A DNA stretch of 64,000 nt, from NCBI GenBank assembly GCA_964106915.2, contig OZ066915.1; one strand, written 5' to 3'. The position numbers and the translations under genes were made by a program. The DNA comes from Podarcis gaigeae. Taxonomy: Eukaryota. The notes under the pieces are model-generated. The model was not told the origin of the DNA. It did not search any database and was given only the letters and a program-made list of their open reading frames with translations. Numbering within the stretch: the first letter of the stretch is position 1; each line of letters starts with the position of its first letter. Shown in pieces: positions 1-64,000 of this stretch.

Positions 1-372
1 CAAAGGTTTGGCTTTCTCTCCCTCTACCCATTTCCTTCTGCAGCTTGTGGGGGCTAACAGTGAGCAGAAGGAGGGGATGAAGTTCTGTCCCTTTGGCCCT
101 AACGTAACGTTATGGATTATTGTTCTTATTTATTCCTGGCAGCTTTCTCCCCAGCAGAGCTCTCATAGTAGTTTACAACACATACAATTAGATAAAACAA
201 GAACGTTACCAGAAGGAATACACTTAGACGGCACAGAGGGACAATGCATTAAATAACAACAACCCTGCTGTGCCCTGCTCAACCAGTGGAGCTCTGCTAA
301 CAACCAGTTCTTAGGGCATCTGCGTACATTTTTTTTTAAAGATAAGCTAAGAAGTCATATCTTTTTATGTAC

Positions 373-590
373 TCATAGAGTTGGAAGGGACACTGGGGGT
401 CATCCTGTCCAAATGGTTCTGCAGTTCAGGATGTGCAGTGCAGGATGCAGCTTCAGCATCCCTGGCAGACAGGTAGTTGGTACAGCCTCCAGAGAAGGAG
501 AGCCCACCTCCTGCCCCATTGCTCAACAGCTCTTACCATTATGAAGTTTCCACCCTAACCTTTAGCTATTTGGTTCTCTCTCTGTGCTCT
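373..590 (-). mobile_element. CR1 LINE 3' end fragment
   Basis: CATAGAGTTGGAAGGGAC...GGTCATC...GAAGGAGAGCCCACC...CAACAGCTCTTAC resembles the reverse of a squamate CR1 3' end. Confidence 0.65.
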
Positions 591-663
591 GGAGTCCAGG
601 CTGGTGGTGTTTAACGCTCTCCATTCACACCACGCTTTCTGTTCACGACATTTTCCTGACCTC

Positions 664-850
664 AGGCCTTGTTTACACCATACATTTAAAGCACTGTTAT
701 ACCACTTGAGCAGAATGATTTAACGATCCATCATTCTTTCCAGGGAACTCTGGGAATTGTGGTTTTGTGAGGGAAATAGGGTTCTGCGAATGACCTTGGC
801 AAACGATGGTTCCCAACACCTGTAACAAACTACATTTCCCAGGATTCTCT
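664..850. mobile_element. Non-autonomous DNA transposon remnant (CCATACATTTAAAGCAC / GGGAATTGT family)
   Basis: Shares motifs with the element at ~18100-18750 and has internal inverted segments. Confidence 0.5.
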
Positions 851-907
851 AGGTGCAAGGTGCAGAAGTGGTCTCAGTCACCAAATGTATTCACATCCAC
901 AATACAC

Positions 908-910
<3 letters not shown>

Positions 911-980
<70 letters not shown>
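911..980. repeat. Compound microsatellite (GT)20(GA)15
   Basis: Directly visible. Confidence 0.97.
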
Positions 981-985
<5 letters not shown>

Positions 986-3084
986 CATGATAAGTATACT
1001 TGTATTCCTCCTTCTTGGAACTAATAGCCACCAGGCATAGAGCAGATCACTCAGTCGGGGAATGGGAAACTTCCTCTTTCCCAGTGCTTTTGTTCCAATG
1101 AGAATTGGAGCGCTCCACTATTGCTTTAGTGTGTATGTGTGTTTTAAAAAACATGGATGGATGGATATCTCAGCTGTTTTGGCCCTTAACTATCCTTTCA
1201 AAGGCTGAGATAAGGGTGGGACTGACAGACCACACCAGAGGAATTGAATCCCACAAACAGGATGCCACCACCAAAATCATATGGAACAGGCTTACTTTGC
1301 TAGCACTAAATTCAGAAGCCCATTGGCACAGTAAGGAAAGTATTAGGAAAGTAAGCCTGAGTACCCAGGGACAACTTAATTAAAGCAAATGGAAACATCC
1401 TCTGAAAAAATAGGGGGAGAGAGAGTATTACGCATTTCAAAGTGCTGCTGCTGTTCTGTCTGATATACAGAATAAAACAACTCAATCTGTATGTCTTTCG
1501 AGATTGGCAGTATTCAGAGATACTTTTATCCAAAGCCCCAAACAGTGACATGCCAGGAAGTTCTCAATATGTGCCGACTTCCTCTGAGGAATTCTCTTGT
1601 GTTGCAGATTTTTTTATAAAGGAATGAAAGCTGAGCCACAGCCTTGTACCACCACACAAAGACTTGTCTTACATGCCACTCCCAATCACTAAGCAGTGTG
1701 AGATTCCGGGGAGTTCAAGGCATGCTTTATCTAGGGTTTGTGTCTCCTTTTGGGAATGAGGCACAGCAGTGCCTGTGTTGTCTTTAGGATGTATGGTTTA
1801 TTCACACATATATACACCCTGAGTCTGTGATGGAGGGGTTCAAAGCATTACACTCCAAGAGAGTCCTGGCTTCTTTCATAGCCACAACAGCCTTGGACCT
1901 AAGCAGATCCCACCCACTGATTTCAAATGTATTGGTTGTGATGCCAGGCTGTTTGGGCAAAGTGCTCCCTTTTTGCCAGAGTTCTCCCCTGGCTATTCTA
2001 TGTTCAGTTAGCATTATAGCACCATGCTTCTTATATTGCTGTAACCTACCGTGGGATCCTCTGGTGAAACACAGGCAGTGGTGATATGTCTGTGCACAGC
2101 CTCATGTCTTCAAGATGTACCAGCACAGGAGACAGGCAGGATCCTGTGGCCACTGCGGTAACCACCAGAGCCTAGGAGAGTGCCGCTAATATTGCAGACA
2201 TTTATTCTGTACTTTGGGAAGGCAGCCATTCCTCCATTCTTGGAACTGTTTCAAAATTATTAGCAGAAGCCGAAAATGTGACAATTACAGAGAATAAATG
2301 AAACGGAATCAAATTCTCCGTGTCAGTTCATAGCAGCGGTTCCCAGACATCAACAAGTCACTTGAAACACCATTATGCACTCTCCCTTGACCTGAACTGG
2401 GAGTCTATTTCACTCTCTGATGGAAGAGTAATTTTCTTGAAATGGGCCATGTGACCATTTCACTTCAAACCAGCCTCTGGAAGCCTTGACTGCTATTTTG
2501 CACACTCCTTTTCGCCACCCCGCCTCTCCTGAGTAGCTCTCTTAGACCCTGAAATCTCAGCACAACAACATCTTCCCTGGCAATGCATTTCACTCTAGTG
2601 TCTTTAGCCTCATTAGTAGGCAAGGCAGATGCCCAGCCACTGTCTGCAGCACATACATTTTTATATAAGGCTCTGTTGTTTATATATTTTGGAAGCCCTT
2701 GCCTAGAGAGAGCAAGCATTCATTACCGGCCAAACATTTGTAAGTGAAATTCGCTTGTACTTACAAGTGCTATATTTATTTTAGCTTGCTGCATGGCTTT
2801 CTTTATTTTAATCTCATCATGAATTATGCTTACAGAGAGATGGAAAGAGAGAGAGGGAGAAAAGCAAATCTCCTTGGGGACCTTTCCCCTCTGAATATAT
2901 TCCAGATGCTCAAATGTCAACGGCAGAGCTGCTTACAATGTAGCACTTGTCAGCTTGCATACTTAAAAAATGCTCCAAAGTTTTAATTATACTGCAGGAG
3001 CTGCAGCTCATTAACATTTGTTTTCTTGTCTAAGGTCTCTGTATGGACAGTAAGGTGATATGGTGCAGCTGCAGGTATACGGTG

Positions 3085-3155
3085 TGGTGGTTAGGCCGAA
3101 GCTAAGCAGGTCTGGCCATATGAGCTTCCTGGATGGGAGATGGCCTGGCAACTCT
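3085..3155 (+). mobile_element. Degenerate 5S rRNA-derived SINE head
   Basis: GAAGCTAAGCAGG...TGGATGGGAGATGGCCTGG resembles the 5S internal control region. Too diverged and short for a 5S gene. Confidence 0.55.
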
Positions 3156-3322
3156 TTGTTAGCTACTTGGAGTTCCTTAGCAGGACATGTGATAAAGTAA
3201 CAATTTCATGATGAGGACATCTTTGCTAGAAGCCAACTCTGAGAAGGGTAGAGCTCTACCTCAAGCTCTTGACTGAGGCTTTCCCCCATCCCTACCAGGC
3301 AACAGCAGACAGTTAGTACGTA

Positions 3323-3440
3323 CAGTGGTACATATAGGTTACATATGCTTCAGGTTACATATGCTTCAGGTTACATACACTTCAGGTTACAGACTCCACT
3401 AACCCAGAAACAGTACCTCGGGTTAAGAACTTTGCTTAAG
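3323..3440 (+). mobile_element. Tc1/mariner-type MITE, left part only
   Basis: TA|CAGTGGTAC start, followed by tandem ~17-bp CAGGTTACATATGCTT units. Confidence 0.65.
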
Positions 3441-4277
3441 GTTATCTGCAGTCTCCTGGCATGCAGAACTCAGAGTGTGAGGTTCCATTTCAGTTAAGAT
3501 ACATCTCTGTCAATGCCATGTGCTGTTGCCTATGAAAATTCACCTTGAACAATAATAACACGAGTTTTTTTGTGCTAAATATGAAGGCTTCAAAGATGCC
3601 TCTGCTGAGGAACAAAAAGAAATTTAACCATAAATTTGTCATTTTAGTTCCTGCCATTTTTTTAAAAAGGAAGATTTGCTGCCATCTCTTTCACAGACAA
3701 GGTTCTGCTCTTCAGATTAGACTGCAATTGAGTTTCTGTTAGCAATAGTCCCAGCACCACCTGTTTAGCTGTCCAGGCATAGGAAATTCATATATCCAAA
3801 ACTGGAAATCTTCCAAGTAGCTTTCTGGTGTGTGTATTCATAGCAAAACCAACAGTTGCTTCAATATCACCATTCATGGTGTACACCCACACACAGACAT
3901 TTTGAGATTGTGGGGGAAGCTAGATGGTACGCGAAAGGCGTGTAAAGTATCTGGGCTTTTTGTTGTTGCTAAATAGCAGCCCCGGAGGGAGGATCAGGAT
4001 TGGGACTGTGGTTCAGAGAAGGCCATTTAAGGCTGTCTTGCTGCACCATAGCCCCAGTGAATATTGGCTACAGATGCTATTTGATGTGGGATGGAAGCTG
4101 TCATGGACTCCCATAGCAGTTTATCTCCTGCATCCAGGGTGGTGGTGGTCGTCAGGACCACAGTATTATTTCCGCTTTGGAGGATCCCTCCTTTACTTCA
4201 GATGAGTCCCAAATGTCTTCAGATTGACCCACTTTGGTTCTGAATTCAAGATTCATCAGAATCAATTGCACACCCAT

Positions 4278-4502
4278 AATTTATTTATTGCATTTTTTAT
4301 CCCACCCGTTTCTCCAAGGAACCCAAGTTGGAGTACATTGTTTGCCCCCTTCTTCAAGTAATCTCCACTGCAACTGTGCATGGTAGGTTAGGATGAGAAT
4401 GACAGGGTCGGGGTCACTCAGTAAGTTTCATGGCTGAGTGCAGATTTGAACCATGGTCCACCAGGTCCTAGTACAACCCTCTACCCACTAAACCACACTG
4501 GC
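4278..4502 (-). mobile_element. tRNA-derived MIR/CORE-like SINE
   Basis: Reverse copy of the family at 19033-19250, with B-box (GGTTCAAATC on minus) and an AT-rich tail. Confidence 0.7.
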
Positions 4503-6427
4503 TTCCACAGTTTTAACTGTTGGTATTCATTCTGCATTTTAGTGTAGCTCTCTTTCAGAAACCAAGGGGAATTCCTATTACTTTTGGATCGAACCAAGAT
4601 GATGACTATTTCTGCATCAAATTAGAATTGTTCTGTGACCAAGAATTGCTTAGGTGACAAAGCTGATGGTTGCCAAGGCAGAATGCACCTGCTCTTACAC
4701 GTTTCGAGCCCAGGTGTGCTTGCTTCCACTTAAAAACAGTTGACCTGATGGGTTTGAGAAGTAATCCCTTTTATTGTGTGAAGTAAATTATTCACTGCTG
4801 GCCTTTAGAGAAGTAACCTCCTCCTTCTGTACCTTAGTGGTTGTAACATAGGGAATAATTTTGCATTGCCACCTGCTTCTGAGTCATGGATATTTTGAGA
4901 AGCCTGCACCCTCTTGAAAGAGCATAATAGTTAAGCTGAGAATGGACTCCTTCCAGAACATTACACAGCGCTCCTGAATTGGGAAAAGGAACGAAAGCTC
5001 AGGTACACTTTTTGTAAGGTGATTTTCTGGATTGGAGACATAGCACTGGGCATAAGTGCAAATGATTTGTATTCAAGGTTGTGACTGCAATGCTGGCAGT
5101 AGTTCCTATGGAACCCAGCAAGGCTTATATCTGAGTAGACATGCAAAGGGTTGCACTGTAAGTCAAGCAAGTGCCTGCAATAAGACCACCAAATGGCTGA
5201 AACACTGTAAGAGCTCTCTCTTTCCCATTTTTCTTTTTAAAACCACACATAGATTAAATAATTGATATAGAGCATTTCTGTGTTATCCTTCTTTGTAATT
5301 GACACCATTAGTTCTCTCCAGGAACAGCGTTCTTCTCCCCCCCCCCCCCGAATGCCACCCCAACTTTTGAATGGCTAGTTTGTAGTGATTCACATGGCTT
5401 TCATCACAATTGTGACACCATGCTTTCAGGAGCAAATTGATACCCCGTAATTAAATTAAGGCATTTAAAATTATTGTATTTTCAGCTGGTTGAATGGTTT
5501 TATTTCTCTCACTTCGGTAGCTATAGGGGCGTGCTAATGGAGATGCTCCTTGGAGTCTACCACCTGAAGCAGCTGCCACAGTCTTCCTCATGGGCAGGCC
5601 GGCAGTGGGAAAGGGCAGTTGACTGAGTACATTGCTTATTTACTGCTCCTAATGTTTCTAGCACAAACTAGGAAACAGCAGTCGGAAAAGTGATTGCTTA
5701 GACAAGGTCACAAAAATATGTTATCCAGTCATTGTTCCACCCCAACAGTAACTTATTCAGTTCATCAGTATTTTGGAAAGCTTCAGCGCTCGCTGTGAGT
5801 GCCTGCTCTGTTTTAGTGCCCCTGAAATGTTCTTGAGAGATTGGGATAACTTTGAGCTAAAACAAAAGAAAAGAATAAGCAGAAGTAATTTATTGCGAGC
5901 AATACAATCGCAGAGAGGATTATGTTGATAAGGGAATAGTTCTGGAAGATGGTAAATTCAAAAAGGAGTCCAACAGTAATGCACTGCATCTTTGAAAAGT
6001 ACTTATATAACAGCTGAACACAAGAGGATGGTTCCCAAAAAACACAGTTTGTTCATTTCATCACCTGTTTCTGTCATGAAGACATTGTTGCTTTTTGATT
6101 TACCTATTTGTGAGACTGATAAAAAAAGAAAAGAAGGGAAATCCATTCTAATGAAATATTTTCTATATTTGATGAATTTATTTTGGAAGCTGATTTCAGG
6201 CAAAGCATAAATATTTGAAAGTGGATAACTGCAAACCAATCAAAGCATTATACTATTATAGTTGGGTAGTTATGGCAACAATGACAAAAAGAAACCTGGA
6301 GGTAAGAAGTTGAAAAAGGATTGCAGCATGGATCTCAATTTATTACCAGCAGGGCCAGATCTACACATTTTGCTATAGAGGGCAAATGTTTGCACTGTCA
6401 CCCACACCCACACCCAGAATCTATCAG

Positions 6428-6490
6428 TATGTATGTATGTATGTATGTATGTATGCATGTCTCTCTGTGTGTGTGTTTCTGTGTGTGTAC
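6428..6490. repeat. (TATG)n and (TG)n microsatellite
   Basis: Directly visible. Confidence 0.9.
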
Positions 6491-9062
6491 ATACATATAC
6501 AGTGCTGCCAAAAACATTTTTCTTGATTTGCAATTCATGTAAATATTTTCCCAAGTTTATACAAATTTTTATGTCACAAGGGCCACAGTCCTATTCTTGC
6601 TTCCCTTTTGTAACTACCGTAGAATGATTAAAACTAATTGGGTTTAATTCTAAGTAGACATGTATAGGACTGTACTGCATTTAAAGAGAGAGGATACGCA
6701 GAAAGGTCAAATTACTCTTGACTTTCTGTCTTTCATTATAGAGACCCTTACACGTGGAAAATTTTGGAGGATGCAAGGCAAAAACAAAAGGCGAAAAAAT
6801 AAAATAAAATCCTCATTCATGCTCAGGTCTGGAAATAAATGACAAGTATTACACCACCACAGAAGATCATTCAAGTTCTCAAGTGTTTGGAACAAGGGAG
6901 GGAAGGAAGAGGAACAGGCTTAAAAATAAAATCAAATCAAGGACAAAAGAGCAAACCTGTTGACAGGATCTCAAGAGAAAGGGGTGGGTTCCAAAAACAG
7001 ATTCAGAAAACCCTGGGCACTTGAGTATTTTGAATTATGCAGGAAGATCTCAGAACAAAATCTTGAGAAAAGTGCGTCAGGGCAGCAAATGAAGGGAATG
7101 AGCTGCAGATGGTCATAAGGCCACACCCAGCCTGTGCTCGTCCAATTCCACACATCCATGTGAAGTGACCTACTAGGCTGAGAGAGGACAGGGCCACCAG
7201 CCCAATCCTTCCCCATGCCTTTTTGTCACCAGGGGACCTCACTAGCCAATCCCCATGGCCATCTGTTGCTCTTGTGTTGCTGGGAAGGGTGCCCCACTCA
7301 CTCCAATGATGCCTAAGTCCGCCAGCGGGAGTGCTGCATTGCCATAGCATGCCAGCTGCTCTTGGAGATTACACTTCCTGATCCCTTCTCAACCAATCCT
7401 AGGTACGTGCATCTGCACACAGTTGCAAATGCATGCTCGTGCTTCTTCAGTATTAGATACATTATGCAGACCAAGGATCAGATGGTGTTAATTTGAACCT
7501 CTCTGGGCAAAAAGAGCAGTTCCATTATCCTTTCGTTAGTTGTCAGGATGCTGTCGGCAGCTCCCAGCTGGTTGCCCAGGAAAGGATAAAGACAAGTCCT
7601 TTTTTATTTCAGAGAGAGGCTATAGAACCCAGCCTCTTGGATAATGGCATTGTCCTGAGTGAATCTCCAACCATCTCTCCCACTTCCTCATCACCTCCTC
7701 TGTCTTTGAACTCTTTGGTCTCCTACTTTTAAGGCTCACAGGGTTCTGGGAGATAGTGAGTCTGGAATGCTTTCTAATGCTCTGGCTCCCCCAAGATTTT
7801 CCAACTCCCCCCTCCCATCTGCCTCTGAGCTGTCACCTCCCTCAAAGCCCTGTTGTAAATCTGTACTATCTTCCTTTTTGGAAGGATCCTTCCTTTTGGA
7901 AGGATCAGGATTGGGGAGGCAGTCTCCTCTGCCCAGTCCCTGACATTCGCGTTGATTCTTGTACTAACCATCTATTGCTATGTCCTTTTGAAAAATCTCC
8001 ATCAACACTTCAAGTATGAAGGCCACTTCATGGCCTTGTAGTTGGTCCACAACGGCGAGGAAAGCAAATAAACTGCTCTGGAAATAATCAAATGATACAG
8101 CAAAAACATTCCCGTTGAGGGTCACATCTGAAAAGTGGGAAGCAAGAGACCCTGACCTGTTTGATGAGAACCTTGGAAAACAAAGCAAAATGAAATCCAA
8201 GATAAACAATATTTTCAGAAGCCCGTCACTCTTGGAGCACTGTGGCGTGTTCAGCTTCATATCACTTCACCCCAGGGTGACATATTTGAAGCTGGAGCTA
8301 TGTTCGTGGTAAATAGATTTGCTAGGAGGCAGATTTTCTGAAATGCCTGTCAAAGAGGGGTGGAGCACAACACAGGTTAATGTTCATTTGCCCTCTTTAG
8401 GTTAAACGAATAAGCCTTTCTTTAGAAGAAACATTTTCTCTTTCCATGTTCAGGATGCTATATAAAAGACCATCTCTTCTTTTGGGAGAAGATTCAGGTT
8501 TGCCCATGTTGTTCCACATGCTCCTTGACCTGTAATAAGACCATCTCTCAAGAACTTTGTTCACAATTTCCCAGAGGTACAGAATCATAGCGAATCTTGA
8601 CATTGGGCCGGCATCATTTCTACCAGCTGCAAGAGCAGGAATCGATGCTGTTGGGCAGCTGTGGGGAAGCTTTGGACTACAATTCCCAGCCACCCCTGGC
8701 TATGCTTGCTGGGTCTGATGGAAGTTGTAGTCCAACAACATCTAGAGGCCCTGCTGTAAGCTTAGTCAATGTTATGTTATATTGTATTAAGGGCTGCCAT
8801 TTCAGGTTTGTGACAATTAGCTACACTTCCCACTGTCACTGTGTGTTGCCTGTGCATCTGGCAGGTGTGTGAAGTGGCGCTCCCTGTCTCAGTTTTGTGT
8901 AGATTCAGTGTGTGAAGATTTATTTTGACACTAAGGCAAGAGATCAAATTAAGATGTCTTCCTTTAGAGGTACCCAATGCTTGCTTTATTACATTGAAGC
9001 ATAAGCGATGCTGGTATCTCACTCCATTTTCATGCCATCAGTGAGTTTGTCTCTTCTTAGGT

Positions 9063-9198
9063 CACTGTTTCCCAAACTTGGGTCTTCAGTTGTTGTTGGA
9101 CTACAACTCCCAGCATCCCTAGCTAGCAGGAGCAGTGTTCAGGGGTGATGTGAGTTGTAGTCCAGCAACAGCTGGAGACCCAAGTTTGGGAAACACTG
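9063..9198. mobile_element. hAT-type MITE (~136 bp, GGACTACAACTCCC family)
   Basis: Long TIRs CACTGTTTCCCAAACTTGGGTCT / AGACCCAAGTTTGGGAAACACTG. Partial relatives occur at ~8660-8750 and ~9270-9470. Confidence 0.8.
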
Positions 9199-10195
9199 TA
9201 AAGGGCAACAAAAGCAAAGGCTGTGGGTCCTGATCAGGATTTTGACAGTAAAACTGTCCATTGACCATGCTGGCTGGAGCTGATTGGAGTTGAAATCCAA
9301 TCACACCTGCAAGGGCAGTTCCACATGAAGACTCGTTCCTTATTGGCCATGTCAGCCTTTGACAGCCTGATGCCCTCCAGATGGCTTGGACTATGGCAGC
9401 CTTGTTGGCTTTGGCTGGTGGGAGTTGTAGTCAGAAACATCTGGAGGGCACCAGTTTGGCAAAGGCTGCGCTGCACCTTTTCCAGTAAGCAGACAGGCAA
9501 GTGTCTGATGCAATTAACCAGAAAAAGCCACATTACACTGGCAGCTCCTTTTCCTGACCTTTCAATACCATCACTATATGCATAAAATCGAGAATGTCGC
9601 CTTCGGCACGAACCCTGTTCTGCAGCACTAAAAAACTGTTACGGCAGTGACCTGCATGTCGATGGGCTGTTTCCTCCCCCCCAGTTGTTGTTGTTTTATT
9701 TAAAGTTGGGCATTTGGATGAGGAGAGGGGAAGACAGGATCACTTAGGCTTAACCTTTGCACCGGTAAGGCAACGCCACCAGCCTTCTCCCTTCCATAAA
9801 AACCATGCGACACGTTCCAATTTTCAAATAGTAAGAAGAGGGAAAGACATTTGGTTGAATGCTATGCGGTATCTGTTGCTTAGGCAACCACCTCCTTGGA
9901 AACTACACGGCATTCTCAGCATGCCTGTATATCAATTCATCTCATGTTCTGAAAGAGAAAAACCTGTGGTTTAGCAGGAACAAACATGCAAACACGATGA
10001 GTCATAACAATGAGCAAAGGAGAGGAAGAAGTGGCATGTTTATCACCTGCGGCTGAAATCTGGCCCAAAGTTACACTGTTTTACATGCACTTGGCACCTG
10101 ATGTCCAGTTTAGGTATCTTCACCATCTGATGTCGGGTCAGAAACTTTCAGCTCCAGGCAGCAGTAGATGGTGTGGTGGGGCAGAGATGCCTGAG

Positions 10196-10338
10196 TGACC
10201 TCCCAGCAGGTGGGGTGTTGCTAGTGGTGCGGTGCAAACGCACTGGTAGAAGCACCAGGTTGGTTCTACTGTTGCGTTTGTACCACGCCAGCCTCACTGA
10301 TGCTTCAGTGTGGCAGTGACTCACCTGCTGGGAGGTCA
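10196..10338. mobile_element. Palindromic MITE-like element
   Basis: 17-bp inverted repeat TGACCTCCCAGCAGGTG (10196-10212) / CACCTGCTGGGAGGTCA (10322-10338) with an imperfect internal hairpin. Confidence 0.6.
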
Positions 10339-10516
10339 GGTAAGCGCTTGTGTCCCATCACACTGTCTGCTACTGGATCCAGGGCCTTTTCAGTGGCGTC
10401 ACCCTCACTGTGAAGCACCTTGTAAAATAAGGCCTCCCTCCCTTCTGATATTAGGATCTATGCAAAAACAACAACCCAAAATACCTTTAAAAGAGCAACA
10501 CACAAATGTATTAGGA

Positions 10517-10693
10517 CAGTAGTTCCCAACTGGTGGTCTGTGGACTCAGGAGGTCTGCATAACCCACCCAGGGGGTCCGTGGCACCATTCACAATACAAA
10601 AACTACCACAGAGGTATCAAAAAGTTCAAAAGTTAATGGCTTGGCTTTTCAAAAACAAGGGGTCCGCAGTAATTAGCTAATTGGGAATCACTG
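10517..10693. mobile_element. hAT MITE
   Basis: TIR CAGTAGTTCCCAA / TTGGGAATCACTG; 8-bp TSD TATTAGGA / CATTAGGA. Confidence 0.8.
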
Positions 10694-10774
10694 CATTAGG
10701 ATGCTGAGGTGATACATATGAACTGGTTTAGAGTGGTTGGTTGCTGGGGCTCATCTGTTGGTAGATTAATTTTA

Positions 10775-11129
10775 GGTAAAGGTACCCCTGCCCGTACGGG
10801 CCAGTCTTGCCAGACTCTAGGGTTGTGTGCTCATCTCACTTAAGAGGCCGGGAAGCCAGCGCTGTCCGCAGACACTTCCGGGTCACGTGGCCAGCGTGAC
10901 AAGCTGCATCTGGCGAGCCAGAGCCGCACACGGAAATGCTGTTTACCTTCCCGCTGGTAAGCGGTCCCTATTTATCTACTTGCACCCGGGGGTGCTTTCG
11001 ATCTGCTAGGTTGGCAGGCACTGGGACCGAACGACGGGAGCGCACCCCGCCGCGGGGATTCGAACCGCAGACCTGACGATCGGCAAGTCCTAGGTGCTGA
11101 GGTTTTACCCACAGCGCCACCCGCGTCCC
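10775..11129 (-). mobile_element. Sauria SINE, full length (CCCGTACGGG-tail subfamily)
   Basis: Head GGGACGCGGGTGGCGCTGTGGG, B-box GGTTCGAATCC, (ACCTTT) tail; 13-bp TSD TAGATTAATTTTA (10762-10774 / 11132-11144). Confidence 0.93.
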
Positions 11130-11662
11130 AATAGATTAATTTTAAAACAGCATAATTTTAAATTTCTTAACAGGATTATCCAAATCCAGGGGAAGTGAGA
11201 TGTATTTGAGTCCCGTTGATTTCAGTGGTAATCCTTTGGAAAAACTGAGTGTTCTTAAAGAAAAAAACGTTATTTTTCTGATAACACCTTTTTGTCCTTC
11301 TCTCCATGCTTTTGTGCTCTTTATAGGGAACCCGGACAGCACCCACTGGCCATGGCTCCATCTACATCCCTATAATTAGTGGGATGTCTGGAAAAGGGCA
11401 CCTTCCATGTGCACAGCTGTATGCATGTAGGTGTTCAACCTGATGTCTATGCTCCCAGTTGTGTTGGTGCTCCTTTTCAGTTGGCCCATTGAATGTGCGG
11501 TTGTCAGGAGCATGGACAGTGGTGTCATCGCCCTGGGACTGGACCCTGCCATTTTCTTCAGGGTATGAGATTCAGAGCTCTAAAAGGGGGAATTGCATAA
11601 AGGCTCAGCCCCAGAAAGCAGGTTGTATAAGCTGGACCTGTGGTACCAGTGTCCCTCTAGTC

Positions 11663-11800
11663 CAGCCTTTCTCAACACGTGGGTCCCCAGATGTTGTTGA
11701 ACTACAACTCCTATCACCCCTAGCTAGCAAGGCCAGAGCTCAGGGATGATGGGAGCTGTAGTCCAACAACATCTGGGGACCCATAGGTTGAGAACTGCTG
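11663..11800. mobile_element. hAT MITE (ACTACAACTCC family)
   Basis: TIR CAGCCTTTCTCAAC / GTTGAGAACTGCTG; degenerate 8-bp TSD CTCTAGTC / GTTTAGTC. Confidence 0.8.
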
Positions 11801-12606
11801 GTTTAGTCCAAGGATGTTACATTGCAGTCCTCTGACTCAGAGGACAGAAGACCCAAGATATTCAGAGTCTCCCCCACTTTATCAGAGTGAGATTGCTGGT
11901 GTGTGCTGGGCTGTTTTAACTGAAGAGGCACTTTTCAGTAAGGGCAGAACTTAACAATTGAGATAGAACTACTGCTGCTATGGAAGGCTCAGTCCAAAGC
12001 TCACTGTTGCTAAAGCAACATCAGAATTACCTCACCTTGAGCAGGGTGTGGTGATGCTCTCTTCCCTGTTCCCTTCCTGGGTGTAGACTAAATGAATGGA
12101 ACACCTGAAGAGAAATTACTCAAGCAGTCACCTACCAATCGGACTCTGCAGAAAAAGCTGCAACAAATTTCCCCATCTTGAATTTGTGATGAACACACAA
12201 TTAAGAGAGCAGGACTCATTGCCCACAGCAGGTAATGCTATGGAGACATTTCAGGAACAAGAACAACAAGAAAAAACCCAAGATTTCATGGCGAGCAGAT
12301 CAGTGAATTAATATAACAAAATAACATTATGGCAGTGAAATGCACCTATTGGTTCCACCCAGGCAAAAACGGGAAATTGATTTTCATCCTTGCCTCAGGA
12401 TATATTTCTTCTTGCCAGCCAAGAAAGCATTGAGGTCAAAATGGAAACACATTTGCCAATAATTTAAAGAAAAAATAGTGTAAAGTAATTCCCTCGCAGG
12501 AGATATTGCAGCTTCATTTGTAGAAAGTTTCAAATGAAGGAAATGGAAAACTCAACTTAGAAGGTTATAAGGCTATTAGATGCCAGTGAGTTTTGGGAAC
12601 TAGTAT

Positions 12607-12926
12607 GAGACGTGGGTGGCGCTGTGGGTTAAATCACACAGAGCCTAGGACTTGCCGATCAGAAGGTCGGTGATTCGAATCCCCGCGACGGGGTGAGCTC
12701 CCATTGCTCGGTCCCTGCTCCTGCCAACCTAGCAGTTCAAAAGCATGTCAAAGTGCAAGTAGATAAATAGGTACTGCTCCAGCGGGAAGGTAAACGACTT
12801 AGTCATGCTGGCCACATGACCTGGAAGCTATACACTGGCTCCCTCGGCCAATAAAGCCGGATGAGCACCGCAACCCCAGAGTTGGTCACGACTAGACCTA
12901 ATGGTCAGGGGTCCCTTTACCTTTAC
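12607..12926 (+). mobile_element. Sauria SINE (GGACCTAATGGTC-tail subfamily) with an internal deletion
   Basis: tRNA-like head, AAGTGCAAGTAGATAAATAGGTAC core, CCTTTACCTTTAC tail; flanking TATGAGAC duplication. Confidence 0.92.
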
Positions 12927-13121
12927 TATGAGACAATAGAGTCTATTGTCCTAGACAAAGAGATTGATCACTAATTCTTCAAGAGACAACTATTCCACAG
13001 TATGAGTAGAATTTTAATTTTTATTATAGATTCTTTTCTATCAAGGATTCAGGTCTGGTTTTGGCATGGAAACTGCCTTGGTCTCCTGGGGGATAATCTT
13101 TGCCAGGAAAGGGGCAAACCC

Positions 13122-13532
13122 AGGGGAAATACCATCAAAGGAACAATGGCAAGAGAAGTTGATTAACTATGCAGAATTGGCAAAGTTAACAGATAAACTG
13201 CATGAAAAAGACAATAGTGATTTTGAAAAAGAATGGGAACCTTTTACATCATATTTGCAGAAACAACAACAAAAAAATAGAGTCATTGGCAGGATTTAAA
13301 TAAACATTTGCAATTTTATTTATAAAAAAATAGGAAACCTAATAGCAGGACAATATAGAAGTATATATAAACAGCAGAATGTAACATGAGATATAATAAA
13401 CTAGGGATGGAAGTTGAGGGAAGTCAGTGGGGAAGGGGGAAATTGAAATTTGAATGTAATGTAATGATTACAGATATTGTTAAAGAAAAGAAAAGAAAAA
13501 CCCAATAAAATGATTTTTTTTAAAAAAAAAAA
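13122..13532 (+). mobile_element. 5'-truncated L1-clade LINE with poly(A) tail and TSD
   Basis: ORF2 C-terminus (IPSKEQWQEKLINYAELAKLT...FEKEWEPF), AATAAA and A-tail; 17-bp TSD AGGAAAGGGGCAAACCC (13105-13121 / 13533-13549). Confidence 0.88.
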
Positions 13533-14659
13533 AGGAAAGGGGCAAACCCTGTTGATTTTCCTAGATCTCTCAATGACTCCTGAATCCTGATACCCTTGAA
13601 CATGACATCTTCTGGGAGAGGTGGCGGAATGCTCACTCAGTGCCTGGATGCCAAGATGGAGATACTTTTGAAGGGTTTATCTGCCCAGGTAAGTGGCATT
13701 CAGCTTGTTCCAGAGCGGTTGCATTCACCCTAAAGGATCAGGGTAACCATCTGTTCAATTTTTTTGCTGGAGGTTCAGCAACGTAGGCTGGTATGCCAAG
13801 TGCAGCCTTGCCTCAGTTAGCCATACATTTGTGTGATTATATGGGCCTGCCTTTGAAATAATTCAGAATATGAGTGCAAGATTGCTAAAGGGGACTGGGT
13901 GATTTGAGCACTTCAGTATTTCAGTATTTCATTGTCTTCACAAGCAGGACCTGAGTGGAACTCTCCCCACCTGTGATTTTCTGCAGCTGGTATTCTGAGG
14001 CATGCATAATGCCTCTGACATTAGATTCAAAGCACCATTTATAAAGTGTGTGCTCTGCCACTGAGTTTATAGCTCTTCTTGCTATGTGTTCCGGAGTATT
14101 CAACTTTCTGAGCATAAATATTTTCCATGCCACAAGACACAAATTGTCCTAACAAATTAGTCTCAGGGAGAGGATTACCAAATTGTATAACCATTTCCCC
14201 ACCACCTCACCAGATTCAATGGTGCTTGAAAACTCCTCTAACCTTTTCAGATTCCAAGCTTAACATGCAAACACTCCAGATCTTCACAAAAGTCAGCTTA
14301 AGGAAACCATTTATTATTTATGAACCTTCAGGTCATGCATGAACTTTCTTGATGTCCAATGGATCTTTTTGGAGATTTCTTGGTTGTTGTCATATTAAAA
14401 TTTATTTGGTTTTTCTTAGCGTGTGAGGGAGAGTGCAGATTCAGACATAATTAGGAAAATCTTCTTTAAAAGTCTGTCGCCTCCTCTTCCAGCAGACTGT
14501 TGACATTTTCCCTAATGTCATTCACAATGGTGATATTTACATTGTATGTCTTAGGGATGCATTTGGTTATTCCTTCTCAGTCCATGTTTTGAGGTTAGAA
14601 ACTATACTAAATGCAGTCTGTAACCAAATGCAGAACATCGCAAATAGAACATTCAGGCC

Positions 14660-15796
14660 TGGGTGACTGTACAAGAAAACTGAGAGAAGATTTGGGGTAT
14701 AATATACAGTTTGCAGCATGGGAAAAACTATGGAGAGAGGATCTGAAATTTACAGTGTGTTATACATTGAAAGAAAATTATATGGAAATGATGTACTGCT
14801 GGTATGTAACCCCCAGTAAATTAGCAGAAATGTACAGGACAAGCTCCAATGTTCGTTGGAAATGTAAGGAGAAGGAGAGCACCTTTTCCCATAAGTATTG
14901 GAATTGTAAAGTGATCAAGGAATTCTGGGAAATGATATACAATGAGTTGAAGAAAATGTTTAAAATAATCTTTGTTAAAAAAAACCAGAAACCTTTTTTT
15001 TTGTTATGCATTGTAGGTGCAGAGATACCGAAGGAACTGAAAAGTCTGTTTATGTACACTACAGCAGCTGCAAGGATGCTGCTTGCTCAGAGTTGAAAGA
15101 TGATTAGATATCTACGAGGACAGACTGGCAGATGAAATTATTGGACTATGCAGAGATGTCAAGATTAACCGGGAAAATCAGAAGGATCAAAACTTCAACA
15201 GAGAATGGGACAAATATAGATAGTATCTGAAAGACCACTGTAAACATTTGAACTTTTTGACAGGCTTTAAATAATTTACAATGATACATCGACTTTGGAT
15301 ATAATGGACAGGGCTGCCTTTACCTGGGGTGCAAGGGGTGCGGGGCACCCGGGCGCCGAATTCTGGGGGGGCACCAGGCTCCCGCCACTGAACCCGCTTA
15401 AGCTCTTAACTATCTATCTGTTATGAAATAATAATTTTGATCAAGCTAGAAAAACAAAATACATATATACCTAGGTATTACCGAAATGTATACCTACTGT
15501 TTCACTAAAAGGCTTTCGACTTTTTGCACTCATTTACCAAAGATGTGCCATGCCAGTGGCAGTGCTTGTCATTCACAAGGCAAACTAAATTTGGGGGAGC
15601 GGGGCGGATCTTTGCACATATGCTAAAGACAACACTGATAATGTAGGACTGTAAACTAGATGTACATATAATATGCAGTTGGAAAACTTACTTAATGAAC
15701 CCATGGAGGGGAGGAGGGAAGTCTTAGGGTTCGAAAGAATCTTGTATATAATTCAAATATTTGGAAGAATATTATTTCTGTGAATGAACTTGTAAA

Positions 15797-15800
<4 letters not shown>
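14660..15800 (+). mobile_element. L1-clade LINE 3' portion, interrupted by a hAT element
   Basis: ORF 14611-15096 carries the L1 ORF2 C-terminal cysteine-rich region (WKCKEKESTFSHKYWNC..IKEFW), followed by a frameshifted tail homologous to 13122-13300. Confidence 0.88.
15309..15637. mobile_element. hAT non-autonomous element nested in the L1 3' UTR
   Basis: TIR CAGGGCTGCCTTTA / TAAAGACAACACTG; 8-bp TSD ATAATGGA / ATAATGTA. Confidence 0.78.
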
Positions 15801-15842
<42 letters not shown>

Positions 15843-15845
<3 letters not shown>

Positions 15846-15965
15846 TTTCGTAGATTTTCACGGGTACAGGAATGCAGGTTTTGGTGTCCTCGGGTGTCTT
15901 CCCGTGTAAACGTCGCCTAGACACCCCAACTTTTACACGGGAAGACACCCGAGGACACCAAAACC

Positions 15966-15970
<5 letters not shown>
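15843..15970. mobile_element. Penelope-like element end as an inverted duplication inside a (TA)n array
   Basis: Perfect 39-bp inverted repeat (15872-15910 / 15932-15970) flanked by (TA)n. The sequence resembles squamate Penelope-like pseudo-LTR ends (family assigned from recall). Confidence 0.6.
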
Positions 15971-16012
<42 letters not shown>

Positions 16013-16015
16013 GTA

Positions 16016-16254
16016 TCCTGTCAACCTAGCAGTTCGAAAGCATATCAAAGTGCAAGTAGATAAATAGGTACCGCTCCGGTGGGAAGGTAAACAGCGTTTC
16101 CATGCGCTGCTCTGGTTCTCCAGAAGCGGCTTAGTCATGCTGTCCACATGACCCGGAAGCTGTACGCCGGCTCCCTCAGCCAATAAAGTGAGATGAGCAC
16201 CACAACCCCAGAGTCAGTCATGACTGACCTAATGGTCAGGGGTCCCTTTACCTT
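16016..16254 (+). mobile_element. Sauria SINE, 5'-truncated
   Basis: CAACCTAGCAGTTCGAAAGC...GGTCAGGGGTCCCTTTACCTT. Confidence 0.9.
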
Positions 16255-17713
16255 ATATATATATATTTGAGAGAAGAAATCCAGTACTGAAACATCCATT
16301 GAGGAATCATTCAGGGGCAAGTTAAGGGTCAGCCAATTGGTATTTCCCCCCAATAACACTATAATTTAACATGGAATTTCATCCTGCCTTCTAATAACAA
16401 TATTCAACAGCTTCATGTGCAGCTGGTTTTGAGCACTTCAACACTTGGAGCTACTTTAAAGCTTCTAAAGTTCAGGTAAATGGATCTTCTAAGTAGGAGT
16501 CTAAAAACACCTGGACTTTTTTCTTCTGCTCAGGCAAATCGACAGTGACATTGGAATAGGCGATTGCGGCACAGGGGGAGGGGACTTTGGTAGTGATAAT
16601 AATCAACTTGGTGGCATGACTGTGGAGAGCTGGAATGGCCCTTGAGAGGAATCAGAATACTTTTTTTCTGAGTTAAGATGCTAAACAAACCAACAAATCC
16701 ATTACTTTGAAATAATATCATATTGCTCAGCATTATAGAAGCAAGGCAACTTCGTTTTACTGTCTGTTTTTATCATCCGTTGTGCCATTGTTAAAAAGCA
16801 ATAGTTTTATAAGCTGTAGGAGCCAATCTGCTGTTGTCTGTCTGTATATTCCTGAAAACTTTACATGGTCTGACAGAGAAAATTCACTGTTAGCAGAGGA
16901 AACAAGCTGAAAGTATGTCCAGTTCTTATAAAACACTGACAACCTCACAATGCACCAAGCAATAAAAAGAATAGATTTCCTATCCTCTGCTTAAAGTGGT
17001 AGAATAAAAGGGAGCTGGAATAAAAGGGGAAACTTTTTTAAGGGCCATGGATGCATCAGAGTTAAACTGGGTCACTCTGCAATGCAACGTAGATTTTTAC
17101 CGCATATAAATTTAGCAGCTTTCTTTGGCATTAGGTGTGCGCCAGCAGCATTTTTCTGTTATCTCAAGTTCAGAGCAGATCCATTGAGGTACTATGAAAT
17201 TTCAGCCAGGTATCGTAAATTGTAGTAGTTAGAAGAGGAACTGTTGTCAATTATAAAAGACAGGTTGGTTGATGTTGCACCTAGAGTAATACCTGGGAAA
17301 TGTTAACTGAATCTGAAATTGGAGAGATGCAAGTAGTTTTCCTGCTTGTTTTTCAAATGCATGACTGAGCACTCTCTCCTTAGATGCATGTTAAAAAAAA
17401 AAAAAAAAAGCTTGCGAAGGCAAGGGATTCAAGCATCTTTTTCTGGAAGGCTAATGAATATTAAGTTCTCTTTTAGGAGCTTCACAGATATGTATTTCCA
17501 CAGGAAAATCAGGGATTTGTTTGCAGTTTAGGAGCAAACTTTCACAAGAGATGTGTCTCTGCCTCTGAAAACAGGAGCCTCAGTCACATTTCTGCCTTCT
17601 CTCTTCCCTGCTAACAATACCTCACCATACTGTGTGCTTTGCTACCCTGCTTCACTTCCTTGGTTGCTGCTTGGGGAGAGGGGCTGTCCCACATATGTTT
17701 TTGACTAGTTATT

Positions 17714-18051
17714 TGAAATATACTCGGAGTCGAGAGTGGATTTCATGCTTTTTATTCAGCTCATAGTGGTGAGGAGGAATGGAAGTTTCCCCAAAATGTC
17801 TGCTTTATATACATTATTTACACAATGGGCCCCACGTGATTGGTTAATTCCAGGATTCTCCTGTAGGCCAATCAGGTTGCAGATTCACTTCCACCTGGAG
17901 CTGGATTGGGTGGCTCCTGTGGACCAATCAGGCTGCTGCATTCAGAATCCTGTTGTTCTAGGACCAATCAGACTGCTGCATTTTGGATCCTATTGTTCTA
18001 GGACCAATCAGACTGCTGCATTTTGGATTCTATTCAACTCTGTACATAACA
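17714..18051 (-). mobile_element. Solo LTR (338 bp) of an LTR retrotransposon
   Basis: TG...CA termini; 5-bp TSD TTATT (17709-17713 / 18052-18056); minus-strand TATATAAA (~17805) then AATAAA (~17752); ~40-bp tandem units with CCAAT boxes. Confidence 0.85.
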
Positions 18052-18180
18052 TTATTGCAGAGGGGAGGAGGAGTTGATTTGGGGTTGCTGCTGTCAAATT
18101 CATGCCATACATTTAAAGCACATGGCTTCCCCCCCAGAGAATCCTGGGAACTGTATCTCCCACCTCACCTCAATTGCTAG

Positions 18181-18332
18181 CATAGGTGCCAACTCCTTGG
18201 GGCCCTGGAGCGCCCACAAAATTCCCCATGAAGAGGCCAGGCACCCACAAATTTTGGTGCCAGGGTCATGCACACTGCATGGGTACCCATGGCCCTGGGC
18301 ACCCAAGTCATGGGGCCAAGTTGATACTCCTG
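18181..18332. mobile_element. hAT MITE nested in an older palindromic DNA element (~18100-18750)
   Basis: TIR CATAGGTGCCAACT / AGTTGATACTCCTG; 8-bp TSD ATTGCTAG / ATTCCTAG. Confidence 0.72.
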
Positions 18333-18390
18333 ATTCCTAGCATAGTTCCCAGGATTCATGTGGTGAAGTCACATGCTTTTAATGTGCATT

Positions 18391-18723
18391 AGGTAAAGGT
18401 AAAGGGACCCCTCACCATTAGACTCTGGGGTTGCAGCACTCATCTCGCTTTATTGGCCGAGGGAGCCGGAGTACAGCTTCCGGGTCGTGTGGCCAGCATG
18501 ACTAAGCCGCTTCTGGCGAACCAGAGCAGCACACGAAAACGCCATTTACCTTCCCGCAGGAGCGGTACCTATTTATCTATTTGCACTTTGATGTGCTTTC
18601 GAATTGCTAGGTTGGCAGGAGCAGGGACCGAGCAACAGGAGCTCACCCCGTCGCGGGGATTCGAACCGCCGACCTTCTGATCGGCAAGTCCTAGGCTCTG
18701 TGGTTTAACCCACAGTGCCACCC
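18391..18723 (-). mobile_element. Sauria SINE
   Basis: Reverse tail AGGTAAAGGTAAAGGGACCCC through the reverse head GGTTTAACCCACAGTGCCACC. Confidence 0.92.
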
Positions 18724-19032
18724 TTAGATACGCTTTTAATATATGGTGTGGCTCTGTATGCTGGCGGCTGCCTGTCTCACCTAGCATTTAGTGCCGGTCT
18801 GATGAGCGCTCCAGGAATTGCACTTGGAGAGATCTGATTTGACAACTAAATTCAGAGCGCTTACCTCAACTGTAAGTCATCAGCTGGTGACTAAATACAC
18901 AAACACATGTTTTGACACAACCATACTACAGCTATTTTGCAGCCTCTGCTTTTAAGTGTGTGCTCCTTTTCATATTGTTTCCTCATTCCCCTTCAGACCC
19001 CATTTGATACCAAAACGGGAATGTGGTGAATG

Positions 19033-19251
19033 TGCCAGTGTGGTGTACTGGTTTAGGTGTTGGACTAGGACCTGGGAGACCAGGGTTCAAATCCCTACTC
19101 AGGCATGGAGCTCACTGTGCGATCTTGGGCCAGTTCCCTTCTCTCTCATAGCCTAGCCTACCACACAAGCCTGTGGTGATGATAAAGTGAGAGCGAGAAC
19201 CATAGATATCATCTTGAGTTCCTTAGAAGGGAGGTGGGATATAAATGCTAT

Positions 19252-19295
<44 letters not shown>
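19033..19295 (+). mobile_element. tRNA-derived MIR/CORE-like SINE with (AAT)n tail
   Basis: A-box-like TGGTGTACTGG, B-box GGTTCAAATCC, CORE-like body, (AAT)14 tail. Confidence 0.78.
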
Positions 19296-19296
<1 letters not shown>

Positions 19297-20009
19297 TTTA
19301 AACCCAAATGAATATTAACTCACCAAAAATTTGGAAAAAATACAGCAATCCTGTTCCAAAGGAGATCTTAACATGAATTTTCATGTGCAAGCTCACTGCT
19401 GAATTTTCTTTCTCAGAGGCAAGGTTCAGGTTGGTTTCTATGCTATTTAAAACTCCACAATTTTCCTCTTTGACTGAAACTGTGTTTCTTCAGAGCTTCC
19501 CATTCAGAATTGCTTCAGAGTCAAGTAGAAGCTCTTTATCTCATGATCTCTTGTTTGCAATTCAGCAGGATGCCGGCTTAATTACAGAATGTGATGGTGG
19601 CTGAGTTTACAGCCCACCAGATGGTTATGTCAGTTGTTAAAAGCGCAAGATCCCCACCCATCCATTGGAATGTTGTCACAGCTCTCCTACGCTGGATTGG
19701 CATTAGTTAAGATGGCTGCTTTGTTTAGCAGTGAATGAAGTTAAAGAAAGATGGTGAGGTTTGCTGCACTTTTGTAGATGCCAAAAGTGTAACAATATGG
19801 GGGACGCCATAGGTTGTGTGGTTTCAGCTCCCTTAGGAAAGCTGGAATTTAGATGAAGCTACTTGGAAATAATTGCAACACTGAGGCAAGGTGTAAAATA
19901 AAGGTTAAAGGAATAGCCTGTATTGCCAATACAATTTGCAAAAAGGTGGCTTCTTGTAAAGGACAAGGCAATTTATACCTGGTGCTGGACTTGCCGCACT
20001 AGACATCCT

Positions 20010-20142
20010 ATTCCCTTTTAAAATGTGTTGTTTTTATTTTGATTATGTATTTTGTGGTTTTATATTCTGATTTTATTCTGTGAACCACCTTGAGACCTGT
20101 GGGTGTAGGGTGGTATATAAATTCAATAAATAAATAAAATAA
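20010..20142 (+). mobile_element. L2-clade LINE 3' tail
   Basis: TGTGAACCACCTTGAGACC...GGGTGGTATATAAATTCAATAAATAAATAA. Confidence 0.6.
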
Positions 20143-21644
20143 TAGAAAAGTGAAAATTAAATCACGTGCACAAGTGGAAGCATGAAATCTGAAAACATAG
20201 CACTGTAGGAAGTCCTGCATGACCATTTGCGGGAAGACCATTTGCCTTCCACTCATGGTTTTTTGTTAACTCCCTGCTTTTTCTGCATTGTTTCTCTTCT
20301 CCTGCTTCCTAGATTTGATGCTGGCTTTTTCTTTGTTAGCATGAAAGTCAAAACCTGCTCAGATATTGCATGATGGGCTATAATTTAATATGGTATTTAA
20401 CCTTTTAAATGTGCTTATCCTTTTCTCTTTTTTTTGTCTACCGCTAAGTCATTTCACAGTTGAGTTGCAGTAGTCAGCAAATGAACCCATTCACAATATC
20501 CACATGGATATCACTGAAATAAAACCAGCTATGAATATCAACCAGCTACTTCTTCTTCTGCCTTCATAAAACCTTCTATATTGGGGTGATGTACAGGGAT
20601 GCAAGATTTAGGCTGGGTTCTCTGCACGGCGTTGTGACTCTTGTCTATTTCTCGACTACTCCCCATGCTTGTTGAGACAGTAAGCTCTTCTGTGCAATGC
20701 CTTTTTTATTATAAGTGCTCTCATATTTGCATAGATGGCATTATGTCAACATTATACACAAAAGTGTATATAAAAACCCACCTCTGGGATCCCCACTCTT
20801 GTATGCTAACAGTGCAATCCTACATATTTCTGTTCAGAAGTAAATCTTGCTGAGTGCAATAGGACTTAACTTTTAAGTGGGTATAGCTTTGCAGCCTTGG
20901 AAAACTAAAACCAAAGCAGGGCTGTGCATTAGTAGGTGGTTTAGTGTCCAGGGACTCTCACTGAATTCTATGCAGCAAAACAAATAGGCTGCAAATGGCA
21001 ACAATATTGGGAGTTCATTGGGTTCATTGGGTACAGATTTAGCTCACATTCCAATAAAATTATTGGGAACACATCCTTTAATTTTTTTAATCCTTTAATT
21101 TTGCTTCCAGGGCATTTTGAGATGTATTTCCAACAAACATGGAAGGTGCTGCGCCAAACAGCTAGAAACTATTTTTAAAAAAGAAAAGAAAATTAATGCA
21201 GCCCTTGGATCACCTTGCAAAACTGTAGGTAATTGACCAGTGTTCTGGAGGTACATGCATTAGACTTATTGCAGAAGTCTAATGCATGTACCTCCATCCT
21301 CATCCATGCACTGGTGTGGACGGTGCAAACCAGGGATACTGGCTCCAAATTGTGGCACAGCCATAATTCTCTCTCACTGTTCATTTTTGCATGGAGATGG
21401 AGAAATGAACTTGCTTGGAAAAAATATGGGTTTGTTTCCACTGATAATAGTATAAGGTCAGTGGCAGAGAAAGAGAAAGAGAAAGAGAGAGACAGATTAA
21501 GAGTGAATCAAATAATGAAATCCAAGCTTCAATTCTGCTCCAATTTAAGCTGTAAAAAAATTCACCAGTTGGAGACTATCCTCAAGGTTGTATATATAGG
21601 AAATCCAGCAAGAGAAATGTATGCAATTTGGCCTTTTACATATA

Positions 21645-21782
21645 GTGATATTGAAGAAGTGTGCATGTACATGAAAGCTTACACCCAGAAAAAACTTGGT
21701 CTCTAATTTTGGGGACAATTTTAATTAATTAATTAATTTATTTATTTCAACCGCGTCAGACCAACACAGCTACCTACCTGTA
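21645..21782 (+). mobile_element. Penelope-like element terminal fragment with a degenerate minimal hammerhead motif
   Basis: TTGAAGA-AGTGTGCATGTACAT-GAAA-GCTTA followed by TTGGTCTCTAA...CAGACCAACACAGCTACCTACCTG. Confidence 0.6.
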
Positions 21783-21834
21783 CCTTGGAAATATTTTATA
21801 CTGAAAGGCGAGGTATGAGTCAATAATAAAAGCA

Positions 21835-24800
21835 AATATTCTTTTACATTTTCTTTATTTATATTTTTTTTAGTTTAAGAATTACACACTAGCCAACATT
21901 ATTATATATTTACATGCTGAAACTGGCTGTAGTAAGTTTAGATTCAAGAAAATATCTCTTATGTGCTACTCAATTTACAATCATCATTTGACTACCTCCA
22001 TGATCCCAGAGGTTAGCAGTCCTTTTGAGAAAAACATGAAAATCTGATGCAATGATATCCACTAGTATTTTGCATTTTCTAGCCATTGGAAAATGTGCAT
22101 TATGTGCATATTAGAAAGGCTACAAGGTCATTAGTAAGGCTGATGATTACTACATTATGAAGTAAATAGTACTAAGTAAAAAAAGAGAGAGAGAGAGAGA
22201 GAGAAAACGGTGCAAAGACAGTACTAACAGAACCATTTAAACACCCATGCAAATTAAAATGTGAAAACTCAAAACATAGTCAACTTGATAGAATTTTTGG
22301 ATGTTTTAAATGCCCGTGTTAACTAACTCAAACTGTACAATGAACCTTAAATATATTTTCAGGTGAAATTTTCTATAAATGGCATTAACAATGAAAACAT
22401 ATAAAATGCTGATAAACTTGAATTAGATAACTTTGAGAGATGTGTGAAGCATTAAGAAAATAATTTAAACTAACTCTCCAACTAATATCGAACTGCAGCT
22501 AAGGTTGCCACCATTTCAAAATAATAGTAATAACAAATTCATCATCAGAGCACTTACAGAAATAATTTGACACATAAGGTATGTGTTGTATATAACCTGC
22601 AAAGATAATGAATTCCAATGTATCAATTAATTAAAATGGATAGAGATGCTATCTGTATAAGCTAAAATATGGTAGTGATTAATTAACATTCCATTTATTC
22701 CTCAAAAATTCAGACAAATGTTTCCTAGTGCATTTTGTTAAACTTTACCTTTGGTGTTAAGCAGTGTCTTGATAGTGTTCCCTTTAAATAAATTTCTAAA
22801 GTAAAGATTCTTTGGCATGGGGGGGTTGGAGTAGGGCTAGGTTGGTAAGGAAGAGACTACTATACACTGACAAATATGCCTTTCTGAAGACATTTACCTT
22901 CATGAAACAATGTCTAGAGGCCTGACCTTCATTTATACTCAAGGGGAATGACGCAAAGAGCATGTGGGGTTCTGATATGCACATGGAACTCTAAATGTGC
23001 ACAACCCTGCTTTGGTGTTTGGTACGGAGGCACCAGGCCCATGGTAAACACATTGGTAAAGGACGATCACACAGGCACAGTTCTTCTGTTCTAAGTCCAC
23101 CTACTATAGCATGCACTGTCCATCTGCATTGCCCATTGTGCAGACCGCTCGCCTTTTAATTCTTCCATAACTGGAAACATGAGCTTTGCTCCTCTGTCAT
23201 GATGGCAAAAAGCCACTATGTTCTAAAAGGTAGAGAATTTTTAAAGGAGCCCATCATAACACACAGGTCAGGTCTCCTCTCTCTACCCATAGGTATGCTC
23301 ATTCAACTACATGATTTCATGTTGCCTGGGGTCTACTTTATAGCATGCTGATTAGCCCAAGGGTTAACTCAGAACTGCCCATTAAAATGGAGTTGCACCA
23401 GCCCTATTCTCTCAAAATCATAGCTTTAGTGCAAGTGAACATCAAAGCACGCCTTTCTGTTGCCGTGTCTACAAAATTCTGCTATGGATCTCCAATCTTA
23501 GAAGGAGCACTGAGCCAGCAGTTACTGCCCAGTCTCTTTAGTGTTGAAAAAGCTGAAATATCAATCACTCAATATGTGCAGGTATTTACGAGATGCTAAT
23601 GCAAATAGGGCATGCGCACATGTACATCAGAGCCACTGGATGGGGTTGCTAACTGAAAACTCTCAGTCGCTTGATTTCTCTCTGCATTATGTCAATGATC
23701 CAGCTAATGGTCTGTGCATTGAGTGTTATAAAGTTGCACTTCCCACAGATTTGTGTGTTAAAATTCTTTTCTGGAATCCAAGTCTTATGCAAAAGGGTGT
23801 TTAAATTATTCTGCTAGAGAACTGCAAATATTGTACTTGGTTTTTTTAAAAAAAATCACTGAACAATTACTGTTTCTATTGACTGCTCATTTACAGCTTA
23901 TTTAAATATTTACATGATTTTAGGACACTAACCTAAACCATAAATAGAATCAGCTTTTTGCCTTACATTAAGTACAAATTAGAAGTTAAAAATGTTAAGA
24001 AATCTGATAATATTTACACATGTTCGGTTTTAATTATGATTGCTCACTTTGTATGTTCTATGTACAGATAGCAAAATGTTATGACCACTACTTTAAAAGT
24101 ATTGTACCCTGGCCTTCCTTTTCGCTTTTTTCCATATAAATATTTCATATTTTTCCCGCTCCTTCTAGGTATTAGGACTTTTTTTTTAAAGTTACTAGTG
24201 GACAATGTTTTTATTTTAAAAAAGGAGAAGAAACAGGCAAGCAATGTGAGAGCTAGTCTACTTTGAGATGCTAGGAGGTACAGTACTATCATAATGTCAA
24301 ACTGTGAAATGCTTCGTAAGAATTATATGCATTGATCTGCTGATATAGAAATGCCCAGTTACCCTGTATAGTAAGATTTTAATTACATTAATAATTTGCT
24401 TTCTCAAGAAAATATTCACATATCATTTGAATATAGAAAGAAAACGGTTATTAGCTTATTCCTTTAAAACACCTATGTAAGAGTCTAGCCCAAATCCAGA
24501 CAACCACAAGAGCTACAGGAGGGAGGATGCCTGCCTGCATATCAAAAAAGAAAGAAAGGAAAGGAAAGGAAAGATAGGGCTCAGCAGCACCGTCTTAGTC
24601 TCAGCCGGGATCATCCACCAGGAAGGCAGTGCTTGCTTTTGACTCTGTGAGCCCTCTTCTCCATTCCCATAACTGACTGGCAGTAGAAGCATCTCACCCC
24701 CTTCAGTACAGATCATCTCTTAAGTGGGGGGCAGGAGCATCAAGACAGAGTCCATGTGACCTTTTGCTTACTCCTCATTCCTGTTTCCTTCTCACTGTGT

Positions 24801-27800
24801 GGATGTGATATAAAGGGAGAAACCACGATCCCACAACTCTGCTGGGGTTACAAACAGTTTGATAGATCTTGGAATTTCACCTCCCCGCCCCCCCCAATTC
24901 CTTTTGGCAACCTTCCTGCACCTCAATAAAGCAGATCTGTGGGCAGAAACCCATTTCCATGTGGGTCGCTCTCACTGGATTAGGATGTCTGTGTGCATAT
25001 ATCATGTATATTACACGCACACACACAGAGAGGAATATATATACACATATTGGCATACATGTCTATATATTCGTTGTTTGCTTGGATAATGTTTAGTGTT
25101 TTTTTCCGTCTGCTTACATTAACTTTGCTAACTATGAAATTGGAACACAGTTTCAGGTTTGCTTTTTGTTTTTGTTTTTTAAAAAAACATTATTTCATTT
25201 GCACTGTTAATGTACATATTACCTTAACTTAAATGGGATTTGTTCCCCAGATATATCTATACTGTATATCTATCTATATATGCACTTACTCTCATATTCT
25301 CTATGCATTGTGCTTTTGTGTCTGGCAGATTCTAAGTCCCATCCCACCCCCATATTAGAATATAAAAATTCTCAGATGTTTCCTTCAGTGCTATTATTCA
25401 AGACTTTTGTTTCCCCCTGGGGATGATAACAGAAAATGTTCAGAATGACATTGCTTGGTTCTTTCTTCCCAGTCATTAAAACTGCAATAATATAGAAACA
25501 TAACATTCCTTAGGCAAACACAAATATGCTGCATGATTCTTTTAGTTTGGAAAATGCATATTAGACTTACTAGTAGTCATATACAGAACATATTTACAGA
25601 GCATTGATTGCAAAGATATTGTTAAAACTGTGCCGTATTATATAGTAATTTTGCCATAAATTTCACAAAGATGAAGAGAAAACACCTTAATTGCTGGCTA
25701 GTATGCATCCTGAAACCTGAAAAGATGGAGTGATTATTATGTGGAAATATAGACCAAACAAAACTGTGAGAGAGTATATTTTAGCTCAATTCAAAGGTAA
25801 CCATGTATTTAAGTTTGCTTTATGCAATGATATTATGGTCCCCCACTTTTTAAAAGCTCAATCTAGTCTGTACACCTGTACACAGTATTTAGAATTAATT
25901 AGCTCAGAAACAGGGTAGTCTGTCTATTCCTGGAAGCATCTTTTCCTTAATAACAAAAAGGACCTCATGGAGGTGATTGTTTACTTGCTTTGTTATCCCT
26001 GTGGGTAGAATTTCATCCTCTCATTGGCAAGGTCAGATAATATTATGGCTTGTACTATAAACTTCCAGATATCTTAAAGTGCAGTACTAGGAGCTGATTT
26101 TGTAGTTTTTTTTATTATAGCTGACCTGTTGAACCAATGTGAGAAAAAAAGGTATTTTCTTTGAAGGCCTATAAATCCCGTGCATTAATTACAAGGCCAA
26201 TATTTTTCACACTCCTTAAACTTCATTTCTTAAAATAACAATGGGTGTTTGTACAAAGAAAATGAAAATCAGAAGAAACCATGAATACAGCATAGCTCAG
26301 CTGTCACAAAAGATGTCCTAAGCAAGGGTTGTCCAGTTGTGGATGACATCAAAAGGCAGATGATGTCCTGACTTGTGAAGTGTACTCAGCCCCAATGCAC
26401 ATGGAAAAACATGAGTCACGTGATCAGTATTTTTTATAAATACATCATGATGTTCGAAATTCTCAACAATCATGTATGAACACTGGGTGCTCAGTTACCC
26501 CAATTTTAAAATTCTTTACAGAGGAAATGCTCAAACACTCATAGTGCTACTAAAAAGTCAGGTGGAGAAGATACACCAATAAATAAATAAACTCTGCAGA
26601 ACTGACTGGAAGATTCAACAATACTTAGTGGATTTAACTTTTCGCCTTTTTTTTGTCCCACTGTTTCAGGAACAGGGACCATATAATAGTATGAATTACT
26701 TGAAGAAAAACGGGGGCATTTCTATAGTTCATGATTTTGAGAAAAATAATTCAGCCTCTTCCACCAGAAGATGCTGGAGAATCCAGCTATTTAAAATAAA
26801 TACCCCCCCCCCCAAGTACTCCCTTAAGTATTGCGTCTAAAAAGAAACACTTCTCAAACTGAATGCAATGGAACTGGGTGAGGAAAACAACCCAACTCTT
26901 ATAAGTTTCTAAACTGTCTGTCTTTTAAAATATATATTGTCTAAACAGCAGACATGATTCTATTCCATCTATTTGATATGGAAATGAGATACAAATCAAA
27001 ACAGCAACTGAGAATCCGTAAGAGAGGTTTATACTAACAAGCAAACTGACACCAATTATTTGTATAGTCTTTACCTGTCCCTTACATTTGGAAACATTTG
27101 TCACTGTTTTCTCTCTTCCACAGGGAAGGACTGAGCACCGAGAGAAAACCACCTATGAAGTCACTTGCTGGCCCACTTACATTTGGCACTTTACACTTTA
27201 GACATTATGCTTCATGGCACACTGTAGCACATAGTTGGGAATCTCTCAAACAACTCTAAGGGTCATTGTCACACAGCACGGTAACCACTGTGCTGCATTA
27301 ACTCTTTGCAATTTATCTTCCAAATGAAATGCTTTCAAGTTTCATGAAAACTCCTCACTCACCCAAAACTTCCCTTCTCTACATCAGTAACATCATCTTT
27401 TGGGAAACCTCTGATACTCATTCCGCATGGTATGACGGTAGGCACTACTTAATTTCAAGTTAATGCATTTGACAGGTAACACAGGAAGATGGTTTGGTTT
27501 GCAACTATAACACTTCTCTCCATCCAGGTAATGCTGTGTATGCTCCAGATGTGAAGAGAGGCATGAGATACATTGCTCTTTGAACTCAAACCTATTTTCT
27601 TGCTTCCTCTTTCTGTGCTTAAACTTATGAGTGCTAAAAGGAGGGTGGAAACAACAGAATGAGGAAGTTTCAAATTCTGCCTCCAAATATCAAATGCTAT
27701 TATATATTTAAAGGTCATGTTGTATACATTTGTACTGTAACTTAAATATTTCACAATTTTGCAAAGAAAACCCAAACATTACAAAACAGATTATAGAGTG

Positions 27801-27941
27801 GGCCAGCAACTAAGGTGTTTTAAAATAACTTTTTGTCCTGAATAGGTTTTTTGTTTTGTTTTCCCTAAGTCCCACATTTGGCTGTACAACCGATTTTGAA
27901 GAGAAATCCAGTTCTTGATAGCTGTGTGGCTTTATTTTGTT
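21835..27941 (-). other. GABRB2: Putative long GABRB2 3' UTR (~6.1 kb)
   Basis: AT-rich stretch with no recognisable TE from the stop codon to an AATAAA at 21854-21859 (minus). TE content resumes right after it. The 3' end is inferred, not observed. Confidence 0.6.
21854..21859 (-). terminator. Candidate distal polyadenylation signal AATAAA
   Basis: Plus-strand TTTATT. Downstream on the minus strand is a U-rich element (TTTGCTTTTATTATT). Sits at the edge of the TE-free block. Confidence 0.55.
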
Positions 27942-28331
<390 letters not shown>

Positions 28332-29920
28332 TCAGACTCAGCCAATCATCAAGCAGGCAAGACCCAAGAAGTCCAATTCAATGTTGGCCTACGGAAGTAT
28401 GCAACTTAAAGTGGCATACATACATTTACTTGTGGGTCCTGTATTTTGAAAGCACAGGCAAATACATTGTATGGCACTGTTAGTAGCCACATGTTTGTCT
28501 GGCAGATATCTCGGAAACTTGCGGCACTGCCACTATGCGTTTGCATGAAGTGCTGCACTTTGCTGGCCCAAAAGTTCTGTTCTGACAAGACTTCTCAGCA
28601 TTTACAATTAGAATGAGCTCAAAAGAATGACGCAGCGATGAGATACATCAGATATAACTTCTGCACTTCATCACAGGCCTTCTGTTTGGATGCAGTGTGA
28701 AATCCATTGGAACAATTTTGGAACTCTCATATCACTAGAGTTCAAAATGCATATTTTGATATAAAGATTAGATTCTGTGTTTAGAGAGAAAACTGATGTG
28801 CTGTTTTACACCTGCGCTAGGACCTCTTTCAAGTTGTAATGCCCAGGATAACAGTGTTCAATTCATCATGGAACATCTCATCAGAACAGAAGGCTGGCCA
28901 TGGCATTAGGCTGTACTTCAGAGGCAAGTCTAACCAGGCATTCATTTCAGAGTATAATCACATAAAATCTCAACACTGGTTTTGAAGTGTTATTAGTAAC
29001 TTTTTAAAATGTGAGATTATATAGTATACTGTAATAAAAAATAATAATGCCATGTTGTTTCTGGCATTAACTGTACAAAAGGAAAGTAGCAGAGCTCTCT
29101 GTTACTCTGAAGTAAATCTTTCACTATCTGCATTTTTTTCCTCAAAAAAGTTGCCATTTTGCTTGGCAGGAGATAAGTACCAATCCTTAATTTTAATAGC
29201 TGTTATAAACCAGTTTTCTTATCAGACAATTAAATTTAAATTGATGCTGAATATTATGTTAACACATTTTATAGCAATTCAGTAAATTCTTTACATTTTC
29301 ATTTGAAAAGTGATGTGTTTTATTGGGCTGACTAATGGTGGACAGATTCCATTTTCATTACATGAACATATGTATAAATAGTTCAGAATAAACTGCATTT
29401 TTCTACTCTTTCACTCTAGCAATTCCTTACATGATTGTGAACTCAAATGTGTCTGCAGGATTCTTGCCCCATTTCCCAGGTCTTCACTCACTTGCATTTC
29501 GGCAATAGTTCCACTTCAAAAGTGCAGGCCCTCTGTTAATTTCTGCTGCTAGAGGGCTTGGAGAATTTTAATTCTCGTTTGACAGTATGTATGAAAATTT
29601 TCTATGGAGAATATTTATGGCAAGGGTTTCTCAAACTTTGTTTCTTATCAAATCTTGCCTTCATTTTTTATTCTTCCAAGCATAAACTAAGGGAAAATGA
29701 AGAAAACTAGATAGGTTTAGGTGGGATATAATACACACAAACAATGATATTCTGAAACCGCTAAAGAGAGCCACACATTTAAAGTAGTCTTCCACGACTG
29801 CCATTTGCTAGATCAGGAGCTGTGGGTGGGCATAAATCAAATGCGCATCTGAGTCTGGATGCTGTATGTCAACACTGCTTTACTTTCAAGGTCCATTTAT
29901 TGATAAGAAATAAATAAAGA

Positions 29921-30680
29921 CTCTCCTCCCTGCAAGAGAGGGGAGTGGTTGTGGGCGGGAGCCCGAGCTCCGCCCCTAGCAGGGGGCGTTAGCCCCCTGC
30001 CATCACCTCACCTGACTGGCGCCCACGCCCCTCAGCGGGCATCCAACCAGGTGCCTGAGGGGGGCGTGTTCAGCAGCCTTTTGCTGCGGCGCCAGCCTTT
30101 GCCCGGCCTCATTCTTCGTCCTCTCACCACGAGTCACCCACCCTCCACTCCCTTTTAGTTAGGGCTTAGGTCACTGGCCTTGCTATGGACCTTAGGTTGG
30201 TCGCCCTGGTTGTCTAGGGGGCCTGGTAGGAGTTTTTCCATTTGGCATTAGGCCTTTTTGGTTTTTTCGCCTACCTCGTAGCAATCGTCACAACTTTTTG
30301 TGGTATTGGTGGGTAGGTTAGGCATTGGAATAATGTGTTGTGCTGTGTCGAAGAGCTAGGTGTGGCCATCGCCTATGCCTTCAATTTTTAGGGGTATTCC
30401 GTTAAAGGAATCTGGCGGTCGTGTATTCTGTCCGATGCCTGCTTGGCGGGAGGCCATGGCATGACCCTCGGTGACATTAGGGGTGAGCCTATAGTTGGAT
30501 CGGCATCAACTGGCTCCACCTACTGGTGAATAAACTCACTTGTTCAAATCCAATGCCTAAGCCAATACCTTTTCACTGCTGTAATCAATAAAGTTGTGGC
30601 CTTTCCTTGCCCATTAACCTTATATCACGTGTCCGTGTGTATTCTTTCCACATTGCGGGGGTCGGGTCCTCGAACCACAA
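29921..30680 (+). mobile_element. CpG-rich LTR-like terminal repeat, probably a DIRS/Ngaro tyrosine-recombinase retrotransposon
   Basis: Abrupt GC/CpG-rich block in an AT-rich intron; GC boxes at the 5' end, AATAAAGTTGTGGCC near the 3' end; no TG..CA ends or TSD seen. Family assignment is from recall. Confidence 0.55.
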
Positions 30681-31009
30681 ATAACATTGCCAGCATGTAA
30701 ATTTGATTCATGTGCGTTTAGGGAGGAGGCCATACTTTCAACCCCATCCCCACTGTTGCCTGTTCTTCCTGCAATAATTGTCTGTGCTGCATGCTGTTTT
30801 CTGCAGAAAAATTCAAATGTGCACACAGCTACTTGAGTATACAGGTTATGTGTGATAGGAACACTACAGGTGAGTACTTGCTCACACATTTGCATTTGTC
30901 TGCTAACAACTACAGACAACAGGGACAATATGGATGTACACATGAGTAATGAGTAGTTTGAAAACTGCAGCCAAAGTTTTACATATTTATAGGTTTATAG
31001 ATTATGAGG

Positions 31010-31010
<1 letters not shown>

Positions 31011-31054
<44 letters not shown>
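31011..31054. repeat. (TTA)n microsatellite
   Basis: Directly visible. Confidence 0.95.
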
Positions 31055-31055
<1 letters not shown>

Positions 31056-32719
31056 TAACTGATTTAAGTCATTAAATGTTTATCATGATATTATATTGAA
31101 AAGTTGTTTTAAATCAAGGATTCTGAAGTAAGCTATGTTAAATTTGAAGTTGTGCTGCTAAACCCATGTGGGACTTTGTTTCTTAATTTATGAACATTTA
31201 GGTTTCAACAGATCAAGGTGTAATTTAGTCAAAGTGATCCAATTTTGCTTTCCTATTAAAATCATGCGGAGTCGGGTATTGTTTGAAACCCCATATAATT
31301 TCTTTTTGAATATCTGGAATGAAATTGTAATTCAAAATCTGTTCCACTGTCACAAAATATGCCTGTTGCATAGGATATGTCTGAGCTGGAAAACATTTAT
31401 GGTCTAGCCTGTAACAAAAGCAACTTAATTCTGATCAGAATGCCTGGAGTAGGTTCTCTACCACTTCCCATCGAAACAAACAGCACATTATTTCTGCAGT
31501 CCCATAACAAACATTTATGTATGTATAAGCATAGCGATTTCATTTTACAAGACATTATTACTACCCCGTCACTGAATTTTGAAGTCAGCCAACCAATCCC
31601 AAACAGGAGTAAACAGGCAGGGGTGAATATTCCGGGGCCCCCACAGTGGATAATTGCATATTTCAACATGTATTTCATTGCATCAAGCTTTATTAAAGAA
31701 TTCACCATTTTGCAAACAGTAAATTCTTTATAAAGTTGTTTTTAAAAAAATCATTTTAAAGCGAAGGACGTTAGTCTTGTGAGACAAAAACTGCAAAACA
31801 AATACAGCATTTTCAATCACATCCAAGGTTAAAGAACAGGAGCACTGGTTAATCTGAACAGCTATACTGGGGGTGGTGGGTTGGTTGGATGGGGTGAGTC
31901 ACACAAGCAGGGTAGCAAAGCTATTTTAAAGTTTCATTTTCCATTTCCAGTCAGAGTCCAGACCTCAGAAGTTAAGCCAGTCTTCAGCCTTCTACACACT
32001 TCAGGTAAAATGGAACTGTGCACTTGGCCAGAGATAAATTTGCTTGAATGTAAAATAGGGGTTGGTGTATTCTGACAAGGCCACTTTACAGAATATTGAG
32101 GGTATGAAACACTGAGGAAAAAAGTGCCTGGTAATAAATATAAATCAAATTCTCAAATGGCCAGCTTTGGAGTCTTCTATGGCTGCTGTGGAGATGCCAT
32201 TAACGGTTGCTGCAATGTGAATAACTTGTCACACACCCAAAGAATTTAGGAGAAAAACAGCATATAAGCAATTTAGTATTACTCTTTTTTTCTTGTCAGA
32301 TGTTTTTCTGCTGTTATCAGACTCCTTGTCTGATAACACCACAGTTTGAGAAGGCTGGAGGTCTCTACACCTTTTCCAAAGAGACATTGGAAATTACTAC
32401 ATAGGCGTAAATTAGTAATGGATGAACCTCCCAATTGATTTACTGTATAGCAGTTAGAAAGTGATTGCACATGTCTTCAAGCTTTTCCCCGTTGGAAATT
32501 GGTCTACCTTTCATTTCCAAAACAGGAAATGCACAAGGTTACGATAAAGGATAAAAGGATGAAAAGCAAATTGACCTCATTTTTGGATCTGAAGTGAAGT
32601 TTTAGGAAGGCAACTGAGAGCACCATTGCAATACAGCAGGTTCACCCATCCCTAATGAAAATGTATGCTTATAACTATATAGAAGCTTACAATACAACAG
32701 TGAAACACATTAATTCTGC

Positions 32720-33062
32720 AGGGCGCCTTTTATCCAGACGGATCCCAAAGCGCTTTACAGATTTTTAGAAAGCGACATCACTTCACCAACAAGTGCAATC
32801 ACCTCTCAGGCGAAATGGGGTGGCTATCTAACATCGCCAAACAACGCATTGTATTTTAGTACAGGAAATGAAGAATGCTGTAGCCAATTAAAACTATGCA
32901 GTGGGTGGGTGAGTGGTGGGAATGGTTCAGAAGGTAGAAGACAACTTAGAATACAACCAAAACTTGGACAGGAGCCTGGCATTAAGATGCCAGTTCTTGC
33001 AAAAAGTGCCGTGGGATCTTTAATTGACCACTAATGGTCCAAGATCTCACTAGTAAGTCTCT
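32720..33062 (-). mobile_element. AmnSINE1 / DeuSINE-like ancient SINE relic
   Basis: GATCCCAAAGCGCTTTACA, CACTTCACC..CACCTCT, CAGGAAATGAAGAA and CTTGCAAAAAGTGCCGTGGGATCTTTAATTGACCAC occur in the order of the reverse-complemented Deu domain and 3' tail as I recall them. Confidence 0.72.
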
Positions 33063-35570
33063 AAGGATAGAATCATTATAAAACAATAAAATATACCTTT
33101 GTTGAATACATTTCTGGACAATGATATGTGCCAATTATTCTTCTGTCCTGTAAGTTAATAAAATCAAGACCGGTTTCCATAGAGAAAAGGCAGCTGTTAG
33201 CTTTCATTAAAAATTAATGTACTATAGGCTATTATCATAAACGATGCACTTTAATTAAAAGCACAGGGCAATCTGAGCCAACAATCAGCAGAAGTATATT
33301 CTTGGTTTAGAGGTGCTGTTGTTGTCTTGGCCCTGACATTGTAGACAACACAAATTTGTAATGGAAATGTATAGCCCCCCCCCCCACAAAAACCTGGTCA
33401 TTTTTGACCAAGAAAGGAATGATGACATGTAAACATTAGTCAGGAGAGAGGGGAACAACATGGGGATTTAAAAGGTGGTAGGGGGAAGGAAGTCTGAATG
33501 CTGATGTGGTTCTTCAGCCACATAACGGGATTCTTGATAGGGCAAGACAGACTTTATGTATAAAAAAATTCCACAGGGCAGGGAAAATAGGTAAACATAT
33601 GAAAGGGGGACAAGTAACAAAAATAGAAAATGAATGGTGCAAAACATTAATTTGAACATAATAATCATGGAGGTATCAAACAATCACTTTAAATGATAAC
33701 ATGATTAAGTGATAAAAATAGAATTCACTGTTGGGCCTAAAATAAGCTTGCATAATGTAGACCACAGAGCATGGGACATTGCTGACCCTCCCAGCTCAAA
33801 TAGCAGATAGACCTACATGGCAGGTGATTCCCAATATCTAGAAACTCCAAAATGATGGCTCTCTATAGGTGTTGACTCTTTAATATCAGCAGCACACAAA
33901 TCTAACAAATTATTTAGGTGTAAAATAATTATACCTATATAATAAAGTGACAGTTTTTATTTAGTGGTTACATTAGTAGCTTTCTTGCTTTAAAAACCAG
34001 CTTTATTCTTGAGGTGCTTCTGTAGTGCACATTTATTATTTACTATCAAACATGCATCAAACTGACACAGTAAAGCATTTCAGCCCTTCAATTCCATTGC
34101 CTGCAAGCAACTCACTTTTAAAACATGGACAAACAAAGCTGTCAATACAGTCATACTTTTTTATTATTATCTCTGATTTTGAAATCAAATGGAACGAAGA
34201 AAACAATGTGTGAGAGCACTAATGCAACATTGTCAAAATTGGCCCAATTATTGGATGGATTGTCTTATCCATTCAGCATTTCACCCCTAACAAAGCCCTT
34301 CAGTAAAAGATCTGACTGATCATTTCAAATCAGTATGTCTTCCTTACTGTTCTCTGCTCTACTCTTCTTTTCCATGGCCGCCCTTCCCTTTTCTCAATTT
34401 ATTTAAGACTGCTCCTTCTGTCAAAACCTTCTGCATTCCTTTCCCTGCTACCTTCTCAATTCCTTTTCTTTACCTGTGCTATATAGTCTTATTCTAAACC
34501 TACTGCACTAGGCCATTTAGCCTGTGTTGGACATGGATTGCTCAGTCAATGGCAGTCAGAGAACCTTAGGATCAAAGCAGCTCAGTCAAGGGCAGCAAAT
34601 GACTGTTCTACAACAGTCAGTCCTTCCAGCTACTCTACAGCTATCACAATATACCGTAGATTATAGGGCCTCTAATCTTGTGCACTTGACCCATTTTAAG
34701 ATTGATAAATTTTCTGAGAAATTGTTTCATCGATGTACAATTTACTATATAATTTTAACAACAACTGAAATAAAGCTGACTGAAATTAGATCTGCGTTTA
34801 CAAATGTGCACCAATAGGTGTGTATAATTGCAACCCACTATTTGCCCAAATGATACCACTGCTTCTGTCAAAGCATTATGCAGTTGCACTTTTCTATACA
34901 GTACTGTCTGAACTGCTACATTTAGACATTCTATTTGTGATAGCTGTATCAAAATGTATTCTCTATAAAAAGATCTTGAACAACAACAACAAAAAAGTGC
35001 TTTCTGAGAATTTTTCTGTCATGGCGAAAGCTAATTATTTAGCTCTCTGAAAGAATTGGAAGGCAGGCTTTCAGATTATGTAAGATAACTTATGTATCTT
35101 AAACAAGCAGAAGCTGGATACACACTGGCCTTGTGCAAATTAAAGATGGCATTCTGAGATTGTTGCTATGGACAGAGAGCTTTACACAGCTGACTTGACC
35201 TTTTTTCTGATGTCACCAGGAATAGCACTGCAGACTGTATGGAGAAGCTACCTTGTGACCTTTTCTGTAAGAGGCCACAGGCAAAGTCTGCTGCCACCAC
35301 TGCCTCACATTACCTTCAGAGCAAATTCTTACATAATGCTAATGGAGAGATGGAAAACAATGGCGTGTACACTGCTGGTTTATAGAAAATTCTTACACAA
35401 CAGCAATGCATAGTTATAAATAGTTGCTTTTAGGCACTTTCTTTTTAAAAAAATACAAATTCAATGTGGAAAATATGGATCAAAGTAGTCATTTATTGCA
35501 GACTGCTTTAATTTTGGCAACTCTCTAAACCTGCAAAGTATGCAGTATAGATTTTGACCACATTCTAAAC

Positions 35571-35708
35571 CAGAGCTGGCTAACCTATAGCCCTGCAGAT
35601 ATTGTTGGACAACAATGCCCATTATCCATGACTGTTTGCCATGCTTGTTGAAGCTGATAGGAGCTGGAGTCTAACAGCATCTGGAGGGTTACAGGTTTTT
35701 CATCCCTG
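35571..35708. mobile_element. hAT MITE, diverged
   Basis: Same family as 54345-54480; degenerate TSD TTCTAAAC / TTTTGAAC. Confidence 0.65.
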
Positions 35709-36469
35709 TTTTGAACTGTAGCTTAACCATAAATATTTACATGGTGGAAAGTCATGTATACTTAAGCATATCAAAGCTTCATGATATCCTAAACAGTAGG
35801 AATAACTTAAGATAAAGGCAAACACTTAGCAGGATTCAACTAATGAGTGCTATCAGCAGGAACTCTGTGCAAGGACTTCCTCTAGCACAATGGCCCCCCC
35901 CCTCCAAATGGATGTCCCTGGGAATTGGTTGCTTTCCCAATACTCAATTTTTAAAGGCACTGGGATGTCAGAGGAAATGGAATTTCCTTTACGAATTCCC
36001 CATCCTTGTCATTCACAGTTTGCCACCTGACACTGATATAGCATCATCATACACATACATCTGCACTTGTTGCACTTTTTCATTGGCATATTTATGGAAA
36101 CTGTAATGAGCAGACCAGCTCTATGCTACATTTATTTCAAATTCATTTGAATTTTTTGTTGTCATCATGGGAGTGCAAAAGGGAAGCAAACTTGATAGGT
36201 AGCTAGAGATTTAGTACTGAGCAGAACTGGTTCTATCTCCTTTGTGGCTACAAAATAGGTAGCCTTTATACTGCAATTCTCTTTCCACTTTCTCGTGGAC
36301 CTATGAAACTACTGAATGACACTGACAACTGAAATGGGAGCCAAGAGCAACACAAAAAGGTCTCCCACCATGTTCTTCAATCCTACCTTCACTAGCAAAC
36401 TAAAACCCAATGCTGGCTAAAGTCCCTCAGGCTTGCTCTTTCTTAATTATGCCCCTCTCCCACCTCTTA

Positions 36470-36675
36470 GGGACGCAGGTGGCGCTGTGGGTAAAAGCCT
36501 CAGCGCCTAGGGCTTGCCGATCGAAAGGTCGGCGGTTCGAATCCCTGCGGCGGGGTGCGCTCCCGTCGTTCGGTCCCAGCGCCTGCCAACCTAGCAGTTC
36601 GAAAGCACCCCTGGGTGCAAGTAGATAAATAGGGACCGCTTACTAGCGGAAAGGTAAACGGCGTTTCCATGTGCG

Positions 36676-36706
<31 letters not shown>

Positions 36707-36854
36707 CCAGAGCAGCGATGTCACGCTGGCCACGTGACCCGGAAGTGTCTCCGGACAGCGCTGGCCCCCGGCCGCTTGAGTGAGATGGGCGCACCAACCC
36801 CAGAGTCTGGCAAGACTGGCCCGTACGGGCAGGAGTACCTTAACCTTTACCTTA
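36470..36854 (+). mobile_element. Sauria SINE, full length, with internal (GGCTCT)5 expansion
   Basis: Perfect 11-bp TSD CCCACCTCTTA (36459-36469 / 36855-36865); CpGs largely intact. Confidence 0.95.
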
Positions 36855-37028
36855 CCCACCTCTTATTCTGGCTAGGGAAATTTATCAAAATGACCTGGAA
36901 CCGGTTGCCTGAGATGGAGACACTTCTCAAACAACATAGAAATACAAAAAGAGAACACATAATACTAAATAAAAACACAAACAAACTGATAACCCTCCCC
37001 CCCTCAAAAACATTTAAAAGGACATATA

Positions 37029-37269
37029 CAGTGGTACCTCGGTTTACAAACTTAATCCGTTCAGGAAGTCCGTTCTTAAACTGAAACTGTTCTTAAACTG
37101 AGGTGTGCTTTCCCTAATGAAGCCTCCCTCTGCCAGTGCGCTTCCACCAATCGGATTCCCTTCTTAGACTGAGGTAAAGTTCGCAAACCGGGACACTACT
37201 TCTGGTTTTGCAGAGTTCATAAACCGAATCATTCGTAAGCAGGACTGTTCTTAAACTGAGATACCACTG
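37029..37269. mobile_element. Tc1/mariner MITE, complete (241 bp)
   Basis: TA|CAGTGGTACCTCGGTTTA ... TAAACTGAGATACCACTG|TA. Confidence 0.9.
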
Positions 37270-38469
37270 TAATGTTAATCAGCCAAAGGCCTGGTTAAAG
37301 AGAAACTGGCGCCTAGCACCTAAAGATATGTAATGAAGGCACCAGGTGAGCCTTAGTTGGTTGTTTCTGAGACAATGAACAGGCTTCCAAGTTTTCAAGC
37401 ATGCTGTCCGTAGATATGTGACATAATACAGAGACTACTGAGCCAAAGTTTATCATTATATGCAGAGTACTCTTAAATCACAGCCAGCATGTCCACATAA
37501 TATACCTTATCTAAAAGTGCAGATGCTGGCCACATCAGTTCAGACTATATTTTGAAGTGGGGTTTGCCTCATAGAATCAATAATGGAAGTTTTATTAACA
37601 TATATTGAAATGATTTAATTGTCAAAGGAAGTGATTTCTATATGAACGCTTCTACAAAATAGCAGATCCTATTTGTGTATTACTGGACAATGATATTGTG
37701 GGATAAAAGTTTAGACAAGAAAAAATGTGTTTATAAGTGAATAGACTTGAAAAACAAATAAATCTCAGGCAGTAAACTAAAAAGAAGTTTGCTAGTAGCA
37801 AAGGCAGTTGACATTTTTCAACTTTTGCAACCAGAAAGAACATGTGCAAACCTGTACAATTCTGTAAAAGATCTGAATCTTGGCACAGAATTCTAGGCTC
37901 CCTTCTTCTACTAAACGCTGCTTAGTAAAACTCCTTCATTCTCACGTAAATACTGTTGCTTACTAGCTTGTTATAAATTACTACTGCTGTTATTACTGTT
38001 GCATCTTCATATAAGATAATAAGAGCATGCAAGGTGCATCAGAGAAGAGATCCCAAAAGTGGAAACAAGGGAAGCTCAGAATGTTAAATCTCAGATAGGC
38101 ATAAGCCCCAAAGAAGCTATCCAGAAAAAAATGCAGTGCTAAGAAGTTATTGATAAATGATTTACATATTCTGCATGGAAAATGGAGAGAAAAAAATATT
38201 GCTCACTGAAGGAAACAGAGTTGCACAATACCTGGAACAAAGCAAATCCAAGATGGTATGATATCCAAGCAGTGTGAAAAGCTTTATGGATTAAGATTTC
38301 TAGTTGGCTTTAAGTATGAATGTATATATATATATATTTTAAAAATAGCTAGTAAGCCGCAAATGGAAGAACAAAGCTCATTGGGAAATAGATTACACAA
38401 AACAAGTAACTGCTTACACACACACATATATACACATACACAGAGAGTCTCATACAAATAAAAGACAAA

Positions 38470-39125
38470 CTGAAATGCATCCAAAAAGAAACTTTTCAAC
38501 TTTCAGGCACTCCTCAATGAAACTGTGAAAAACTAATGAAGACTAAAATAATCTAGAAGGAGCCATAGTTCCTCCTAAAATTAGGAATAAGTTAAAATCG
38601 TGACTCCATACTAGAACCTTAGCAGTCAACTCCATAATAATAAAACAAATGGAGTATGTGCTATATTCACAAAGGGCTAGATCAACATGGTTTAAAGCTA
38701 AACCTACTGAATTAATTCATAAATTGTCATTGCAACATAGATTATTTATATAAAAATTCTTTTGTTGCTTTTCTACTAAAAGAATTCAAAGTGACTTACA
38801 ATGTAATGGATGATGAGAAAACAGTGGATATTTTATCTGGGTTTTAGTAAAGCATTTCATACAGCACTATACAATATCTTATGGTTAGAAAGCCAACATA
38901 AGATGTCTTGGAAAATTAGTACAATCAAATGGATCAAAAACTGGCTATCTAACCGTATTAAGAGAGTAATCGTAACTGGCAGTCCATCTAGATGGGGAGA
39001 GATTTCCAGTGGGATCCAGGGATCGCAATTCGGTCCCATTTTGTTTTATATCTTTATAAAAGATCTGGAAGACAAAGTAGAGAATATGCTAAATAAGTCT
39101 TTTGGCTTCTACTAATTAGGGAATG
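38470..39125 (+). mobile_element. Ancient CR1 (L3-like) LINE ORF2 reverse-transcriptase relic hosting the beta-2L exon on its antisense strand
   Basis: ORF 38810-39115 reads [75 protein letters not shown], matching CR1 RT motifs YLDFSKAFD / W(I)xNWLxxRxQRV / SGVPQGSVLGPxLFxIFINDL. Degraded upstream motifs (MHP near 38475, QHGF near 38685) are also visible. Faint similarity may extend to roughly 38000-40000. Confidence 0.88.
38954..39064 (-). CDS. GABRB2: GABRB2 alternative cassette exon (beta-2L insert, human exon 10 equivalent), 111 nt / 37 aa
   Basis: Acceptor TTTGTCTTCCAG|ATC, donor ACG|GTTAGA, phase 0/0. Translates [37 protein letters not shown], 29/38 identical to the human insert as I recall it ([38 protein letters not shown]). 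It lies at the expected position between the TM3 exon and the last exon. Confidence 0.9.
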
Positions 39126-41439
39126 GTGAGCAGAGCTAGAACTAACATAGTAGTTGTAAAATAACTCTAAATACTTCTTTGAAATTGGATGATAAATTTA
39201 CAGACCATATTCTAAATTAAATGTGAGACAGAAGATAACAGAACACACGGGAGCTTCACAGAAGAAAACAATAGTAGGCTTTGCTAGTCATGCCTGCGTC
39301 AAATATCCAAAATGATTTGAGCCTTTTGGACTCAAATACATCATATATCTCTTAAAAAGCCAAAGACATTGTCACATGGAATGGCAGAAGAGGAAACGAT
39401 CTCACATGGAGGTAAATTATAAGAGCTAAGTGGATAGAGAGCTTGATGAAAGTAAAGAGAATAAGGAATAACATGACAGTCAACTGCAGGAGATTCAGAC
39501 AGAAGTAGAGGTGTAAGTGCAATTAAAGCCATTAAAACCAATTGATCTGACAAAACAAGCATTATGGTAGTCTTGACACTATCTTCCCAGGCTGAATGTG
39601 CGGTGTCAGCACTGAACACATTTAGAACATAACAGAAAGGGAATTCATGAAAAATCAATGGAAGAGGGGCTTCAATGGAGCTGAAGCAGCATTGGATCAA
39701 GATTTAATGTGTAAAATATAATATAATTGATCTATGAATGCATGTTTTCTTAGTAAATGGCTGTGAAATCACCCTATGGGCAAACCCTTATGTTTCTTTT
39801 GCTAGCAAAACTGAATTAAAGGAAGAATTGAGATGCAAAGTCAAATATATAAACACAAAGTTCACATACTTATAGCATGGATACCCAAAAATGAAGGGGA
39901 AAAAAGGAGATACTTGGTAAGAACAGAATGTGAATGTGAAACAGAACAAACAGATTTCACGGTATATTTGATTCATGGGCAAACCTTTGAGCCCTAAACT
40001 CCATCCTGGAATGCTAAAATCCTGACAATGGCACTTGGGTAAACATCAAGCAGCTGCATTCAGGACAATAGACAAGATGTAGAAAGGTGTTACCACTAAG
40101 CATGTCTGAGGGTTGCCAATTACTAGGACAGGAGCAATAGGACACATTCTATTAAATTTTACTTCTGTGCTGGCAATCATTATGTTGAGTAGATTGCTTT
40201 TTGTTTTTTGTCTGGAGCTGGAACTTTAGGGACTGACTGTGGTTATAAAAATTAAATAACAAAAATATTTTGGGAGACACTGTTGAGAGGATCCACAGCA
40301 TCAATTCAGATAGGCTTGTCTGGAATGGTATTAGGCCAAAACTTGACTGTTTTTGCAATTTATTCTGTGTCGAGTTAAGGGCTTCTTGTCTGCCTGTGCA
40401 TTTGGTCTGCTTTTTTAGCAGTTGTCTTTTAGATTTTATCAGTTTAATGGGTTATAATTTACTCCTGGTAATTTCTTGGTGTTATTATTATACAGCACCC
40501 TGGGGTTTATTGGTATGGAAGGTGCATTAGAAACATTAACAATAAAGTAATCAATAAAACCTGAGACTGATACCCTTCTTTATAATTTTTAAGAACTTGA
40601 GAAACACCCCTTTGGCATGCACAGTTCTTTTCCTCTCCTGTTTGATTTCCTCTTCCTTTTTTTTGTCTATAGCTTCCATGCCAACCATGGTTACACTTGA
40701 AACTGATATGTGAAACCATAAATCAGGCATTCTAGCTGCACCCCCATCCTCATGGTTGTTGCCCTATTTGTGATGGCAGTGGGGAAGTCTCCTGTACACA
40801 TGGAGGCTTCTGAACATTTTAAAAACCAACAAAACGAGGGTTCCAAAACATGAAGGAACCTCCACAGATACAGGTCTCCCTGATGCGGACAGCCACTGAG
40901 GAACATTTAGAGGACGACGACGATGAGGAGGATGAACAGGCAGAACTAGTATGCTTGTGGACATTGTTCCCTCCTCACACATTGACTTAAGCCCTATTCA
41001 TTATAGTGCTGTTTACAGTACTGAAAAGAGAAGGGTTGGGAGAATTCAGGCCAGATGGAGATGACAGATCAGGTGGGCCCTTCAGGATTTAGGGAAATTT
41101 ATACTTGCAACAAGCTACACACAAATGATGTTGAAAGAATAAATGAAGCTATGCTGCTGTTGTTTCCAAGAAGGGTTTTCTGAAGAGTGAGAATTGTGAC
41201 CTCTTAGAAAATAAGAAATGTTGCAAGTTACCTTTTAACTAATAGCACCACAAAAACTGATACTTTGATTTAAAAAAATCACAACAGTTTTGCCATGCCC
41301 TATGATACACTGGAGGAACACTTGGTTGTATCTAAAATGTTGGTTCATCTCTGGAGATAAAGTTCTGAAACCATTTTCCTTTGGCACCTGAAACTTCACA
41401 CTGACTTTCATGGGCCTCTGGAAGCAGTGACAAGTAGGC

Positions 41440-41880
41440 ACCAATGTTAAAAGATCCTCAGTGGCTCCCAGTTTGTTTTCAGGCTCAATTCAAAATACTG
41501 GCCTTGGTCATTCAAGCCCTAAGCCTGATACCTGTATATTTCAAAGTTCCACCTTCTACAACGGTAACTAAACAATTGGTTCAGATCTTCCCTAGAAGCC
41601 CTCCTCTGAGTGCCCCAGCAAGAGGCCAATGAAGAGATGGCCTTCTCTGTCACAGCACTCAAATTGTGGAACTGCTGCCCTACATATGCTCATTTCACAC
41701 CGTCCATGTTTTATTTTGTGTGGTCTGCTCTGTGTTCTTGAACCTTGACAGCCCTATTCTCTTTTTATACATCATCTTCTGTTATTATTTATTTATGCTT
41801 CTATCTTCATCGGGTATCTTGCTGTACTATAATTCACCCCAAGTCTAATTTACAAAAGGTAGAAATATATTAAATAAGCA
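41440..41880 (+). mobile_element. Old L2-clade LINE 3' fragment
   Basis: Translates LKDPQWLPVCFQAQFKILAL, resembling the L2 ORF2 LHWLPV..R..FK motif, then GGCCTTCTCTGT...TGTGGAAC. Confidence 0.65.
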
Positions 41881-44774
41881 AGTAAGGAATATCCATCAGC
41901 CACAGTCTAAAAGGAGACAGTCTAGGCACAGAGAAAGGAACCATGTATGGAAATGGAGCTCCCTTCCCTCTTCTTTGGAAAGCTGATACATATAAAGTAT
42001 CACTGAGAAAACCTTTGTATAGATCAAACCTTTGCATGAAAATGTAATATTTGAAATGGCTCTATGAGTGAATGGCTTCCACATTTCCTCAAATAAAACT
42101 TGAAATTATAATTTTGGCAGCAAATATTTAATATCCAAAAATTAATCATTTTTTGCCAATAGTTTTTATTGATTTTCCAATTTTAACCCAATTACACAAA
42201 TTAATTCCAAATTAATATAATTTTGTTTAAGAGGTTTCCCACAATCCATTCTTGATGCATCATCTAATACCACTGCATTTCATATTCTTATTTACTTCTA
42301 GCACAATCCATATTACAAATTATCACATAGTCAACAGCTGCACTCTTAATGATTTCTATTCATTTTATTATATTATTTAACTTTCAAAAAACTTCAAGTG
42401 GGGAACAACAGATTTTCTTTTCTTTTTCAATCTGCATGTGCCCAAAAATAATTCTTAACCCACCTTTATTCACTGGTTTTCTTTGTAAGCACCTTCAGGC
42501 ATTTTTGGCATGTTTTATTATTTGAAATGTTGAAAAAAAGATTTTAGAAACAGACATGTACATGCCAATAAAGTTTTTTGTGTGTATGTGTTATATAAAC
42601 TGTTTTTGAGCACCACTGTGAAAAGATAAGGCTGCTGTGATGGTTGCTTCCTGTTTTTATGCAGTTTACCTCTGTTTATTTGCAACTAGAAGTCAAGCAA
42701 TACTTCTAGTACCATTACCATAGTACCATTATTGTAACAAGCTGCAGGTAGGGAACAGGGAAATTAAGGCTTGTATCCAACAAAGTACCCCCATTCACAA
42801 TAATTTCTGCTTGCACAACAGACCTCTCCCTTCCTCTTCTCTCCCTGTGCTCCTCCTTCCCAATCTGCTTGGGAGAGCTGAGGGAAATCCCAAAACATCC
42901 CATGCACAGGGAGATGAGAGGGAGGGGACATTCCACTACATGAGGGGAAGTCTTTGCATAAAGGGGGGAGGGAACCAGAAACATACCAAAACGTCTAGCC
43001 CAGAACCGTGTGAATCCAACAGTTATTAACTCTTTCTCTTTTCACACATTTGAGAAAATACGACATGGAATTTGGATTTTTTTTAAAAAATAAATAAACG
43101 ATTTTCTATGAAATATTTCAAGTTTTACATCTATACAATTTTACAAATAAATCCATGCCATATTTGCTGAAATGATGCTTTTGCTGACATTATAAAAATG
43201 TAAGTATACTTATATTGATTCCGTATTCTCTGTCAAGTTTATACCCCCTTTTGGTTCTGTTATAGAGTATCACACAGCTTTCAAGCATGTCGTAGTTTAG
43301 CCATCATTTTGGATTGTTCCTCTGAGGAACAGCTGGAAAACTCATGAATTTTTTAAAGCCTTCAAACCTTCTGCCTGACAGATGACAGCAAAGCCTATAG
43401 TGAATACAATCCATCTTGTAAATCAAGCTTCAGAAAGAGGAAAATGCCACTAAGTGAGAGTGTATCTAAAGCCCAAGGCATTCAAGGGCTTTCCAGATGA
43501 TTTTGGGGTGTGTTTTTTTGCATAATAAAGAAGTGTACAGCTGTGACAATTGGTTGCTCAGGATCCAGGCATCTATGGATCTTCTTCCAATGTAAGAATA
43601 TTACATTTTTTACCACTGCACAACACCACGTTAAAAGGGAAAAAGTTATTTCCTTCAGCTGCTACACTCTTGTGTTAGACTTTTAACGAGCTACAGAATT
43701 CATGCTATGCAAAACCATGGGGGGGGGGTCTGTTTAGAAGAATGATCAGCGACACTTTCTAGAAAGAATGTGCAACACCAATTCTTATAAGCTTGTGACA
43801 CTTTTGATGTGTTTAATTCTTTTAGTAGTGCTGTGCATCTTATTAGACTGTTTTACTATTAAAATGCCAATTTATTGTGGCCTTTACTGAATGTTTATTG
43901 CTATTGTATTTTACTGTCAACTGCCCACTTTACAAAACAACAGCAGCAAATAAATATTTGCTGGGGGTGAGGGTGGGACACAAGCACATCAAAATTTGAA
44001 AATAGAAAAAAGTGAATACTAACAAAGTTGTCTATACTATATTAATGCCCCCACCATCTCATGAAACTTTTGCATTGCTTTGATTATTTAAAAAAAAGCC
44101 ATCACAGCCATGCACTATTTGTTTCTTTTGGGTGGATATAAAATCTTTTGTAAAGATCCACCAATGGATATGGAGAAGTCTATTTTTGCTGATTTCCCTT
44201 CTCCTCTTCAGCCCCTAGAAAATATGCTCAGTGGGGATGGTGGTTCTAGAGCACTTTGGAAAGTGTCATGGGCAACTGGAAAGGTAGGAGGCAAAAACTG
44301 CCCCTTCTGTGAGCAAAGGCCTCCTCTAGATCAAGTACTCTTCTATAAAAACACTTCTTCAGTCTATGCAGAACTGACTGCATCCCTATATTTAGGTCTC
44401 TAAACATTGTGTGTTTATGTCCAGAGCGCAGACACACAAATTTACTTTTCCCATGGCATATGGACTATCTTATCCCTTCCACAATGCTACACCTTCATCC
44501 ATTATGTAAAGTTGGAAGTATATTATGAACATTGGCTTGGGGCTAGTTCAAGCTTATTTAATAAGACTATAAGGTGTTTTGTTTTGCTTTTTCTTTTTTT
44601 CTTTTTTGCTTTGCTTAGCTTTCAAAAAAATCATCTGGAAAGGCTGTATAGTGAAAGCCAATATGGCGCATAAAATTCCTACTGGACTTGTGCAGCAGAA
44701 GAACCAAATGTAAAAAAAGGCTCTGTTTGGAAGAAAATGAATTGTCTAATGCTGTAACTGTAAGATGCTAATCA

Positions 44775-45050
<276 letters not shown>

Positions 45051-45077
45051 TCAAAAAATTCAAAATAGTGTGTGTGT

Positions 45078-45180
45078 ATAGATATAGAGATATAGAGATA
45101 TAGAGATATAGAGATATAGAGATATAGAGATATAGAGATAGATATAGAGATATAGACATATAGAGATATAGAGATAGATA
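45078..45180. repeat. (GATATAGA)n 8-mer tandem repeat
   Basis: About 12 imperfect units, directly visible. Confidence 0.95.
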
Positions 45181-45657
45181 TTAGGGGGAGCTGGAGTTCA
45201 CTCCAGAAAAGCACTAGAAGAAATATTTTCCATACTAGCTTCTTTTTGGTTTTTGGGTGGTGATGCTTATTACAGTAATGAACAAAAAAACATTAAATGC
45301 TATGAATTCTCAAAGTCAACACCATGGAAATCTTTCCACTTGTGTATCACACAGGTTATAAAGTGCACCTATTTCTTCAGTATGCTGGTTTTACTTAATA
45401 TTTTTTTACATGTCTTCTGGTTTGAATTTTCAGAAAAATCTTGCTTGAAGACCTTGTGCAATATACATTAGCTTGAATCGAGGGAACAGTAGAGAATGCA
45501 TTCAACCTTCCTTTAGGTAATGTTTCTTCTTAAGAGCTATGGAAACTTGAAGAGGCTTAAGTTTAAATTTGCATTAGAATTGGATCCTTACCTGGAATGC
45601 AAGGTTCAGCAAACTCAAAAGGCTTGCTAATGTAAACTAGTTTTAAAAGACCAGTAG

Positions 45658-45658
45658 C

Positions 45659-45703
<45 letters not shown>

Positions 45704-45785
45704 TTATTATTTATTATTTATACCCCACCCATCTGGCTGGGTTTCCCCAGCCACTCTGGGCGGTTTCCAACCGAATATTAAAAAC
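45658..45785 (-). mobile_element. L2-clade 3' tail with (AAT)n microsatellite
   Basis: (AAT)15 followed by TTTATACCCCACCCATCTGGCTGGGTTTCCCCAGCCACTCTGGGCGG. Confidence 0.7.
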
Positions 45786-46657
45786 AAAGCAACATTTGTT
45801 GTAGCTGATCATTTATTGGATTACTGCGCCAGGAGGTTAAAAAGATTTGTTTGCATTATCAGTTTTGTTGGAATGGCAACACAAAAACTTTTTCAACCTC
45901 TGATTTGTGTATAACTGTTGGGTGAATGAATCACAAGTTGAAAGAAAGTAAACAAACCATGACAAGGCCAGTGTCTCATGAGCTGTTCCTATTCTGCCTT
46001 GGGACACAATCTAGAGTCATCATTCACAGACCCACATAAAAGCAAAGTGACTTGTCAATTTTTCTGTCAGGGACAAGAGGGTTTGAACTAGGAATTGTGG
46101 GGTCTAGGTTTGGGACCTAAGCTGAACTGTAGACTGTGCATGTTCTCAGGCTTCAGAGCTTTTTTCAGGCACAAAAGGACTTTGCAACATCAAGTCGTGT
46201 GACTGGTGAAGCCTGATGCAAATCCTAGAAGCCATGCCTTTTACTGCTGTATGGTCAGAGATGTAGAACCTATTTGCTACTCTTCAAGCCCAGACCTGGG
46301 GTTGGGTGCAGTTCCACTCAGCTCTGGACAGCCTTGGCAAATGTCAAGACAAGTCAACAAGGGCATGTGACTGAAGGCAGTGGAATTCCTTGTCTGCATT
46401 GCCTGGAGTTTTTACCCCAATGTAGCCAGAGGCAATACTATGGTGTAAAGAAGTCCATGGTAACAGATATTATCAGGATTCAGCTCGGTAAACTATTTTA
46501 ATTGTGGAATTTGAAATGCCCATTAAGAGAAGAAGCCATACTCCTGCAAAGTAGAATCCTGTTTCAACCTTACCCAAATGTTACCTAAGAAGACAATATT
46601 ACATGTTGAGATAGGAGCGTAGTAAAAGACACAAAGTGACACCATTGGTTCATTACT

Positions 46658-47177
46658 TACTTTGCAGCTTCCATTGCATCCGCTAGCTCTCACCCGGTAC
46701 AACTTTTTAAAATAATTAGGTCAATAACGTCCTTAGGAGGACAACCAAATTTAAGCACAAATTCGACCCACAGCTGTGAGGCATTCACGAGTTTTTTGGC
46801 GGAGAAAGTCCTGTTGCTCCGCCGTGACCTCCCTGCCAATTTAGATACAGTGACTGAACTGGAGGCCCCTCGACTGACTTCAGGCCCAGTGTTGGACCAT
46901 TTCGATCGGATACTCCCTACTGATGTGGATAGATTCCTCCAAGTTGGTAGGCCCACCACCTGCCTCCTTGATCCGTGCCCATCTTGGCTGATTAGGGAGT
47001 GTCCAGATGTTGCATGGACCCCCCTGGTTGAAATTATCAATTTGTCCCTTGACACGGGGACATTCCCAGGGGAACTGAAGGAAGCAGTGGTGTGTCCACT
47101 CTTAAAAAAAACTTCATTAGATCCCTTAGACCTATCCAATTACCGCCCAGTTTCAAATCTTCTATACCTGGGTAAGA
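46658..47177 (+). mobile_element. L2-clade LINE ORF2 internal fragment with an uninterrupted frame
   Basis: YFAASIASASSHPVQLFKIIRS...RPTTCLLDPCPSWLI...EIINLSLDTGTFPGELKEAVVCPLLKKTSLDPLDLSNYRPVSNLLYLGK, the N-terminal part of the RT region. Confidence 0.9.
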
Positions 47178-48150
47178 AGTCTGAACTTGGGGTCTTCTGC
47201 ATGCAAAATATGTTTTCTCTCCAGCTTTGAACCCTCCCCATAGTCTGAGGAATTACCAGCAAGGTAAGAATATTTTGTGATTTTTAGATTAAATATATTG
47301 CAAGAAAAGTAGCTAAGGTTGCAAAACTCTATGGTCCCTGAAAAGGTGACCTATGCCATACGGTCTTCTGGATCTCCCTGAAAAGAGAGGTCTGCTCTAT
47401 CACGGGAAGATCTGGATTTATAAGCCTCTCTGTGAGGCAATGGAGATGTCTGCAGTAAGTGCTCCTCCAACCAAATTAGAAAGGGGTGGAAAAACCTGTG
47501 CCCCACTCTTTCCACATGAACTGGCAGGGCATAGGTTCTTCTAATTGTATTACTCCCCACTTCCCACCTCATATAGGTTTGCTCCACTAAGAAAACAGTG
47601 CTAATATAAATTGCAATGATTTTAAGCTAATTCGGAGAAGAAATTGTTTTAGCTGGGTTGTGATGACTCAAATTCTGAATCTTAAATGTAAATTTAATAG
47701 GTAGTAGTACACAACAATGCTGAACACCAGCACAAAACATCACACAATCTGGCTGAGCTGAAGCACTTGTATTTACCTTGATTTACTCACTTTAAAATTA
47801 TCTCTAAATATTTCATCCAAACTGGTTCAAAAGAAAGCTTTTCAGTGCTTAAATATATGTAAACCTGACCAGCCTCCAAAATTAGAACAGGAAGCACATT
47901 CAAAGGCTAAGAGCCAAAGTAACATTAGTGCAAGAAAAGCTGCTACTTCACAGGTGAGCTTTGTTGTGCGATGGGTATCACAAGTGGAAGTAGCGTAACA
48001 GCACAAAAAGTAAATGATAGAGTTAAGCTGTGCAACAATTCCACCATTCTAAGTCACCCATTGGATTTGGCTGTTATGTTATGTTAGGAATGGAGCTTAT
48101 GTTATGGGCAGCTGGCACAACAGGATATATGTTGAGCAAAAAGTGCTTAC

Positions 48151-48303
48151 CTAAAGCCACTCTGGCAGCTGAAGCATCATAATTGATCCAGAATGAAACC
48201 CAGGAGAGAATAGTGATCAGAATGGAAGGCATATAGGTCTGAAGTATGAAGTAGCCAATGTTTCTCTTGAGTTTGAAACTGAGTGATAGCCTTGGATAGG
48301 AAC
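48151..48303 (-). CDS. GABRB2: GABRB2 153-nt coding exon (loop C end, TM1, start of TM2; human exon 8 equivalent)
   Basis: Acceptor TTCTAG|GT, donor TTAG|GTAAGC. Translates (G)[50 protein letters not shown](G). Confidence 0.98.
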
Positions 48304-48506
48304 CTAGAACAGAATTTATGTTTAGAAGGTCAAGTTTCAGTTCTGTAGCCCTGCAAGCACATTGTTAACATTTACAACCCACAAACTTTTATTGTAATTC
48401 AACACCCATAAGGCAAAAATAAAATTTATTATTAAACAAACAAAATGCCAGTTTCTTTAATCTGTGCCTAAACAAAGATGTCAAAGGTTCACTGTGCCTT
48501 TGCTAG

Positions 48507-48681
48507 CAGTGGCGTAGCGTGGGAGGTGCAGGGAGGGGGGGCGGCTGCACCGGGCACAACATCTGGGGGTTAGGGTTAGGGGGTGCAAATCCACGGGTTA
48601 GGGGGCGCAAATCCATGGGTTAGGGGGCGCAAATTACTTGTCTTGCCCCGGGTGCTGACAACAACCCACGCTACGCCACTG
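48507..48681. mobile_element. hAT MITE with perfect TIR and TSD carrying GGGTTAGGG repeats
   Basis: 17-bp TIR CAGTGGCGTAGCGTGGG / CCCACGCTACGCCACTG; perfect 8-bp TSD TTTGCTAG. Confidence 0.92.
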
Positions 48682-50132
48682 TTTGCTAGCAGGTGTGCAT
48701 ACACCGAAACCATTAAGCTTTGCAGTAGCTCAGCATCCAATATTGCATTTTGACCTTTGCATGTTCTACCTTGCTATGGTCACTTTGAAATCACCTGAAG
48801 TGCTAGGCTCAGAAACTGGTTCATATACTCATAGCCACAAAATTCAGGTAAGCAGAGTTGTATTCATTCTGTACTAGCTGTCATATCAATCAAACATAAC
48901 AAGTTGTCATGTTGGGTATTTATGGCATGATTCTGCTCCTTCATCATTATCTTCTTGGCAGGTGATGCCAGAACAAGTAAAAACTCAAAATAGCCCCTGT
49001 GTAACCAAATAAGCGAACAGTGGAAAAGACCGGGCTGGGAAAAGGGAAATGAAAGGGGTTGAGAAGTAAAAACACCAGAAACAGAGCAATATTTAAAACT
49101 GTTTAGGCTCTGAGGTTTGTTTAGGCCTCCCACACAAACCTCCTGTGAGAGGAGCAAAATTCTGATCCTTATACTTTCAAACCACTGATCTCTGCTCCCA
49201 AGAAAAATCAAACTGGGACAACTGTTCTGCACAAATCCATGAAATGCAAAAGTGGTATTTGCAATCAGACTTGATTAGCAGTCCGGATAGTTACATCCTG
49301 TTCTCTTGAGTGTTGCTTGTTAGTTAACCCCCCCCCCAAAAAAAAACAACAGCCCCACTGAACTAGGATTGGAAGTCTGTGTAGCAGAAGCAGGAGTTGC
49401 ACATCTGTTTCACTATCTGAGGAATGTACTGCCCCCACCGAAGCCTTACTTATCGGGGTTGCACAACAGCTTCCGGCAAGATCTCACGAGAGTTGAATGA
49501 GATCTTGCTGGAAGCTGCGACTGCTTCTCCTCGCTTCCATAGTGGTGGTGGCAGGGGCGCCACCCCATGGGATTCCACCATCCAAGGCAGCTGCCTCAGT
49601 CCGCCTCATGGGCAGGCTGGCCCTGAAAAAGGGGAGGGGGGTAGTATCAAATTTTGATTCCATATGGTCTCATCAGGCATAAGAAAAGGGCATCCATATA
49701 TTTTAATAATGAAAGTGTATGGGAAAAGTAGCTTGCTTTTTTATGAGCTTTGAGAGTGGCTGCAGAAAATAGAAAATAGTTTATTCGTTCAGGTCGATTA
49801 AGGTTGATACCCTTTTAAAACAACAACAACCCACACTGGCTGAATAAAAAAGTATTTATTATATGTACACCACAGTCCTATACATGTTTCTTTATGTACT
49901 GTGTTCAATGGGACTAACTTCTAGGCAAGCATGCACAGGACAGCAGGTTTAGTGCACCTGACATGGCACAGTTATTTTAATAAGGAATAAATTGTATTGG
50001 TTTGCCTATTCAGTGCTCATTTGTTTATTCTTTATACGATCCATGCAGTTAGTCATTATGTACTATCCAAAACAACTGATGGGAAGCTTTTCAGCGAGCA
50101 GATAGATGCATTTCCTTTGTGGCACCCCTTCA

Positions 50133-50351
<219 letters not shown>

Positions 50352-64000: not shown

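What the first reader, a model, noticed from the sequence alone, without database searches (positions are those of the whole stretch)
38810..39125. The GABRB2 beta-2L cassette exon is an antisense-exonised CR1 LINE reverse-transcriptase core
Seen: the 111 nt at 38954-39064 read [37 protein letters not shown] on the minus strand between a good AG and GT. On the plus strand, in exactly antiparallel codon register, the same bases read [39 protein letters not shown] similarity continues into both flanking introns (YLGFSKAF and WIKNWLSN on one side, [11 protein letters not shown] on the other), so it is not a side effect of exon coding. The acceptor AG is the complement of the Leu codon CTG in D-L, and the donor GT is the complement of the Asn codon AAC in L-S-N-R. 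Established: CR1 RT has YLDFSKAFD, NWLxxRxQRV and SGVPQGSVLGPxLFxIFINDL, and human beta-2L carries a 38-aa insert at this position. Inference: the insert arose from a CR1 insertion before the mammal-reptile split and has been kept as a regulated peptide in the receptor's intracellular loop. I do not know whether this origin has been published.
Basis: partly seen in the sequence, partly recalled or inferred. Interest (0 to 1): 0.93.

Follow-up and report, generated by a model that had tools for sequence, protein, structure and literature searches.

The report
Retrotransposon-derived GABA receptor beta-2 exon
The optional exon that makes the long form of the brain GABA-A receptor beta-2 subunit is a backwards piece of an old CR1/L3 retrotransposon shared by lizards and mammals; the overlap was already noted in a 2009 paper, and what is added here is that the exon looks conserved mainly as DNA/RNA and that lizards lack its one tested phosphorylation site.

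Summary
Observation confirmed. 38954-39064 (minus strand) is GABRB2 exon 10 (beta-2L, E 2e-11). The plus strand is a CR1 reverse-transcriptase (RT) fragment: Pfam RVT_1 E 0.002 (below cut-off), 42-48% identity to CR1-type RTs (E about 1e-14), and significant in the intron alone. Mammalian orthologues read VPQGSILGP as predicted; squamates lost one codon.

The origin is not new: Zhao et al. 2009 (PMC2741204) state that exon 10 and its flanks are annotated as a candidate LINE3 (=CR1) and occur in mammals and lizard, not chicken, frog or fish.

Not found in the papers searched: (1) RT reading is not selected (stop in hamster, frameshifts, catalytic motif gone). (2) Lizard-hamster pS is 0.26 against 0.72 in constitutive exons, pN 0.13 against 0.009, inside a 180-310 nt conserved block, so constraint is largely at nucleotide level. 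(3) All four squamates carry Ala at Thr365, the only tested functional site. (4) One muroid lineage has relaxed or broken the exon.

The parts
38954..39064 (-). GABRB2 exon 10 (beta-2L cassette), 111 nt, 37 codons, phase 0-0
38788..39112 (+). Decayed CR1/L3 ORF2 fragment, RT region from before the LDFSKAFD-like motif to the decayed F/YADD position; open 38807-39112, frameshift near 38831; upstream edge approximate
38821..39130 (.). Block conserved at 80-98% among four squamates against 56-70% outside; its core 38920-39099 is 84-86% identical to intact mammalian copies
39065..39066 (-). Acceptor AG, already present at the same place in the antisense of two turtle CR1 copies
39067..39097 (-). 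Polypyrimidine tract and candidate branch point (A at 39094; consensus match only), complement of purine-rich RT codons
   Evidence: inference
38952..38953 (-). Donor GT, non-consensus at +3, followed by a conserved U-rich run; absent from both turtle CR1 copies
39016..39017 (.). Site of a one-codon deletion shared by the four squamates (mammalian Trp on the gene strand, RT Pro of PQG on the other)
38978..38980 (-). Ala codon at the position of mammalian Thr365 (mature numbering)
44793..45037 (-). GABRB2 exon 9 (upstream constitutive exon)
27942..28289 (-). GABRB2 last coding exon (exon 11)

Best explanation
A CR1/L3 LINE inserted antisense into GABRB2 intron 9 in an amniote ancestor of mammals and squamates. 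Its RT region supplied an acceptor AG ready-made; point mutations improved the pyrimidine tract, gave or exposed a weak GT donor 114 nt on, and removed antisense stop codons, producing a frame-preserving cassette that adds 37-38 residues to the M3-M4 loop. The exon and its flanks are held mainly by nucleotide-level constraint, most likely splicing-regulatory signals, and this is why the RT reading on the other strand is still legible. Protein-level constraint and the Thr365 site are clear only in mammals. Shown: homology, orthology, splice-site positions, substitution pattern. Inferred: timing, order of mutations, splicing regulation as the cause of constraint, inclusion in lizard mRNA.
For: RT similarity in exon and intron separately. 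Orthologues in 3 other squamate loci and 6 mammal loci including named hamster, with intron 9 position supported by bridging contigs. Orthologues group together (89/89) inside an amniote CR1 group (88/83; moderate support, 76 columns). Turtle CR1 antisense has the AG but 2 stops in the exon frame; intact exons have none. Lizard-hamster third-position differences 6/31 against 100/207 in constitutive exons (P 0.003); first plus second positions 9/62 against 7/414 (P 3e-5). The only indel among intact copies is exactly 3 nt. Published expression in human, monkey and mouse and LINE3 annotation (PMC2741204).
Against: No turtle, crocodile, bird or amphibian orthologue was recovered, so the date rests on two lineages plus the 2009 paper. 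No splicing motif was demonstrated: no RBFOX site, and the YCAY cluster at 38794-38827 is not kept in the other squamates. Counts are small (31 codons). The true donor subfamily was not available; two turtle copies stand in for it.
Confidence: 0.8

Rival explanations
1. The CR1 fragment is conserved as a DNA element (enhancer or similar). In squamates the exon is incidental or unused, and coding use arose only in mammals.
For: The squamate block extends 130 nt into the donor-side intron at 91-97% identity. Six nonsynonymous and no synonymous events among squamates, as expected with no protein selection (P 0.18). Chicken lacks the exon and rat brain did not express it.
Against: The lizard-mammal core is centred on the exon with about 35 nt each side; both splice sites are invariant; the squamate deletion is one codon; no stop in any intact copy.
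Confidence: 0.13
2. The peptide is the main target of selection in both lineages and the low synonymous rate is chance or local mutation rate.
For: dN is below dS lizard-mammal (0.14 against 0.26-0.32) and between hamster and L008 (3 synonymous, 0 nonsynonymous, P 0.014). T365A changes current run-down in the human receptor.
Against: Neighbouring intron diverges freely (56-70% among squamates) and neighbouring exons are saturated at synonymous sites; non-coding flanks are as conserved as the exon; Thr365 is Ala in squamates.
Confidence: 0.05
3. The plus-strand RT reading is itself expressed and selected (antisense RT peptide).
For: Open frames of 70-147 codons are called as genes in several squamate and mammal contigs.
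Against: A change that is synonymous on the gene strand puts a stop in the RT frame in hamster; frameshifts near 38831 in lizard and upstream in mammals; catalytic motif decayed; RT-frame pN 0.13-0.14.
Confidence: 0.01
4. Chance or convergent antisense similarity, no retrotransposon origin.
For: Pfam score is below the curated cut-off; the exon alone has no Pfam hit.
Against: E about 1e-14 over 90 residues with 2 gaps, intron-only significance, DNA identity 59-63% to turtle CR1, and the mammalian extra codon restores the RT Pro.
Confidence: 0.01

Closest known systems
GABRB2 exon 10 annotated as candidate LINE3 (Zhao et al. 2009, PMC2741204)
   Same: Same exon, same repeat class (L3 = CR1, stated in PMC2394776), same mammal-plus-lizard distribution
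   Different: The paper gives one sentence: no orientation, RT identity, splice-site origin, selection analysis or squamate Ala365
CR1 exonisations in human (Sela et al. 2007, PMC2394776)
   Same: 12 CR1 exonisations counted, 8 antisense, 6 wholly inside the element
   Different: GABRB2 not named in the text or held supplements; the six human-mouse orthologous TE exons there are not CR1 as far as the passage read shows (four MIR, two not seen)
Lyosin, L1 ORF1-derived exon of MYL4 (PMC12129022)
   Same: Paleozoic LINE fragment turned into an alternative coding exon, with lineage losses
   Different: Lyosin keeps the element's own protein reading; here the opposite strand is read and no RT protein is made
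LF-SINE-derived ultraconserved exon of PCBP2 (Bejerano 2006; from memory, alluded to in PMC2394776)
   Same: Ancient retroposon, alternative exon, strong nucleotide conservation
   Different: SINE rather than LINE ORF2; older

Membership tests
CR1/L3 non-LTR retrotransposon fragment | RT-domain similarity to CR1-type ORF2 | tested here: met
   42-48% identity; best named hits are turtle and bird RT proteins
CR1/L3 non-LTR retrotransposon fragment | DNA similarity to CR1 copies | tested here: met
   59-63% to two turtle loci (L016, L018; taken as CR1 from their RT sequence), above all shuffles
CR1/L3 non-LTR retrotransposon fragment | Tree placement among amniote CR1 RTs | tested here: inconclusive
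   inside the group, support 88/83, short alignment, references unnamed as to clade
CR1/L3 non-LTR retrotransposon fragment | Dfam/RepeatMasker subfamily call | not testable with these tools
   PMC2741204 cites the UCSC LINE3 annotation for the human copy
CR1/L3 non-LTR retrotransposon fragment | CR1 3' UTR with terminal octamer repeats | not tested
   similarity is not detectable past about 39130 in the window
TE-exonised cassette exon | Both splice sites lie inside the element | tested here: met
TE-exonised cassette exon | Frame-preserving, stop-free, orthologous exon between constitutive exons | tested here: met
   broken in L014/L015
TE-exonised cassette exon | Included in mRNA of this species | not testable with these tools
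Domesticated RT protein (sense-strand co-option) | Element's own frame kept under selection with catalytic motif | tested here: not met
   hamster stop, frameshifts, decayed F/YADD

The most novel reading that the evidence does not exclude
The exon was first fixed in early amniotes for an RNA-level role, with a phosphorylation-null Ala365 inherited from the CR1 antisense, and only mammals later gained the Thr365 CaMKII site that gives beta-2L its ATP-dependent run-down. That would be a datable two-step path from retrotransposon to regulated receptor peptide, with squamates as a natural T365A and a muroid lineage as a natural loss.
Probability: 0.4. Interest if true: 0.55.

Novelty: already known. 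Interest (0 to 1): 0.35.

Why it matters
The beta-2L/beta-2S balance is studied in schizophrenia genetics and receptor run-down. Knowing that the exon is an antisense CR1 RT fossil more than 300 million years old (date from general knowledge of the mammal-reptile split) makes it a clean case of a new peptide born from the opposite strand of a transposon gene. The repeat overlap is published, so the value lies in the added detail: nucleotide-level constraint, natural Ala365 in squamates and apparent loss in some rodents give ready comparative tests of what the exon does.

Tried and rejected
PDB sequence search with the RT reading gave nothing meaningful. No stable conserved RNA structure: folding z -1.5, -2.4, +0.3, -0.35 in four species, and no inverted partner in the introns, so an editing-type duplex is not supported. 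No RBFOX motif; the YCAY cluster is not shared among squamates. The last-exon homologue search found no fragment carrying the cassette. L020, a related sauropsid-type contig, ends 2.8 kb upstream of the last exon and does not reach the element. Run accessions were not found in papers, so most loci are unnamed.

Full report
Observation. The window holds the 3' part of GABRB2 on the minus strand. Exon 9 ends at 44793, the last exon begins at 28289, and the 111-nt segment 38954-39064 lies between them with AG and GT ends and phase-0 junctions. Its 37-residue peptide matches residues 360-397 of beta-2L chains in PDB at E 2e-11 to 2e-10, with one gap at the mammalian Trp.

The other strand. The plus-strand ORF 38807-39112 hits Pfam RVT_1 at E 0.002, below the curated cut-off. 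It aligns over residues 8-97 to many RTs at 42-48% identity with two gaps, E about 1e-14; the best named relatives are turtle and bird RT proteins. The donor-side intron alone scores 88 against a turtle CR1 copy where 300 shuffles reach at most 49, so the signal is not a by-product of exon coding. The fragment covers the RT stretch ending at the F/YADD position, about 29 residues after PQG; that motif is decayed. A second frame extends the match to about 38788, implying a frameshift near 38831.

Orthologues. Protein searches with the RT reading returned the same locus from three other squamates (L001, L002, L011) and several mammals (L004, L008, L012, L013, L014), and the named hamster gene (Cricetulus griseus, L019) holds it too. 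The orthologues form one group in a short tree, inside amniote CR1-like RTs, with moderate support.

How the exon arose. Two turtle CR1 copies, read antisense, already have the acceptor AG at the same place and a recognisable version of the peptide, but two stops in that frame and no GT at the donor position. About 30 of 104 RT relatives have a residue there that could give GT, so the donor may have been inherited or created. These two copies are stand-ins, not the true source subfamily.

What is selected. The RT reading is not: a change synonymous for GABRB2 makes a stop in the RT frame in hamster. Between window and hamster, constitutive exons have pS 0.72 and pN 0.009 over 207 codons; the cassette has pS 0.26 and pN 0.13 over 31 codons (third positions P 0.003, first and second P 3e-5). 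Among squamates there are six nonsynonymous events and no synonymous one, which is compatible with no protein-level bias (P 0.18), inside a block of about 310 nt at 80-98% identity against 56-70% outside. Hamster against L008 and L004 shows 3 synonymous and 0-1 nonsynonymous changes (P 0.014, 0.045), so mammals do protect the peptide. Low synonymous and raised nonsynonymous rates with conserved flanks are the usual pattern of regulated alternative exons (own knowledge; RNA selection pressure is the subject of PMC2784930, abstract only). Frozen third positions on the gene strand are first positions on the RT strand, which explains why the fossil is so legible. I found no conserved fold, inverted partner or shared splicing motif, so the cause of the constraint is inferred.

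Function. Zhao et al. 2009 show that T365A lowers run-down of human beta-2L receptors from 77.3% to 64.3%, the beta-2S level. In mature numbering Thr365 is the second Thr of RRTT. All four squamates have Ala there, as do both turtle CR1 antisense readings, which weakly suggests Ala is ancestral. L013 and L014 are muroid rodents by flank identity to hamster (77-86%): L013 has seven private exon changes against none in hamster (P 0.016) and Ile at 365, and L014/L015 have a 1-nt insertion and a degraded donor. This recalls the absence of exon 10 in rat brain, but the species are unidentified.

What is known. Zhao et al. [quoted passage not shown] L3 is CR1, and antisense CR1 exonisation is a counted class (PMC2394776). 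The core claim is therefore already known; I found no paper spelling out the RT antisense reading or the points above, within a library that lacks most subscription journals.

One protein cluster (P0003, P0159-P0161, one member on 391 contigs) I take for human: its contigs were not fetched, P0003 was displayed and reappeared as a hit, three members were aligned unintentionally, and all were excluded afterwards. Three of the PDB chains are, to my knowledge, human proteins, compared at protein level only. The gene was searched exon by exon; the joined model was left out, so full-length beta-2L proteins of other taxa were not retrieved. The N run at 62616-63148 was left alone.

Verdict. Real, correctly interpreted as to origin, already noted in print; modest added value. 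Interest 0.35.

Noticed in passing
window 46640-47227 (+): 196-codon open stretch in GABRB2 intron 8 with weak similarity to a LINE ORF2 protein (E 7e-6), probably a separate LINE fragment
   Followed up: partly
window 10774-11129, 12614-12926, 16016-16279, 18393-18723, 36470-36846, 63168-63456: Six copies of a 250-380 nt interspersed repeat at 71-87% identity, SINE-like; a second short family at 9068, 11668 and 54355
   Followed up: no
L014:3009-3178 and L015: Muroid rodent copy of exon 10 with a 1-nt insertion and degraded donor; its relative L013 is intact but accelerated
   Followed up: partly
L019:41299-43341: Hamster assembly has the contig carrying exon 10 inverted and out of order within Gabrb2; the gene model skips the exon
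   Followed up: partly
window 38987-38998 (-): The S-P-(T/S)-R stretch of the cassette fits a CDK-type phosphorylation consensus and is kept in mammals and three of four squamates; consensus match only
   Followed up: no
window 21842-22824, 23770-24473, 25291-25705: Blocks downstream of the last coding exon are 75-80% identical to L020, possibly conserved elements of a long 3' UTR
   Followed up: no
window 14611-15093 (+): 161-codon ORF with Cys/His spacing that may be the C-terminal part of a decayed LINE ORF2; only a weak unrelated Pfam hit
   Followed up: no
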